Source: Candidatus Spongiisociaceae bacterium (GTDB lineage: Bacteria; Actinomycetota; Acidimicrobiia; Spongiisociales; Spongiisociaceae). From it: 64,000 bases of DNA. Position 1 is the first letter of the stretch. Each line of letters opens with the position of its first letter. The notes below the pieces were generated by a model. The model worked only from the letters and a program-made list of their open reading frames with translations, ran no database searches and was not told where the DNA came from. Below are positions 1-64,000 of this stretch, in pieces. Location of the stretch: the NCBI GenBank assembly GCA_965219685.1, contig CBDCOH010000002.1:2880001-2944000 (forward strand). Reading direction: 5' to 3'. Both the position numbers and the translations under genes were made by a program.

Positions 1-41
1 GGGCTTCGAACGCCACCCGGAAGCGGTATGGAGGTTGCGTC

Positions 42-1571
42 ATGGCCGGCTCGACGAGGAAGCCCAACGTCCTGCTGGTGATGGCAGACCAGCTGGCGCC
101 GCACTTCACCGGAGCCTACGAGCATCCGCTGGTCCGGACACCGGCCATGGACAGCCTGGTCGAGCGGGGCGCCCGTTTCGACAGCGCCTACTGTCCCTCG
201 CCGCTGTGCGCTCCCTCGCGGTTCGCGATGATGACCGGACAACCGGTGTCGGCCATCGGCGCCTGGGACAACGCGGCCGAGTTACCGGCATCGGTACCCA
301 CCCTCGCCCATTACCTCCGGAGGGCCGGATACCGCACCACCCTGTCGGGGAAGATGCACTTCGTAGGCCCGGACCAGCTGCACGGCTTCGAGCGCCGTCT
401 GACCACCGACATCTACCCGGCGGACTTCGCCTGGACACCCCAGTGGCAGTCGTCCGGCGACCGGATCGACAAGTGGTACCACGGCATGGACAGCCTGGCT
501 GAGGCGGGCCGGGCGTCGGCGACCTACCAGATCGACTACGACGAGGAGGTGGGTTTCGCCGCGGTGAGGCACCTGTACGACATGGCCCGCGACCGCGACG
601 ACCGGCCCTTCCTCCTGGTCGCCTCCTTCATCCATCCCCACGACCCGTACGTGACCAGACCCGAGTGGTGGGAGCTCTACGACCACGACCACATCGACTT
701 TCCCGACGTGCCACCGGAGGATTCCCTCGATCCCCACACACGGCGCATCCGCCGGGGCATCCAGGTCGAGAGCATCGGCTACGACGAGCCCGGCTGCCGC
801 AACGCCCGGCACGCCTACTACGCCAACACCAGCTACTTCGACTCATGGGTGGGCGCCCTCCTGAGAACGCTCACCGAGACGGGACAACTCGACGACACCG
901 TGGTGATCGTGACCAGCGATCACGGCGACATGCTGGGGGACCGCGGCACATGGTTCAAGATGTCGTTCTTCGAGCGCTCGGCGAGGGTTCCGCTCATCAT
1001 GGCGGGACCTGACGTGGTCCAGCGCACCGTCCCCAATGCGTGCTCTCTCCTGGATCTGCTGCCGACGCTCGTCGATGCCGCATCGGGAGACGGGATCGGG
1101 CCGGAGTTGGCCGAACCCCCCGCCGGGCGCAGCCTGTGGGAGAGCGCGGCAGGAGGCCGGGACCCGGTCGACGAGACGACCTGCGAGTACATGGCCGAGA
1201 TGACGACGCAACCGATGTTCATGATCCGCCGGGGGCGCCACAAGTACATCCACTGCGACACCGACCCGCCCCTCCTGTACGACTTGGAGGCCGACCCGCT
1301 GGAACGGGTGAACCTGGCGGGTGACCCCGACCACGCCGCCCTGTCAACCGCCTTCGCCGCGGAGGTGGGACAGAGATGGAACAGCGGCGCCATCCGGGAG
1401 CAGGTGCTCGCCTCGCAACGTACCCGGCAGCTGATCCACGGCGCCATGGAGACCGGCGAACGGACCTCGTGGGACTACGCCCCGGTACGGGACGCGGCCA
1501 ACGAGTACGTGCGCAACCACATGGACTGGGACGTGGTCGGCCCCCGGTACCGGCTCCCGGCGTCCGGCTGA
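42..1571 (+). CDS. betC: choline-sulfatase (Cys-type sulfatase)
   Basis: NVLLVMADQL start, CAPSR formylglycine motif, GKMHFVGPDQLHGFE, WFKMSFFE and C-terminal WDYAP..YVRNHM typical of BetC. Confidence 0.9.
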   Translation: MAGSTRKPNVLLVMADQLAPHFTGAYEHPLVRTPAMDSLVERGARFDSAYCPSPLCAPSRFAMMTGQPVSAIGAWDNAAELPASVPTLAHYLRRAGYRTTLSGKMHFVGPDQLHGFERRLTTDIYPADFAWTPQWQSSGDRIDKWYHGMDSLAEAGRASATYQIDYDEEVGFAAVRHLYDMARDRDDRPFLLVASFIHPHDPYVTRPEWWELYDHDHIDFPDVPPEDSLDPHTRRIRRGIQVESIGYDEPGCRNARHAYYANTSYFDSWVGALLRTLTETGQLDDTVVIVTSDHGDMLGDRGTWFKMSFFERSARVPLIMAGPDVVQRTVPNACSLLDLLPTLVDAASGDGIGPELAEPPAGRSLWESAAGGRDPVDETTCEYMAEMTTQPMFMIRRGRHKYIHCDTDPPLLYDLEADPLERVNLAGDPDHAALSTAFAAEVGQRWNSGAIREQVLASQRTRQLIHGAMETGERTSWDYAPVRDAANEYVRNHMDWDVVGPRYRLPASG

Positions 1572-1696
1572 AACCCTCCCACCACCCGGATGATGTGGGG
1601 CGGTGGACCACTCGGGCTCCGGCATACGCTGGGCGGCTACGCCCTTGTACGGGGTTCAAATAGCGAATACGCCGGGGTCAGGGCGGGATCGGGAGG

Positions 1697-2101
1697 TCAG
1701 AGATCGACGACGCCCGCCGCCCACCGGATCATGCGCCGGGAGAAGCGTCGGCACTCTTCAATGTCCTCTGCAGGCACGGGTCGGGCCCGTACGTACGGCG
1801 CCAGGTAATTGCGGGAGAACTCTTTCACGAACCTCTCGGAGTATCCCTCCAGCACATCCTGCACGCTCTCGTCAGGACACTCCTCCATCAGTTCCCACAC
1901 GCTGTGTGTCCGGGGGAACGGGGTTCCGAGCTTGATGTAGACGGTCTTGAGGGCCAGCTCCGCGGCCGAGGCGAAGTCCCTGACGGCTTCCTTCGTATCC
2001 CCCGTCTCGTCCAGAACCCTCAGACCGGTGGAGTGCCGCCACTCGGCCCGGGCCAGCCACTCCTCGGCAATCTCGCGGCCGCTGTTCGGGAGGTTGCTCA
2101 C
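1697..2101 (-). CDS. HEPN domain protein (toxin-like partner of MNT)
   Basis: AEEWLARAE...AAELALKTV...FPRTHSV pattern of small HEPN proteins; GTG start overlaps the MNT stop (GTGA at 2098-2101). Confidence 0.75.
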   Translation of the reverse strand: MSNLPNSGREIAEEWLARAEWRHSTGLRVLDETGDTKEAVRDFASAAELALKTVYIKLGTPFPRTHSVWELMEECPDESVQDVLEGYSERFVKEFSRNYLAPYVRARPVPAEDIEECRRFSRRMIRWAAGVVDL

Positions 2102-2547
2102 GTCCCGGTGCCCGCCTGTCTGTCGAACACCAGGCGTCCGTCTTCCTGTGCCCACCTACAGGGACTGACGACCAGGTCTCGCATCCGGGTCAGGTCCTCG
2201 ACATCGGTCACGAAGACGTTCACCGGATAGGGGCAGAAGAACCTCGCGACGTATCTGATCTCCTGTTCCCACCGGTCCCAAGTCTCGACAGGCATAGAGT
2301 CGAAGGCGACGAGAAGGTCGATGTCCGAACGGAGCGTGTCCTCTCGACGCACCGTCGACCCGAATACGTACACCTTGTCGGGATCGAACATCAGGGCCAC
2401 GTCGATCGCCTGGCGGACCCAGTCGCGGGGTAGTCCCCGGTATGGCAGGGCATTGCGTCCGTGCCGGAGTGCTCGACGCTGGCGTTCGAGCATGTCCACA
2501 TCCGGATGCTCCACCTCCGGGACCGACCAGTCCGTTCTGACGGTCAT
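2098..2547 (-). CDS. minimal nucleotidyltransferase (MNT) antitoxin-like protein
   Basis: VYVFGS-x-VR...SDIDLLV pol-beta-superfamily motif; coupled to the downstream HEPN gene. Confidence 0.8.
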   Translation of the reverse strand: MTVRTDWSVPEVEHPDVDMLERQRRALRHGRNALPYRGLPRDWVRQAIDVALMFDPDKVYVFGSTVRREDTLRSDIDLLVAFDSMPVETWDRWEQEIRYVARFFCPYPVNVFVTDVEDLTRMRDLVVSPCRWAQEDGRLVFDRQAGTGT

Positions 2548-2893
2548 GGACCGCACCGTAGACCGGTCCGTGAAGCAGAAACCATTCGCGGTCACTCCTT
2601 CCAGGGTTCGATACTGCCCGGCCGTCTCCGGACCGTCCCCCGCTCTTGCCCGGAAGGATAGTTTGCAGGGCTCCTGCGTCCGGTGACTCGACCATGTCGC
2701 CCGGGTCCGAACCCCGCCCGGCCGATGCGCGTAAGCGCCCGATCACCGGACGCCCGCCCAGGGATCCGGCTAGCGCGTCAGTATCCCCCGCTGTCCGGAC
2801 AGGATGCGTCACGACCATTCCCCGGCCCGTGCCACGAGCCTCGCCACGCTGCCGGATCCGGTCGGGGGGAAACCTCACTAGGTGATTGGCTCC

Positions 2894-2928
2894 TAGTCGG
2901 TAGTCGGTAGTCGGTAGTCAGTGATCAG
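2894..2928. repeat. heptamer tandem array (TAGTCGG)3-TAGTCAG-TGATCAG
   Basis: read directly from sequence. Confidence 0.9.
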
Positions 2929-2966
2929 TAATTAACGTTAGAGTGGATCAAATTGCCGCCTTCCGT

Positions 2967-3042
2967 AGCACTGTTTGGCTCTCGCGTCTACGCCGCGGGT
3001 GGCTCTTCACGAAGTGGCAGCCGCGGGGTCCGAGTCCAGGAA
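2967..3042 (+). other. dispersed 76-nt structured element, copy 1 (candidate cis-regulatory RNA or mobile-element remnant)
   Basis: about 6 differences from the reverse complement of 21381-21456; central 34 nt identical. Confidence 0.6.
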
Positions 3043-3150
3043 TAGGTATAGGGGTCATCAATGTTATGCGGCGTTGTGTAACACAACGTAGAGTACGGCC
3101 CCTCCCCGGTCAGATGCCTTGGAACCACTTGTCTAGACTGACGCACCGGT

Positions 3151-4446
3151 ATGTCACGAGTGTTCACGGCCATGGAACGGGGAATGGTGGCACGCCGCGC
3201 CCAGAGGAGGATGGCGGCAGCAGGCGCCGGCACCCGAACCGAAGTGCTGCGCCACCTCGAGCGTCTGCTGCGCGAGCGGGAGGCGGACCTCCTCGCGGCC
3301 AACAAACTCGACTTGGACGCCCCCGGCGCAGACGAGCTTCCCGGCCCCATCCTGAAGCGACTGGCATTGACACCGTCGAAGCTGGAGACCCTCCGGGAAG
3401 GCGTGAGGGTGCTGATCGAAGAACCCGACCCTGCAGGGCAGCCCCTGCTCCGCCGTGAGTTGGACGAGGGACTGGTCCTGGAACAGGTGAGGGTTCCGAT
3501 CGGCGTCCTGCTGATCGTCTTCGAGAGCCGTCCGGACGCGGTCATCCAGATCGGATCCTTGGCTCTGCGGACCGGCAACGCCGTACTGATGAAGGGTGGC
3601 TCGGAAGCCCTCCACTCCAACCGGGCAATCACCGGGCTGCTCCGTGATGCGGTCACCGAGGCGGGCGCGGACCCGGACGTGGTCCAGAACGTCGAGGGCA
3701 GGGAAGCGGTCACCGACCTGCTGGAGTTGGACGAGTACATCGATCTGGTGATCCCCCGCGGGTCCGCCGAACTGGTCCGCTCCATCAAGTCGTCGTCGCG
3801 CATCCCGGTGCTGGGCCACGCCGACGGGATCTGCCACGTGTTCGTCGACGCGGCCGCCGATCCCGCAATGGCGGTGCGGGTGACCGTCGACGCCAAGACC
3901 AACTACGTGGCGGTGTGCAACGCCGCCGAGACCCTCCTGCTCCATCGGGACTTCCCGGCGGGCGCCGCCGTCGTGCAGGCGCTGCTCGAGGCCGGGGTGG
4001 AGGTCCGGGGGGATGACGCCGTCCAACGCATGGCGGACGGCGTGATCGCGGCGAGCGAGTCGGACTTCGGCTGCGAGTTCGGAGATCTGGTAATCGCCGC
4101 CCGGGTGGTGGACGGAGTCGAGACCGCCATCGACCATATACATTCGTACGGGTCGGCCCACACGGACACCATCGTCACCGGCGACGCCGGGGTCGCCCGG
4201 CGGTTCCTCGAAACGGTCGACGCCTCTTCGGTCTTCTGGAACGCCAGCACCCGCTTCGCCGACGGTTTCCGCTACGGGCTCGGAGCCGAGGTCGGTATCG
4301 CCACCGGCCGGGTGCATGCAAGGGGCCCGATGGGCGCGGAGGGTCTTTTCACCACCAAGTGGGTGCTGAGCGGGAACGGGCACGTGGTGGGTGACTACGG
4401 CCCCGGGAAGAGGTCGTACACGCACCGGGATCTCCCCCTGGACTGA
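3151..4446 (+). CDS. proA: glutamate-5-semialdehyde dehydrogenase (gamma-glutamyl phosphate reductase)
   Basis: FESRPD, KGGSEA, CNAAETLL, NASTRFADG..YGLGAEVGIATGRVHARGP motifs; start may be 3172. Confidence 0.95.
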   Translation: MSRVFTAMERGMVARRAQRRMAAAGAGTRTEVLRHLERLLREREADLLAANKLDLDAPGADELPGPILKRLALTPSKLETLREGVRVLIEEPDPAGQPLLRRELDEGLVLEQVRVPIGVLLIVFESRPDAVIQIGSLALRTGNAVLMKGGSEALHSNRAITGLLRDAVTEAGADPDVVQNVEGREAVTDLLELDEYIDLVIPRGSAELVRSIKSSSRIPVLGHADGICHVFVDAAADPAMAVRVTVDAKTNYVAVCNAAETLLLHRDFPAGAAVVQALLEAGVEVRGDDAVQRMADGVIAASESDFGCEFGDLVIAARVVDGVETAIDHIHSYGSAHTDTIVTGDAGVARRFLETVDASSVFWNASTRFADGFRYGLGAEVGIATGRVHARGPMGAEGLFTTKWVLSGNGHVVGDYGPGKRSYTHRDLPLD

Positions 4447-4745
4447 CCAGCGCATGGCAGGTCGCAACGGCTCGGCTTCCGCGCAACTCCAACCACCGGG
4501 CCTCCGGAAAGAACGGAGCCTGGGTCGGCGATGTTTGTGCCTGCGACATCCCGAACTATGCACGACCGGTGTGAAAGGTAACAGCCCCCTTGTCGGCGTC
4601 CGGGTCCGCGAGGAACGGGCGAGCGCCACCCTTCCCATCGAGAGGCGCCGGGTGCTCCCGCGGGCCTTCCGGCCCGGTCGGCACACTCGAGGGGAGTACC
4701 GTCAGCGGCCGATAGCCGGGACACGGCCTTGGCGGTCGGTCTGTT

Positions 4746-5185
4746 TCAGGGCACCAGCAGGATCACAGTCTCGGCCACGCAGGCAGGCCGGTCGCTTCCC
4801 TCCAACTCGACCGTGACCCTCTCGTTCACCCGCACCCCTTTGGCGGTCTCCGAGACCGAGGCCAACTCGGAGACCACCCGCACCCTCGAACCGGCCGGAA
4901 CGGGGGAGACGAACCTGACCCTCTCGAGGCCGTAGTTGATGATCATCGCGACCCCGCTTACGTCGAGGCGGGGGCCGATACCGGGGATCAGGGCGAGGGT
5001 CATGAAACCTGGGCAATGGTCGAACCGAATGGGCCCCGGCTTGCACGCTCGGCATCCACGTGGATCCACTGGTGGTCGCGAGTTGCGTCCGCGAACTTGT
5101 CGATGTCGGCCTGGGTGACGGTGTGCCACTCGCCCACGCCTGTCACCTCGCCGATCCTCGCCTCCAGGTCTTCCTTGACACCCAT
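4746..5185 (-). pseudogene. MaoC-family dehydratase with a 1-nt deletion near 5010
   Basis: N-half ([22 protein letters not shown]) and C-half (GFMTLAL..NYGLERVRF) are in different frames; the conserved IAHG motif is broken. Confidence 0.85.
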
Positions 5186-5323
5186 CGGACCTCCTCCGTC
5201 GGGACGACGCTAACCGCGGCGATCCGGGTCCGGCAACGGCGCCGTGGACACCCATGGTCCGCCTCCTGCCCGACCGGGCGGGCGACGGGAGGTCGGCGCC
5301 CGCGGCCGGAGAGAACGGCTCGT

Positions 5324-6049
5324 TCAGATGCCGCTCTCCTCCAGAGCGACGCGGATTCTCCTGAAGCCCCGGCCCTTGGACTGGATCTTGGTGATCCTCA
5401 CCCTGCCTACCTCGGCGGTGGATCCGACGTGGGTGCCTCCGTCCGCCTGGCGGTCCAGACCCACGATGTCGATGACGCGGATGTTCCGCACCGACGGCGG
5501 GATGAGGTTGACCTTGGTGCGTATCAGGCTGGGGTCCTGGTCAGCTTCCTCACGCGGCATGAACGACACCTCGATGGGGAGCCGGCAGGCGATGGCGGCG
5601 TTGAGCGCCTCCTCCAGCGGGGTGCGGTTCTCCGGGTCCCAGTCGGGCAGCTCGAAGTCGAGCCGACCGTGACCGGGCTCCATGTTCCCCCCGGTCACAG
5701 GGCTGCGGAACCAGTCCCACACCACGCCGCACAGGGCATGCATGGATGTGTGGGTACGCATCAGCAGGTAACGCCGGTCCCAGTCGATCCGTCCCTCTAC
5801 CCGGGCGCCCACTCCGGGCAGATTCCCGTCGAGCCAGTGCCAGACCCCGTCGGAGTCCTGGGTCACCCTGACCACGTCCAAGCGGTCGTCACCCACCCAC
5901 AGAGACCCCCGATCGATGGGCTGGCCACCCCCTCCCGGGTAGAAGACCGTCCGGTCCAGCAGCACCCTCCCGTCGCCCGGGTCGGAGGCGACGACCGCCG
6001 CGGTCATTTCGGATACGTATGCGTCGGTTGAGTAGATCCGTTCCGTCAT
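5324..6049 (-). CDS. alaX: alanyl-tRNA editing protein (AlaX-like)
   Basis: LDRTVFYPGGGGQ, MRTHTSMH, DRQADGGTHV. Confidence 0.88.
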   Translation of the reverse strand: MTERIYSTDAYVSEMTAAVVASDPGDGRVLLDRTVFYPGGGGQPIDRGSLWVGDDRLDVVRVTQDSDGVWHWLDGNLPGVGARVEGRIDWDRRYLLMRTHTSMHALCGVVWDWFRSPVTGGNMEPGHGRLDFELPDWDPENRTPLEEALNAAIACRLPIEVSFMPREEADQDPSLIRTKVNLIPPSVRNIRVIDIVGLDRQADGGTHVGSTAEVGRVRITKIQSKGRGFRRIRVALEESGI

Positions 6050-6137
6050 CCCCTCAACCTACCCGCCCTGGAGGTCATTGCCACCCCCGTCCTGCACATC
6101 GGGGAGTCGGGGACGCTTCCGCAGCCGGACGTGCCCG

Positions 6138-7031
6138 CTACGTTCCGGATCCGGATCCTTCGAGGTCGGCCCGGAAGAAGCGGGTCGTCGGGTAGGCCAG
6201 ATCGACCTCGGGCGTCTCGTTGATCGCTCGAAGCAGATCCTGCCAGATCCTGGACTCGACGAGCCGTCGGCCGCGCGCCGGCACGAGCACGCGTCCGGTC
6301 ACCGTTGCGCCGAAGTCGATCGCCTTCACGTAGACCGCGGGCTCCAGATCCCGGTAGAGGCCGAAGTACTGGTTCGCGGCCCGCTCGGAGTCGGCTACCT
6401 CCACCACCTGCCCGGGATCGGCCGCGTGGCGGTCGATGGCCGCCTGGACGAGTTCACGGGCCACCTCCCAGTCGCTCTCGAATGTGACCGTGACCGGGAC
6501 CTCGAGCCAGATGTAGGGGAATCCCTCGTTGTAGTTCGCCAGCGGCTCGACGAAGACGATGCCGTTGGGAATGTGGAGCACCCGCCCGGTCGTCTGGTCC
6601 GCGTCTACCCAGTTCCCTATCTCTATCAGGGTGAACCGAAAGACCCCGATGTCGATCACGTCCCCCGCATTCGGTCCCACCTCGATCCGGTCCCCGACCT
6701 TGAAGGGCCGGCGGAAGAGGATCAGCACCCAGCCGGCCATGTTCTTTAGGACATCCGAGAGGGCGATGGCGATGCCGGCGGACAGGAGACCGATGAACGA
6801 ACCCGCGCCGGAGAGGTGCTGGGTCCACACCGATGCGAGGACGAATATCACCAGCGCCACCGATATGTAGAAGGAGAGCTTTCGCGCCCGGAAGGCGGCC
6901 TCGGCATCGTTGAGGCGGGTCACCACGGTGCGCAGGACCAGGTACCGGAGCGTGAAGATCAGAACGAGAAAGAGAACGCTGAGGCCGAGGTTGAGCGAGT
7001 TGTCGGAGATCAGGCTCGGGAGGCGTTCCAT
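6138..7031 (-). CDS. mechanosensitive ion channel, MscS family
   Basis: N-terminal TM helices, RPFKVGDRI, HIPNG, AYPT. Confidence 0.88.
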   Translation of the reverse strand: MERLPSLISDNSLNLGLSVLFLVLIFTLRYLVLRTVVTRLNDAEAAFRARKLSFYISVALVIFVLASVWTQHLSGAGSFIGLLSAGIAIALSDVLKNMAGWVLILFRRPFKVGDRIEVGPNAGDVIDIGVFRFTLIEIGNWVDADQTTGRVLHIPNGIVFVEPLANYNEGFPYIWLEVPVTVTFESDWEVARELVQAAIDRHAADPGQVVEVADSERAANQYFGLYRDLEPAVYVKAIDFGATVTGRVLVPARGRRLVESRIWQDLLRAINETPEVDLAYPTTRFFRADLEGSGSGT

Positions 7032-7093
7032 CTCCCGGAGAGGCTAGCCAACGACCGGCTGCGCGGCCGGTCGTCAGACTCCGGATATCCGGA

Positions 7094-7417
7094 TCAACCG
7101 ACCTCGCGGAACTCCCTCACGAGGAGCCGCCGCAACCTGCGGCGCTCGCCCCTGGTGGTGCCGCCCCATATGCCCTCGGTCTGGTTGGTGAACACGGCAT
7201 AGGACAGGCAATCCCACGCTACCTCGCAGGGTTCGCAGGTCTGCTTGGCCCTCTCGACCCCTACGTGGTCCCCTTCGTCGGGGAAAAACATTCCCGGGTC
7301 GAGGTCCCGGCATGCGGCCCGGTCCCGCCACGAGGTCATGCCCTCGACGGCGGGCTCGACGGCCGATGCGACGACGTCGAGAGCCGGTGTACTGATGAGG
7401 ATCTGCTGCTCTTCCAT
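7094..7417 (-). CDS. whiB: WhiB-family Fe-S transcriptional regulator
   Basis: W..RAAC...C..C.V...C...GIWGG.T..ER four-Cys signature; ATG at 7417 fits the promoter at 7427-7452. Confidence 0.92.
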   Translation of the reverse strand: MEEQQILISTPALDVVASAVEPAVEGMTSWRDRAACRDLDPGMFFPDEGDHVGVERAKQTCEPCEVAWDCLSYAVFTNQTEGIWGGTTRGERRRLRRLLVREFREVG

Positions 7418-7426
7418 ACCCCGCAT

Positions 7427-7452
7427 AACACCGGACAAGGGCTATTTGTTCC
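7427..7452 (-). promoter_or_regulatory. ECF sigma (SigH/SigR-like) promoter GGAAC-N18-GTT
   Basis: minus strand GGAACAAATAGCCCTTGTCCGGTGTT; near-identical ends to the motif at 46290-46315. Confidence 0.55.
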
Positions 7453-7513
7453 GTACCGAACCAAAATAGTTTGGGAACGAACGGTAAACGTTAGGTTACA
7501 AACAAACCAGGTA

Positions 7514-8749
7514 TCAGGCCTGGTAGGAGTTCGGAACGTGCCCGGGTTCGTACCGGGCCAGCTCCCGGCGGGCGACCGCCATTATGTGTACCTCATCGGG
7601 CCCGTCGACAATCTGCAAGGCCCTCACCTGTGCGTACATCTGCGCCAGGGGAAACGAATCGGACACGCCGGCGGCGCCGAACAGCTGGATGGCCCGGTCG
7701 ACCACCGCCTTGGCCATCCTGGGGACCGCGACCTTGATGGCGGATATCTCGACGCGCGCCGACCTCACCCCGACCGTGTCGATCAGCCAGGCGGTCTTGA
7801 GCACCAGCAGCCGCGCCTGCTCGATCAGGATGCGGGAGTCGGCGATCCAGTCCTGGACCACACCATGACCTGCCAGGGTCGACCCGAAGGCCTCCCTGGC
7901 CTTGGCGCGGGAGCACATCATGTCGAAGGCCCGCTCCGCCATACCGATGGCGCGCATGCAATGGTGGATCCTGCCCGGTCCCAACCGGGCCTGGGCGATA
8001 GCGAAGCCCGCTCCCCTCTCGCCGACCAGGTTGGTTGCCGGTACTCGCACGCCGTCGAAGTTGATAGTGGCGTGGCCGCCCCGCTCGTGGTAGCCGAATA
8101 TCGAGGAGTCGTGCTCGATCTCGACTCCGGGGGTGTCGAGCGGTACGAGCACGATGCTCTGGCGACGGTAGGGATGGCCCTCGGGCTCGCTCACCCCCAT
8201 CACCAGCGCCACGCGGCACCTGGGGCTGGCAGCCCCCGTCGAGAACCACTTCCGCCCGTGGATCACGAAATCACCGCCCTCCTCGACGATCCGGGTACGG
8301 ATGTTGCGTGGATCCGACGAAGCCACATCCGGCTCGGTCATCGAGATGCAGGAACGGATGGCGCCGTCGAGCAGCGGATACAGCCAGCGTCGCTTCTGCT
8401 CGTCGGTGCCGAACAGGTACAGGGTCTCCATGTTGCCGGTGTCGGGCGCCGAACAGTTCAGTGCCTCGGGCGCCAGGGATGGGCTCCGCCCGGTCACCTC
8501 GGCCAGCGGGGCGTACTCGAGAACCGAGAGCCCGGCCCCCAGTTCCGGATCGGACAGGAACAGGTTCCACAACCCACGGGACCTCGCCTCGGCCTTCAAC
8601 TCCTCCATGATCGGCGGGTGGTGATGCGGATCACCCGCCTCCGCCATCTGCCGCTCGTACACGGCCTCGGCGGGATACACGAAGTCGTCCATGAACACCG
8701 AGAGAGTCGCCTGAAGCTCCCTGACCCGGCCCGAGAAGTCAAAGTCCAA
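7514..8749 (-). CDS. acyl-CoA dehydrogenase (ACAD10/11-like)
   Basis: GLWNLFL, NCSAPDTGNME, MTEPDVASSD, RLGPGRIHHCMR, DGPDEVH. Confidence 0.92.
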   Translation of the reverse strand: MDFDFSGRVRELQATLSVFMDDFVYPAEAVYERQMAEAGDPHHHPPIMEELKAEARSRGLWNLFLSDPELGAGLSVLEYAPLAEVTGRSPSLAPEALNCSAPDTGNMETLYLFGTDEQKRRWLYPLLDGAIRSCISMTEPDVASSDPRNIRTRIVEEGGDFVIHGRKWFSTGAASPRCRVALVMGVSEPEGHPYRRQSIVLVPLDTPGVEIEHDSSIFGYHERGGHATINFDGVRVPATNLVGERGAGFAIAQARLGPGRIHHCMRAIGMAERAFDMMCSRAKAREAFGSTLAGHGVVQDWIADSRILIEQARLLVLKTAWLIDTVGVRSARVEISAIKVAVPRMAKAVVDRAIQLFGAAGVSDSFPLAQMYAQVRALQIVDGPDEVHIMAVARRELARYEPGHVPNSYQA

Positions 8750-8822
8750 CCACTACCTCCGGTCTGAGACACAGAGACGATAGCAATCAGCTGTTTGGCG
8801 CCAACGCAGATCGGGCTAGTTC

Positions 8823-9827
8823 CTAGCGCCCCGGCCCTAGATCCGGTTCCAAGAACCAGGGTTTCGATGGTGGAGAGTGATCGTAGAATCGTTCCCCCGG
8901 CTGCGCCGGTGACCACAAGGAATGATCGTCATCGCCGAACAGGCTCGTCAATCCCATAAACTCATTGTCCAGTCGTATCCGAATTCGACGTGCATCCTCA
9001 CGCATCTTCGGAAACTCTTCAGCGGCCTGCGCGTACACCGACCGCATAATTCGATCGCCCGCATCATTGTCCGTTGCGAAGATCATGTAGTAGATAATCT
9101 GCCCGCGTTCGTTCCGAACCTCGATGGCATGTGTCCACCGATAGCGGAGGTCAGTTTCGAGCCTCCATCTCATTAGATTGAGATACTCTTCTCGTGCCCG
9201 ATGAGGCTCGATTATGTTTCGTAAGCGTGCCAGGTATATGTGGCGCCAGTCAGTGGTACCGTACATCTGATCTATTGAGGCTGCGTCGCTCGGTCGTACT
9301 TCGCGTCCGTCAACTGGTAACACACGACTGAACATCGGTGGTGCAAATAACAGAAATAGCTCAGCCTTATACTTCCTTCCTCTCTTGAATTGGGCAAGGG
9401 CTTTGAGTGTAATCCACTTTGCCTCCATACCGTTCGGATCTATGAAGGCGAACGTAGGTGCCCAGTTGAACATCTGCAGTCGGTTCAACTCCATCGGGAT
9501 CAGTTCATTACAGTCTCCTCCAAACACTTGAAAGTCACGACCAGGATAGTCACGCCGCAGATATGCCTCCAATCTCGGAGCATTCGTTTTGGTTTCAAAG
9601 AACCGAAGTTTCGTGAAGGGAGGATCATCCACGGATAGGGCAATCGCTGCGGATCCTTCAAGCGGTTCGTTAGTAAGCCGGTCACGATTTGCCGGAATTC
9701 CGGCAAAGGCATCTATGTATATCGTTTCGGATGCCTTTAGCTTGGTTGCTGTCGTGAAGGCATCCAAGTATCGCCGTAGGATATCCAACTTTCCCTTAGT
9801 CCAGTAACCCCAGGCTCGTTCCGTCAT
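8823..9827 (-). CDS. tcmP: three-Cys-motif partner protein (methyltransferase-like)
   Basis: GYWT..KL..L..YL, YIDAFAG, GDCN, FIDPNG, YYMIFAT; adjacent to DUF5131; visibly lower GC than the flanks. Confidence 0.82.
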   Translation of the reverse strand: MTERAWGYWTKGKLDILRRYLDAFTTATKLKASETIYIDAFAGIPANRDRLTNEPLEGSAAIALSVDDPPFTKLRFFETKTNAPRLEAYLRRDYPGRDFQVFGGDCNELIPMELNRLQMFNWAPTFAFIDPNGMEAKWITLKALAQFKRGRKYKAELFLLFAPPMFSRVLPVDGREVRPSDAASIDQMYGTTDWRHIYLARLRNIIEPHRAREEYLNLMRWRLETDLRYRWTHAIEVRNERGQIIYYMIFATDNDAGDRIMRSVYAQAAEEFPKMREDARRIRIRLDNEFMGLTSLFGDDDHSLWSPAQPGERFYDHSPPSKPWFLEPDLGPGR

Positions 9828-9829
9828 GG

Positions 9830-10576
9830 CTAGTAAGCAACTCGCATCGGCATCTCATCGTGATGCCTACCATCTAGCTCCCTGCCGCCGGACTTAGGCG
9901 TACGCCCGCCCCACTGCTTGAAGAAGAAAGCTACATCCGCGATCCGACACTGATCGCGAAGATCGCGGACCCATGAGACATCCATGGGTCGGGCGTTCGG
10001 ACCACTCTCGCCACCTGCGATAAGCCAGTCGATGGACGACAGATTGAGATCGTGTAAAGGGCCTAGGAGAGGCTCGGCGCTGACAAACCGAACAACTGAG
10101 TCCACGCTGCGAAGGTGATTGATACGGAAGGCGTAGCGATCGCTCTCGACGCTCACACCCATCCATACGTTCGGTGGCCAATCCAGGTCGGAAGCGACGG
10201 ACTCGAGCCTCTTGGAGCGTTTGGTCAAGACCTGGTATGTGTGCCGCGGTGTGTCGGACATCACGGCGAAAACACGCTTGATGAAGTCCAAGGAGATGCC
10301 GGGATGGAACAGATCGCTCATCGAGTCTACGAATACAAGGCGAGGCGACCTCCACCTGTAGGGCACCTCTAAGGTTCCCTCATGCAATGTCAGGCCAAAG
10401 CCCGGACCGCTTGTCCTAGGATCTCCGTCGTTCTGGTACTTGGCCACACCCATCGCCTTGAGCCGTTTGGCGAGCGTCAGGGCGTAGCAGTTGTCACACC
10501 CAGCCGACACCCGGTCACAGCCGGTGGTGGGATTCCAGGTTGCGTCGGTCCACTCGATGCTTGACTGGTCGCTCAT
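9830..10576 (-). CDS. DUF5131 / phage Gp37-Gp68 family three-Cys protein (radical-SAM-like)
   Basis: IEWTDATWNPTTGC..VSAGCDNCYA, SMSDLFH, LTKR, SAEPLLG, GGESG, FFFKQWGG. Confidence 0.92.
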   Translation of the reverse strand: MSDQSSIEWTDATWNPTTGCDRVSAGCDNCYALTLAKRLKAMGVAKYQNDGDPRTSGPGFGLTLHEGTLEVPYRWRSPRLVFVDSMSDLFHPGISLDFIKRVFAVMSDTPRHTYQVLTKRSKRLESVASDLDWPPNVWMGVSVESDRYAFRINHLRSVDSVVRFVSAEPLLGPLHDLNLSSIDWLIAGGESGPNARPMDVSWVRDLRDQCRIADVAFFFKQWGGRTPKSGGRELDGRHHDEMPMRVAY

Positions 10577-10609
10577 GGTCCTTCTCCCAGGGGAACGTGA
10601 ACGTCTCGA

Positions 10610-10631
10610 AGCGTATCAATCAACTGTGACA
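10610..10631 (-). promoter_or_regulatory. RecA-NDp-like (PafBC-type) DNA-damage promoter
   Basis: minus strand TGTCAC-AGTTGATTGA-TACGCT about 34 nt upstream of the DUF5131 ATG. Confidence 0.6.
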
Positions 10632-10699
10632 GCGCCTAGGGGGACGCGCGCCGTCACCACGCAGCCTGCGTCACTCTGACGCAAGCTCCGGACCGGGGG

Positions 10700-11470
10700 T
10701 CACATGCTGGTGTAGCCGCCGTCGACCACCAGCACGGCGCCCGTGATGTAGGAGGCGGCCGGGGACGCCAGGAACACGGCGGCGCCCTGGATGTCCTCGG
10801 GACGGCCGGGCCGCCCCAAAGGGACTCTCCCCATGTGGTAGTCCCACACCTCCGGCCGGGCCTGCTGGGCGATGACCGGTGGGGTGAGCATGAACCCGGG
10901 GGCGATGGCGTTGACCCGGATCCCGTGATCGGCCCACTCCACCGCGAGGGATCGGGTCAGCATGATGAGGGCCGCCTTGGCCGAGTGGTAGGCCGCGTCC
11001 TGGTCGGGGTAGAGGGCTTGGAGACCGGCGATGCTGGCCATGTTGACGATGCAACCGGCCCCCCGCTCGGACATGGGTCGGAATGCGGCCTGGGAGAAGG
11101 CGAAGGGGCTGAACACGTCGACGTCGTAGATCCGGCGGAACCGGCGAGGATCAACGTCCTGCGCCGGACCCAATTCGCCTATCCCGGCGTTGTTGACGAG
11201 GATGTCGATGCCCCCCCAGGCGTCGACGACACGACCGACCGCGGCGGCGGGGACGCCGGCGCCCGCCACATCGGCCACGATCGTCAGGGCAGTCCCGCCG
11301 TCTCCCTCGATCTGTCCGGCCGCGTCGGCCGCCGCATCCGGATCCCGGTCGAGGATCGCCACCCGTGCACCATGCTCGGCCAGCGCCTCCGCGATGGCCC
11401 GGCCGAGGCCGCTGCCGGCCCCGGTGACGAGAGCCGCCTGGTCTCGAAGATCGAAACGGTCGCGAACCAT
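10700..11470 (-). CDS. SDR family oxidoreductase
   Basis: TGAGSGLG, NNAG, YHSAK, VNAIAPG, VDGG. Confidence 0.92.
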   Translation of the reverse strand: MVRDRFDLRDQAALVTGAGSGLGRAIAEALAEHGARVAILDRDPDAAADAAGQIEGDGGTALTIVADVAGAGVPAAAVGRVVDAWGGIDILVNNAGIGELGPAQDVDPRRFRRIYDVDVFSPFAFSQAAFRPMSERGAGCIVNMASIAGLQALYPDQDAAYHSAKAALIMLTRSLAVEWADHGIRVNAIAPGFMLTPPVIAQQARPEVWDYHMGRVPLGRPGRPEDIQGAAVFLASPAASYITGAVLVVDGGYTSM

Positions 11471-11617
11471 GGCCCTTATATAACAGGGGAGGTCGCGGAG
11501 CCGGATAGACTACCGGTGCCACAGCACCCGATGACGGCGCCATCTCGGATTGGCGCGGCAACGGGGTTGGGAAGAAGGTTGCCGGTCCTGGCAACACGTC
11601 ACCGGGGGTTACAACAC

Positions 11618-12259
11618 ATGCTCACATTTGTCGAGGAAATCATCCTTCTGCTGCTACGCGATGACGACGGGAAGTTCGTTCCGGTCTCGAGGTTGGCCAT
11701 GGACCGTGCCATCGCCGGCGCCGTCCTCATGGATCTCGCGATGGAGAACCGGATCGACACCGACCTGGAGAGCCTCCTGCTTATCGATGCCACCCCTGTC
11801 GGTGACCAGTTGCTGGACCCGACCCTGGCGGCGATCGAAGCGGGAGAAGGGCGTGACGCCCGCTTCTGGATCGAGCACACCGCGCAGCAGGCCACAGAGA
11901 TACGCGAGGCGGCTCTCGCCAGGCTCGTCGAGCGGGGGATCCTCGAGCAGCACGACGACCGATTCCTGTGGGTGTTCAGATCCCGCCGCTACCCGATGGT
12001 CGACGGTAAGGCCGAGCGGGAGGTGAAGCTCCGGATCATGGGAGTCCTGCTCAGCGACGAGATCCCCGATCCCCGCGACGTGGTGATCATCTGCCTGGCG
12101 GATGTCTGCGGACTCTTCCGCCAGATGCTCTCGAAGCGGGAACTCGACCAGGCCTCAGCCCGGATCGAGCAGGTGCGCAAGCTCGACCTGATCGGCCAAG
12201 CGGTGTCCCAGGCAATCCACGATATCGAGATCTCGATCGCGTCAGCAATGATCTACTAG
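11618..12259 (+). CDS. GOLPH3/VPS74 (GPP34) family protein
   Basis: LTFVEEIILL..DD.G, AGAVLMDLAM..RI, LV..GIL...FLWVF..RYP. Confidence 0.8.
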   Translation: MLTFVEEIILLLLRDDDGKFVPVSRLAMDRAIAGAVLMDLAMENRIDTDLESLLLIDATPVGDQLLDPTLAAIEAGEGRDARFWIEHTAQQATEIREAALARLVERGILEQHDDRFLWVFRSRRYPMVDGKAEREVKLRIMGVLLSDEIPDPRDVVIICLADVCGLFRQMLSKRELDQASARIEQVRKLDLIGQAVSQAIHDIEISIASAMIY

Positions 12260-12641
12260 CCCCAATTCTTCATGGATCGGAGTTTGTAGGGATCGATGGA
12301 GCGGGAGCTTTGGAGTCCTGACCTGGGATTACGGCTATCGGATAGCCTTGCCCCGGCGGCCGCGCGAGCCTAACCCGCCGGGGCAAGGGTGGCCCCTCCG
12401 GAATCATGAGGTTGAACTGGGCTGATGTACGTCGGTGTGCCGGGAACGTCAAGAGTCAGGGCTAGTGGCTGGTGGCTAAGGGCGACAGTCGGTAGCCACG
12501 AGAAGGTAGTATCGTCACTCTCGCGACCGGTATGGACCGGTAGAACCTGACGGAGGCGACAAGAGTGGTCTATCCGTCCAGGACCGTTCCCGTAGACGGT
12601 GACTTGCCAGCGACAGGTTGTAACCGGAGAGGAGGACTTGA

Positions 12642-12896
12642 ATGACCGGCCTAGTCCGTATTCTGCCTCGGCCGAGAGCCCCGTTCCTAGATGGAATGGC
12701 CCGACTGGTGGACATCGGATCCACCCTCGGTGCGCATAAGCGGTTGAACTCGCCTACAGCCGCAGATCTGTACGCTCTCCAAATGGACTCGGAAGCACTG
12801 CGCGGCGATTGGTCCATTGTCCGTCAAGATGCCCTCTTTGCTAAAGAGGAGTTCATCGCGGGAGTAATGGCGATGATCCCGACGCCTGCCGAGTAG
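12642..12896 (+). CDS. small hypothetical protein of the type found upstream of DUF2335 genes
   Basis: strong GAGGAGG RBS; FL.GMAR..D.G...AD..AL...DW..V pattern; lower GC. Confidence 0.6.
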   Translation: MTGLVRILPRPRAPFLDGMARLVDIGSTLGAHKRLNSPTAADLYALQMDSEALRGDWSIVRQDALFAKEEFIAGVMAMIPTPAE

Positions 12897-12913
12897 AGCC
12901 AAGATCTGTAATC

Positions 12914-13309
12914 GTGACCGATGATGTTCCGCGTCAGCCGGAAGACGCGGATACTCCGAAGGAAGTATCGATCTTAGCTACCCAGAGCTTTGAGTGGACG
13001 GGACCCCTTCCGCCTCCGCAAATACTTGAGGCCTATGGACAGCTCATACCGGACGCTCCAGCTAGGTTCATGATCGTCCTCGAACAACAGGTCGAGAACC
13101 GTCTGAGATTGGAACGTGCAGAGTCCCGGCGTGACACTTATGGGCTAATTGCGGCATTTGTCCTCGCGGCGGCCATCATCGTAGGTGGCATATACCTAAT
13201 CGCTACAGGACACGACTGGGCGGGGGGATCGATCATTACGGTCAACCTTGTGAGTCTCGTCGGTGTCTATGTCTATCGTTCCCGGAACGGCAGAAATCCT
13301 GAGGGGTAG
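12914..13309 (+). CDS. DUF2335 domain membrane protein
   Basis: GPLPPP..L..Y....PDAP.R followed by two C-terminal TM helices. Confidence 0.8.
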   Translation: MTDDVPRQPEDADTPKEVSILATQSFEWTGPLPPPQILEAYGQLIPDAPARFMIVLEQQVENRLRLERAESRRDTYGLIAAFVLAAAIIVGGIYLIATGHDWAGGSIITVNLVSLVGVYVYRSRNGRNPEG

Positions 13310-13314
13310 GCGGG

Positions 13315-14718
13315 ATGCGAGGGACGGATCGAGAACGGCGGGTCCATCCGTATATTCCTAACTCGGCACCCGGAGTTAGGAGCGAGATGCTCGACTACCT
13401 GGACCTCGACGACGTCTCGGAACTCTACGGGGCTATTCCCGCCGAGCTTCGCCTGGACAGGGCTCTCCGACTCCCGGAGGCGATCCTCTCGGAGCACGAT
13501 CTCAAGGCTCACGTTCTGGGCCTGCTCGAGGACGTGGTGAGCACGGAGGACTATGCGAGCTTCCTCGGAGGCGGATGCTGGAGGCACTTCGTTCCGGCGA
13601 TCTGCGACGAGATCAACAACCGTCGGGAGTTCGTGACCGCCTACGCCGGCGACGCGTACTCGGACCATGGCAAGCATCAGGCCTGGTTCGAGTGGCAGAG
13701 CCTGATGGGCGAACTTCTTGAGGCGGACTTCGTGTCCCTGCCCACCTATGACTGGATGGCCGCGACCTCCAGCGCCTTGCTGATGACCGCCCGCCTGACC
13801 GGGAGGAGCGAGGTGGTCGTCCCCCGCAACCTGAACCCAGAGAAGCTCTCCCACATGAGCAACTACTGCCGGGCAGGTCTCGAGGCCATCCGCACAGTGT
13901 CCTTCGACCCTTCCACCGGGGAGATCGACCTCGACCACCTCCGGGAGCAGTTGTCCGAGTCAACCGCCGCGGTGTACTTCGAGAATCCGACCTTCCTCGG
14001 CACGATCGAAGGACGGGCCCCCGAGATCGTGGAGGCGGCACACCAGGTAGGTGCCCTGTGCGTGGTTGGGGTCGACCCGATCTCGCTGGGGGTCCTCGCC
14101 CCGCCCGCGGCCTACGGGGCCGACCTGGTGGTGGGCGAGGTCCAGCCCCTCGGCGCCCACCTGCAGGCGGGCGGCGCGACTTGTGGATTCATCGCCGGCG
14201 ACGACGATCCCCGCTTCGCCGCGGAGTACCCGACCCTGCTGGAGACCATCACCACCACCGAGCGAGAAGGATCGTGGGGCTTCGGATGGGCTACGTTCGA
14301 ACGCACGTCGTTCACCAAGAGAGGCTTGTCGGATGACTTCACCGGGACCACCAGCGGCCTGTGGGCGATCACCGCAGCCGTCTACCTGGCGCTGCTGGGA
14401 CCCCACGGCATCCGGGAGGTGGGCGAGACGATCATGCAGAAGTCCCACTACACGAAGGCCTGTCTCGGGGAACTGCCCGGAGTGGATGTCGGGCCTACGG
14501 CCACCCCGTTCAAGGAATTCGTGGTCGACTTCACCGGAACCGGACGGACGGTTGCCGGGATCAACGGGGCGTTGCTAGAATCGGGGATCCTCGGCGGCCA
14601 GGACCTGTCGGCGGACTTCCCCGAACTGGGCCAGAGCGCCCTCTACTGCGTCACCGAGGTAACGCCGCTGGAACACATCGACCGGTTGACCGGGACGTTG
14701 GCGGAGATCGTCCGGTGA
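13315..14718 (+). CDS. gcvPA: glycine dehydrogenase (aminomethyl-transferring) subunit 1-like, divergent
   Basis: HPYIPNS, FLGGG.W.HFVP, EFVTAY, ENPTFLG, YGADLVVGEVQPLG. Confidence 0.85.
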   Translation: MRGTDRERRVHPYIPNSAPGVRSEMLDYLDLDDVSELYGAIPAELRLDRALRLPEAILSEHDLKAHVLGLLEDVVSTEDYASFLGGGCWRHFVPAICDEINNRREFVTAYAGDAYSDHGKHQAWFEWQSLMGELLEADFVSLPTYDWMAATSSALLMTARLTGRSEVVVPRNLNPEKLSHMSNYCRAGLEAIRTVSFDPSTGEIDLDHLREQLSESTAAVYFENPTFLGTIEGRAPEIVEAAHQVGALCVVGVDPISLGVLAPPAAYGADLVVGEVQPLGAHLQAGGATCGFIAGDDDPRFAAEYPTLLETITTTEREGSWGFGWATFERTSFTKRGLSDDFTGTTSGLWAITAAVYLALLGPHGIREVGETIMQKSHYTKACLGELPGVDVGPTATPFKEFVVDFTGTGRTVAGINGALLESGILGGQDLSADFPELGQSALYCVTEVTPLEHIDRLTGTLAEIVR

Positions 14719-16283
14719 CCGGCTCGGCCCCCCTCAGGGACGGTTTCCACGCCGCCAGGTGGTTGGAACCGCTCATAACGGAACTGGGAACGCCCGGCGA
14801 ACGGGGCGTGATCCCTCCCGCTGCCGAACCCGCCATCCGCGATGCGGTGGGAGATGTCCTCAAGTCGATCCCCACACGCTTGCGGCGGGCCCGGGCCCCG
14901 GAGCTTCCCGAACTGTCCCAGCCCCAGCTGCTGCGCCACTACCTGCGCCTCTCCCAAGAGACCCTGGGCGCGGCCGTGAACATCGACATCGGACTCGGCA
15001 CCTGCACGATGAAGTACAACCCGGTGGTCAACGACGTGGTCGGGAGCGATCCGAAAGTTACCCAGGTCCATCCCAACCAACCGCCCGAGACGATCCAGGG
15101 GCTGCTCCGGATCCTTCACGCCCTCGAGTCCCAGTTGTGCGAGATCTCCGGCATGGACGCGTTCAGCCTCCAACCTGCGGGAGGGGCAGCCGCCATCTTC
15201 ACCAACGCCTCGATCATGCGGGCCCACCACGAGCGCAACGGCGAGAGCGGGCGGCGGGACGAGATCATCACGACGGTGTTCTCCCACCCGGCCGACGCGG
15301 CCGGCCCGGCCACCGCCGGCTACAAGGTGATCACGCTTTATCCCGGCGACAACGGCTATCCCGACTTCGAGGCCCTGAGGGCTGCCGTCTCGGACCGGAC
15401 CGCCGGGCTGATACTCACCAATCCGGAGGACACGGGAATCTTCAACCCGAGGGTCCGCGACTACACGGAGGCGGTTCACGCCGCCGGAGGCGTGTGCGCC
15501 ATCGACCAGGCCAACGCCAACGGCACCCTCGGGATCACGAGGGCGAAGGAACTCGGGTTCGACCTGTGCCACTTCAACCTGCACAAGACGTTCTCCACCC
15601 CGCACAACTCCGAGGGACCGGCACTGGGCGCGGTCGGCGTGCGAGAGGAGTTCGCCCCGTACCTGCCCGTGCCGGTGATCACCCGCTCAGACGACGGTGG
15701 CTACCGGCTGGACTACGACCGGCCGCATTCGATCGGCAAGGTCAAGGGCTTCCTCGGCAATGTGGGAACCGCAGTCCGCGCCTACGCCTGGATCATGGCC
15801 CTCGGTGCGGACGGCCTGAGAACCGTCGCCGAGACCGCGGTGCTGAACAACAACTACCTGGCCAGGAAACTCGACGAGATAAGGGGCATCAGCGTGCCGT
15901 ACGGGGACACGGCCGGTTACCGGCTCCAGGAGGTTCGCTACAGCTGGGAACAACTCCACGAGGAGACCGGAGTCGGGACCAACGACGTGAAGAACCGGAT
16001 GCTGGACTACGGGGTCAACAGCTACTTCACCAGCCACGAACCCTGGTTGGTCGCCGAACCCTTCACCCCCGAGGCCGCAGAGTCCTACTCGAAGGAGGAC
16101 CTGGACGAGTACGCAGCAATCATCGCAAGGGTGGTCGAAGAGGCCTACACGGACCCGCAACGGGTCAGGTCGGGCCCCCGGCGGAGCTCGATCTCGGGGA
16201 TGGACGATGGTCCGCTGGTCGACCCGGCACAGGTCGTCACCACGTGGAGGGCTTGGAAGAAACGACTGAGTGGTGAGTGGTGA
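14715..16283 (+). CDS. gcvPB: glycine dehydrogenase subunit 2-like, divergent
   Basis: LRHYLRLSQ, GTCTMKYNP, TNPEDTG, NLHKTFSTPH PLP-lysine motif; GTGA overlap with gcvPA. Confidence 0.87.
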   Translation: MTGSAPLRDGFHAARWLEPLITELGTPGERGVIPPAAEPAIRDAVGDVLKSIPTRLRRARAPELPELSQPQLLRHYLRLSQETLGAAVNIDIGLGTCTMKYNPVVNDVVGSDPKVTQVHPNQPPETIQGLLRILHALESQLCEISGMDAFSLQPAGGAAAIFTNASIMRAHHERNGESGRRDEIITTVFSHPADAAGPATAGYKVITLYPGDNGYPDFEALRAAVSDRTAGLILTNPEDTGIFNPRVRDYTEAVHAAGGVCAIDQANANGTLGITRAKELGFDLCHFNLHKTFSTPHNSEGPALGAVGVREEFAPYLPVPVITRSDDGGYRLDYDRPHSIGKVKGFLGNVGTAVRAYAWIMALGADGLRTVAETAVLNNNYLARKLDEIRGISVPYGDTAGYRLQEVRYSWEQLHEETGVGTNDVKNRMLDYGVNSYFTSHEPWLVAEPFTPEAAESYSKEDLDEYAAIIARVVEEAYTDPQRVRSGPRRSSISGMDDGPLVDPAQVVTTWRAWKKRLSGEW

Positions 16284-16385
16284 ATGGTGAGTCGTGAATG
16301 GTGAATGGTGAATGGTGAGTCGTGAATGGTGAATGGTGAATGGTGAATAGTGAATAGGGAAGGGCCACCACCAGCCACCAACTAG
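16268..16385. repeat. heptamer array, 13 units of GAATGGT/GAGTGGT/GAGTCGT and variants, followed by short inverted C/A-rich units
   Basis: read directly; the array supplies the gcvPB stop codon. Confidence 0.95.
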
Positions 16386-16394
16386 GGTCGGCCC

Positions 16395-17501
16395 ATGAAG
16401 ATCACCTCCGTGGACGTCTGGCCGGTGAGCATCCCGTTCGTAAAGCCCTTCGAGGTGTGGAGGGGGGTGGCCCGGACCAAGGACCACGTCATCGTGGAGG
16501 TGCACACCGACGAGGGGATCAGCGGGATCGGCGAGGCCTCACCGTTCCTCTACTACGCGGCCGAGACCCAGGAGGATGTGGTCGCGACGTTGACCAACCA
16601 CCTGGCCCCGATGGTCCGGGGCTTGGACCCTTTCGACACCGAGAGGCTGAACAGGCTGTTCGACACGGTCGTGGACGGTCACCAGTTCTCGAAGGCCGCC
16701 GTCGAGATGGCCCTGTGGGACATCGTCGGCAAGGCCCTCGGAGTACCCGTCTACCGGCTGCTCGGGGGCAAGGTCAGGGACGCGGTGGAGGTGATCGCGC
16801 TCCTTGACAACGGGCCCCCAGCGGCGATGGCCGCCCAGGCCGCCGACCGGGTCGAGGCCGGCTACCGGCACCTGAAGGTGAAGATCGGATTCGATCCCGC
16901 CACCGACGTGGCAATGGTGACCGCGGTGGTCGGCGCGGTGGGTCGATCGGTTTCGGTGCGGGTCGACGCTGAGGAGAGCTACGACCTCAAGACCTCCCTG
17001 CGGATCGCGCGCCGGCTGGAGGAGTTGGAGGTGGAGTTGCTATCCCAGCCGATCTCCCGCCACCACCACCGGCAGATGGCTCGGCTACGGGAGGCGATCT
17101 CGATCCCGTTGCTCGTGGACGAGAGCATCGAGATACCCGCCGACGTGATGCTGGCCACCGAACTCGGCACCGGTGACCTGGTCAACATCAAGGTAGTGAA
17201 GTGCGGCGGGATCCTCAAGGCCAAGCGGATGGCAGCCATCGCCGAAGGGGCCGGGATGGACTGCCTGGTCGGCAGCATGATCGAGATGGGCCCCGGAACC
17301 GTCTGCGGGGCCCATGTGGCCATCTCGACCCCGAACGTCACCTATGCCAGCGAGTTGGTGGGGCCTCAGATGATCGCCGACGACGTGCTGGTCGACCCCA
17401 TCGAGATCCACCAGGGGAGGATCCAACTCCCTGACCGGCCCGGGCTGGGAGTGGAGTTGGACAGGGAGCGGCTGGCCCGGTACGCGACCACCGCGTCCTG
17501 A
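16395..17501 (+). CDS. enolase-superfamily enzyme (muconate-lactonizing enzyme / dipeptide epimerase subgroup)
   Basis: G.GEA, AAVEMALWDIVGK, KVK, DES, NIKVVKCGG, RPGLG. Confidence 0.87.
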   Translation: MKITSVDVWPVSIPFVKPFEVWRGVARTKDHVIVEVHTDEGISGIGEASPFLYYAAETQEDVVATLTNHLAPMVRGLDPFDTERLNRLFDTVVDGHQFSKAAVEMALWDIVGKALGVPVYRLLGGKVRDAVEVIALLDNGPPAAMAAQAADRVEAGYRHLKVKIGFDPATDVAMVTAVVGAVGRSVSVRVDAEESYDLKTSLRIARRLEELEVELLSQPISRHHHRQMARLREAISIPLLVDESIEIPADVMLATELGTGDLVNIKVVKCGGILKAKRMAAIAEGAGMDCLVGSMIEMGPGTVCGAHVAISTPNVTYASELVGPQMIADDVLVDPIEIHQGRIQLPDRPGLGVELDRERLARYATTAS

Positions 17502-17503
17502 AG

Positions 17504-18613
17504 GTGGCAGGGCCGGGCCGGCTCGGGCTGGTGGTCAATCCCTGGGCCGGGATCGGAGGGCCGGTCGGCCTCAAGGGCTCGGACGGGTCCGCCACACGGG
17601 ACCGGGCCCTCCGGCTCGGCGCGGCGCCCGTCGCGCCCGGGCGCGCCCTGCAGATGCTGGCGGCCCTGAAGTCGTCGGATCCGCCGCCGCTGATCACGTA
17701 CCCGGCCGAGATGGGGGCTGACAAGGCTGCCGAGGCCGGGTTGGACCATAGGGTGCTGGGATCTATCGAGGCAGGCGCCACCACCGCGGAGGACACGATG
17801 CGTGCTGCCGCCGAGCTCAGGACCTCCGGGGTCGAGCTCCTCGCCTTCGTAGGCGGCGACGGGACCGCCCGTGACGTGCTCGACGCGGTCGGCACCGAGG
17901 TTCCGGTCATCGGGGTTCCCGCCGGTGTGAAGATGCACTCCAGCGTGTTCGCCCTCAATCCGAGGAGGGCGGCCGACGTCATAACCGCCTACCTCCACGG
18001 CCGGACCGGGACCCGGCCGGGCGAGGTCATGGACATCGACGAGGATCTGGCCAGGGCCGGCCGGTTGTCGGCAGAGCTGCACGGTTACCTGCAGGTGCCC
18101 GACCAGCCCCGCCTCGTCCAGGGCCCCAAGAGCCCTTCGCGCCGGAGTGGCGAAGCGTCGGGCATCGCCCGGCGGATGGTGGAGGAGATGGACCCGGAGA
18201 CCTGCTACATCCTGGGGCCGGGAACCACTATTAGGGCGATCACCGACGCGATGGGCATCGACAAGACCCTGCTGGGGGTGGACGCGGTGTACCGGGGAGG
18301 GCTGGTGGGTCGTGACCTGGCCGAGTACCAACTGCTGGAGCTGGCGGACGCCTACCCCTGCAAGGTGGTGGTCGCCGCGGTCGGAGGCCAGGGTTACGTG
18401 CTCGGCCGGGGCAACCAGCAGATCAGCCCGGAAGTGATAGGAAAGGTCGGTGCCGCCAACATCATGATCCTGGCCACGACGGAGAAGCTGGCCGCGCTGA
18501 CCGGGCCGCTGCGGGTCGACACCGGTGACCCGGAGTGCGACCGGTCCCTCACCGGATACCGCCGGGTGATCACCGGACCCGACCAGGACTCGGTGGTCAG
18601 GGTGGAGGCTTAG
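17504..18613 (+). CDS. ATP-NAD kinase family protein (COG3199-like)
   Basis: VNP.AGIGG.VGLKGSDG, GGDGTARD, GVPAGVKMHS, GRGNQQIS, VDTGD. Confidence 0.85.
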   Translation: MAGPGRLGLVVNPWAGIGGPVGLKGSDGSATRDRALRLGAAPVAPGRALQMLAALKSSDPPPLITYPAEMGADKAAEAGLDHRVLGSIEAGATTAEDTMRAAAELRTSGVELLAFVGGDGTARDVLDAVGTEVPVIGVPAGVKMHSSVFALNPRRAADVITAYLHGRTGTRPGEVMDIDEDLARAGRLSAELHGYLQVPDQPRLVQGPKSPSRRSGEASGIARRMVEEMDPETCYILGPGTTIRAITDAMGIDKTLLGVDAVYRGGLVGRDLAEYQLLELADAYPCKVVVAAVGGQGYVLGRGNQQISPEVIGKVGAANIMILATTEKLAALTGPLRVDTGDPECDRSLTGYRRVITGPDQDSVVRVEA

Positions 18614-18776
18614 TGGTCCCGCCGAAGGGTGACTCGCCGTCGCCTGCTTGCCGTCGACGCCCCTCGGTGCGTTCCTCCTCCTCAACGTACGCTTCCGGTA
18701 CGCCGTCGCCGGCGGGCATCGGGAGGACCGCCGCCGGTGGCGCACGTCGCACCGCCACTTCACCGAGAGACCACTA

Positions 18777-19637
18777 GTGCTGGCCGCAGTGGCCCTCTTA
18801 GGCGTCGCATTCGGAGTTCTCGGCGCCGTCGCGGTCGGAGTCGGGGACTTTCTCGGCGGTGTAGCCAGCCGGAGGTCCACCGCATGGGGGGTGACCGCCG
18901 TCGCCTGGTTGGGCCAAGCCCCACCTATGGTGGGACTCGCCTACCTGCTCGAGGGTGGCCTGGATGCAGCGGCGATCGGGCCGGGTCTGGTGGCCGGCGT
19001 GGCCGGCGCTGCCGGAGGGGTGTTCCTCTACGGCGGTATCGCCCGGGGGGAAGTCGCCATCGTCGCCGCGACCTCCGGGGTCCTCGCATCGAGCGGGGCT
19101 GCGATGTACGACGCAGTGACCGGCGTGGCGTTGGCCACGGTCACCTGGGCGGGCATCGCGCTCGCCGTGCCGGCCATCGTGCTCGTCGCGGGAGGAGCCG
19201 CAGACATCGGGACGGTCTCCCTGCGCGGTCTGGGCGCCGGTCTGGCCGCCGGTGCGTCGTTCGCGCTGTTCTACGTCTTGATCGGTGTTACCGGGGGCGA
19301 GAACGGGGACCCCACCGTACTTGCGGTGGTGGCCGCCACGGCAGGTCTGTTGCTCTTGGTCACAGCTCCTCTACGGCCGGGACCGGTTATGCCGAGGGGA
19401 TCGGCGCTCGGGATCTCTCTCGCCGCCGCGGCGCTGTCCGGCCTGCATCTCGTCTCGCTGCTGTTCGCGGTGGAGTACGGGTCGGTTGCCACCGGAACCG
19501 TCCTGGTCTCCCAGTACCCGGCCTTCACCGTGCTGATGGCAGCCCTCGTTTGGCGCCAGAGGCCTACCCGTCTCCAGATCGCAGGGCTCCTGCTGGCGCT
19601 GGTGGCGGTCGGGATGATCGCGTCGGGAACTCCATGA
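18777..19637 (+). CDS. EamA/DMT family transporter
   Basis: about 10 hydrophobic helices, GVGDFLGG..SRR, SQYPAFTVL; start uncertain. Confidence 0.75.
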   Translation: MLAAVALLGVAFGVLGAVAVGVGDFLGGVASRRSTAWGVTAVAWLGQAPPMVGLAYLLEGGLDAAAIGPGLVAGVAGAAGGVFLYGGIARGEVAIVAATSGVLASSGAAMYDAVTGVALATVTWAGIALAVPAIVLVAGGAADIGTVSLRGLGAGLAAGASFALFYVLIGVTGGENGDPTVLAVVAATAGLLLLVTAPLRPGPVMPRGSALGISLAAAALSGLHLVSLLFAVEYGSVATGTVLVSQYPAFTVLMAALVWRQRPTRLQIAGLLLALVAVGMIASGTP

Positions 19638-19668
19638 TCGTGGTCGGTCGCCCGCGTAGGGCCGGGAA

Positions 19669-20760
19669 GTGATGCGGCGGGTCGACGTCCGGCGGGCGGG
19701 CGGGGTGGGCCACTACCTGGTGGTACTCACCCTGGTGTTCCTACCGGGATGCGCCACCGTTCCTCCGGCGGAGCCTCCGACGACGGCTACCGAGCGGCAA
19801 CCTGGGATGGCCGATGCGGCGCCCGCCTCCGTCGCTTCGACCTCGAGCACCCGCCCCCCAGACACCGTCCCGGCCCCGGCGCCCCAGCCGGAGCAGCAGC
19901 CAACTTCCACCACGGTCACCCCCTCCGCGACGACAGCGACCACGAGAGTCACGCCCGACGTTCCAACCCTTCCGACCACCACCGGAGCCGGCGCGGCAGC
20001 AGCAGCCGAACCCGACGACGACCCCGTGACGGCCGAACCGTCCGGGACCCAGGAGGTCCTCGTGCTGGACTCCCTACCCCACGACTCTTCGGCCTTCACC
20101 CAGGGTCTGGTCCTCGACGACGGGGTGTTCTACGAGAGTACCGGACTCTACGGTTCCTCCACCGTGCGGATCGTCGATCCCGAGACCGGTGAAGTGCTCG
20201 CTTCGGTGAGCCTCGACGACCGTTACTTCGGGGAAGGCCTGGAGGTGGTGGACGGGCGGGTGGTCCAGCTGACGTGGAAGGAGCAGACCGCGTTCGTATG
20301 GGACGCCGCCACGCTGGAACCGCTGGGAGCCTACACCTACGACGGGGAGGGCTGGGGACTGTGCGCCCTGGAGGACCGCTTCGTGATGAGCGACGGATCC
20401 TCGACCCTGACGTTCCGGGACCTGTACAGCTTCGAGGTCACCGGGAGCGTGGAGGTGGTGTACCGCGGCGAGCCGGTCGACAGGCTCAACGAACTGGAGT
20501 GCGTCGGGGATCTGGTCTACGCCAACGTGTGGCTCTCCGACGGGATCGTCGTGATCGCGGCGGGATCGGGCGAGGTCCTGGCGCGCGTCGACGCTTCGTC
20601 CCTCCGCGGGGAGTTGTCGTCCAGCGAGGGGGTAGACGTGCTAAACGGGATCGCGTACGACCCGGACCGCCGGCTGTTCTATCTGACCGGGAAGCTCTGG
20701 CCGGAGATCTTCGAGGTCAGGATCGGCGATGGTCCCGGACCGGCGTCCGCCCGACAGTGA
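19669..20760 (+). CDS. glutaminyl-peptide cyclotransferase lipoprotein with Pro/Thr-rich linker
   Basis: lipobox LPGC; PHD..FTQGL, ESTG.YG, FGEG, LNELE, NGIAYD, TGK.WP. Confidence 0.9.
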   Translation: MMRRVDVRRAGGVGHYLVVLTLVFLPGCATVPPAEPPTTATERQPGMADAAPASVASTSSTRPPDTVPAPAPQPEQQPTSTTVTPSATTATTRVTPDVPTLPTTTGAGAAAAAEPDDDPVTAEPSGTQEVLVLDSLPHDSSAFTQGLVLDDGVFYESTGLYGSSTVRIVDPETGEVLASVSLDDRYFGEGLEVVDGRVVQLTWKEQTAFVWDAATLEPLGAYTYDGEGWGLCALEDRFVMSDGSSTLTFRDLYSFEVTGSVEVVYRGEPVDRLNELECVGDLVYANVWLSDGIVVIAAGSGEVLARVDASSLRGELSSSEGVDVLNGIAYDPDRRLFYLTGKLWPEIFEVRIGDGPGPASARQ

Positions 20761-20782
20761 CCGGGCCACCGGTCGTGGCTCC

Positions 20783-21262
20783 TCAGCGGTACCCGGCGTC
20801 GGCGTAGTCCCCGCTGGGGACGGGTGAGCGCGAGGGAGACAGGAGCGAAGCACCCAGCCGACCCATCTCGTAGAGCCATGCCCGGACGTTGTCATGTGGC
20901 CCGACGGTCACGGTCACCGCGACCCGTTGATACAGGTTGTCGGCGGGATCCCCGTGCGGGTCGTATCCCTCCAGGTGGTCGACATCCGAGAGCACCCGGT
21001 CGTACATCGCCGGAGTCGGCCACACCACCTCGACGACCAACCTCCCACCCGGGCGGCGCCGGGCGTAGGGGATCCGGTCCACCACCAGTTCGTACCCGCT
21101 AACCAGTCCCGCCGCTACCCGGTGGATCCGCCCGGCGAGGAGCCCGTGGTTGCCGAACCCGGAGCGGAGGGTGCCGTACACAGCCAGGGGCAACCGGTCC
21201 GTCAGTGCTGCGTCGTCAGTGGACCGCCTCTGCGACCTGTTCTCACGGGCTGTACGTGTCAC
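20783..21262 (-). CDS. gamma-glutamylcyclotransferase (AIG2-like) family protein
   Basis: VYGTLR.G..NH, D.LEGY, YQRV, AWLY, SGDY. Confidence 0.8.
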   Translation of the reverse strand: MTRTARENRSQRRSTDDAALTDRLPLAVYGTLRSGFGNHGLLAGRIHRVAAGLVSGYELVVDRIPYARRRPGGRLVVEVVWPTPAMYDRVLSDVDHLEGYDPHGDPADNLYQRVAVTVTVGPHDNVRAWLYEMGRLGASLLSPSRSPVPSGDYADAGYR

Positions 21263-21380
21263 AACCCGGCGGCCAGCAGAGGGGGAGGAAAAGAGGGACC
21301 GGCGAACGGATCGGCCTCCCGGAGGGTGACTGCCGACCGGCCTGCGAAGAGTGGCAGACTCACGAGGCTCCGTGCCCTCG

Positions 21381-21456
21381 TTCCTGGACTCGGAACCCAG
21401 GGGCTGCCACTTCGTGAAGAGCCACCCGCGGCGTAAACGCGAGACCCAACAGTGCT
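21381..21456 (-). other. dispersed 76-nt structured element, copy 2
   Basis: reverse complement of 2967-3042; extra pairing partner at about 21346-21358. Confidence 0.6.
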
Positions 21457-21492
21457 CTGGAGCATGGGAAATAATCCAATTTGATGTAAACC

Positions 21493-21524
21493 ACTATCAA
21501 CTATCAACTATCAACTATCAACTA
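21493..21524. repeat. heptamer array (ACTATCA)4
   Basis: read directly. Confidence 0.92.
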
Positions 21525-21968
21525 AGAAAGTACAGGGCAGGCAGCCAGCCTGTAGGTGCGAAGGCGTTTGCGGAGCGTGTAGAGCAGCAGCGCTACCGCG
21601 GCCAGCCCGACCACGGGTTGCACCGGCGCCCACCAGGTCAGCGCCCCCGAGGTGCCTACCAGGGCCACCACCGCCTGGTTGCACACCGGGCAACCGACCG
21701 CGAGGAACGAAGTGAAACAGCCCCAGATGGTGCGCGTACCCTCGCGATCCCGGGACCGGGCAAGCTCGGCGGAGCCCGACATAGCCGGCCGGATGGCGAA
21801 TATCAGCCCGATCAGCGCGGCGGTTACGACCAGGATCACGTAGTCGATCCAGCGGGTCTCCACGGGACGCCCGAAGACGGGCGTGTCGATGAGATCGGAG
21901 GGCACCGCGATTACGACCGCCGCCACCCCACCGTACAGTAGGGCACGGAGCCACGTGCTCGCGGGCAT
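21522..21968 (-). CDS. membrane protein with AVGCPVCN motif (possible metal binding)
   Basis: 4 TM helices, P.DLIDTP.F.R, CxxC motif, C-terminal ACP. Confidence 0.72.
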   Translation of the reverse strand: MPASTWLRALLYGGVAAVVIAVPSDLIDTPVFGRPVETRWIDYVILVVTAALIGLIFAIRPAMSGSAELARSRDREGTRTIWGCFTSFLAVGCPVCNQAVVALVGTSGALTWWAPVQPVVGLAAVALLLYTLRKRLRTYRLAACPVLS

Positions 21969-22298
21969 CGACTTCAACTCCCTGATCACAGGTGGGATGC
22001 TACCGGCCCGGCCCGGGTACCCGAGTGGCCGGCTCCGCGGTGGGGCGGGGCGGTGACATGACCGAGTCGCCGCCGGAAGCCGGAACCGCCCGGCAGCCAT
22101 CCCCACTCCATGCGACCCGGGCGGTCATAGCGCCCCCTTTGGTGTTCTCGCGGCACATACCTCTAGAATCGCAGGCGCCACTCGTGCATGATGTCGTGCA
22201 TGTGGCTCCAACAGAAACGATCCTGCACCCTGAGAAGGTGCCTTCCCGGACCCGGTGGACCACCAGGTCGGGATGTCCGAAGGAGGTGACGCACTTCG

Positions 22299-22628
22299 AT
22301 GCGCACGTATGAGTTGATGACCATCCATAGGCCCGAAATGGCCGAGCCCGATGCCCGGCGGCAGTCGCGCATCCTCGAGAAGTTCCTCACCGAGGTCGGG
22401 GCCAGCGTCTCCGATATCGACTTCTGGGGCAAGCGGCGCCTCGCTTACGAGATCGACAAGGCGAACGAGGGCTACTACACCGTCCTCACCTTCGAGGGGG
22501 AGTCCCATCATGTCACCGCCCTGGACCGGGCGCTGTCCCTTTCCGACACGGTGATGCGACACAAGATCATCCGGCCCGAAGCCCGCCCCGTCCGGGCCTC
22601 CCGGAAGGGGGCGAAGCGGGACGGATAG
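22299..22628 (+). CDS. rpsF: 30S ribosomal protein S6
   Basis: MRTYELM, WGKRRLAYEI, VMRHKI. Confidence 0.95.
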   Translation: MRTYELMTIHRPEMAEPDARRQSRILEKFLTEVGASVSDIDFWGKRRLAYEIDKANEGYYTVLTFEGESHHVTALDRALSLSDTVMRHKIIRPEARPVRASRKGAKRDG

Positions 22629-22632
22629 CACC

Positions 22633-22654
22633 TGTCACACCCCTAGGGCATAGT
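22633..22654 (+). promoter_or_regulatory. RecA-NDp-like promoter upstream of ssb
   Basis: TGTCAC-ACCCCTAGGG-CATAGT. Confidence 0.6.
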
Positions 22655-22706
22655 GACATGACAATTGAGAAGCAGGACACTCAGGACGAGAGGCAGGGAA
22701 GAACTA

Positions 22707-23162
22707 ATGCCAGACAACTCAGTGACGGTGGTCGGCAACCTGGTCGAGGATCCGGAGCTACGTTTCACGCCATCCGGCGTGGCGATGGCAAGGCTCCGCG
22801 TGGCCGTGAACCGAAGGTGGATGAACCGCAACACCAACGAGTGGGAGGAGGAAGCGAGCTTCTTCTCTGCAACGTGCTGGCGGGAGATGGCCGAGAACGC
22901 GTCGGAGTCGCTCCAGAAGGGATCGAGGGTGATCATCAACGGCCGGCTCCAGCAGCGCTCCTGGGAGACCCAGGAAGGGGAGCGCCGCTCGATGATCGAG
23001 ATCTCCGTAGACGAGATCGGACCCAGCCTCCGGTGGGCGACGGCGTCGGTGACCCGCACCCCTCGGAGGGGCGGGGACAATTGGGGCGGCGGCCGGCCCG
23101 CGGCCCGACCGCCCGGACCGGTCGCCCGGGAGACCTACGGGCCCGACGAGGCCCCCTTCTAG
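22707..23162 (+). CDS. ssb: single-stranded DNA-binding protein
   Basis: VVGNL..DPELRFTPSG, GRLQQRSWE, acidic C-terminal PF. Confidence 0.96.
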   Translation: MPDNSVTVVGNLVEDPELRFTPSGVAMARLRVAVNRRWMNRNTNEWEEEASFFSATCWREMAENASESLQKGSRVIINGRLQQRSWETQEGERRSMIEISVDEIGPSLRWATASVTRTPRRGGDNWGGGRPAARPPGPVARETYGPDEAPF

Positions 23163-23177
23163 AAGGAGTCGAGGATC

Positions 23178-23462
23178 ATGGCAAGAAGAACGCCCAACAG
23201 GCGCAGGCGGCGACCCCGGGGACCGAAGACGGTCCGGAAACGGGTCTGCCCCGGGTGCGGCCAGCTGAAGTGCGACAACACGCGGGTCCCCTACGTCGAC
23301 TACAAGGACCTGGCGACGCTGCGCAGGTTCGTCTCCGATCGCGGGAAGATCCGCTCCCGCCGGGTTACCGGTGCATGCGCCCAGTACCAGCGCCGGGTCG
23401 CCACCGCCATCAAGAACGCCCGCGAGATGGCGCTCCTCCCCTACGCAGGCAGCCACCGATGA
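23178..23462 (+). CDS. rpsR: 30S ribosomal protein S18
   Basis: [40 protein letters not shown]. Confidence 0.96.
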
Positions 23463-23905
23463 AGCTCATTCTCACCGCCGACGTAGCCGGGCTGGGTGTC
23501 AAGGGCGACATCGTGCAGGTCGCCAACGGTTACGGTCGGAACTACCTGCTCCCCAAGCGGCTGGCTGTCAAGGCCACCCAGGGCGCGATCAACCAGATAC
23601 AGGAGGCACGCCGGGTCAAGGTAGCGGCCCGCCGGCGGGAGCTCGAAGCGGCCGAGAACCTGAGAAGGCAACTCGCCGCCACCCGGATTGTCATCGCCGC
23701 TCAGGTGACCGACCAGGGCCGCCTGTTCGGGTCGATCGGGAGGAGCGAGGTGATAGACGCCGTCCGTAGCCTGTCGCAGGTCACGCTGCACCGCAAGATG
23801 ATCACGCTGCCCGAACCGATAAAGACGATCGGCTTCCACGAGGTGAAGGTCACCATTGACCCGGAAGTCGAGGTCCTGCTGACTCTGGACGTCATACCGG
23901 CCTGA
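23459..23905 (+). CDS. rplI: 50S ribosomal protein L9
   Basis: [33 protein letters not shown]. Confidence 0.96.
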
Positions 23906-24166
23906 GACGCACCCCCTCGCACCCTGGTCAGACCCGGATCCGGGACAGAAAGACAAATTTCTGAGGCCGAACGGGCGACTACGGGCCGTCACGGCCGCGT
24001 AAGCTATTGCAAGCTCGGACGAGAGGCGGGCCGGACCGTCTCTCTGTCCCGTCACTTCCCGCTTCCCCGAGCGACTTCCCCAAGTGACTTCCCCACCCGA
24101 CCGGGAGGCGTCGGTCGCCGCGCCTGCCGGGACGGACCGAGGCCTGGATCGAGTGATCGAGAGAAG

Positions 24167-24188
24167 TGTCACACCCTCTCGGCATACT
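24167..24188 (+). promoter_or_regulatory. RecA-NDp-like promoter upstream of dnaB
   Basis: TGTCAC-ACCCTCTCGG-CATACT; shares TGTCACACCC...GGCATA.T with the ssb site. Confidence 0.6.
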
Positions 24189-24271
24189 TCAGGGCAGGCA
24201 CACGCGAAGAGCGAAGGGAAGGGGGAAATGAGAGGGGTAGGTCGGGGGCGACCCGGCATGGGGACACCAGC

Positions 24272-25654
24272 ATGACGATGCCCGAACGGGTCACGGGCCC
24301 GACCCCCGCGCGCCGTCATCTCGCGCCGCCTCATAGTGTGGAGGCGGAGGAGTCGGTGATCGGCGCCATGTTGAGGTCGCGTCCGGCGGCGGATGAGGTG
24401 TTCGAGCGTTTGACGGTTGAGGATCTGTACGTGCCGGCGCATCGGACGATCTTCGAGGCGATGCGACGGTTGTATGACGAGAACCAGCCGATCGATACCG
24501 TGACGGTGGTGGACCGCCTGCATCGGGGTGGTGACCTCGAGGCGGCGGGCGGTCCCGGTTTCGTGGTCCGTTTCTGGGACGCGGTGCCGTCCGCCGCGAA
24601 CGTGGGCTACTACGCCGGCGTGGTGGAGGAGCATTCGCTGCGGCGGCGGATGCTGGATGCCAGCAACCAGATATCAGCGTTGGCGATGAACCTGGACTCC
24701 GAGGTGGACATGGTCCTGGACCAGGCCGAACAAGCCATGCTGGCCGTCGCCGAGCGGCGGGTGGACGGCGGGATGGAGGCGATGGGGAAAGTCCTGGCCC
24801 AGGTGCTGGAACGGCTCGAGAAGGTGGAGTCCGAGGGCCTCGACGTGACCGGCCTCCCAACAGGCCTGGTCGACTTGGACCGCAAGCTCGGGGGGTTGCA
24901 GCCGTCCACTCTGGTGGTGGTGGCAGGCCGCCCCGGGATGGGCAAGAGCGCCCTGGCCATGAACATCGCGTCGCACATTGCGATCCATCACGGGCCGGTG
25001 GCGTACTTCAGCCTGGAGATGTCCCCCACCGAGATCGCCTACCGCTGGCTCGGTTCCCAAGCCCGGGTCGACTCGCTGAAGCTGCGCTCCGGCCTCGGCG
25101 GGGTGGGCGACGCGTCGCGGATCTGGTCGTCGCTGGTCGAGGCCACCTCCAAGCTCTACAAGGTGCCCCTCCACGCCGACGAAGGATCCCGCACGGTCAC
25201 CGACATCCGCGCCAAGTGCCGCCGCCTCAAGCGCAAAACGGGCCTTGCACTGGTGGTAGTGGACTACATGCAGCTCATGCAGGGCCGCAGCCGCGAGAAC
25301 CGCCAACAAGAGATCGCCGAGATCAGCCTCAACCTCAAAGCCCTCGCCCGAGAACTCGACGTACCCGTCATCGCCGTGTCCCAGCTCAACCGGGCACTCG
25401 AAGCCCGCCAGGACAAACGACCCCAACTCGGCGACCTGCGCGAATCAGGCGCCATCGAACAGGACGCCGACGTAGTACTGATGATCTACCGCGACGAGTA
25501 CTACAACAAGGACACCCGCGAGCTCGGCATCGCCGAGATCATCATCGCCAAACAAAGAGCCGGCCCCACCGGCATGATCAAGACCACCTTCGCAGACAAG
25601 TACACCCGCTTCGACAACCTCCCCCACGGCTACACGGACGCCATGGGTCAGTGA
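24272..25654 (+). CDS. dnaB: replicative DNA helicase
   Basis: PPHSVEAE, GRPGMGKS, FSLEM, VDYMQL, SQLNR, DLRESGAIEQDAD; no intein. Confidence 0.96.
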   Translation: MTMPERVTGPTPARRHLAPPHSVEAEESVIGAMLRSRPAADEVFERLTVEDLYVPAHRTIFEAMRRLYDENQPIDTVTVVDRLHRGGDLEAAGGPGFVVRFWDAVPSAANVGYYAGVVEEHSLRRRMLDASNQISALAMNLDSEVDMVLDQAEQAMLAVAERRVDGGMEAMGKVLAQVLERLEKVESEGLDVTGLPTGLVDLDRKLGGLQPSTLVVVAGRPGMGKSALAMNIASHIAIHHGPVAYFSLEMSPTEIAYRWLGSQARVDSLKLRSGLGGVGDASRIWSSLVEATSKLYKVPLHADEGSRTVTDIRAKCRRLKRKTGLALVVVDYMQLMQGRSRENRQQEIAEISLNLKALARELDVPVIAVSQLNRALEARQDKRPQLGDLRESGAIEQDADVVLMIYRDEYYNKDTRELGIAEIIIAKQRAGPTGMIKTTFADKYTRFDNLPHGYTDAMGQ

Positions 25655-25703
25655 GCCCGTTGCCCGTCTTCCGTGGCCCGTTGCCCGTCGTTCGTCTTCC
25701 GTC
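25655..25703. repeat. degenerate heptamer array (GCCCGTY-like x7)
   Basis: GCCCGTT GCCCGTC TTCCGTG GCCCGTT GCCCGTC GTTCGTC TTCCGTC. Confidence 0.75.
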
Positions 25704-25758
25704 GGTTCGGTCCACCGTTACTCGTTGCTAACTCCCCGGTCCAGTACCCTAAAGAGTT

Positions 25759-25854
25759 CCATTCACCATTCACCATTCACCATTCACCATTCACCACTCA
25801 CCACTCACCACTCACCACTCACCACTCACCACTCACCACTCACCACTCACCACT
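25759..25854. repeat. heptamer array (CCATTCA)5(CCACTCA)8
   Basis: read directly. Confidence 0.97.
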
Positions 25855-26857
25855 AGGTGTGGATCTCGATGCGGTCTCCGTCCCGTAGGGGGAAGGCGCG
25901 CCCGATGCGCCGGTCGGGATAACCAGCGCGCATCAGGCGAGCGAACTTGAGGTCACGGACGAAGTCCTTGTGGATCAGGGCAGCCACATCTTCCAGTGTC
26001 TGACCCTGTCTGATCGTGTAGGGACGGTCGTCCCCCTTCTGGGCCGCCGACTCCGTGTAGACGCGGACCACACCCAAGGCCTCGAACAGCCACACCCCCA
26101 CATGCTCGAACTCCCGGTCGGCGACCGATGTACTGAGAACCGGTAGCTCCAGTTCTAGCAGTTCGAGCAGGACCTCCGCTTCCCCCTCCACGTCGTCGAT
26201 CAGCTCCGCCTGGGCGGCCACCAGGGCGGTGGGGAGGAACTTGGAGAAGGGATCGTCGGGATCCGGAGCCGCCCCGGCGCCTCTGGGCCACTCCCCCGTC
26301 AGGTAGATGCGCCTGCCGGCCAGCATACGCACCACCTCGTCCACGCCGGTGACGCAGTCAGCCAACGACAGGTCCACCACCAGAAGCGCCCCGTCGGCCG
26401 GCTGGAGGGCGTTGCCGATCCACGGCATCGGGTGATCGTCGGCCAGCGGCGGAAGATCGATCAGCTGGATGCCGATGTCCTCTACCGGCACCATTCCCGG
26501 CTGCGGGTGATGGGTGGTGAAGGGGTACGGTCCGGCCGGCGCACCCGAGCCGGTCAGCGCGTCGTGGAGCGACGACTTGCCGCTGTTGGGGGGTCCGAGC
26601 AGCGCGATCTGGCCGGCGCCTTCGGGACGGATGGTGAACACGGGACCGCCCCTCGCTCCCCCCTTCCTCGGGCCGGCGAGTTCTTCGGTCAGTTCCTTGA
26701 TCTTGGTCTTGATCCCCGCCTGAAGATGCTCGGTCCCCTTGTGCTTCGGGATGGTCCGCAGCATGGCGCGCAAAGCCACCAACCGTTCCCTGGGCTCCCG
26801 GGCCGCCTTGTAGTCGGCCTCCGCCTTCTTGTACTCCGGGGTGACGTTGGTGGGCAT
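25853..26857 (-). CDS. OBG/DRG-family GTPase with TGS domain
   Basis: MPTNVTPEY, IPKHKGT, GPPNSGKSS, YPFTT, C-terminal TGS (IHKDF...L.DGD.IEIH). Confidence 0.87.
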   Translation of the reverse strand: MPTNVTPEYKKAEADYKAAREPRERLVALRAMLRTIPKHKGTEHLQAGIKTKIKELTEELAGPRKGGARGGPVFTIRPEGAGQIALLGPPNSGKSSLHDALTGSGAPAGPYPFTTHHPQPGMVPVEDIGIQLIDLPPLADDHPMPWIGNALQPADGALLVVDLSLADCVTGVDEVVRMLAGRRIYLTGEWPRGAGAAPDPDDPFSKFLPTALVAAQAELIDDVEGEAEVLLELLELELPVLSTSVADREFEHVGVWLFEALGVVRVYTESAAQKGDDRPYTIRQGQTLEDVAALIHKDFVRDLKFARLMRAGYPDRRIGRAFPLRDGDRIEIHT

Positions 26858-26977
26858 GTACCCATAATCATGCCTCACACCTGACCGCTACGGCAGCCGA
26901 TCCAGGCTCTCGCGATACGGAACGTGGCTATCGAGCCGCCGGCGGCGCCCGAGTCGGATCGCACGTAAGCTCTCCCG

Positions 26978-27760
26978 ATGTTCCAAGAACTGTCCGAGGG
27001 GGTGTTCCGGCGCCGGTTCCCGTTCCTCCGCCTCAACATCGGGGTGGTGGTCGGCGAGGACGGCGTGCTGCTGGTCGACACCCGGGAGAGCCACGAAGCG
27101 GCCCGTGAGTTGGCCGGAGAACTCAGGAGCCTCACGTCCAAGCCGGTGCGCTGGGTCATGAACACTCACTGGCACTGGGATCACACCTTCGGGAACTCCG
27201 TATTCCCCGATGCCGCCATCTGGGGCCACCGGCTCTGCCGCCGGGCGCTGCGGGACAATCCCGAACAGCACCGGCGCGACGCCCGCATGTGGATGCCAAA
27301 GCGTCGCTTCGACGAGATCGAACGGGTGCAGATCGTCCCGCCGGACGAGACGTTCGAGGCCCTCACCTCCATAGACGTGGGTGGGAGAAAGGTGGAGGCC
27401 ACCCACCACGGCCGCGGCCACACCGACGCCGACATCCTCATCCACTGCGGCGGGGCGACCTTCATGGGCGACCTCGTGGAGGAGGGCGACTCCCCCAAGA
27501 TGGGCGACTCGTACCCGTTCGACTGGCCAAACACCCTGGCCGCCGCCCGTTCGGCCCTCCGACCCACGGTGGTCCCCGGCCACGGCGAACTGCTCACCCC
27601 CGAGGACGTGGAGGACCAGCGTCGCAGACTCGCACAGGTAGCGGAGATGCTGCGAGAGGTGCTGCACGACGGCCGCCCGGCTGATGAGGCGGTACGCAGC
27701 GGACCCATCCCCGAGCTAGATATGCGCAAGGCCCTAGCCCGGGCACGCCAGGCGCAGTAA
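26978..27760 (+). CDS. MBL-fold metallo-hydrolase
   Basis: NTHWHWDH, GHT, GDL, PGHG. Confidence 0.9.
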   Translation: MFQELSEGVFRRRFPFLRLNIGVVVGEDGVLLVDTRESHEAARELAGELRSLTSKPVRWVMNTHWHWDHTFGNSVFPDAAIWGHRLCRRALRDNPEQHRRDARMWMPKRRFDEIERVQIVPPDETFEALTSIDVGGRKVEATHHGRGHTDADILIHCGGATFMGDLVEEGDSPKMGDSYPFDWPNTLAAARSALRPTVVPGHGELLTPEDVEDQRRRLAQVAEMLREVLHDGRPADEAVRSGPIPELDMRKALARARQAQ

Positions 27761-27856
27761 ACCTCGGTTCGAAGCTCGCATCAGCCGCGATCCTGGAGTC
27801 GCCTCGCGTGGATGAGGTGTCCTCACTCTCCTTCATCGCATGGAAACACCAGCAAG

Positions 27857-28525
27857 CTACGGGCGTTGACCGAGTATCCCCACTGTTCTGCTCCGGGAGA
27901 CGATCCAATTCTTGGTGTCCGGACACATCCATCCGGCGACCTCGACCAGAGCTTCGAAGTCGCCGACTAGATTGCGCCTGTGAATGGGTTCGTGGTGGGC
28001 GATCCGGTTCCGCAACTTATGTAGCCGTGTCATCCGGTCGTAGACGTCGGCGCGCACCGCTCGGGCATTCGGCGCGCCCGGGTGTTGGAGGAAACGCGGA
28101 GGCGAGTGCGGGTACCCAGAGTGATGTCAGGTAGCTTGTCGAGCACAAAACCTCCAGAACCCAAAGTTGAACTCAGCTATCACCTTGCCCCGGCGTTCTG
28201 GCCCACCCGCCCTATTGGCATGATCTCTGGCCTTGGCGATGTCCTCGCATCCCTTCTTCGTGAACAGTCGACAGTCCTGATACCACTCTGTCCGCCATCC
28301 CATCCGCCGGCAGTAGTCGACGAGAGCCGCATCGACGCTGTTACGGAATACGACTTCGAAACGTGCGATGTCTTCGAGCAACGCACCGCTGATTAGCACG
28401 TTCCAGTCGTAGAGTCGGACTGCGGCCTTCTTATGGTGCCCGGTCGCGTCAAGATACGATCCGAGTCGCTCCTTGGTGAGCCGGACGATGATTACGTTGT
28501 GATTGAAGGGTTGGCGCTGTCTCAA
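27857..28525 (-). pseudogene. Abi-like (Abi_2/AbiD-AbiF-related HEPN) protein with two opposing frameshifts
   Basis: RL.SYL, LY.WN, EV..RN, IAE..FGFW, LRNRIAHHEP (RxxxxH); 1-nt loss in the A4 run 28147-28150, 1-nt gain near 28087, in-frame TGA at 28127-28129. Confidence 0.8.
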
Positions 28526-28539
28526 GAGACTGCTATAGT
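28511..28539 (+). promoter_or_regulatory. sigma70-type promoter TTGGCG-N17-TATAGT, divergent from the Abi gene
   Basis: exact 17-nt spacing; points at the hairpin at 28551-28588. Confidence 0.55.
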
Positions 28540-28550
28540 GGCCTTTGAAG

Positions 28551-28588
28551 ACCCCGGAACCGTCCCTGCTTCGGTAAACGGCCGGGGT
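28551..28588 (+). ncRNA. candidate small hairpin RNA associated with the Abi gene
   Basis: ACCCCGG/CCGGGGT outer stem, CCGT/ACGG inner stem, C(UUCG)G tetraloop at 28569-28574. Confidence 0.45.
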
Positions 28589-28743
28589 TACAGCTTCCCG
28601 AACGTAAGCGAACCTACGGGGTGCCCTCCAAGGCCGGACCCACGGGAGCGTCGGGCGCGCCCCTCCCTCCATGAGACCGACCAGCGCGCTGACCCGACGT
28701 CGCGTATGTCGTGGTAGATGGCTGCAACCATGTGATCGCGACC

Positions 28744-29060
28744 GCGGCCATGACTCACCTGAACCTGGTCCTCGTACATCTGTTCAGCGACGGCAACCGA
28801 CGCGTGGCCCGCTGCCTCCATCACTGGTGGTGGGCTCCGAAGGACTCCTGTCGCCGGTGTTCCTGAGCATCGAGGAATACCTAGGCCGAAATATACCCGC
28901 TTACGACGCGGCACTACAAGATATCGCTCGAGGCGAATGGTCACCAGGTCGCAGTGCCCGTCCTTGGATCGAGTTCTGCATCACTGCCCACTACCGCCAG
29001 GCCATGACCCTCCGCCATCGGATACGAGAAGTGGAGGCCATCTGGGATCGCTGCGAACAA
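28744..29060 (+). pseudogene. Fic-family protein internal fragment
   Basis: AAMTHLNLVLVHLFSDGNRRVARCL (degenerate HPFxDGNGR), frameshift near 28820, then SIEEYLGRN...PWIEFC.TAHYRQA; no N- or C-terminus. Confidence 0.75.
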
Positions 29061-29067
29061 ATGTTCG
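29054..29067. promoter_or_regulatory. LexA (SOS) box CGAAC-N4-GTTCG
   Basis: CGAACAAATGTTCG matches the Gram-positive/actinobacterial consensus. Confidence 0.6.
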
Positions 29068-29081
29068 TGTTCCATGATGTA

Positions 29082-29103
29082 GCTATATCAACGGTCTGTG
29101 ACA
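29082..29103 (-). promoter_or_regulatory. RecA-NDp-like promoter (orphaned)
   Basis: minus strand TGTCAC-AGACCGTTGA-TATAGC, ATG at 29075 in leaderless position, SOS box in the first codons. Confidence 0.5.
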
Positions 29104-29230
29104 GCGGTCAACCCCTGCAACCGTCATCCATAATTCAGAACGGCTACAGATCGCCTAGGAGGATCCCAACACGGTGGGGAGCAACGGCCCGTCCCCTCCG
29201 GGTCCAGAAGCGAGATCGATCCGGTACCGC

Positions 29231-29794
29231 CTAGCGGAAGTTCTCGTGGATTCGGGAGGCGGTGGGTCCCCGCTGGCCTTGATACTTCGAGCGGGCGGTC
29301 AGCGACCCGTAGGGGTGCTCGGCCGGACTGGACAGCTGGTAGAAGCTGACCTGGCCGATCAGCATGCCGGGGTAGATGGCTATGGGGAGATTGGCGACGT
29401 TGGCCAACTCGAGGGTCAGGTAGCCGTCGAAACCCGGATCCACAAACCCTGCCGTCGAGTGAATGAGGAGGCCGATCCTCCCGAGGCTGGACTTGCCCTC
29501 GAGGCGGGCCACGATGTCGTCCGACAGGCGTATCCGCTCGTGGGTGGAACCGAGCACGAACTCGCCCGGATGCAGGATGAACCTCCCGTCCGGCTCCACC
29601 GCCATCTCCTTGGTCAGGTCGGGCTGGTAGGTCTTCGGGTCGATGAACGGGTAGAGATGGTTCTCGAACACGCGGAAGACACGGTCGACGCGCAGGTCCA
29701 CCGAAGAGGGCTGCACATGGTCTGCAACGTAGGGATCGATCCCTATCCGGCCCGACTCGACGGCCGCCTTGATGTCCCGGTCCGAAAGTATCAC
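29231..29794 (-). CDS. dcd: dCTP deaminase
   Basis: [45 protein letters not shown]. Confidence 0.96.
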
Positions 29795-29964
29795 CTACCC
29801 GCTCCCTCTTTCGGCAAGCACGCGCGGGTCCGCATGTCAGGCGGGAAGTCGGGCGAGTGCGCGCCAAGCGCAGTATAAGTGCCCTCCACCATCGGAAGGG
29901 ATAGCCCGCCGGCACATGGGCGGTAGGCGTTGACTAAGTCGGCGCACTATGGAAGGGTTCGATA

Positions 29965-30294
29965 GTGGTGACGACAGAGCACACCGAGACCACAGCGGAG
30001 TTCGAGGCCCGACTGATGAAGCAGGCGGAGGCTGCGGAGGCCGGAGCGTACGACGACGTGCTGGCGGAGCAACTCCTCTACCTGCTGAGCCAACTGCCGG
30101 ACGGCTACATCCTGGACGAAACGAGCCGCATCGTTCGCCTGGATCCCGACCTGCCGGACCATATCTACGTGACCTCGATGATCAACGGCGTGCCCTCCGG
30201 TCGGGTCAGAGTGCCTGCGTTCCGGGTTGACGAGCCCATAGACAGCCAGGGTGAACGGCCCGTAGCCCCGTCGTCGGTCGAGCGGAGCGGGTGA
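29965..30294 (+). CDS. hypothetical protein
   Basis: 109-aa ORF with genome-like codon usage; stop overlaps the tRNA 3' end; no family recognised. Confidence 0.5.
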   Translation: MVTTEHTETTAEFEARLMKQAEAAEAGAYDDVLAEQLLYLLSQLPDGYILDETSRIVRLDPDLPDHIYVTSMINGVPSGRVRVPAFRVDEPIDSQGERPVAPSSVERSG

Positions 30295-30356
30295 GGGGAA
30301 TCGAACCCCCGTTCTCAGCTTGGGAAGCTGATGTTCTACCACTGAACTACACCCGC
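30286..30356 (-). tRNA. tRNA-Gly (CCC)
   Basis: GCGGGTG/CACCCGC acceptor stem, TCAGC-TT-CCC-AA-GCTGA anticodon arm, GGTTCGATTCC T-arm; followed by CCG, so no encoded CCA. Confidence 0.96.
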
Positions 30357-30430
30357 CGACGAGCCACGATGCTAGCCGGGGACGTGGGGCCGTGCACCTC
30401 GCCGGGTACACACCATCGCTGCTTACCCGG

Positions 30431-30646
30431 TCAGCCGATGAGGCCCGAGACACCCCAGACACCGATGACGATGCCGACGATCAGGAGGAAGCGCGCCCTA
30501 CCGGGCCGGTACACGCCCGCAAAACCCTTCGGTCCTTCGCCCCGGGAGTGCTTCCACATGGCGAATCCGTTGCCGGCAACCATGGCGAGGCCGATGGCCG
30601 CCATCATCTGGGCCAGCAGCGTGTCCAATCCGAGGATGTCAGCCAT
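30431..30646 (-). CDS. small two-TM membrane protein
   Basis: two hydrophobic helices flanking a basic loop. Confidence 0.65.
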   Translation of the reverse strand: MADILGLDTLLAQMMAAIGLAMVAGNGFAMWKHSRGEGPKGFAGVYRPGRARFLLIVGIVIGVWGVSGLIG

Positions 30647-30708
30647 ACCCGGCGTACGGTAGCCGCCGGCGGCGCACCGAACCGTCGCGATCCTCGTACA
30701 CTGCGGCC

Positions 30709-31617
30709 ATGGCTTCGCAAGGATCCCGCCTCGCCGTCATCGCGGCACTGGTCGCCAACTCCTGCATCGCCGTCGCCAAGTTCGCGGCCGCAGCCGTAAC
30801 CGGCTCGGCCGCCATGCTCGCCGAGGGCATCCACTCCGTCGCCGACTCCAGCAACCAGGGGATGTTGCTGTGGGGCATGGCGGTCTCCAAGCGGCATGGT
30901 GGCTCCGTCCACCCGTTCGGACGGGGCAAGGAGGTCTACTTCTGGAGTTTCATGGTGGCGGTGATGCTGTTCGTGGGCGGCGCGGTGTTCTCCATCCAGC
31001 ACGGCATCAACGCACTGCGCCATCCCCACGAGGTCGAGAACTTCGTCATCTCGGTGAGCGTTCTGGCAGGGGCCCTGGTCTTCGAACTCTTCCCGTTCGT
31101 GATCGCCATCAAGGAGTTCAACCGGGCGCGCGGCACTCGCTCTGTCTGGCGCTCGGTCCGGGAGACCAAGGACGCGGCCCTGCTCGTCGTCCTCTTCGAG
31201 GACAGTGCCGCGGTGTCAGGCCTGGTGGCGGCGCTAGCCGGGGTGATCGCCTCGGAGGTGACCGGAGATCCGACCTGGGACGCACTGGCTTCGATCCTGA
31301 TCGGCGTCCTGCTGGCCGTGGTGGCCTTCTTCCTCGCGTTCGAGACGAAAGGGCTCCTCATAGGCGAGGCGGCCGGGCGCAGGGACCGCGCCACGATACG
31401 TGCCAGGGTCCTCGCTCACCACAACGTCGAACAGGTAGGCCGGTTGCTTACGATGCATATGGGACCTGAGGAGATCCTTGTGAACCTGGATGTCGAACTG
31501 GTCAACGGCCTGTCGGGGCAGGAAGTTCACCAGACCATCGAAGACGTCGAGGAGGCTGTCCGCTCCGCGATCCCGGCTGCGAAGAACATCTTCGTCGAGG
31601 CGAAAGCCGGCGAATGA
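30709..31617 (+). CDS. cation diffusion facilitator family transporter
   Basis: AEGIHS.ADS, HPFG.GKE.YFW, FEDSAA, WDALASI.IG. Confidence 0.92.
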   Translation: MASQGSRLAVIAALVANSCIAVAKFAAAAVTGSAAMLAEGIHSVADSSNQGMLLWGMAVSKRHGGSVHPFGRGKEVYFWSFMVAVMLFVGGAVFSIQHGINALRHPHEVENFVISVSVLAGALVFELFPFVIAIKEFNRARGTRSVWRSVRETKDAALLVVLFEDSAAVSGLVAALAGVIASEVTGDPTWDALASILIGVLLAVVAFFLAFETKGLLIGEAAGRRDRATIRARVLAHHNVEQVGRLLTMHMGPEEILVNLDVELVNGLSGQEVHQTIEDVEEAVRSAIPAAKNIFVEAKAGE

Positions 31618-32459
31618 AGGAGGCTTCGGCACCGGCATCGTCCGCCAACCTCGGTCCGGGCTTCGACACTCTCGCTCTCGCGCTCGACCTGCGATGCGAG
31701 GTCCGGGCGGAGGTGGCCAGAACCTGGTCGATCCGGCACGTCGGCCCCGAGTCCTATCACGGCAGCGCCGGCGACGACGCCATACTTGCCGCTGCCCGCA
31801 GGGTGAGCCGGCGGCCGCTCCGGATCGAGGTCGCCAACCAGATACCCCTCTGCCGCGGCCTGGGATCCAGCGCGGCCGCATACGCCTCGGGGACGCTGGC
31901 CGCCCATCGGGCCAACGGGGAAGACCCCGGCCACCGCGAACTCTTCCGGTGCGTGCAGGAACTGGAAGGTCACCCCGACAACGCCGCCGCGGCCGTCTAC
32001 GGAGGGCTGGTCGCCGTGGTCGACGGATCGGTGATACATCCGACCCTGTCGCCCGACCTGATTCCCATCGTCGCCGTCCCCGGCTTCGAGCTCAGGACCA
32101 GTGACTCCAGGAAGATGATTCCCCGTTCGGTGGAGGTCGAGACCGCCGTCCGTACCATCGGTCGGGTGGCGGCCCTGCTGGAGGGACTACGGACCGGATC
32201 CGGTCGGATGCTGGACCTGGCCGCGGGCGACGAACTCCACGAGGCCCCCCGAACAGCCTGCAACTCTCACGCCGGACGGCTTATGGCAGCGGCACGGGAG
32301 TCCGGAGCGCTTCACGCCTGCCTGTCGGGAGCGGGCCCTTCGATCCTCTGCCTGGCGCGCCGATCCGCGAGGGGTGAGGTGGTTCTCGCCCTCGAGCAGG
32401 CAATCGGCATGGGGGGGAGGGTGATGATCCTGGAACCGGACACCTCCGGCGCCCGGTAG
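31614..32459 (+). CDS. thrB: homoserine kinase
   Basis: PASSANLGPGFD, IPL.RGLGSSAA, EGHPDN, LSGAGP. Confidence 0.94.
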   Translation: MKEASAPASSANLGPGFDTLALALDLRCEVRAEVARTWSIRHVGPESYHGSAGDDAILAAARRVSRRPLRIEVANQIPLCRGLGSSAAAYASGTLAAHRANGEDPGHRELFRCVQELEGHPDNAAAAVYGGLVAVVDGSVIHPTLSPDLIPIVAVPGFELRTSDSRKMIPRSVEVETAVRTIGRVAALLEGLRTGSGRMLDLAAGDELHEAPRTACNSHAGRLMAAARESGALHACLSGAGPSILCLARRSARGEVVLALEQAIGMGGRVMILEPDTSGAR

Positions 32460-32467
32460 AAGGACCG

Positions 32468-32560
32468 CTAGTTCTTCTTCTTGTGGCGATTCGCCTTGAT
32501 CCGCTTGCGGTACTTGTGCTTGCTCATTTTCTTGCGGCGTTTCTTGACCAGCGAGCCCAT
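32468..32560 (-). CDS. 30-aa ribosomal protein bS22 (AURKAIP1/COX24-like), below the ORF-track cutoff
   Basis: MGSLVKKRRKKMSKHKYRKRIKANRHKKKN with AAGGAAG RBS. Confidence 0.9.
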   Translation of the reverse strand: MGSLVKKRRKKMSKHKYRKRIKANRHKKKN

Positions 32561-32630
32561 TAACTTCCTTGCGCGGCGGGATACCCCGATTGTGGCGGGC
32601 CCGGCCAAAGGTCGCAAGCGCGGGCGGGCA

Positions 32631-32756
32631 TGGTGAGTGGTGAATGGTGAATGGTGAATGGTGAATGGTGGAGCTCTGACCCATCACTACTCACCACTCA
32701 CTACTCACCACTCACTACTCACCACTCACTACTCACCATTCACTACTCACTACTTA
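32631..32756. repeat. facing inverted heptamer arrays: (TGGTGAA)-type x6, 7-nt spacer, then (CTACTCA-CCACTCA)-type x11 units
   Basis: read directly; 7-nt phase is kept across the junction. Confidence 0.95.
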
Positions 32757-33602
32757 CGACTTGGGATTGCGGAGGAAACGCTCGATGTCTTCCACCAGGC
32801 GGCGGCCGTCTCCTTGGGATATCGCCCGGCTCTCGCTGTCCTGCTCGAGTCGCTTCACATACTCGACCAGATCGCCGGAATCGGCCACCGCCGATCGAAC
32901 CTGGGCCTCGTAACCGGCGACCTCGACGTTGAGTGCCTCGACATCGAACCGCCAACCGATCACATCGCCGAGAGCGAAGAGCAGGGCCCGCGTACCGGTA
33001 GGGCTCGGGTTGCCGGCCAGATAGTGCGGCAGGCCCGCCCAGAGTCCGATCGCTTCCATCCCCTCGACCGCCATGGTGTTGGTTATGACGCCGGTGATTC
33101 CCGTGGGTCCCTCGTATGTGGACGCGTGGATTCCCATCCGCAGGGCGAAGTCGGGGTCGTCGGAACTGCCGAAGATCGGAACCGGGAGCGTGTGGGCTAT
33201 CTGCCCCACGAAAGCCCCCAGCGCCACTGCGCGCCCGACCTCCAGCCGGCGCAGCACCGAAATCACATCGGCACAGAACGCTCGCCAGTGGTGGTGCGGC
33301 TCCTCGCCGACTACGAGGACCAGGTCATGTACGTGTTCCGGAAGGGTGAGACCGAAGAATCCCGTAGCGGGCCAGTGGATCTGCCTCACGGTCCGGTCGA
33401 TGGACACTAGAGGCCGCGTGACCTGGTAGTTGACGTAGGACTCCAGGTCGAGCTTGGCGATCGACGTCTCGTCGTAGTGCTCCATCAGGTAGTAGAGCGC
33501 CCTCGATGCTGCGTCGGCCGCGTCGTTCCAACCTTCGAAAGCGAGAACCGCAACCGGATCCCGCAACGTCGGTTCTTCGAACCACTCGATCTCGGTCACC
33601 AT
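32754..33602 (-). CDS. PAC2-family proteasome assembly chaperone
   Basis: AFEGWNDAADAAS, GEEP...W, YEGPTGI, PHY...PSP. Confidence 0.88.
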   Translation of the reverse strand: MVTEIEWFEEPTLRDPVAVLAFEGWNDAADAASRALYYLMEHYDETSIAKLDLESYVNYQVTRPLVSIDRTVRQIHWPATGFFGLTLPEHVHDLVLVVGEEPHHHWRAFCADVISVLRRLEVGRAVALGAFVGQIAHTLPVPIFGSSDDPDFALRMGIHASTYEGPTGITGVITNTMAVEGMEAIGLWAGLPHYLAGNPSPTGTRALLFALGDVIGWRFDVEALNVEVAGYEAQVRSAVADSGDLVEYVKRLEQDSESRAISQGDGRRLVEDIERFLRNPKS

Positions 33603-33738
33603 GCGGGGGAGAGTAGCCGGATGGCGCCCGGGGGACTAGGGACCCCCGTGGTCCCTTTGGGCAGGCGGTGTGATACGGCGTCGACGCCTGGCCCAGAGCA
33701 CCCCGCCGGTCCACAGGCAGCTAACCACGGCTTACCAA

Positions 33739-35934
33739 CTACCGGACAGCCTGCTCGGGGACCCACCTGCGGATGCGGAGGCTGTTGGCGACCACCGACA
33801 CGCTCGATAGGGCCATCGCCGCCGAAGCAACCATGGGATCCAGCAGGCCGGCGACGGCCAGGGGAATGGCCGCCACGTTATAGGCGAACGCCCACCAGAG
33901 GTTCTGGCGTATCCCCCTCAGCGTCCTGCGGGCGAGATCGATGGCCGTGACCGCGAGGACAGGATTGCCGGACATGAGCGTCACGTCGGCGGTCTCGATC
34001 GCCAGGTCGCTCCCGGTACCGGTACCCATCCCGACGGAGGCGGCCGCAAGCGCGGGGGCATCGTTCACCCCGTCACCGACGAAGGCGGCGGGAGTCCCAT
34101 CCCCCTGCCACGAGTCGATGACGGCCGCCTTGCCCTGCGGGAGCAATCGGGCGTGTATCTCGGTTATGCCGAGTTCCTCACCCACCGCCCTGGCGGAAAC
34201 CTCATGGTCGCCGGTGAGCATGGTGGTCGGAAGGTCGCGCCGTTGAAGGGCCGCTACCGCTTCCGCCGCGGTGGGTCGGACGGTGTCGGTGACGGCCAGC
34301 ACCCCCCTCACCTCGCCTCCCCAAGCGCCCGCGAAGGCGGTGGAACCTCGAGCATGGGCTGCAGCGAGTTCCCGTTCCCACCTCGGAGCGAGGGTGATCC
34401 CACGCTCCGCCATGAGTTCCGGGGTGCCTACCGTCACCTGCACGCCCTCCACGGTTCCCTGGGCGCCCGACCCGGGAAACACGACTATGCCGGTCGCCGT
34501 GGCGGGGGTGACCCCACGTTCACGGGCTCCACGTTCGACTGCCTCTCCGAGGGGATGACCGGTTCCCCCCTCAACCCCGGCCACGCGGGCCAGGAACCCC
34601 GGCTCCGCCGTTTCCACGTGCGTGAGCGCCATCCGGCCGCTCGTCAAAGTACCGGTCTTGTCGAAGGCCACCCGCCGGACCTTCTCCATGCGTTCGAAGA
34701 CCTCCGCCGAGCGGAACACCACCCCGAGTTCGGCACCACGTCCGGCTCCCACCGCGATCGCAGTCGGCGTTGCCAGCCCCAACGCACATGGGCAGGCGAT
34801 GATCAGCACCGCCACTGCACTGCGGAGCGCGGCGGTGATGTCTCCGGTGGCGATCAACCACCCGACCAGCGTCCCGGTCGCCACCAACACCACCGCTGGT
34901 ACGAAGATCCCCGAGACGCGGTCGGCCAGCCGCTGTATCGGCGCCTTCGAGGCTCTTGCTGCCTCCACGATGCGGACCACCTCGGCGAGCACGGTGTCCT
35001 CTCCGATGTGAGTCACCTCGACCACCAGCCGACCGGTCTGGTTGACGGTGCCTCCGACCACGCGATCCCCGGGACCGCGTGCAACCGGGACGGGTTCCCC
35101 GGTGAGCATGGACTCGTCGACCTCGCCCGTACCTTCCACGACCGTGCCGTCCACCGGTATCCGGCCACCGGGAACCACCTCGACGCGGTCGCCGACGGAT
35201 ACCTCCTCGGTCGGCACGGTCACCCACCGGCCGTCGCGAAGTACCCGAGCCTCCCGGCCTCCGAGTTCGAGAAGCCGGGAAACCGCCCGCGAGGCCCTTC
35301 CCTTTGCCCGGGCCTCCAGGTAGCGGCCCAGCAGCACGAACATGATGATGGCGGCGGCGGTCTCGAAGAAGAGGGGTTCGCCGGCCTCCAGTGCCCATAG
35401 CGAGTAGAGCCATGCAGCGAGTGTTCCCACGCTGATCAGCGTGTCCATGCTCGCCCCTCCGTGCTTCAGCCGTTTCCAGGCCACCTGGTGGAAACCCCGC
35501 CCGGCCCACACCACCACGCCGGTGGACAGGGCCGCCTGCACCAGGCCACTCCACTCGGAGGCGGGGCCCGCCATGCCGAGAACGACGGTCGGAACGGCCA
35601 GTACCGCCGCCACCAGGAAGCGTCGCAAACCTGCCCGGCGCTCCTCCGCGTCGCCGGCCTCGATATCCCGGGGCGCCGAACCGGGACGGATGGGGCTCAT
35701 CCCGTAGCCGATCTCCCCTACCGCTTCCGTTATGTGCTCCTCGGAGACTCCTGGCGCAAGCGTGAGACGGGCCTGGTTGCTTGCGAGGTCCACCACGGCC
35801 CCGCTCACACCGTCCTGGTCGCCCAGTACCTGCTCGATCCTCGCAACACAGGATCCGCAGGTCATCCCGGTGACCTTGAAAACGACGTCACGGGTCTCGC
35901 TGTCTCCGAGATACGGAGTGGTCATGGTTGCCAT
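33739..35934 (-). CDS. copA: Cu(+)-type heavy metal translocating P1B ATPase
   Basis: GMTCGSC HMA domain, [37 protein letters not shown]. Confidence 0.92.
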
Positions 35935-36219
35935 CAAGAACCTCCTGGCGCGCCGCCCGAACCGGGTATCTCCATCGGCCCCTCCAGGTCTTCCGGTCCT
36001 ACCGGTACCCCGGTTCCAGCGGGTTGAGCCTCTCGTCGGGGTTCGTCCCCGGGCGTCTAACTGTACTTCTGTCGACGACGTCCACCTTGGGTAACAGAGC
36101 CAAGGGCGAAAGCAATCCCCCACCCGGATACTCCGACGGATCTGCGGCCATGGTGGGAGTCCTGGCGATGATACCGGACCGCGCGAGCCGGCGGTACCGA
36201 TCCGGCCACTCGTGACGGG

Positions 36220-37203
36220 CTACAGGGACTCGGGGAAGTGACAGGCCACCGGATGGCCCGCGTCCCGGACCACGAGCGCCGGGGCCTCGGCGGCACAAAC
36301 CGGCTGCGCCTTCCAGCAGCGGGTGCGGAAGCTACATCCGGACGGCGCCCTCTCCGGACTCGGTACGTCCCCGGTGAGGACGATCCGCCGTCGTGCTCTC
36401 TCCATGATCGGATCCGGCTCCGGCACGGCCGACAGGAGGGCCTGCGTGTAGGGATGGCAGGGACTCCCGTAGACCTCGTCCCGGCTTCCCGTCTCGACGA
36501 TCTTGCCCAGGTACATGACAGAGACGACGTGCGCGATGTGCCGCACCACCGCCAGGTCGTGGGCGATGAACAGGTATGCCACTCCAAGCCGGTCCTGGAT
36601 GTCTTGGAGCAGGTTGACGATCTGTGCCTGGATCGACACGTCGAGCGCCGAAACGGGTTCGTCCGCAACGACCAGCGCCGGCTCCAGCGCCAGGGCCCTG
36701 GCAATCCCTATCCGTTGCCGCTGGCCACCGGAGAACTCGTGCGGGTAGAGGTCCAGGTGCTCACCACCGAGCCCCACCGTCCCGAGCAGCGCCTGAGCCC
36801 GGCGCGACCGTTCCGCCCGGTCGTACATGCCGTGGACCCGCCAGGGCTCGGTCAGGATCGAGCTGACTCTCTTGCGGGGATTCAGGGCGGCGTACGGATC
36901 CTGGAACACGATCTGCATGTCCCGTCGCAGCATCCGCAGGGCCTTGCGTCCTGAACGATGTACATCGACCCCACGGAAAAGGACACTCCCGCTCGTCGGC
37001 GCGAGGAGCCGGAGGATCAGCCGTCCCGTGGTGGACGTGCCACAGCCCGATTCACCGACCAAGCCGTGCGTCTCGCCCACATTCACCGCCAGGTTCACTC
37101 CGTCTACGGCCTTCACCGAGCCGACGCGCCGCCGGAGGACCGCACCCTTGGTCAGAGGAAAGTGCTTGGCCAGATCGCGGGTGAGGAGCAACGGTTCAGC
37201 CAT
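36220..37203 (-). CDS. oligopeptide/dipeptide ABC transporter ATP-binding protein (OppF-like)
   Basis: FQDPY, FSGGQRQR, DEPVSALD, HPYT; Walker A reads GESGCGTST (Lys replaced). Confidence 0.9.
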   Translation of the reverse strand: MAEPLLLTRDLAKHFPLTKGAVLRRRVGSVKAVDGVNLAVNVGETHGLVGESGCGTSTTGRLILRLLAPTSGSVLFRGVDVHRSGRKALRMLRRDMQIVFQDPYAALNPRKRVSSILTEPWRVHGMYDRAERSRRAQALLGTVGLGGEHLDLYPHEFSGGQRQRIGIARALALEPALVVADEPVSALDVSIQAQIVNLLQDIQDRLGVAYLFIAHDLAVVRHIAHVVSVMYLGKIVETGSRDEVYGSPCHPYTQALLSAVPEPDPIMERARRRIVLTGDVPSPERAPSGCSFRTRCWKAQPVCAAEAPALVVRDAGHPVACHFPESL

Positions 37204-38215
37204 GTATCTCCTCGGCTCGATGGCAGGCGACGCGCCCGGCATATGTCTCGACCGTCCTGAGAAGGGGCATCTCCGCCCGGCACTGCTCAGTCGCGTGGGA
37301 ACACCGGGGGTTGAACGCACAGCCCGGCACCACCTGGATAAGGCTCGGTGGTGACCCGCGGATCGGTTGCAGGCGCAAATGGGGTCCCCGGAGCCGCGGC
37401 ACCGACTCGAGGAGACCCAGCGCGTACGGATGGGCTGGTGCCGCGTAGAAGTCGCTCGCCGGTCGGGTCTCCACCGTCCGGCCTGCGTACATGAGGTGCA
37501 CCCGATCCGCGACTGACGCGACCACACCGAGGTCGTGGGTGATCAGGATGAGTCCCATGTTGTTCTCGGCTTGGAGCCCGGCCAGCAACTCCATGATCTG
37601 GGCCTGCACGGTGACGTCGAGGGCGGTGGTCGGCTCATCGGCGATGAGCACCTTCGGCTCCAGTGCCAGGGCCATCGCGATCATGACGCGCTGCCGCATC
37701 CCCCCGGAGAACTGGTGCGGGTAGTGGTCGGCCCGGCGGTGCGGGTCGGGGATGCCAACCCGATCCATCAACTCGATGGCGCGCCGCCGCGCGGGACGGC
37801 GGGCCATACCGCGATGAGCCCTGAACATCTCCCCGATCTGGTGGGCCACCGTGAACACCGGATTCAACGACGTGAGCGGGTCCTGGAAGATCATTGCCAT
37901 CTCCTCGCCTCGGACCCGGCGCCGTTCCCTGGCTGTGAGTCGGTGCAGATCCCGGTTCAGGAAACGGATCCGATCCGACGTGACCACCCCCGGCGGCGCG
38001 GGAACGATGCCCATGACCGCGAGGGCGGTAACCGTCTTGCCGCTGCCCGACTCACCGATCAGCGCAAGCGTCTCCCCTGCCGTGAGACGTAGGGACACAT
38101 CGGAAACAGCCCGGACGACACGGCCGCCGGTGACGAACCGAACGCTCAGCCCGTCCACTTCGAGCAACGTGTCGCCGACCGTGGGGCGGTCGCCCTCGGC
38201 GCGGATCCCCGACAC
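37196..38215 (-). CDS. oligopeptide/dipeptide ABC transporter ATP-binding protein (OppD-like)
   Basis: GESGSGKT, FSGGMRQR, DEPTTALDV, THDL. Confidence 0.92.
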   Translation of the reverse strand: MSGIRAEGDRPTVGDTLLEVDGLSVRFVTGGRVVRAVSDVSLRLTAGETLALIGESGSGKTVTALAVMGIVPAPPGVVTSDRIRFLNRDLHRLTARERRRVRGEEMAMIFQDPLTSLNPVFTVAHQIGEMFRAHRGMARRPARRRAIELMDRVGIPDPHRRADHYPHQFSGGMRQRVMIAMALALEPKVLIADEPTTALDVTVQAQIMELLAGLQAENNMGLILITHDLGVVASVADRVHLMYAGRTVETRPASDFYAAPAHPYALGLLESVPRLRGPHLRLQPIRGSPPSLIQVVPGCAFNPRCSHATEQCRAEMPLLRTVETYAGRVACHRAEEIHG

Positions 38216-38550
38216 CTCCCCGCTGTCTTGCTGATCGATTCCTACGTTTGCTACTGACCGGAAAGCGTATCACGGCGGTCCCGTGCAGCCTCTGAGATCG
38301 ACTTGTCACCTCAGACGATATTTTCCGTCCAATTTCGGAACTTCTCGTTTGACCTCCCGGTAGAGTCAGGATGGCTAGACCGGCACCTGGAGAAGCCTTG
38401 GAAGTGTGTGCGCGGTCCCTGGAAGAGGAAACAACGACAACCCGGTGGCACGGATGATTCCCGCCGGCCCTCGGGGCAGCCGACATCGCACGCTCCTCCT
38501 TCGACGACCAGTGATTCCTTTGGGACGTTGAGCAAGCGATGGGAGACAGC

Positions 38551-40320
38551 ATGTACAGGAAGGCACTCAAGTTCCGTTGGGTGGCCGTTATCGCGGCGCT
38601 GACCCTGATCGCGGCGGCGTGTGGAGAGGACGCCGAACCGGCACCTCCGACCGCCGCTCCGGCAACTGCAGCACCAACCACCGCGGCGCCCACAACCGCC
38701 GCACCGACGACCGCGGCGCCTACAACCGCCGCACCGACAACGGCGGCGGCGACCGAGACACCGACCACCACCGAGGCACCACCACCGCCTACCAAGCCAC
38801 CCACCACCACTACGGAGCCCGGGACGGAGATACGCAGGGGCGGGTCGCTCGACACCTTCACCTACGGAGACCCCGGGGGCTTCGATCTGCACATGATCTA
38901 CTCCAGGTCAGGCCATTACGCGGTGCCTGTGTTCAACAATCTCGTGACGTTCAGCCTGCTCGAAGCCGATGCATCCGTGGAGAACCTGGTGGGTGACCTG
39001 GCGACATCCTGGACGGTGAGCGATGACGGTCTGGAGTACGTCTTCACGCTCGCGGAGGGCGTGACCTGGCACGACGGCGAGGCCTTCGACGCGGACGACG
39101 TCGTCTACAGCCTCACCAAACTTGCCGATCCCGAACGCAGCGCCCTTGCCAGCACTTTTGCGGCTTTCGAGCGTGCGGAGCAGGTCGACAGCCACACGGT
39201 GAGGGTGACGCTAGGTGCGCCTTCGCCCAGCTTCCTGCTGCAGCTCGGCGGGCCCTATGCGGTCATGCAGGCGGAGCATCTGGCCGGAACTGACGGGAAA
39301 TCCACCGACTTCCTGGTCGGCACCGGTCCGTGGCTCTTCAAGAACTACCAGGAAGGGGTAAGTCTTGAGTTCGAGCGCAACCCCAACTACTTCAAGCAGG
39401 GCTTGCCCTATATCGATACCTATACCCGGTTCATCCTCGGGGACGGTGTCGAACCGTTCCTGAGCGGGCGGCTCGACATCTCCCAGGCGAACACGCTCGA
39501 TGAGATCGACCAGATCAAGGACGCGATCCCCGGCGCACAGTTCTATCCGGAGACGACACCGTCGACCGAACTCCAGTGGTTCAACATGAACCTTGCCCCA
39601 ACCGACGACATTCGCGTGCGGAGGGCCATCAGCCTGGTGATGGAACCCGAGGAACTGGCGACGGCGCGGCTCGGATCGCTCGAAGTGGTCCATCCGGGCG
39701 GGATCTTCGGGCCCGGCTGGGCGCTGTCGGCCCAAGAGCGGAACACGCTGTCGGGTATGGCCCGTTCCTTCGAAGAGCGTCTCGCCGAAGCCCAGCAGTT
39801 GATCGCCGATGCCGGCCTCGCCGACGGATTCACCCTCAAGCTGCTGTTCCCGACCGGGGCGGGTGGTATCTATGAACGCACCTTCGCCGTCATTGCCGAC
39901 CGTCTGCAGAGATACCTTCCCGTGACGGTGGAGAGCATCGCCCTGCCGCGCGCCGAGATGCGGGAGCGCCGGGCGTCTGGGGACTGGCACATCGCGTCGG
40001 AGTTCGTGTACGAACTCCTCGGGGATCCTCAGGGCTGGGCCGGGTACTTCACGACCACCGGGGTGAGCAACTTCACCGGGTACTCGAACCCGGTGATAGA
40101 CAACCTGTTCAGAGAGCAGGCCCAGGCCCTCGATCCGGCGGAACGCGCCCGGCTCGTTCAGGAGATCGAACGCCTCCTCGTGGTGGATCAACCGGTCATG
40201 CCATGGGGGGACTTCTACACGACGTGGAGGGTGTGGCAGCCCAACGTGATGAACAACCTGTGGAACAACACCCTCTACGGACCCCAGTGGAGGGCTGAGG
40301 AAGTCTGGATCGACGAATAG
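38551..40320 (+). CDS. ABC transporter substrate-binding lipoprotein, family 5
   Basis: lipobox AAAC, LA.SW.VS.DG..Y.F.L..GV.WHDG, GTGPW, RNPNY. Confidence 0.9.
   Translation: MYRKALKFRWVAVIAALTLIAAACGEDAEPAPPTAAPATAAPTTAAPTTAAPTTAAPTTAAPTTAAATETPTTTEAPPPPTKPPTTTTEPGTEIRRGGSLDTFTYGDPGGFDLHMIYSRSGHYAVPVFNNLVTFSLLEADASVENLVGDLATSWTVSDDGLEYVFTLAEGVTWHDGEAFDADDVVYSLTKLADPERSALASTFAAFERAEQVDSHTVRVTLGAPSPSFLLQLGGPYAVMQAEHLAGTDGKSTDFLVGTGPWLFKNYQEGVSLEFERNPNYFKQGLPYIDTYTRFILGDGVEPFLSGRLDISQANTLDEIDQIKDAIPGAQFYPETTPSTELQWFNMNLAPTDDIRVRRAISLVMEPEELATARLGSLEVVHPGGIFGPGWALSAQERNTLSGMARSFEERLAEAQQLIADAGLADGFTLKLLFPTGAGGIYERTFAVIADRLQRYLPVTVESIALPRAEMRERRASGDWHIASEFVYELLGDPQGWAGYFTTTGVSNFTGYSNPVIDNLFREQAQALDPAERARLVQEIERLLVVDQPVMPWGDFYTTWRVWQPNVMNNLWNNTLYGPQWRAEEVWIDE
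38641..38750 (+). repeat. coding 15-nt repeat encoding an (APTTA)n linker
   Basis: APPTAAPATAAPTTAAPTTAAPTTAAPTTAAPTTA in the SBP N-terminus. Confidence 0.85.
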
Positions 40321-40384
40321 CCGGACCTAGCGGTCACCGGCCGAGGCAGACGAACACCGCTCCCGCGGATAGCGTTGGGGTCTG

Positions 40385-41347
40385 ATGCAGGGATACATCC
40401 TCAAGAGGCTGTTGTGGGCGATCCCCACTTTCTTCCTGGCGATCACGGCGGTTTTCTTCGTGATGAACATCCTCCCGGGCGATATAGCCGAGGTCATCAT
40501 CGGCGAAGAGACGGGCGTCGTCGATCCCGAACGCTACGAGGCTCTCCGCGAAGAACTCGGCCTCAACGATCCGGTGATCGAGAGGTACGCGTCGTGGATG
40601 GGGGGCGTGCTCAGGGGCGACCTCGGAGAATCCCTGTGGCGGGGCGAGTCTGTGACGTCGATGATCATCGGCAGGCTCCCCTACACCACCGGGCTGGTTC
40701 TGTTCGCCGTCATCATCAGCATCATCACGGCCATACCTGCCGGCGTCGTGTCCGCGGTCAGGAGGGACACCTGGGTGGACTACGGGCTCCGAGGAGGGGT
40801 GATAGCCGGGATCTCGATTCCTGACTTCTGGCTGGGGCTGTTGCTCCTGACCTGGGTGGTCAGCACTTTCCGCTGGTCACCTCCCCTTGTCTACGCAACC
40901 CTGTGGTCGGACCCATGGGTAGCCGTCCAGCAGTACATCCTTCCGTCACTCGTCCTCGGATTCCGCGCCTCGGCGGGCTCTGCGCGCATGATGCGCTCCG
41001 CAATGCTCGACGTGATGGAGGAGGACTACGTTCGCACCGCCCGGGCGAAGGGCCTGACCGAACGGGTAGTGCTGTTCGTCCACGCCTTGAGAAACGCGAC
41101 CCTGCCGGTGGTAACCCTCTTCGGCACGTCTGTGGCGTACCTGTTCGGGGGAACGGTGATAATCGAGACCGTATTCAACATCCCCGGACTCGGTCTGCTA
41201 CTCATCCAGGCGATAGAACGTCGGGACGTGATCCTTGTCCAAGGCGTAGTGGTCTTCGTGATGGTGGCTGTCCTGGTCACCAACCTCGCGGTGGACATCC
41301 TGTATGCGCGACTGGACCCTCGCATCAGCTACGAGGGCGCACGGTGA
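40385..41347 (+). CDS. ABC transporter permease (OppB-like)
   Basis: GDLG.S, DYVRTARAKGL, DILYARLDPRI. Confidence 0.92.
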   Translation: MQGYILKRLLWAIPTFFLAITAVFFVMNILPGDIAEVIIGEETGVVDPERYEALREELGLNDPVIERYASWMGGVLRGDLGESLWRGESVTSMIIGRLPYTTGLVLFAVIISIITAIPAGVVSAVRRDTWVDYGLRGGVIAGISIPDFWLGLLLLTWVVSTFRWSPPLVYATLWSDPWVAVQQYILPSLVLGFRASAGSARMMRSAMLDVMEEDYVRTARAKGLTERVVLFVHALRNATLPVVTLFGTSVAYLFGGTVIIETVFNIPGLGLLLIQAIERRDVILVQGVVVFVMVAVLVTNLAVDILYARLDPRISYEGAR

Positions 41348-42234
41348 CCGACCACCGATCGACCGGTTCCGCGTGGATCTCCCGTTCCCGCCGTCGCCGG
41401 AGTCGCCCCGTCCTGAGCTTCACCAGGGAACACCCGTTGGGCGCCGTCTCGGCCCTGATCCTGTTGGCGATGGTGGCCCTCGCCATCGTCGGGCCATGGA
41501 TCACACCTCTCGATCCGACCCAGACAGACATTCCCAACTTGCTGCAGCCCCCCTCGGCCGAGCATTGGCTGGGAACGGATGCAATAGGGCGTGACCTGGC
41601 ATCCAGACTCATGGCCGGAGCGCGTACCGCGGTCCTGGTCGGGCTCACGGCTGCATTCATAGGTACGTCCGCCGGGACGCTCATAGGCATCGTCAGCGGC
41701 TACGTGGGGCGTTGGGTCGACATCTTCCTCCAGCGTGTGATGGACGTGATGATGGCTCTTCCGTTCCTGATCCTGGCGGTTGCGGTGGTGGCGGTGATCG
41801 GATCGTCGATCACCAACGTGATCGCAGTGATCTCTTTTCTCCTCATCCCGCGGGCCAACCGTGTATCGCGTTCGATCACGCTGTCGGTCAGAGAGAGGGA
41901 GTACGTGGAGGGCGCCCGTGCTCTCGGGGCAGGGCCGCTCCGGATCATCTTCGCTCACGTCCTGCCGCAGACCATGTCGGCCTTCATCGTCGTTCTGACG
42001 CTGGCGGTCGGCCAGTCGATCCTCGCCGAAGCCAGCCTGGGCTTTCTCGGCTTGGGTCTCCCACCCCCCCATCCTTCGTGGGGCAGGGAGCTGCACGATG
42101 GCCAGGACTTCTTCCGGAACGCTCCCCACCTCGTCATCTATCCTGGAGTCCTGATCGCCCTCGCCGTATTCGCCGCCAACATCTTCGGAGACGCATTGCG
42201 GGACAAACTGGACCCTCGCTCCGGGTCATCATGA
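41344..42234 (+). CDS. ABC transporter permease (OppC-like)
   Basis: HWLGTD..GRD, YVEGARALGA, EASLGFLGLG, GDALRD.LDPR. Confidence 0.92.
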   Translation: MTDHRSTGSAWISRSRRRRSRPVLSFTREHPLGAVSALILLAMVALAIVGPWITPLDPTQTDIPNLLQPPSAEHWLGTDAIGRDLASRLMAGARTAVLVGLTAAFIGTSAGTLIGIVSGYVGRWVDIFLQRVMDVMMALPFLILAVAVVAVIGSSITNVIAVISFLLIPRANRVSRSITLSVREREYVEGARALGAGPLRIIFAHVLPQTMSAFIVVLTLAVGQSILAEASLGFLGLGLPPPHPSWGRELHDGQDFFRNAPHLVIYPGVLIALAVFAANIFGDALRDKLDPRSGSS

Positions 42235-42316
42235 AGACGCAACAGCAGCCCACCGCCCGTTCACGCGGCCCGGCGAAAGGCCGGAGACCACCCACATCCC
42301 GGAAGCGAGAAAAAGA

Positions 42317-43261
42317 ATGACCAGTACCGGCATCCTGATGTTCACTCGGGGCCTGCAGGGCCCGTCGGAGGCATCGGGAATCGTAGCCGATCTGGAGGCT
42401 TCCGGCGTGACGCACCTGTTCATCTCGGAAGCAGGCAACGATGCGATGACCACGGCCGCGGCCATGGCTCTGAGCACCCGTCGGGCCACGATCGGTACCG
42501 GGATCGCGAACATCTATCTCCGGCATCCGTACGAGCTGGCCATGGCGGCCGCCGCCATCGACGACCTGGCGCAGGGACGCTTCGTTCTGGGTATCGGGAC
42601 CGCCCACCAGATCACCAACGTCTCGGGGCTCGGTCTCGACATGACCCGGGCATTCTCAACGATGCGCGACTATCTGGCGGCCCTGGAGGGAACCCTCGGG
42701 GCCGGGCGATCTCCTGCCGACGTGACAACCGACCGGTACCGGATCGTGGGACCGAGAGTGGCGTGGAACACGGATCGACACATACCGATCATGCTGGGTG
42801 CGATCGGGGATCGCATGCTGCGCCTTGCGGCCCTGTCCGCCGACGGGGTGATCCTGAGCCTCGCCACGTTGGAGCAGATCCGCCGTGCCCGAACCCTGCT
42901 CGATGCGACCGCCGAGATAGCGGGCCGCGATCCCGCGGAGATCCGGATATACGCGGTGATCAACACCTGCTTGCAGCCGACCCGACAGGAAGCCCGGACG
43001 TTCCTGCGACAGAGCCTCACCGGCTATTTCAGCTTGCCGTTCTACGAACGGTCGCTGCGCCGGGGGGGCATCGAGGTGGTGGACGGAAAGGTTCCCGCCC
43101 GGGCAGTGGACCGGCTTGCCCTGGCCGGCCCGGCGGAGTGGGCCCGTTCCCACCTGGAGGAGTTCCGGTCCGCCGGAGTGGACGTCCCGCTGCTGGCGCC
43201 TACCTGGTCGAATCCCGACACACGGGCGGAGTATCTGGCGCTGGCCGAACTCGTAACGTGA
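42317..43261 (+). CDS. LLM class flavin-dependent (probably F420) oxidoreductase
   Basis: IGTGIANIY.RHP, GRFVLGIG, IPIMLGA.G..ML.LA...ADG. Confidence 0.85.
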   Translation: MTSTGILMFTRGLQGPSEASGIVADLEASGVTHLFISEAGNDAMTTAAAMALSTRRATIGTGIANIYLRHPYELAMAAAAIDDLAQGRFVLGIGTAHQITNVSGLGLDMTRAFSTMRDYLAALEGTLGAGRSPADVTTDRYRIVGPRVAWNTDRHIPIMLGAIGDRMLRLAALSADGVILSLATLEQIRRARTLLDATAEIAGRDPAEIRIYAVINTCLQPTRQEARTFLRQSLTGYFSLPFYERSLRRGGIEVVDGKVPARAVDRLALAGPAEWARSHLEEFRSAGVDVPLLAPTWSNPDTRAEYLALAELVT

Positions 43262-43286
43262 GGCGCCCACCCGGGAAGAAGAACGG

Positions 43287-44699
43287 ATGAGCGACGTCCT
43301 GCTCACCGACGCGTTGGTGCTCACCATGGACCACGCACGGACCGCGTACAGGAACGGGTACGTATGGATGCGGGATGGATTGATCCAAGAGGTCGGCGCC
43401 ATGCCCGCTCCGGTCACGCTTCCGACCGGAGCGGAGATCCGATCCATGCAGGGCCGCCATCTCGTGATGCCGGGCCTGGTCAACGCCCACAACCACATCT
43501 CTAACAACGTGGTGAGAGGAACGTTCGACGAGGGCTCGCGGGAGGACTACGGAACACGGATGTTCGCGGCTCTGCGAGCCCTCGACGGGGGTGCCTCCTA
43601 CGCCGGGGCCCTCAGTTCCCTGGCAGAGCAGCTCCGCGGCGGCGTTACCACAACCCAGGCGGGCGAGTTCGGTCATGTGGACAGACCGGCGGGCGTCCTG
43701 CGGGCCATCGAAGACTCCGGGCAGCGCGCCGTCTTCTCACTCGCGGTGATGGACAGCGCGGACGAGACGGTCGATTCCCAGACCGTACCGCAGGAGTTCC
43801 GTGAGACACCTTCTGAAGCCGTTGAACGCCTCGATTCGCTGGAAAACCGGTTCGGTTCGGCCCTCGTCACCGTCGCCCCCGAGGTGCTGTCGCCGATGCG
43901 CTGCACCCCGGAGATGATCCGGACACTGCATGCATACTCCGTCCGGCGCGGCGTGCCGCTGTTCATGCATGTGGGCGCCGCCAGAGACGAGATGGAGGAG
44001 TCGCTCCGCCGTTACCGCTCGACCACCGTCGAGTTCCTCGAGAGCCTCGGCGTCCTCTCCCCCAGGACCGTGTTGGCCCATGCCAACTACATCACCGAGG
44101 CGGAGAACGGTCTGCTGGCCCGGTATGGAACCGGGGTCGCCCACTGTCCCGTGGCCAACATCTGGGCGGGGGGGCGGATCCCGATGCTCGCCGAATGGCT
44201 GGAGGCCGGCGTCCGGGTGGGGCTGGGAACCGACGGGGCGACCAGCAACAACGGCCAGAACCTCTGGGAGACGGCAAAGATGGCGGTGCTGCTGCAGAAG
44301 TCCCGACTGGCTGACCGTACGTACGCGTCGGCCGAGCTTGGCCTCGAGCTGCTGACCATCGGAGGCGCCCGGGCCCTCCACATGGAGGACCGCATCGGTT
44401 CGCTCGAACCCGGCAAGCAGGCAGACGTGATCTGCATCGACATCGACCGGCCAACCCTCACGCCGAGCGCCACGGTCACGTCGAGTCTCGTCTACTCGCA
44501 CGACCGGGACGCCGTCCGCCACGTCTACGTCGGCGGAGTGGAGCTACTCCGTGACGGACGGCTGATCAGCCTGGATGTGGCAGCAGTAGTAGACCTCGTC
44601 GAACGGGAGGCCCGCCGGGTCCTCTCCGCACCGGGCGTCGGCCGGGGTTTCGCCGAGCGTTCGAGGATCCTTTGGGTGGCAGGGGAAGAGTCGGGGTAG
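43287..44699 (+). CDS. amidohydrolase family protein (Atz/Trz-SsnA-like)
   Basis: PGLVNAHNH, MH, LAH, HCP.AN, LGTDG, IGSLEPGKQAD. Confidence 0.9.
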   Translation: MSDVLLTDALVLTMDHARTAYRNGYVWMRDGLIQEVGAMPAPVTLPTGAEIRSMQGRHLVMPGLVNAHNHISNNVVRGTFDEGSREDYGTRMFAALRALDGGASYAGALSSLAEQLRGGVTTTQAGEFGHVDRPAGVLRAIEDSGQRAVFSLAVMDSADETVDSQTVPQEFRETPSEAVERLDSLENRFGSALVTVAPEVLSPMRCTPEMIRTLHAYSVRRGVPLFMHVGAARDEMEESLRRYRSTTVEFLESLGVLSPRTVLAHANYITEAENGLLARYGTGVAHCPVANIWAGGRIPMLAEWLEAGVRVGLGTDGATSNNGQNLWETAKMAVLLQKSRLADRTYASAELGLELLTIGGARALHMEDRIGSLEPGKQADVICIDIDRPTLTPSATVTSSLVYSHDRDAVRHVYVGGVELLRDGRLISLDVAAVVDLVEREARRVLSAPGVGRGFAERSRILWVAGEESG

Positions 44700-44867
44700 C
44701 CGGACCGGGATGGACCTTCCGGTATTCCGAGCGGACTCTCCGATCCGCGAGTCGCCGGTATCGGGTTCCGTACCGGCTCCGGACCGAGTGTCTCCTAGTC
44801 GCCGAACGCTACGGCCTGGTTCGGGGTCGGCAACCGGCCTTGCGGGTGAGGTTGGACCTCGCCATCT

Positions 44868-45671
44868 TCAGTTCCGTCCGAGGAAGTCGAGCACCATCGA
44901 TGCGAACCCCTCCGGATCCTCAGCGCCGGGGAAGTTGCCGTAACCTTCTTCGATGCTCGTGTCCCAGGAAGGGAACAGCCTGGCGGTGGCCTCCAGCTCT
45001 TCGACGTAGTAGTGGTCGTGTCGGCCGGCAGTCAGCAGCACCGAGTCGCCGATCAGTCGCATCCGGTCCTGGATCCTGGGTAGGTAGCGGGGTACCATGG
45101 TCGGGAATTGGGGCCGGTTCTTGCTCGCTAGCGCAAGGACGACGGTAGGCAACACCTGTTCGGTTCGCGCATCCGGCAGCGACCATGCCTTATTCCCGTC
45201 CCAGATGTTGGTGAGAACCTGCCGCCCGTCCACCGGAACCTCAGGTTTTGGAGCCGCGGCCACTCTCGCTCTGGAGGCGGCCCGCCTGGCCTCGAAACGC
45301 TCGAACCACGCAGCGCAGCCGTTGAGCACGATCTTGTCGATGCGGCCAGGATCCATCGCAGCTACTTCGACCGCCGTAATGGCGCCGTCGTGGTGGCCCA
45401 CCAAGCTCGTCCGGTTGATTTCGAGTCGGTCGAGGAGCACCATCATGGCGCGCGCAAAGTCCTCTATCTCGTACTCCCGGTCAGGGTCGTAACTGTTACC
45501 GCGGCCTGGCATGTCCCATGCGACTACCCGGTAGCGTTCGGCGAGAACCGGAACGACGAGGTCGAACTCGGCTGATGAAGTAGGGGACTGGTGGAAGAGA
45601 ACCACCGGGTCGCCATCTCCTTCGGACCAGTAATGGATCTGTCCTCCGGGCGAATCAACGTAGCCGCGCAA
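44868..45671 (-). CDS. alpha/beta fold hydrolase, non-canonical nucleophile motif
   Basis: GYVD...GQIHY, HQSP.SS, D.PG.G.S, GHHDGA; TTG start after GAGGAG. Confidence 0.8.
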   Translation of the reverse strand: MRGYVDSPGGQIHYWSEGDGDPVVLFHQSPTSSAEFDLVVPVLAERYRVVAWDMPGRGNSYDPDREYEIEDFARAMMVLLDRLEINRTSLVGHHDGAITAVEVAAMDPGRIDKIVLNGCAAWFERFEARRAASRARVAAAPKPEVPVDGRQVLTNIWDGNKAWSLPDARTEQVLPTVVLALASKNRPQFPTMVPRYLPRIQDRMRLIGDSVLLTAGRHDHYYVEELEATARLFPSWDTSIEEGYGNFPGAEDPEGFASMVLDFLGRN

Positions 45672-45739
45672 GCGCCGGTTCTCTCCTCTCGGTGCGGCCG
45701 GCTCTATCGGTCGACGGATCGTGCGGGGGCCTTCACCGC

Positions 45740-46105
45740 CTATCCGTCCGCCGACATCGAGTCCACGGTGTAGCCGGCCTTCTCCACAGCCGCGACGATC
45801 CCATCCGTAGAGGCGTCGCCCGAGAGCGAGAGCCGCGCCTGCTTGGATGGAAAATCCACCACCGCGCTCTTCACGCCGGGCTGGTCTGACAAGACTCCCT
45901 CGATTCGTGCGGCGCACGACCCACATGTCATGCCCCCGACCTCGAATACCAAGCTGCGCTTGCCGGTATCTCTGCGCAATCGGCTCCTGAGACTTCGCAC
46001 GGCGTACCTCCCCTGACTCTGGCCTGTAGCAGCGTGTCCGGTGTCCGCAGCCGACTTACCGCCAGCCGTATTGGCACCGCTCGCGCACAGGTGCGGATCG
46101 GACAC
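45740..46105 (-). CDS. heavy-metal-associated (CopZ-like) domain protein
   Basis: GMTCGSC..RIE.VL...PGV, AVEKAGY; start uncertain. Confidence 0.75.
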   Translation of the reverse strand: MSDPHLCASGANTAGGKSAADTGHAATGQSQGRYAVRSLRSRLRRDTGKRSLVFEVGGMTCGSCAARIEGVLSDQPGVKSAVVDFPSKQARLSLSGDASTDGIVAAVEKAGYTVDSMSADG

Positions 46106-46289
46106 TATTATCGCACGGCAGGCCGGCTAGACGGCAGAGGACGGGGCACTTCGGTCCCGGCTCTCACGGATCCACTCCTACCGGCCGCCTACCCTGCTGT
46201 AAGGCCCATGTAGATTTGCGGAACGTTGTACGAGATACAATAACCGCGAAAAATACCCTGATACAGATGAACTATTCACGGATGGATCA

Positions 46290-46315
46290 GGAACAAGAAG
46301 CGACTCCACGGTGTT
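46290..46315 (+). promoter_or_regulatory. ECF sigma promoter GGAAC-N18-GTT
   Basis: GGAACAAGAAGCGACTCCACGGTGTT; matches the whiB site. Confidence 0.55.
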
Positions 46316-46344
46316 ATACGGGTTAGTAACCGAAAGGGGTACTC

Positions 46345-46542
46345 GTGGTTGAATCACTCGGGGGCTCTCGCCTACGCGGACGCGTCCGACCGTCGCGCGC
46401 GTACGCGTCCGGCAGGGTCTGCAAGAAGCAGGACTGCTCGACGAAGATCTCCATCTACAACCGCCGGGAGTACTGCAACGCCCACGCTCCCGTGAACTTC
46501 CCCAGGGTACGAGGCCACATCATCGCGGACACCGGAAGGTAG
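46345..46542 (+). CDS. small basic protein with C-x4-C...C-x2-H putative zinc site
   Basis: GAAAGGGG RBS; GRVCKKQDC.T.ISIYN...YC.AH; own promoter and downstream hairpin. Confidence 0.7.
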   Translation: MVESLGGSRLRGRVRPSRAYASGRVCKKQDCSTKISIYNRREYCNAHAPVNFPRVRGHIIADTGR

Positions 46543-46560
46543 AACGACCGACCGTCAGCG

Positions 46561-46604
46561 CTTAGCCTGCGGAGGGGGTGCCTAGCGACCCTCCGCAGGC
46601 TAAG
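46561..46604. terminator. 16-bp hairpin between convergent genes
   Basis: CTTAGCCTGCGGAGGG / CCCTCCGCAGGCTAAG perfect inverted repeat. Confidence 0.75.
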
Positions 46605-46685
46605 CCAGGGGCCAGCGGCCCGCACGCTGCGCCTCGGGCTGGACGCCAACCTCAACAGCATCAGTCCCCCCAAATTGCGAATTGC

Positions 46686-48638
46686 TCAGCCGATACCCAG
46701 CTTCTTCAAGAAAGCATCGTTGCGCGGCTCGCGGCCGAGAAAGTCGTGTAACAGCTCGTAGGCATCCCTCGTGCCCCCCGGCTCGAGTACTTTGCGGCGG
46801 TATTCCATGCCCACCTCGGGCGACAGCTCCCCTTCCTGGGCAAAGCGGCTGAACATGTCCTGGCCGAAGACCTCGGCCCACAGGTAGCCGTAATAGCCTG
46901 CGTCGTAACCGCCCACCAGGTGGCCGAACGAGGCGAGCAGGTATGTGCCGTCGTGGTGAGGCAACAAGCCGGTCTCGGCCCGGCGACGGAGCACGGTTTC
47001 GTGATCCACCTGTTCCAGGGTCGTGTGAAGATCCATGTCGATCTGTCCCAGCATCATCTGGCGGAGGTTGAAGAGAGCGATGTTCAGGTCTCTTGCCGCG
47101 GCGAGCCGACCGACCAGATCATCCGGGATCGGGTCTCCGGTCTCATGATGCCGAGCGAAGGTCCGGAGAACCTCGGGAATCCAGCACCAGTTCTCCATGA
47201 TCTGGGAGGGCGCCTCCACGAAATCCCATTCCGTCCGGGCTCCGCTGAATCGCGCCATCTCCGCCTGTGAGAGGGACATGTGGAGAATGTGACCGAACTC
47301 GTGGAACAGGGTCACCACCTCGTCGTGTAGCAGCAGCGCCGGCTGCTCCCCGCTCGGCCGCGTCAGGTTGGCCACGATCGCCGACACGGGCCGGCTCCGC
47401 ACTCCACGGAGATCCGAGCCGGACGGGACCAGCGGGAACGCGGCAGCATGGCCGAACTTGCCTTCTCGAGGATGCAAGTCCATGTAGAAGTGGGCCAGCA
47501 GTTCACCGGAGACGGAGTCGGTCATCCGGTAGACCCGCACCTCCTCGTGCCACACCGGAGCCTCGACGGGCTCGTAGGAGAGACCGAACACTGCCTGCGT
47601 GATGTCGAAGAGGCCGGCCAGTACCCGGTCCAAGGGGAAGTAGGCGGCCACCTCGGTCGGGTCGACGCCGTACTCCCGCTTCATCTGCTCCGTGTGGCAA
47701 AAGGCGCTGTCCCAGCGGCGAACCGGGAGTTGGTGACCCTGGGCGGTGAGCAGGCGGCCCATCGCAGCCACCTCCTTCCGGCCCGAGGCCGTGAGGGGCT
47801 CCAACAGCGCCTCGTAGAAGTCCGCCACCGCCTCGGGTCTCCTGGCCATCTTTGTCTGCATGCTGTGATGTGCCCAGGACGCTGCACCGAATACCTCGGC
47901 AAGCTCCGCCCTGAGGCGCATGACCTCTTCGAAGATGGGGGTGTTCTGCTGCCGCGCCCTGTTCCCGAACTTGAAAGCCAGCGCTTCGCGGAGATCGCGA
48001 CGCGGCGAGTTCTCCATGAACGGGATCACATCGGGGTAAGCCATCGTGATCCGGTAGGCGCCTTCGGTGGAACCTGGTGCCAGACGATCCACATAGGACT
48101 CCGGCATGCCTTCAAGATCTTCGGCGGAGACTTCCAGCGCGTCCTCGTACTCGGCGAGGTTGGCAGCAAATGCGACCTTGAGTTCGACCAGGCGAGCCCT
48201 CAACTCCTGGACGCGGAGGCGTGCCTCCTCCTCGAGTTCGTGTCCGGCCATCCGGAAGTCACGCATCGTATGTTCCAAGGCCCGGGCCGGCTCGCCCGCG
48301 AGTGCGCCCGCTCCCTCGGTGGCTGCGTAGGAACGGACCGCCTCGTATAGGTCACGGCGGGACACCAGGTCCAAGGTCCACTTCTGGATCCGTTCCTCCG
48401 CCACGCGGGCCGCCTCACGGGTGGCGTCGTCCGGCGCGACCCGTCCCAGGAACGGACCTCTCCCGAAAGCGATCGCCACTGAACGGCCCACCTCTTCGAG
48501 GGGGAGCAGGGTGTTGCCCAGGGTGCGGGAACCGTCCACCGCCAACAGGTCGTCGATGAGCGACTCGCCACGCGCAATGGTCGAGTCGACGACCTCGGAA
48601 ACCGAGTCGGCCGTGACGGAGGAGTAATCGAAGAGCAT
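46686..48638 (-). CDS. M3A metallopeptidase (thimet oligopeptidase-like)
   Basis: DLHPREGK.GHAA, TLFHEFGH, DFVEAPSQ..ENW, GYDAGYYGYLWAE. Confidence 0.93.
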   Translation of the reverse strand: MLFDYSSVTADSVSEVVDSTIARGESLIDDLLAVDGSRTLGNTLLPLEEVGRSVAIAFGRGPFLGRVAPDDATREAARVAEERIQKWTLDLVSRRDLYEAVRSYAATEGAGALAGEPARALEHTMRDFRMAGHELEEEARLRVQELRARLVELKVAFAANLAEYEDALEVSAEDLEGMPESYVDRLAPGSTEGAYRITMAYPDVIPFMENSPRRDLREALAFKFGNRARQQNTPIFEEVMRLRAELAEVFGAASWAHHSMQTKMARRPEAVADFYEALLEPLTASGRKEVAAMGRLLTAQGHQLPVRRWDSAFCHTEQMKREYGVDPTEVAAYFPLDRVLAGLFDITQAVFGLSYEPVEAPVWHEEVRVYRMTDSVSGELLAHFYMDLHPREGKFGHAAAFPLVPSGSDLRGVRSRPVSAIVANLTRPSGEQPALLLHDEVVTLFHEFGHILHMSLSQAEMARFSGARTEWDFVEAPSQIMENWCWIPEVLRTFARHHETGDPIPDDLVGRLAAARDLNIALFNLRQMMLGQIDMDLHTTLEQVDHETVLRRRAETGLLPHHDGTYLLASFGHLVGGYDAGYYGYLWAEVFGQDMFSRFAQEGELSPEVGMEYRRKVLEPGGTRDAYELLHDFLGREPRNDAFLKKLGIG

Positions 48639-48640
48639 GG

Positions 48641-48749
48641 TGTTGGGTGTTAGGTGTTAGGTGTTAGGTGCTGGGTGGCCGGTGGAGACGACGTAGAATA
48701 TAGCATCAGAACGTTGTAATACAGCCACCAACTACCAACCACCATCACT
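48641..48749. repeat. (TGTTAGG)-type array and inverted (CAACYAC)-type array flanking an AT-rich spacer
   Basis: arrays at 48641-48682 and 48722-48749. Confidence 0.8.
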
Positions 48750-49725
48750 GCCGCAGTTCTTCGTAGGTGTCCCAGCCGGGATCGGGATCGGTGAACACCT
48801 CGTACACCGCCGGTCGCCACCGGGCGGCCAACCCGTGAACGTCTTCGCTCACCTCGGGATCTGCGTAGGCGTACAGCACCGTGAACGTATCGAAGATCTG
48901 GTGGGCGAAGATCACCCCCCCGGTACGGAGGGTCGCGGCGAGATCCTTCTCGACCTTGCGCACCAGCGGATCTTCCGGCCCGGACGTTTCGATACTCACC
49001 ATGACGATGTCCACCATCTCTAGGAAGTGGAGACGCTTCAGTGCACGGTTCACGAAGGCCCGTGACTCGCCCAACTCGTCGTCTTCCTTGGGAATCATCT
49101 CCCACTGCTGACCCGTAGCGGCGTCCGCCCAGCGGTCCACCTCCTCGGCCAGACCCAGGAACGGCATGCCCCAGGGCAGTGAGTGAGGGACCACATCGAC
49201 AGAACCAACCCAGAATTCAGCTCTGTCCTCTCCGAGCAGATCATCGAGCAACCGGAAAACCACCAAGAGCTGCAAGGCTTCGTCCATCAGTCCGAAGTCG
49301 CGATGTCCGATGGTCAGGTCCAGTTCCTCGGTTACGAGATCGGGCTCGACGACCATGGTGACCTCGAAGGGATCGATACTGAGGGCTCCGACCGTCACCG
49401 GGTTCGGCTCCACGGCGATGCGGGCGGGGTGGTACTCCCAAGCCCGGTCCGCAGGCGGACTATCACGGTACCAACGCTCGGTCAGGGAACGCAGACCCGG
49501 GTCGGCGGCAGAGCTGAGGCAAAAAGCGTGCTCCGCCGACCGGCCCGGTCCCAGGTCCCACTCCAGCGCCGGGTGAATGGCCGAGATCAGGTCGGAGAGT
49601 TCAGCCGTGGCTTCCCCGTAACGACCCTCCGCCAGTTCTTCCTCGAGAGCCGGCCGCAGCGCGGGCCATCCTTCCCAGAACGCGGTTATAGCCTGCTGGC
49701 TCGTCAATGGAGCCTCCGCGGTCAT
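48745..49725 (-). CDS. conserved hypothetical protein (DUF695-like)
   Basis: FW..W, IHP.L.W.LGPG..A.HA, APP-like D..WEY, LD.LLGE, DP.W..Y. Confidence 0.6.
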   Translation of the reverse strand: MTAEAPLTSQQAITAFWEGWPALRPALEEELAEGRYGEATAELSDLISAIHPALEWDLGPGRSAEHAFCLSSAADPGLRSLTERWYRDSPPADRAWEYHPARIAVEPNPVTVGALSIDPFEVTMVVEPDLVTEELDLTIGHRDFGLMDEALQLLVVFRLLDDLLGEDRAEFWVGSVDVVPHSLPWGMPFLGLAEEVDRWADAATGQQWEMIPKEDDELGESRAFVNRALKRLHFLEMVDIVMVSIETSGPEDPLVRKVEKDLAATLRTGGVIFAHQIFDTFTVLYAYADPEVSEDVHGLAARWRPAVYEVFTDPDPGWDTYEELRQ

Positions 49726-49735
49726 CGGATACCGC

Positions 49736-50563
49736 TCAGCCAGCGGCCCGAACATGGGGCGGAGCAATCGATCGGATCAGGTTTATCAGCTGCTCGGCGA
49801 TACCTGGAGCAGCCAGAATGAAATTGGTGGACTCGACCGTGGCCGGTTCACTCGACAGATCGGCGGAGAGGCCCCCCGCTTCGTGAACGAGGAGGAGTCC
49901 GGCGGCCACATCCCAGGGCCATAGACCGTACTCCCAGAATCCGTCGACGCGGCCGCAGGCAACCCAGGCGAAGTCGAGAGCCGCGGAGCCGAGGCGGCGC
50001 ACGTCTCGAGTCCTGGCCATCACCTGCCCCATCGCGGCGGTGTAGGCGGCCGCGTGCACATCACGGTCGTACGGGAAGCCGGTCGCGATGACGCACTCCG
50101 ACAGGCTGGTGCGTGACGACACCCGGATCGGCTCGTCGCCGAGACGGGCGCCTTCTCCCCTGGCGGCGCTGAACACCTCCCGCCGTGCAACGTCCACCAC
50201 CGCGCCCGCCACCGGGACCAAGCCGTCCCACAAGCCCACCGACACGGACACCTGGGGGATACCGTGGACGAAATTGACCGTCCCGTCGAGAGGGTCGACG
50301 ATCCAGCGGCGTCCCACCGGCTCGGCAAGACCACCCTGTTCCTCGGATAGGATCGCGTCGCTAGGACGTAGAGCATCGATAACGGCCAGTACGGCCCGCT
50401 CGGCTGCCATGTCCACCTCGGTAACGGGATTCACCGACCCCTTCATCTCCGGCTCCACGGCTCGGCCCAGGGACTCCCCCACCACCACGGCGCCAGCCCG
50501 GGCGGCGGCGATCGCGACCTCACGGTCGGTCCGAGGTTGGCTTGCGGCGATGGGGTCGGTCAT
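49736..50563 (-). CDS. suhB: inositol monophosphatase family protein
   Basis: WIVDPLDGTVNF, TGFPY, RRLGSAALD, PWDVAAG. Confidence 0.9.
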   Translation of the reverse strand: MTDPIAASQPRTDREVAIAAARAGAVVVGESLGRAVEPEMKGSVNPVTEVDMAAERAVLAVIDALRPSDAILSEEQGGLAEPVGRRWIVDPLDGTVNFVHGIPQVSVSVGLWDGLVPVAGAVVDVARREVFSAARGEGARLGDEPIRVSSRTSLSECVIATGFPYDRDVHAAAYTAAMGQVMARTRDVRRLGSAALDFAWVACGRVDGFWEYGLWPWDVAAGLLLVHEAGGLSADLSSEPATVESTNFILAAPGIAEQLINLIRSIAPPHVRAAG

Positions 50564-50737
50564 GGATCCTGGGGTCGATGGTCGGACGGCGGTGCACCGG
50601 TGGCTGGGAAGTGTCAGCCGTCGGCGGCCCTCCATCCGGAGTCGGGACATTGGTGGAGCCATCCTAAGACCCAAACCTACGCTCGCCGGGTAATGGCATG
50701 CGCTTGCCGCCACCCGTGGCACCGTAGAATCCCACCG

Positions 50738-52222
50738 GTGGCATGGATAACGAGACTTGCGCGGCTGGCGGCCGCGGCGGCGGGAGGGATCCTGCTGGCC
50801 CTCGGGTACCCACCCTTCGAGTGGACCACTCTGTCCTGGTCGGGGCTCATCGCCCTGGTATGGCTGGTGGCAACCGCACCAACCCGGAGGGTGGCTCTCT
50901 GGTCCGGGTACCTGTTCGGGTTGGCCTACTTCGCCGTCATCCTGTCGTGGCTGATCGAGGTCGAACTCATCGCCTACTACCCGCTGGCGATGGTCCAGGC
51001 GGTCGCGGTCGTGCTGATGGCAGCGGGTACGCACCACTACAAGGACGCTCGGCCGTGGGTATTCGTCCTTGCGGTGGCAGGATCGGGTGCTCTGGCGGAG
51101 TTCCTCCGGGTCCGGTGGCCGTTCGGCGGGTTCCCTTGGGGATCGATCGGAGTCACGGTAGCCGCCACACCCCTGCGACCCTCCGCACAGTGGTTCGGAG
51201 CGACAGGGTGGGGCGTGATACTGACCGCGATGTCCGCCGTAGCGGTGATGGTGGTGCTCAGGCGGATGTCCTGGAAGGTGCTAGCCGGAGGGGTGATCGC
51301 TCTGTGTGCCGCCGGGCTGGCCGGAAACCTCTGGCCCGCCGTCCCTGACGGCGACGCCAGGACGGTCACGATCGTGCAGGGCAACTCACCCTGCCCAGGG
51401 ACGCGCTGCCCCGGTGAGCGCCAGTTGATATACGAGAGCCACCTGGCCCTCACCCGGAGCCTCACCCCCGGGCCGGACCTCGTGGTATGGCCCGAGAGTT
51501 CCACGGGTGGCAGGTCCGACCCGCTCCGGAACCCGACGGTACAGGGGGCGATAGGCGCCGAGGCGATCAGGCTGGACGCGGTGGTCCTCGTCGGGGGGGA
51601 CCTCGATGCGGGACCGGATCACTTCCAGAACGTCAACACGGTGTTCGGACCGGACGGCGGCATCGTGGGCAAGTACCACAAGCGCCACCCCGTGCCTTTC
51701 GGCGAGTACGTGCCGATCCGTCCCCTGTTCGAACGCGTGCCCGCTCTGGACCGGGTGCCCCGCGACATGATTCGCGGGGACACCCAGGCCCTCTTCGATC
51801 TTGGAGGAGTCCCCTTCGGGACGGTGATCAGCTACGAGGGGGCATATGCACGGTACGAGCGACAGGCCGTGCGCTCCGGCGCGGCCTTCATCGTGCTGGC
51901 CACCAACGAAGCATCGTTCGGGGAGAGCCAGGCCAGCGACCAGTTCATCGCCATCAGCAGGGTGCGGGCCGCCGAACTCGGCGTCGACATCGTCCACGCC
52001 GCGGTGACGGGCCGTTCGGCTTTCGTCCGAGCGGATGGTCGGGTCGACGCGTTGACGGACCTCTTCGAGACCACCACGGTCACGGCGACAGTCCCGGCCC
52101 GGTCCGCCGGTCCCACGCTGTATGTGAGGTGGGGCGACTGGCTGCAGGTCACAGCCATGATCGCCTTCCTCGTCCTCGTCGCCCACACCTGGTTCTCCGA
52201 TCGCCGGCAGGCTGTCAGTTAG
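50738..52222 (+). CDS. lnt: apolipoprotein N-acyltransferase
   Basis: FGGFPW, VQGN, VWPES, K..PVPFGEYVP; catalytic motif reads ISYE instead of ICYE. Confidence 0.88.
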   Translation: MAWITRLARLAAAAAGGILLALGYPPFEWTTLSWSGLIALVWLVATAPTRRVALWSGYLFGLAYFAVILSWLIEVELIAYYPLAMVQAVAVVLMAAGTHHYKDARPWVFVLAVAGSGALAEFLRVRWPFGGFPWGSIGVTVAATPLRPSAQWFGATGWGVILTAMSAVAVMVVLRRMSWKVLAGGVIALCAAGLAGNLWPAVPDGDARTVTIVQGNSPCPGTRCPGERQLIYESHLALTRSLTPGPDLVVWPESSTGGRSDPLRNPTVQGAIGAEAIRLDAVVLVGGDLDAGPDHFQNVNTVFGPDGGIVGKYHKRHPVPFGEYVPIRPLFERVPALDRVPRDMIRGDTQALFDLGGVPFGTVISYEGAYARYERQAVRSGAAFIVLATNEASFGESQASDQFIAISRVRAAELGVDIVHAAVTGRSAFVRADGRVDALTDLFETTTVTATVPARSAGPTLYVRWGDWLQVTAMIAFLVLVAHTWFSDRRQAVS

Positions 52223-52242
52223 TTGCTAGTAAGTTGGGCAAA

Positions 52243-52278
52243 CTATCACCACTCACCACTCACCACTCACCACCACTA
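52243..52278. repeat. heptamer array (CCACTCA)3 plus degenerate units
   Basis: read directly. Confidence 0.85.
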
Positions 52279-52288
52279 CGGTGACGGT

Positions 52289-53179
52289 ATGCGTATCGGT
52301 GTGGACCTGGGCGGCACCAAGATAGAGGCAGTCGTTCTGGACGGGGAGGGGACCGTCCTGCTGCGGCAGCGGGCTCCGACTCCCACAGGTGACTACGAGG
52401 GCACGGTGGCGGCGGTCGCGGGCCTGGTGGCCGACCTCGAGAGAGAAGTAGGTTCGGCCTGCACGGTGGGAGTGGGTACGCCCGGCTCCATCTCACCCTT
52501 CACCGGGCTGATGCGCAATTCCAACTCGGTGGCACTGAACGGGATGCCACTGGATCGTGACCTGGAGGAGGCATTGGACCGCCCGGTCCGGCTCGCCAAC
52601 GACGCCGACTGCTTCGCCCTCTCCGAAGCGGTCAGCGGCGCCGGCCGCGAGGCGCGTACAGTCTTCGGGGTCATCATCGGCACCGGGGTGGGAGGCGGGC
52701 TGGTGATCGACAGGGTGGTCCAGGTCGGACCCAATCGGATCACCGGCGAGTGGGGTCACAATCCGTTCCCCGGGGAGTTCAACTCCCGGGAGTGCTACTG
52801 CGGGCGGCGGGATTGCATCGAGCTCTACCTTTCGGGGCCGGCGGTAGCCGCCGAGTATCGCCGGGAGACCGGCGTCGAACTCACTACCCGGCAGCTAATG
52901 CAGCGGGTGGCCACGGACGGGCCGGCGCGGGCGGCGCTGGAACGATACGTGGCCCGGCTGGCCCGGGCCCTGGCCGGAGTGATCAACATCCTCGACCCGG
53001 ACGTCGTCGTCCTCGGCGGTGGCCTGTCCAATGTCGACCGGTTGTACGAGGCGGTCCCAAGGCTCTGGGACCGATGGGTCTTCTCCGACGGCGTGGCCAC
53101 CCACCTGGCGAGGAACCACCATGGCGACTCGGGTGGAGTACTGGGCGCGGCTTGGCTCTGGCCCGCCGAATCTGGCTGA
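52289..53179 (+). CDS. ROK family sugar kinase (fructokinase Mak-like)
   Basis: IGVDLGGTKIE, LANDA.CFALSEA, GEWGH, CYCG..DCIE. Confidence 0.9.
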   Translation: MRIGVDLGGTKIEAVVLDGEGTVLLRQRAPTPTGDYEGTVAAVAGLVADLEREVGSACTVGVGTPGSISPFTGLMRNSNSVALNGMPLDRDLEEALDRPVRLANDADCFALSEAVSGAGREARTVFGVIIGTGVGGGLVIDRVVQVGPNRITGEWGHNPFPGEFNSRECYCGRRDCIELYLSGPAVAAEYRRETGVELTTRQLMQRVATDGPARAALERYVARLARALAGVINILDPDVVVLGGGLSNVDRLYEAVPRLWDRWVFSDGVATHLARNHHGDSGGVLGAAWLWPAESG

Positions 53180-53236
53180 CGACACGCCCAGCAAGGTCGC
53201 CTACCATCTCTTGCAACGCCGCATTGAGGAGTTGAG

Positions 53237-53941
53237 ATGAGTGGATCCGGTCCCCGGGCCCGAGTGTGGATCGGGCTCGTGCTGGTCGTCCTCGGCGCGA
53301 TGTTCCTGGTGGACAACCTCACCGATTGGCACTTCCCCCGCGATATCCTCTGGCCCGTCATCCTGATCGCGTTCGGCGTGCTCAACCTCGTCCGGCGGGG
53401 CTCTGGCCGCTGGATCGGGGTCGTTCTGACACTTCTGGGGATCGTCTTCCTCCTCAACGCGCTGGATATCGTGACGTTCCGCATGCGCGATGTCTGGCGG
53501 CTCTGGCCGGTCATCCTTCTCATCATCGGGATACGTTTGCTGTTCGGCGCGCGGAGGCGTCGCCAACGACGACCACGCGGCCGGGATCGGCCCGCTTCGT
53601 CCCAATCAGATCACCTCGGAGCCACCTACCTCTTTTGCTCGGGAGTCCAGCGGGTAACGAGCCGGAGTTTCTCCGAGGGCGAAGCCACCGCGGTGTTCGG
53701 TTCCGCGCGCATAGACCTCAGGGATGCGTCTCTCGCCCGTGGAGGAGGGACGATCGACGTGACCGCCCTGTTCGGCAGCGTCGAGCTCCGCGTCCCGGAG
53801 GGTTGGGCAGTTGATGTCCAGAGCACCCAGTTCCTGGGTGAGGTGGAAGACAAACGCAGGCGGCCTGCACAAACGGGCAGCGGAGAGCAACTCACGATCA
53901 CCGGCATCTGCATGTTCGGCTCGATAGTCATCGATTGCTAG
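53237..53941 (+). CDS. LiaF-related / DUF5668 cell-envelope membrane protein
   Basis: repeated LWPVILI TM segments; C-terminal FG...IDLR, FG.VE..VP..W.V. Confidence 0.78.
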   Translation: MSGSGPRARVWIGLVLVVLGAMFLVDNLTDWHFPRDILWPVILIAFGVLNLVRRGSGRWIGVVLTLLGIVFLLNALDIVTFRMRDVWRLWPVILLIIGIRLLFGARRRRQRRPRGRDRPASSQSDHLGATYLFCSGVQRVTSRSFSEGEATAVFGSARIDLRDASLARGGGTIDVTALFGSVELRVPEGWAVDVQSTQFLGEVEDKRRRPAQTGSGEQLTITGICMFGSIVIDC

Positions 53942-54005
53942 TGGTTGGTGAGTAGTGAATGGTGAATAGTGAATGGTGAGCCACCAGTCACCAGTCAGTC
54001 ACCAA
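53939..54005. repeat. facing heptamer arrays T(G/A)GTGA(A/G) and (T/C)CACCAG between convergent genes
   Basis: read directly; can fold back. Confidence 0.85.
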
Positions 54006-54007
54006 AG

Positions 54008-55243
54008 CTAACGCTTGGCGGGTCCCCACCAGCGGGACAGCACGGAGTTGAACGTCTCCGCCGGTAGCAGCACTTGGGCGCCCTCTGGCGTGCGGTAGTC
54101 CATGACCGGGATCCGCAGTTGCGTGACCTGGGATGGATCAAGGGATCGGTAACGCCAGAGCCACTCGACAGCCTCGGCAATGGACCACCCGCGGTCGAGG
54201 CGGAACGTATGGGACAGGTTCTGGAGGGAAGATCCAAGAGCCGCCAAGGAAGAGGTACGAAGCCGGCCCGCCAGCTTGAGCAGCAGCTCGCGCTGGTGCT
54301 GCTGGCGGCTGAAGTCCGATGACCACGCCTGTCGCCACTCACCATCCACGAGTTGGCGGGCATTTCGGGAGCGGGCATACGCCAGTGCGGTGGCCCCGTC
54401 CGTCCGGCAGGAGGGCTCGGGGATGTCCAGGCCCGCCTTCTCGTCGTGTGTGGGGTACTCGAAACATATCTCGACGCCCCCCAAGCCGTCCACGAGCTCC
54501 ACGAACCCTTCGAAGTTGACCCGCACGTAATGGTCGACCTCGATACCCGTGAATTCCTCGATAGCCAGCGACAGGAGTTCGGGCCCGTTGGCGTAACCCG
54601 TGCATCCCCCGAGGTTGGCGTTGACCCGCCGGTAGTCCTCCGAGCAGAAGTTGTACAGATAGAGGTCTCGCGGGATCGAGATCAACGCCGGCGCCGAGCC
54701 GTCCTCCGGGAACAGGGCGAGGATGATGCTGTCGGCGAGGTAGCCGCTGGCATCGGCCCCGACCAGCATCACCGCGTTGAACATCCCGTCAGGTAACCCC
54801 GGGCTGTGGGCATTGGCAACCGAGACAGCGTCCTCGGCCTCGACCCCCGAGTCGTCGACGGATCCGGGTAGCTCCTCCGTCTCCTGGATCTCCGGCTCCT
54901 GTTCCTCCGGCTCCGGCAACTCCTCCACCGGGGTTTCTTCCGCCGTGGGCGGCTCGGGTTCAGTGGTGAGTGTTGCTTCCAACTCCTCGACCTTCTCGCG
55001 ACTCGCGCCGACCTCCTCGGGGGTCCGTTCCTGCAATTCGGTCCTCGCCTGGGCAGGGTCGTGCGGCTCGTCGTCCTTGAAGGACTGGAACAGCAGCACC
55101 ACGAGCGTCAGCATGAAGGCCGCCACCCCGAGGACCACGATCCAGATCACCCGTCTGACGACGCGGGGAGACCATCTGCGAGCGGCGTGTTTACCCAAAG
55201 CGGCCGATCCGCGCCCGACCGACTCCAACCTGCAGGGCACCAC
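54008..55243 (-). CDS. LCP (LytR-CpsA-Psr) family protein
   Basis: single TM, SIPRDLY, HYVRVNF.GF..LVD.LGGV, ALAYARSR, SDF.RQ..Q; true start probably nearer 55150. Confidence 0.88.
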   Translation of the reverse strand: MVPCRLESVGRGSAALGKHAARRWSPRVVRRVIWIVVLGVAAFMLTLVVLLFQSFKDDEPHDPAQARTELQERTPEEVGASREKVEELEATLTTEPEPPTAEETPVEELPEPEEQEPEIQETEELPGSVDDSGVEAEDAVSVANAHSPGLPDGMFNAVMLVGADASGYLADSIILALFPEDGSAPALISIPRDLYLYNFCSEDYRRVNANLGGCTGYANGPELLSLAIEEFTGIEVDHYVRVNFEGFVELVDGLGGVEICFEYPTHDEKAGLDIPEPSCRTDGATALAYARSRNARQLVDGEWRQAWSSDFSRQQHQRELLLKLAGRLRTSSLAALGSSLQNLSHTFRLDRGWSIAEAVEWLWRYRSLDPSQVTQLRIPVMDYRTPEGAQVLLPAETFNSVLSRWWGPAKR

Positions 55244-55410
55244 TAGGCGATCCGGTATGGATCGGGCCTACCCGGGCGACTCTGCTCAAAGTGTTCACCA
55301 CCGGACCGCGCTCATATCGGACATGAAGCTCGTGCACGAAACACGAAACTAACCGTTCGGCGGCGGAGTGTGGGAATCCGGCGATCCGACCGCCAAGCGG
55401 ATGCTCACCA

Positions 55411-56100
55411 TCAGGCCAGACCGTCAATCCAGGCGTCGAACAGCTGGTAGGCCCCTTCGGCCAACTCCTGCTCTGCGTCGGCCATCCCGGTCGCGAACTC
55501 GTCGGGGTTGATGCCGGCCCTCTCCACCATCTCACGGCCTCCGGTTCTGGCCCACCTGTTGGCCTGGCAATTGTGTGCTTCGGGGTGGAACTGGATGGCC
55601 AGCGCCGACCCCAGGGCGAATGCCTGCGGGAAACGAGCGGAACGGGCCAGCAACGCGCTCCCCGGAGGCAGGTCGAACGTGTCCTGGTGCATTTCGAACA
55701 CCCGCCGGCCGTCGACTCTGGACACCACCGGATGGCGACGTCCGGCCTCGGTGAGCTCGACGGAAACCGCTCCGACCTCGGGACGGTCGGCCAGATAGGC
55801 CCGGCCCCCGAGTGCAGCGGCCAGTAGCTGGGAGCCGAGGCAGATTCCCAGCACCGGGACATCTCGCTCCACCAGGCCGCGGACCAACTGCATCTCGTCG
55901 ACGAGGTAGGGATGCTCCTCCGTCTCGTAGGCACCCATGCTCCCGCCCATCGTCACCAGTGCCCCGACCTCGTCAGCCTCCGGCAGGGGCTCCCCATCGA
56001 TCACCGTGACCTCTTCCCACTCGACCCCGTGGTGCGCCAAGCGCTCGGCTAGCCGTCCTAGGGACTCGTGGGCATGCTTGATCACCACCATCTTTCCCAT
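55411..56100 (-). CDS. type 1 glutamine amidotransferase
   Basis: GICLGSQL, HQD.F.LP, QFHPE. Confidence 0.9.
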   Translation of the reverse strand: MGKMVVIKHAHESLGRLAERLAHHGVEWEEVTVIDGEPLPEADEVGALVTMGGSMGAYETEEHPYLVDEMQLVRGLVERDVPVLGICLGSQLLAAALGGRAYLADRPEVGAVSVELTEAGRRHPVVSRVDGRRVFEMHQDTFDLPPGSALLARSARFPQAFALGSALAIQFHPEAHNCQANRWARTGGREMVERAGINPDEFATGMADAEQELAEGAYQLFDAWIDGLA

Positions 56101-56281
56101 AGCCCGGGAAGTCTACCGCCCGGATGGGAGCCGATCAGGTGACCGGCGGCAACCCTCACCGGCACCACGTCGCCGCCCTCTCGACTCACGGCGAACCCTG
56201 ACCTGAGCGGGACGCGCGGCCCGGTCGGCGATTCCGACGGACGCGCGGAGCCGTCGGCCGAGACCGGGCGAACGGGGGATC

Positions 56282-57727
56282 TCAGAGGAGTGGTTCGGGC
56301 CGGTACGCGGCTGCGTCCGGATGCTGCCCGACCACCTGCGCGATCTCCTCGGCGACAGCATCCACCTGGGCACCCGCCCGGCCGCCCAGCCCACCGGAGC
56401 GAGCGGCCGACCGGACTTCCGCGCTGCTGAGCGGAAGCTCCGGATCACCGCCCAGAGCGTTCCAGAGATCGTGGCTTCGACCTGAACGGCGAGCCTCGGC
56501 TGCCCGGAGGGCATGGGCGCGGATCAGCCGGTGAGCCCGCTCACGTCCCATACCGGCCTTGACCGCGGCCGTGAGGACCCTCGTGGTGGTGAGAAAGGGA
56601 AGTTCGGCCTGCAGTTCGGCCTCGATCCTGCCGGGAAAGGCACCGAAATCGCCTAGGACATGCAAGGTGGACTCGATCAGACCGTCGCAGGCGAAGAACG
56701 AGTCCGGCATCATGACGCGCCTAACCACCGAGTCGCTCACATCCCCCTCGTTCCATTGGCGGCCGGCCAGACCTCCGGCCATGGTCAGGTACCCGCTCAG
56801 GATCACCGCCAGCCCGTTGATCCTCTCGCATGTGCGCATGTTCATCTTGTGGGGCATGGCCGAAGAACCAACCTGGCCGGACCTGAAGCCCTCGGTGACC
56901 AGGTCGTTTCCAGCCATGAGGCGCAGGGAGGTGGCCAGGTTCGACGGTCCGGCTGCCAACTGCGTCATGGTGCTCACCACTTCGAGGTCGAGGGACCGGG
57001 GGTAGATCTGGCCGACGGAAGTCATCACGTCGCGGAACCCGAGCGCCTTCGAGACGATGGACTCGAGCCGCTCCACCTTCGTCCCATCCCCGCCGAAGAG
57101 GTCAGCCAGATCCTGCTGGGTTCCGACTGCGCCCTTGACCCCTCTGAGGGGATAGTCGGACAGGAGGCGGTCCAAGCGCCGGTAGGCCACCAGGATCTCC
57201 CCGGCCGCGGTGGCGAGTCGCTTGCCCAGAGTGGTGGGCTGGGCGGCGACGTTGTGGGTGCGCCCCACCACCAGGGTGTCACGATGGCCCACCGCCAGGT
57301 CGGCCAGCCGGGCGAGCACCGCCGCGGTCTTGTCGCGGAGGATCCGCAAGGATCGGCGGATGATCATTTGCTCGACGTTCTCGGTCACGTCGCGGGAGGT
57401 GAGCCCCTTGTGGATGTGCTCGTGGCCGGCCAGCGTGCAGAACTCGTCGATCCGTGCCTTGAGATCGTGGCGGGTCTCCTGCTCCCGGGTCCGGATCGAC
57501 TCAAGGTCGACACTGTGCACGACGGCCCGGTAAGCCTCCACGACCCCGTCAGGGACCGCAATCCCGAGTTCGATCTGCGCCTCGAGGACCACCAGCCACA
57601 GTTCCCGCTCCATGACCACCCTCCCCTCCGGGGACCACAGGGAACGCATCGGCTTGCCGGCGTAGCGAGAGGCCAGAACGTTGGGAACGCTAGGTTGCCC
57701 TTGGGCCTCCGTCGGGATGCTCGACAT
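56282..57727 (-). CDS. purB: adenylosuccinate lyase
   Basis: NVLASRYA, TSRD.TENVEQ, GRTHNV.AQ, GSSAMPHKMN. Confidence 0.95.
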   Translation of the reverse strand: MSSIPTEAQGQPSVPNVLASRYAGKPMRSLWSPEGRVVMERELWLVVLEAQIELGIAVPDGVVEAYRAVVHSVDLESIRTREQETRHDLKARIDEFCTLAGHEHIHKGLTSRDVTENVEQMIIRRSLRILRDKTAAVLARLADLAVGHRDTLVVGRTHNVAAQPTTLGKRLATAAGEILVAYRRLDRLLSDYPLRGVKGAVGTQQDLADLFGGDGTKVERLESIVSKALGFRDVMTSVGQIYPRSLDLEVVSTMTQLAAGPSNLATSLRLMAGNDLVTEGFRSGQVGSSAMPHKMNMRTCERINGLAVILSGYLTMAGGLAGRQWNEGDVSDSVVRRVMMPDSFFACDGLIESTLHVLGDFGAFPGRIEAELQAELPFLTTTRVLTAAVKAGMGRERAHRLIRAHALRAAEARRSGRSHDLWNALGGDPELPLSSAEVRSAARSGGLGGRAGAQVDAVAEEIAQVVGQHPDAAAYRPEPLL

Positions 57728-57749
57728 GCTGGACGGATGCTACCGGTTG

Positions 57750-57777
57750 TCCCGTCGTCCGTTGCCCGTCGTCGGTT
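57750..57777. repeat. short degenerate heptamer array (TCCCGTC GTCCGTT GCCCGTC GTCGGTT)
   Basis: same unit family as 25655-25703. Confidence 0.55.
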
Positions 57778-57836
57778 GTCCCTGAAGTCAAAGCCGGACA
57801 ACTGACCGCCATCCCCGGCAGCCTGCTCTGTGGTGC

Positions 57837-58754
57837 TTAGACGGAGCCGCCGGGCGTAGCGGCGTCCCACTCCAGGCCGGCCATGCGGGCCAAAGCCAGG
57901 ATCAACGACTGCGTACCCTTCCTTCCCAGGCCCTGGGCCTGGAGCGATACGTACAGCTCGTGGGCCAGGGCGAGACCCGGGGCGGGCAGCTTCATCGATG
58001 CGGCCTCGCTCAGGGCGATCCCCATGTCCTTCACGAAGTGGTCGACGAAGAACCCGGGCTCGAAGTCACCCCTGAGGATCCGGGGACCGTAGTTGGTCAG
58101 GGACCAGGATCCGGCTGCACCTCCGCTCACCGACTCCATCACCGTGTCCAGGTCGAGACCGGCTTGCCGACCGTAAAGAAGGGCCTCGGACAGTCCGATC
58201 ATCAGGGTGGCAATCAGGATCTGGTTGATCGCTTTGGTGTGCTGACCGGCCCCGGGCCCGCCCTGGCGCACAATGGTCTTGCCCATCGTCTCGAAGATAG
58301 GGCGAGCACGCTCCACCGCTTCCTCGGAGCCCCCGATCATGATCGACAGGGTCCCGTTCCGGGCGCCTATGTCTCCGCCGCTGACCGGCGCATCGATGGC
58401 CGCGACGCCGGCGGCTGCGGCCCGCTCGGCGATCTCGGTAGCCAGAGCAGGCTCGGACGTGGTCATATCCACGAGGATGTCCCCCGCCGAGGCGCCGGCC
58501 AGAAGTCCGGAGGATCCCAGGAAAACCTCCCGGACGTCATCGGGAAAACCGACGATCGCGCACGATATATCGGATGCAGCGGCCACCTCGGCCGGGCTGT
58601 CCACCCACGAAGCGCCCCTGTCTATGAGTTCCATGGCCTTGGTCTTGGTGCGGGTTGTGATGGTGACCCGGTACCCGGCGTCGAGGATGTGGCCGCACAT
58701 GGACGCGCCCATCACGCCGGTGCCGACCCATCCGATTGCGGGCTTCGCCGTCAT
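57837..58754 (-). CDS. NAD(P)-dependent beta-hydroxyacid dehydrogenase (3-hydroxyisobutyrate dehydrogenase family)
   Basis: [34 protein letters not shown]. Confidence 0.9.
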
Positions 58755-59764
58755 GAGTCTCTCCCTCTTATGACCAGCTTCCCGTGCTGATCGCATGCCT
58801 TCATCCGCGCCAGGGCGCCGGGAAGATCCTCGAACTCGTGAACACCGTCAACCAGCACGGCGAGATCCCCGTTCGCCACCCAGGCGCTCACCTGAGCGAA
58901 GTCGTCGTAGTCGAACATGGTCGAGCCGATGATCTCCTGGTGGCGGAAGAAGAGAGGCGGCATGCTGATCTCCACCTTGGTACCGCTCGTGGACCCGCAG
59001 GTCACCACGCGCCCGCCCGGCCGGATGGAGCGCATCGACTGGTTCCACGTCGCGGGGCCCACGTTCTCGAAGACCACATCCGCCTGGCGCCGGGCGACCG
59101 CCTTGAGTTCCTTGGAGAACTCGGCGGTCGAGCGGAAGCCGGCTACGGCGCCCAACTCGATGGCGCGGGCGATCTTCGCAGGGCTGCGCGAGGTCACGTA
59201 GACCTCGGCGCCCATCTGCCGCCCGATCAGGAGACCCGCAGAACTGACTCCACCGCCCACTCCTACCACCAGCAGGACGTTTCCGGGCGAGAGGCGAGCC
59301 CGCTTGAGCATGCGATAGGCGGTCCCGTATGCCAGCCCGTAGGCTGCCGCCCGTTCCCAGTCCAGATGTGGCGCCTTGGGAATGACATTGGAAGCCGGGA
59401 CCACCACGTACTCGGCCAGCGTGCCCCATGCGTGCTCACCCAGGACTCCGACCTTCCCGCCGAACGGTATGTGGTCGGTGGTGGGGGCAAAACCGAGGCC
59501 CGGGTTGACTATGACCTCGTCACCCTCCGCCAGACCCTCCACGTCGGCGCCCAACGCGTCGATGACGCCCGCCCCGTCGCCCCCGGCGACGTGAGGAAAG
59601 CTCTTTGGCGCCGGAAGCCCCATGGACATCCAAAGGTCGAGGCGGTTGAGAGCCGACATGACCAGTTTCACTCTCACCTGGCCCGGGCCCGGCTCCGGCG
59701 TTCCGACTTCCGCCAGGGTGTAGGAGGACGGCCCGTTCGTGTCGTTGAGAATCCATGCGTGCAT
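58751..59764 (-). CDS. MDR-family (quinone oxidoreductase-like) dehydrogenase
   Basis: LNRLDLW, G.DGAG, GTLAEY, G.GGGVS, CGSTSG, GKLVI. Confidence 0.88.
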
Positions 59765-59822
59765 GGGTTGCAGAGTAACCCACTCGAGAGGACCCGAATC
59801 CGCGTGAATGGTGAATGGTGAA

Positions 59823-59886
59823 TGAACCGCCCCGGGTTTGCCTGAGTCTCCGGGGAACTCGGGGCGGTTCATTTCGGGGCGGTTCA
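59823..59886. mobile_element. IS3-family (IS51/IS6110-like) terminal inverted repeat footprint with no internal sequence
   Basis: TGAACCGCCCCGGGTTTGCC joined to GAGTCTCCGGGGAACTCGGGGCGGTTCA (59823-59871), then a 15-nt duplication of the right tip. Confidence 0.72.
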
Positions 59887-59890
59887 TTTG

Positions 59891-59945
59891 TTGGTAGTTG
59901 CTAGTTGGTAGTTGGTAGTTGGTAGCAACTACCAACAAGTAACTA
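59891..59945. repeat. heptamer array (TTGGTAG)-type x5 followed by inverted CAACTAC-type units
   Basis: read directly; a short TGGTGAA array at 59804-59822 lies on the other side of the IS footprint. Confidence 0.9.
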
Positions 59946-60308
59946 TTCCGCCGGGGGCATCTCGCTGTCCACGATGCCTACCACCGCGCCGGCCGGGTCC
60001 GAGAACACCGCAAAGGTCACCGCACCGGGAACGCTCGTGACCGGCATGACGACGCCGGCACCGGCGGCCACGGCCCGGTCCAGATAGCCCTGGATGCCCT
60101 CGACCTCGATGTAGATCATCACCTGAGGCTCCCCGGTAGGCGAGGCTTCGATACCGCCGTTGATCCCCGCCTCGGTACCGGTGTTCACGAGCCCGTAACC
60201 CATCTCTGGTACCACATCGACCTGCCATCCGAACACTTCCCTAAAGAAGTCCCGGCTCTTCTCCGGCTCCGCGGTTTGGATCTCGAAATGAACTACGGGA
60301 TTGGGCAT
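59943..60308 (-). CDS. VOC family (glyoxalase/bleomycin resistance) protein
   Basis: PVVHFEI, F...FGW, GINGG, FAVF.DP.G. Confidence 0.9.
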   Translation of the reverse strand: MPNPVVHFEIQTAEPEKSRDFFREVFGWQVDVVPEMGYGLVNTGTEAGINGGIEASPTGEPQVMIYIEVEGIQGYLDRAVAAGAGVVMPVTSVPGAVTFAVFSDPAGAVVGIVDSEMPPAE

Positions 60309-60435
60309 GGCATCCTCCTGCGATCGCTGCGACCGGCCGCTCGTCCTGACCACGAGGCTTCACCGCCGTATCCCGCGGGAACGTGGCCTGAAATCCACGG
60401 TAGCGCAGCGAGCGACCTACCGATCGCAGACGGAG

Positions 60436-60561
60436 AGGCACCTGGAGCCTCACCACCGCAACCTGGTGAGCCATTCCATGTCACTACCGGCCTGGCTACA
60501 GGAAGCAGCCGTCGAGTCTGTGATTCAAAGATTCGAGATGTGTTACGACGACCTCTGGAAG
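60436..60561 (+). pseudogene. fragment of an HI0074-like nucleotidyltransferase substrate-binding (HEPN-fold) gene
   Basis: QEAAVESVIQRFEMCYDDLWK resembles the IQRFE..Y...WK family motif; truncated at both ends. Confidence 0.6.
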
Positions 60562-60880
60562 GGTCCTCAGGCGGCATTTGATCTACGTACTTGCTCGTCC
60601 TCGTAAGCGATGTCCAACATGGCGCAGACTGCTAGGTGAAGGCCGATCGGTTCGGACTTGAGGTCGTTTACTCGATCCAGCGGCCCTCCTCGCCGCGCCC
60701 GAACTCCCCCCCCCCCGGACCTCCGGGCTGAACCGGTAGAGGAGGTGAAAGACGCGTGGCGAATCTTCCGAGTGGTTCCACAAGGTCACGGTAAATCCTC
60801 GATTGTCATGCCTTTAATTACATACTGCCTGGTAGCATCTCCACCGAATTTACACGTTATCCCGAAAGGGGACGGATCCC

Positions 60881-61009
60881 ATGGTGCTCGTACGGCAAAC
60901 AACAGCTTTGACGCGACCGACGGCATCCGTCACCGCGATCGCCCGTCTCCGTCGCGCCACACTGGTGCACTTAGTCCCCCCCCCCCCCCCCCGACTCTCC
61001 CTGCCGTAA
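60881..61009 (+). CDS. candidate 42-aa leader ORF containing the C17 tract
   Basis: AAAGGGGA SD-like sequence 8 nt before the ATG; MVLVRQ...HLVPPPPPRLSLP*. Confidence 0.4.
   Translation: MVLVRQTTALTRPTASVTAIARLRRATLVHLVPPPPPRLSLP
60976..60992. repeat. poly-C tract (C17); a second tract (C11) lies at 60706-60716
   Basis: read directly. Confidence 0.9.
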
Positions 61010-61034
61010 ACCCAACTCAGCGGAGCCTTGCGCC

Positions 61035-61052
61035 CACCTCCTGCGGGAGGTG
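61035..61052 (+). promoter_or_regulatory. hairpin sequestering the Shine-Dalgarno of the surface-protein gene
   Basis: CACCTCC-TGCG-GGAGGTG: 7-bp perfect stem, C(UNCG)G loop, 3' arm is the SD 5 nt before ATG 61058. Confidence 0.7.
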
Positions 61053-61057
61053 ACGGC

Positions 61058-64000
61058 ATGAGGCTCCCCGCTTTCAACCCGCTTCCCTCGCGCCCGTGGT
61101 TCCCGTCTGGCCCGACCTCACGCCGGGGGCGCCGGTCCACCATTCCGGCGCTGTTGCTCATCCTTGCCGCCGTTTCCGTGCTGGTTCTCACCGATACCGG
61201 CCGGGCGGGCGCCCAGAGCGGCGAATTGGGCGTGTCCATCTCCGCCGATGCGGCATCCCTCGAGGCGGGCGACACCGTCACGCTGACGGCGGACATCTCC
61301 AACGCTCCGCAGAACGAAGACCCGGCATACGCCTGGGACATCTGCACGGATGCGGGGACCTGCATCTCCAATGGCCAGCACCCCCTAAAGTTCAACTGGA
61401 ACAAGGCTGGGATATGGACGTTCCAACTCACGGTCTCCTACGATTCCGGGGCATCGGCCAGGTCCAACCAGGTCAGCGTTGCGTGGAGCGATGCGGGCGA
61501 CGGAGCGGAACTCCCACCCGAACCGGACGCCGCCGGCGGCGCCAGCGGGGACGAGGGAGCCACCGGGGATCAGGCCGCCGACACGGCCGACGCGAACAGC
61601 CCGGGCAACGTCCGTCTCTATGCCCACAACAACAACGACGTCTGGGTGACATGGGACGCGCCCACCGTGGCCAGCGGCCGCACGCTCAGCGCCTACCGCG
61701 TCGAGTTGAGGGTCGAGGGAGCCACCCCGAGGACGCTCACCCCGAGGAACGTCAGCAGTGGCGCCAGCGAGTTCACTTCGCGCCGCTATCGCTTCAGCAG
61801 CTTGACCAACGGCACGAGCTACACCGTCCGGGTCGCCGCACGCACGCACCCGGACGACGATTCAACGATGACCGCCGACGCCTGGTCCGCTCGGACCGCG
61901 AGCGTCGCGGCCTGGTCCGAGCCGACCCAGCTCTGGTTTGTGAGCGACAGACCCAGTATCACGGCATTGGGCCGCGTTCACATGGAGGTCCTCTCCAACA
62001 AGGGGAAAGACTCAGTTGTCTGCCAGGCCGACGGACCCGACATGACGGCAGCTCAGCTCAATTGCCCGCCGGGAGTCCTTATCTCTATGGATACAACCGG
62101 AGCGGTGACGGCCAGCGCCACATCCCTCCACGGGGGAAGCACGTCACCATCGGAGGGCGCCAGGGGTGGCCCGCGCGGTTTCCTGACCTATGCGTCCGGC
62201 GGCGCAGGACGGATCGTCATTGCCTGGGTGAGCACGGCCAGCTCGACCACCGACTACATCGTGCAGTACCGCTCGGGCACGAGCGGGGCCTGGACCGACG
62301 TCGTCAAAGCCGCCACCGCCCGCTCCCACACCGTCACCGGACTAGCCGACGGGACGTACCAGATCCGCGCCCGCGGCCGCATAACCAGGCTCGAGGACGT
62401 GGACCACGACGATGACCCGGCTACGCCTAAAGTAGAAATGACGGTTCACTACCTGGGCTTCACCTCCGAGATCCACACCCTCACCGTGGCCGCGAGCAAC
62501 ACCGGCACGGTGAGGCCACGGGATGTCCAGCAGGCGCGGTCCGCGGACGGCCAGTCGCTGATCGTCCAGTGGGAGTTGCCCACCGCCACCGGCGGTTCGA
62601 AGCCGTATGCCTGGCAGGTGCGCCACCGGGCCCAGGGTACGAGCGCCTGGACGAGCAGCGCGGAACTCCATTACCGCCCCACCCAGCGCCTCTGCCACGA
62701 CCGCGACGGCACCGAGTGCCAGAACCCCAGGAGCTACACCATCAGCGGTCTCACCGCGGGCACGGATTACCAGGTGGATGTCCGCGCCCGCAACGCCAAC
62801 GGCTGGGGAGCCTACGCCATCAACGATGCGCCGACGGTGGCCAACATGATCCCGGACCGGACGGCGGAGGCGAGGACGGCGTTCAGCTTCCAGTTCGCGG
62901 CCAACACCTTCAGCGACGCCGACGGCGACACGCTGACCTACACGGCGACCCAGGACGACGGCTCCGCGCTGCCCTCGTGGCTGTCCTTTGACGCCTCCAC
63001 CCGAACCTTCTCCGGCACGCCGGGGGATCTGGACGCGGGCACGCTGTCGGTCAAGGTGACGGCCAGCGACGGCATCAACAGCGTGAGCGACACCTTCGAC
63101 ATCGTGGTCAGCACCGACCGATCCCCGCCGACGGTGGCCAACATGATCCCGGACCGGACGGCGGAGGCGAGGACGGCGTTCAGCTTCCAGTTCGCGGCCA
63201 ACACCTTCAGCGACGCCGACGGCGACACGCTGACCTACACGGCGACCCAGGACGACGGCTCCGCGCTGCCCTCGTGGCTGTCCTTCACGGCAGCCACGCG
63301 CACCTTCGCCGGCACCCCGGCGCGCTCGGACGTGGGCACGCTGTCGGTCAAGGTCACGGCCGGCGACGGCACCTGGACGGTGAGCGACACCTTCGACATC
63401 GTGGTCAGCCTGGATCCGCCGGCCTTCTGGCGGAGCATGGCGCGGGGCACGACGCTGTATGTCGACTTCGACCAGTCCCTGGACACGGCCTCGCGGCCGC
63501 CGTCCAGCGCCTTCCGGGTGACGGCGGGGCCGAAGGGCGGCGCGGCCCGCACCATCGCGGGCACGGCCACCGTGGTGAACATCAGCAACTTCAGCGGCGG
63601 CAGCCGCGTGGAGATCGAGCTCGCCCGGGCGGTGGCCGAGGGCGAGGTGGTGAGGGTGCGCTACGTCAGGCCCTCCGCCAACCCGCTGCAGAACAGCGCG
63701 GGCAAACAGGCGGCGAGCTTCTCCGGCCAGCCGGTCCTGAACGGGCCGCCCCGCATCCTTACGCAGGCCATTTCCTCGGACCCGGGCCCGGACAGGCTCT
63801 ACACCCTGGGCGACCAGGTGCAGGTGCAGGTGACCTTCGACGTCCCCGTGGTCGTGGACACCACCGGCGGCCGGCCCCGGCTGAGAATCAGCCTGGGCCT
63901 GTGGGACGGCGGATCGCAGGCCCCCGGCGAGGCCCGCGGCAACCGGTGGTCCCACTACCTGGAGGGCAGCGGGACGACGACCCTCACCTTCCAGTACACC
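61058..64000 (+). CDS. large secreted/surface protein with Fn3, two putative-Ig (cadherin-like) and SwmB-like domains; runs off the window, so absent from the ORF track
   Basis: signal peptide (IPALLLILAAVSVLVL..AGA-Q); Fn3 motifs (LTNGTSYTVRVAA, GLTAGTDYQVDVRARNANGWG); APTVAN.IPD..FSDADGDTLTY..LPSWLSF..FSGTP twice; segments translated by hand stay in one frame. Confidence 0.88.
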   Translation, partial: MRLPAFNPLPSRPWFPSGPTSRRGRRSTIPALLLILAAVSVLVLTDTGRAGAQSGELGVSISADAASLEAGDTVTLTADISNAPQNEDPAYAWDICTDAGTCISNGQHPLKFNWNKAGIWTFQLTVSYDSGASARSNQVSVAWSDAGDGAELPPEPDAAGGASGDEGATGDQAADTADANSPGNVRLYAHNNNDVWVTWDAPTVASGRTLSAYRVELRVEGATPRTLTPRNVSSGASEFTSRRYRFSSLTNGTSYTVRVAARTHPDDDSTMTADAWSARTASVAAWSEPTQLWFVSDRPSITALGRVHMEVLSNKGKDSVVCQADGPDMTAAQLNCPPGVLISMDTTGAVTASATSLHGGSTSPSEGARGGPRGFLTYASGGAGRIVIAWVSTASSTTDYIVQYRSGTSGAWTDVVKAATARSHTVTGLADGTYQIRARGRITRLEDVDHDDDPATPKVEMTVHYLGFTSEIHTLTVAASNTGTVRPRDVQQARSADGQSLIVQWELPTATGGSKPYAWQVRHRAQGTSAWTSSAELHYRPTQRLCHDRDGTECQNPRSYTISGLTAGTDYQVDVRARNANGWGAYAINDAPTVANMIPDRTAEARTAFSFQFAANTFSDADGDTLTYTATQDDGSALPSWLSFDASTRTFSGTPGDLDAGTLSVKVTASDGINSVSDTFDIVVSTDRSPPTVANMIPDRTAEARTAFSFQFAANTFSDADGDTLTYTATQDDGSALPSWLSFTAATRTFAGTPARSDVGTLSVKVTAGDGTWTVSDTFDIVVSLDPPAFWRSMARGTTLYVDFDQSLDTASRPPSSAFRVTAGPKGGAARTIAGTATVVNISNFSGGSRVEIELARAVAEGEVVRVRYVRPSANPLQNSAGKQAASFSGQPVLNGPPRILTQAISSDPGPDRLYTLGDQVQVQVTFDVPVVVDTTGGRPRLRISLGLWDGGSQAPGEARGNRWSHYLEGSGTTTLTFQYT
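62830..63410 (+). repeat. 297-nt tandem domain duplication (putative Ig domain)
   Basis: copies start at 62830 and 63127; the first ~160 nt are identical. Confidence 0.92.

Follow-up and report, generated by a model that had tools for sequence, protein, structure and literature searches.

In the genome of a Candidatus Spongiisociaceae bacterium, a cytosine tract lies inside a short leader ORF and is followed by a helix in which the start of a surface-protein gene is hidden; together they probably form a portable cassette that acts as a phase-variable translational switch. The window, i.e. the whole stretch of DNA that we analysed, is 64,000 nt long and carries all elements of the switch on the forward (+) strand near its 3′ end. 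The regulated gene encodes a secreted Fn3/He_PIG/PKD/SWM surface protein; its 5′ part occupies positions 61058..64000 and the gene extends beyond the window end. The complete product is 1913 aa long and comprises He_PIG, fn3, PKD and SWM_repeat domains. Its first 400 aa gave only weak domain-level matches in relatives.

The leader ORF begins at ATG 60881 and, with the tract as assembled, ends at 61009, giving 42 codons, 31 of them ahead of the tract. An SD-like sequence, AGGGGA (60867..60872), is located 8 nt 5′ of the leader ATG. The tract, a C17 homopolymer at 60976..60992, begins 95 nt 3′ of the leader start and would be decoded as proline. An ORF crossing the tract with an SD-like sequence of its own had been proposed in the earlier note on this DNA, and it is indeed present. 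The GC3 of the leader ORF is 0.65 compared with 0.89 in the main gene, which suggests that it is the translation of the leader that counts, and not its peptide. Neither the leader peptide nor the ORF at 60301-60606 had a Pfam match. The putatively slippage-prone tract stands out in its genome: only 8 homopolymers in 4.42 Mb reach 9 bases or more, this one being the longest, and all other runs are of 8 bases or fewer. Like the tracts of contingency loci, it lies far above the background length of the genome.

The length of the tract determines where the leader ends. We rebuilt the locus in silico with tracts of C12 to C22. At C14, C17 or C20 the leader terminates early, at TAA 61007..61009, which lies in the frame of the main gene (position −51). 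At C12, C15, C18 or C21 it terminates at TGA 61051-61053, which overlaps the SD sequence GGAGGTG (61046-61052) of the main gene, the two together spanning 61046..61053. At C13, C16, C19 or C22 it terminates at TGA 61059-61061, producing an ATGA overlap (61058..61061) with the main start codon. The frame arithmetic given earlier for C15-C19 was thus correct, as was the statement that the tract is unable to frameshift the main protein. TAA 61007 is in the main frame, and a main-frame stop separates the tract from the start in all 20 copies of the cassette described below; a frameshift switch inside the coding sequence was rejected on these grounds.

The SD and the start codon of the main gene are sequestered in a stable structure. 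Its inner stem (61035-61052) pairs CACCTCC (61035-61041) with GGAGGTG (61046-61052) across a TGCG loop, and the main ATG follows at 61058. The perfect 7-bp hairpin reported in the earlier note is therefore a real core of the structure, but not its full extent: the helix (61022..61067) is longer than that note saw because the AUG is paired too, amounting to 16-19 bp, with a consensus structure of 16 pairs. The sequence GGCTCCCCGC lies 3′ of the helix. The 50-nt segment 61022-61071 folds at −34.4 kcal/mol, compared with −19.65 ± 2.88 kcal/mol in shuffled sequences (z −5.12), and none of the 200 shuffles folded as stably. Since a minimal 5-bp CCTCC/GGAGG hairpin beside a start-like codon is frequent (78 cases in this genome), it is the length of the helix, together with conservation, that gives the structure its significance.

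The same cassette recurs elsewhere, in genomes from uncultured marine bacteria. We found 20 copies, 19 of them complete, across 13 records, the named records being titled as Dehalococcoidia MAGs. An exact 26-mer comprising the hairpin, SD and ATG was recovered from one metagenome contig and from 6 loci of 5 genome records. A covariance model (R1) added 6 copies, and a protein-led search another 6, one of which is truncated by a contig end. Of the 30 loci in that search we took the 6 with a match starting at or before residue 16; the remaining 24 were internal-repeat matches or copies already known. With R1 the cassette was found in 1 of 29 genomes of the family of the window, namely its own, in 1 of 21 genomes of the family of genome G048 and in 2 of 151 genomes of the order of the latter, counts from which weak copies may be missing because only some first-look candidates were scored; at E ≤ 1e-5 the model misses the copies L127, L128 and L129. 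A BLAST search of 60354-61100 against the genome of the window returned poly-C matches only and no second copy, and matches to 60354-61300 in the DNA of 40 relatives were restricted to 60373-60445 and the C run. Each copy precedes a gene for a protein with a signal peptide, and Fn3, He_PIG, SWM or Big repeats were detected in 6 of the 9 such proteins scanned. The features that the earlier note had suggested looking for ahead of other Fn3/Ig genes (a poly-C tract, a leader ORF, an SD hairpin and an ATGA overlap) thus do occur together, in 20 cassettes from 13 records. As the cassettes are homologues, these counts overstate the independent support; independent cassette lineages perhaps number 5-7.

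The leader is conserved as an open reading frame. All 19 complete copies (14 + 5) have an SD-like sequence and an ATG, GTG or TTG ahead of the tract. The leader ORF of the window shares a homologous start with those of other cassettes, in which GGGAGGTG or GGGGAGG occupies the position of the leader SD. In 14 cassettes the two alternative frames contain 28 and 26 stops and the leader frame none, and indels inside the leader between close pairs measure 3, 3, 9 and 6 nt. The number of codons ahead of the tract is 29-53 in 13 of these 14 cassettes and 17 in the remaining one (L121). In all 20 cassettes the tract consists of C on the sense strand.

Stops are placed in a strictly frame-specific manner between the tract and position −8. 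In this linker the main-gene frame contains 29 stops (TAA, TGA and TAG) in the 20 cassettes, with at least one in each, whereas the other two frames contain none in 369 and 359 codons. A stop codon of one of these three types is found in every cassette at the position homologous to TAA 61007. The two stop-free frames run on to TGA −7 or to an A/GTGA overlap, both of which are present in 20 of 20 cassettes, so that in two of the three frames the upstream ORF ends within a few nucleotides of the downstream start, as in translational coupling. The stop/start overlaps to which the earlier note drew attention are real, but they do not constitute independent evidence, since the TGA at −7 lies within the extended SD, reflecting its complementarity, and the A following the ATG pairs in the helix. 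Each of the three exit frames is represented among 19 copies: 6 end early, 6 at −7 and 7 at +1. The three copies in which the tract is lost or interrupted are all in read-through frames.

The helix is likewise retained. In every one of the 20 cassettes the minimum free energy fold (−15 to −36 kcal/mol) pairs at least part of the SD arm, and the copy L129 keeps its stem despite C-G to G-C and U-A to C-G changes. Covariation is scant, with no compensatory pairs reported by RNAalifold for the first 8 copies, and in L127 and L128 a longer folding window favours a different pairing. The distance from the early stop to the stem is just 9 nt in three divergent copies, which leaves a terminating ribosome scant room to keep the stem shut. 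The UNCG-type loop singled out in the earlier note is not a conserved feature: across the cassettes we observed UGCG, UUUG, UUCG and one 6-nt loop. The anatomy of the cassette, its conservation and the confinement of the linker stops to one frame are direct observations.

The same is true of the polymorphism of the tract, the length of which ranges from 7 to 21 across cassettes. In the orthologues L104 and L114 the leaders are identical at 109 of 109 positions, and the tracts are C12 and C16. The sample that yielded the window also yielded a contig of run X2 with C16 in place of C17, a comparison made between assembled contigs; the contigs of runs X1 and X3 do not span the tract. In a related strain, X5, the tract is represented by C7 beside an insertion sequence. 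At the level of contigs, then, the tract differs between close genomes, as it does in contingency loci. Homopolymer lengths are error-prone in sequencing and in assemblies, and the exit-frame state of any single copy is therefore uncertain. In two other genomes, poly-C runs located at the ends of contigs do look artefactual, and one might suppose that C17 is an assembly artefact as well, or that the whole arrangement is a chance coincidence. We regard this as very improbable: the tract lies in the middle of its contig and is seen in the independent X2 contig and, as C7, in X5, and the architecture recurs in 20 cassettes. An artefactual tract in an unconserved architecture, the outcome that the earlier note held would undermine its proposal, is effectively refuted by the same observations.

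The evidence from sequence supports the tract-length switch as it was first read, and the following mechanism may be envisaged. A transcript starting 5′ of 60881 would carry the leader ORF, and ribosomes would read the C tract as poly-proline. With its SD and AUG held in a helix of about −34 kcal/mol, the main gene would be unable to initiate unaided. The length of the tract modulo 3 would set the exit frame of the leader. At C17 the leader would end at TAA 61007, 12 nt before the helix, which would stay shut, leaving the gene off or low. In the other two frames ribosomes would proceed into the helix, terminating either at TGA 61051, which precedes the AUG by 4 nt, or at the ATGA; the helix thus melted would permit re-initiation or fresh 30S binding, and the gene would be on. 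Replication slippage in the tract would move lineages between these states. Tracts of 17-21 C may also cause RNA polymerase slippage, blurring the states encoded in DNA. We infer transcription from upstream, translation of the leader, the rates of slippage and the on/off output of the switch.

A putative promoter of the leader transcript is suggested by an extended −10-like sequence, TGGTAGCAT (60830..60838). When the upstream regions of 11 cassettes are aligned, it lines up with TGGTAAAAT, TGGTATAGT, TGGTACAAT and TGGTATTGT, 3′ of GTCAC-type repeats. A consensus promoter scan of 60300-61300 detected no promoter-like site, and a terminator scan of the same region detected no terminator-like site, the hairpin lacking a T run. 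There was no Rfam match in 60200-61300, and no tRNA was found in 59800-61100. In L104, L114 and L119 the cassette starts about 45 nt after the stop of the upstream gene, so that a promoter-spacer role of the tract is inapplicable there. We rejected a promoter-spacer switch for this reason, together with the position of the tract inside a leader ORF and the outcome of the promoter scan.

Several known systems share parts of this design. Bordetella fim, Neisseria opc/porA and pilC, and Campylobacter G tracts are homopolymer switches of the promoter-spacer or in-CDS type. The cassette resembles them in having a G/C homopolymer contingency tract before or in surface-protein genes, but its tract lies neither between −35 and −10 elements nor inside the regulated CDS. 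In hok/mok and phage MS2, structures hiding a start are opened when ribosomes translate an upstream ORF whose end coincides with or adjoins that start. These share the locked downstream SD and AUG, but are fixed, whereas here a hypermutable tract would pick the reach of the ORF.

The earlier note set the switch apart from the usual in-CDS and promoter-spacer tracts, but its leader-length logic has a precedent in the pil1 locus of Streptococcus gallolyticus, where, according to Danne et al. (2014; PMC3894217), a GCAGA pentamer repeat lies in a leader ORF followed by a premature-terminator hairpin. In both systems a repeat tract is placed within a 5′ leader ORF and the regulated product is a surface structure. 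A short leader ending before the hairpin, by 39 bp in pil1 and by 12 nt here, gives low expression in pil1 and is predicted to do so here; in either of the remaining frames the leader extends into or past the hairpin before it stops, and the ribosome blocks hairpin formation, giving high expression there and, by prediction, here (PMC3894217). The cassette differs in having a C homopolymer, in a hairpin that carries the SD and AUG, has no T run and ends in a stop/start overlap, and in being multi-copy, ahead of individual genes inside arrays. These properties of the hairpin would place the control at translation initiation. The cassette has the repeat in a leader ORF with an SD and open frame (19 of 19 copies, the translation itself being presumed) and the corresponding placement of leader ends, but its hairpin is not an intrinsic terminator; it would therefore work like the pil1-type family without being a member.

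Could the same frame logic have a transcriptional output, with an early leader stop causing Rho or a hairpin attenuator to end transcription? Attenuation is how the published pil1 precedent works (PMC3894217), and all of the comparative evidence, from the cassettes to the one-frame stops, is equally compatible with it. We nevertheless consider it unlikely: the hairpin holds the SD and AUG and has no T run, the terminator scan was negative, and a start-hiding helix suffices to block initiation directly. An untranslated main ORF would be exposed to polarity, which could supplement translational control instead of replacing it.

Another precedent raises the question of whether the tract acts in trans. 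In H. pylori tlpB, as reported (PMC8295292), a G repeat in the leader is targeted by the small RNA RepG, and the cassette is similar in having a variable homopolymer in an mRNA leader and in its proposed post-transcriptional action. By analogy, the C tract, invariably C on the sense strand, could be a variable-length site for a trans-acting small RNA or a poly(C)-binding protein that tunes translation in a graded manner. This is improbable, as it leaves the SD and open frame of the leader, the frame-specific stops and the start/stop overlap unexplained. Small-RNA pairing and graded output in tlpB (PMC8295292) contrast with an ORF that crosses the tract here and with stops that point to modulo-3 logic. 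A literature search on translational-coupling phase switches, phase variation in sponge symbionts or Chloroflexi, and homopolymer targets of IS110, with subscription journals outside its scope, found no description of such a cassette.

The tract is also associated with a mobile element. In strain X5 an IS110-family element ends exactly at this C tract. Seven full copies of the element are bordered by C runs at both ends, and 19 right ends adjoin unrelated sequence. Its transposase has the DEDD_Tnp_IS110 (PF01548, 4.4e-36) and Transposase_20 (PF02371, 2.6e-24) domains that identify the IS110 family, and in this copy the transposase gene is split into two ORFs. C17 as a scar or target of the element was considered and dropped as the main reading because the cassette occurs without any IS in other genomes.

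A related explanation is that the leader couples constitutively, the C tract being merely hypermutable and a landing site for the IS110-family element, with no regulatory meaning of its length. The presence of the element at C runs, and exactly at this tract in X5, fits such a reading, as do the abundance of long C/G tracts in the family of the window and one C16 tract in this genome that forms the end of a truncated IS copy. It fails to account for linker stops confined to one frame (29 versus 0 and 0) and for the early-stop frame of 6 of 19 copies, where a constitutive coupler is not expected; cassettes in other genomes, moreover, have no adjoining IS sequence. We regard it as improbable.

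In a broader form, which we advance only tentatively and would hold slightly less probable than its alternatives together, the translational switch would be a mobile plug-in cassette made up of promoter, leader ORF, poly-C tract, SD/AUG helix and signal peptide. It would switch each gene of arrays of eukaryote-like adhesins at translation initiation, independently of operon transcription, in uncultured marine host-associated bacteria, and an RNA-guided IS110-family element would home to the same C tracts. If so, this homing would couple the spread of a mobile element to contingency loci.

To our knowledge, nearly all described cases of phase variation come from cultured pathogens. Its usual classes are promoter-spacer, in-CDS, inversion and methylation switches. 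The cassette, if it works as proposed, would add a purely translational class, in which the exit frame of a leader, dictated by a homopolymer, would alone decide whether a locked start opens. At about 180 nt it is compact and could serve synthetic biology as a stochastic switch. Control at the level of translation would make the genes of a single operon switchable independently of one another. Fn3/Ig-like surface proteins are thought to mediate contact with the host, and a switch of this kind would mean that uncultured symbiont-type bacteria bet-hedge such proteins.

All of the elements that the earlier note had described upstream of the surface-protein gene (ATG 61058, plus strand) are present in the window where it placed them. 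Reading the plus strand, an SD-like AGGGGA (60867-60872) precedes the ATG (60881) of a leader ORF, which in the C17 state is listed with 42 codons (60881..61009) and crosses a homopolymer of 17 C (60976-60992). Downstream lie a TAA (61007-61009), a CACCTCC/GGAGGTG stem with a TGCG loop (61035-61052), a TGA (61051-61053) and an ATGA start/stop overlap (61058-61061). We rebuilt the tract in silico at lengths from C12 to C22 and read off the leader stop for each. Lengths of C14, C17 and C20 end at the TAA, which lies at -51 and shares the frame of the main ATG; C12, C15, C18 and C21 end at the TGA, and C13, C16, C19 and C22 at the overlap. This bears out the frame arithmetic of the earlier note. 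The main gene extends past the window end and encodes a 1913-aa product with He_PIG, fn3, PKD and SWM_repeat domains (Pfam) and an N-terminus that looks like a signal peptide. The C17 tract is exceptional for its genome (4.42 Mb, 65% G+C): there is a steep drop in homopolymer counts at length 8, and no more than eight runs have at least 9 bases, C17 being the longest.

The 7-bp hairpin over the SD that had been noticed from the sequence is present, but it is not the whole structure. Fold prediction places it as the core of a longer helix (61022-61067) in which the AUG is also paired. The predicted energy of this helix is -34.4 kcal/mol, as opposed to -19.65 +/- 2.88 in shuffled sequences, none of which (0/200) was as stable.

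The same arrangement recurs in other genomes. The exact 26-mer comprising the hairpin, SD and ATG was found in one metagenome contig and at six loci in five genome records, all titled Dehalococcoidia MAGs. All seven loci share the layout of the window: an SD, a start codon and a short ORF, a ...TA followed by the C tract, then a ~64-nt linker, the hairpin, ATGA and a signal peptide of the type MR.P...RRWPL..LAAL.L.LLA..AQ. The copies located with the 26-mer were used to build a covariance model (R1), which recovered six clustered copies, 3-4 kb apart, in one genome (G048), two in a second (G046) and one in a third (G134). Using the first 200 residues of one downstream protein as the query against 401 genomes gave 30 loci; we inspected the six in which the match starts within the first 16 residues. 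Each has the cassette, with one truncated by a contig end. This brings the count to 20 cassettes (19 complete) in 13 records; these are homologues representing perhaps 5-7 independent lineages. Six of nine scanned downstream proteins have fn3, He_PIG, SWM_repeat, Big_5 or Big_9 domains and one has an ABM domain; no domain match was found in the first 513 aa of the other two. Thus the leader ORF, SD hairpin and ATGA/GTGA overlap do co-occur with poly-C tracts before other Fn3/Ig-type genes, a check proposed in the earlier note.

R1 detects the cassette in one of 29 genomes of the window's own family (the window's genome only), and around G048 in 1/21 genomes of its family and 2/151 of its order, counts from a search that assigns scores to just a portion of the first-look candidates and may therefore overlook weak copies. 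This patchy distribution suggests horizontal spread. Contigs of 418-485 nt from three sequencing runs (X1-X3) match the linker and hairpin (60990-61057) with 8 differences, and before the match they have unrelated AT-rich sequence and just three C's; a related cassette without a long tract there is thus present in another organism or at another locus of the sample.

Sequence variation in the helix is small among cassettes. In minimum-energy folds of positions -40 to +15, pairing of at least part of the SD arm is predicted in 20/20 cassettes (-15 to -36 kcal/mol). RNAalifold found no compensatory pairs among the first eight copies. Three cassettes (L119, L118 and L123) have one-sided, G-U-compatible stem changes, L122 and L126 have one stem mismatch apiece, and the loop varies among the later cassettes (UUUG, UUCG or a 6-nt loop). 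In the divergent L129, compensatory changes preserve two pairs (C-G to G-C and U-A to C-G), and the SD is altered to GGGGCTG. L127 and L128 form the same stem in a short folding window, and a longer window favours a different SD pairing.

The distribution of stop codons is the one that the proposed switch requires, with stops specific to one frame. Counting stops per frame from the tract end to -8 in all 20 cassettes, we found 29 in the main-gene frame, with at least one per cassette (20/20), at -51, -48 or -33 and comprising TAA, TGA and TAG. The other two frames contain no linker stops over 369 and 359 codons. They close in 20/20 cassettes at the TGA at -7, inside GGAGGTGA, and at the ATGA/GTGA overlap; these two stops could also be conserved for other reasons, as the TGA is part of the extended SD and the A that follows ATG is paired in the outer helix. 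One exit frame is thus shut a short way before the helix and two are open into it, a pattern that neither a neutral tract nor a promoter element would give. A frameshift switch within the coding sequence, in which the tract would put the main protein in or out of frame, is excluded, since the leader is never fused to the main protein at any tract length; as the earlier note had argued for the window, a main-frame stop follows the tract in every cassette.

Several features suggest that the leader is translated. In 19/19 complete cassettes an ATG, GTG or TTG follows an SD-like sequence (often GGGAGGTG) at a spacing of 5-8 nt, and the distance from leader start to tract is 29-53 codons in 13 of 14 cassettes (17 in L121). 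The window leader start aligns with homologous starts in other cassettes, and the remainder of the leader has diverged. Between start and tract, the leader frame of 14 cassettes contains no stops and the other frames 28 and 26, a count that is partly circular as starts were picked in open frames; homology and the SD likewise pin down the start. Interior leader indels between close pairs measure 3, 3, 9 and 6 nt. The same pairs show no third-codon-position excess of substitutions in the leaders, and GC3 is 0.65 in the window leader compared with 0.89 in the main gene. The act of translation, rather than the leader peptide, seems to be conserved.

Tract lengths in the first 14 cassettes are 7, 9, 11, 12, 12, 14, 16, 16, 16, 17, 17, 18, 21 and 21, with 17 in L125 and 14 in L144. 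The 19 complete cassettes are spread over the three exit states: six stop early, six at -7 and seven at +1. Since long-homopolymer lengths are unreliable in assemblies, the state of any single copy is not to be trusted. The length variation suspected earlier is seen at the contig and assembly level. When public metagenome contigs were aligned to the window region, a 767-nt contig from run X2, which comes from the window's own sample, covered 60305-61072 with C16, one C fewer than the window; the window would be in the early-stop state and this contig in the ATGA state. The orthologues L104 and L114 have leaders identical at 109/109 positions and are 96.5% identical over 400 nt upstream, and carry C12 and C16, respectively. 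Decayed tracts in L127 (C4), L128 (C4) and L129 (C6-T-C8) are all (3/3) in read-through frames; these three cases are only suggestive of a gene that loses its switch being kept expressed.

The tract was read at an early stage as a scar or target of an insertion sequence. In run X5, from a different study and labelled coral metagenome, a 2159-nt contig shows 8 differences from the window over 60986-61664, and 5' of 60986 it runs into the right end of an insertion sequence that the window's genome also carries, outside the window (C2:3104720-3106207; DEDD_Tnp_IS110 and Transposase_20 domains). In that strain the IS110-family element lies at the window's own C17 tract (junction 60986-60992), and another long tract of the genome (C16 at C2:2373596) forms the end of a copy with an internal deletion. 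Across 7 full copies and 19 right ends, which come from several genomes, C runs (left 3-7 C, right mostly 4-10 C) border the termini TTTACCTTGTTG... and ...CTTGACAACAAGACAGGGACA, and the flanks beyond these runs are mutually unrelated. The element thus appears to insert into C runs. It is present in 16/24 other genomes of the window's family and in none of 16 genomes of the order's other families; its right end contains a TTGACA 14 nt before the C run. The recurrence of the cassette in other genomes displaced the reading of the tract as a scar or target.

Runs of at least 14 C/G occur in 20/24 other genomes of the family, compared with 3/16 genomes of other families, two of the latter (G035 and the unpublished G039) at contig ends. 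In G010 (loci L049-L068), three tracts have, on the G strand, TTGACA, 3 nt, G14-16 and then TAAAGT, 5' of an SD and genes starting MRR..., and a repeated element contains two tracts ~100 nt apart; these resemble promoter-spacer switches of another kind. In the window's genome, a G15 tract (C2:2341496-2341510) lies 26 nt past tRNA-Arg(CCT), and a C16 tract (C2:3216008-3216023) apparently lies between convergent long ORFs, crossed by a 127-codon ORF in a mechanical ORF list. R1 matches neither. Within the window, a C11 tract (60706-60716), 270 nt upstream of C17, precedes CCTCC...GGAGGTGA and a GTG mini-ORF. The surrounding 80 nt (60672-60752) show 2-5 differences from several deeper-covered contigs of X1-X3 and X5, whose continuations are unrelated. 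This stretch has no second copy in the window's genome and may be part of a further repeated poly-C module. A ~60-nt element at ~60383-60440 with two small hairpins (GTGG..CCAC and GGTAG..CTACC), upstream of a divergently transcribed glyoxalase-family gene, is conserved in six genomes of another genus of the family and yielded no Rfam match and no tRNA.

The closest published system we found is pil1 of Streptococcus gallolyticus, of which the cassette would be a translational variant. In pil1, GCAGA repeats in a leader peptide gene fix leader length; a short leader stops 39 bp before a terminator hairpin, giving low expression, and out-of-frame leaders end within or after the hairpin, where the ribosome blocks termination (PMC3894217). 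The cassette would follow the same logic, with leader length relative to a hairpin setting output. The pil1 hairpin is a terminator, whereas that of the cassette hides the SD and AUG, lacks a U run and has a stop/start overlap at its end; the cassette is also multi-copy and uses a homopolymer instead of GCAGA repeats. Among the full texts accessible to the analysis, searches on phase variation combined with translational coupling, leader peptides or upstream ORFs, and on sponge symbionts or Chloroflexi, turned up no description of the cassette.

The leading edge of a ribosome reaches ~12-15 nt ahead. One stopping at 61007-61009 would remain short of 61022, so the helix should stay closed. A ribosome reaching -7 or +1 would have had to unwind the entire 5' arm, and its release 4 nt before the AUG or on it would provide a classical re-initiation geometry. 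Poly-proline stalling and RNA polymerase slippage on such long tracts may modulate output. The earlier note had proposed that tract length decides whether leader ribosomes melt the hairpin; what it observed is confirmed, and its interpretation is supported by the comparative evidence. We consider it fairly likely that the poly-C leader cassette works as a translational switch of this kind. In L104, L114 and L119 the cassette starts ~45 nt past the stop of an upstream Fn3 gene, a spacing that would give every gene of a tandem array a translational switch of its own within a common transcript.
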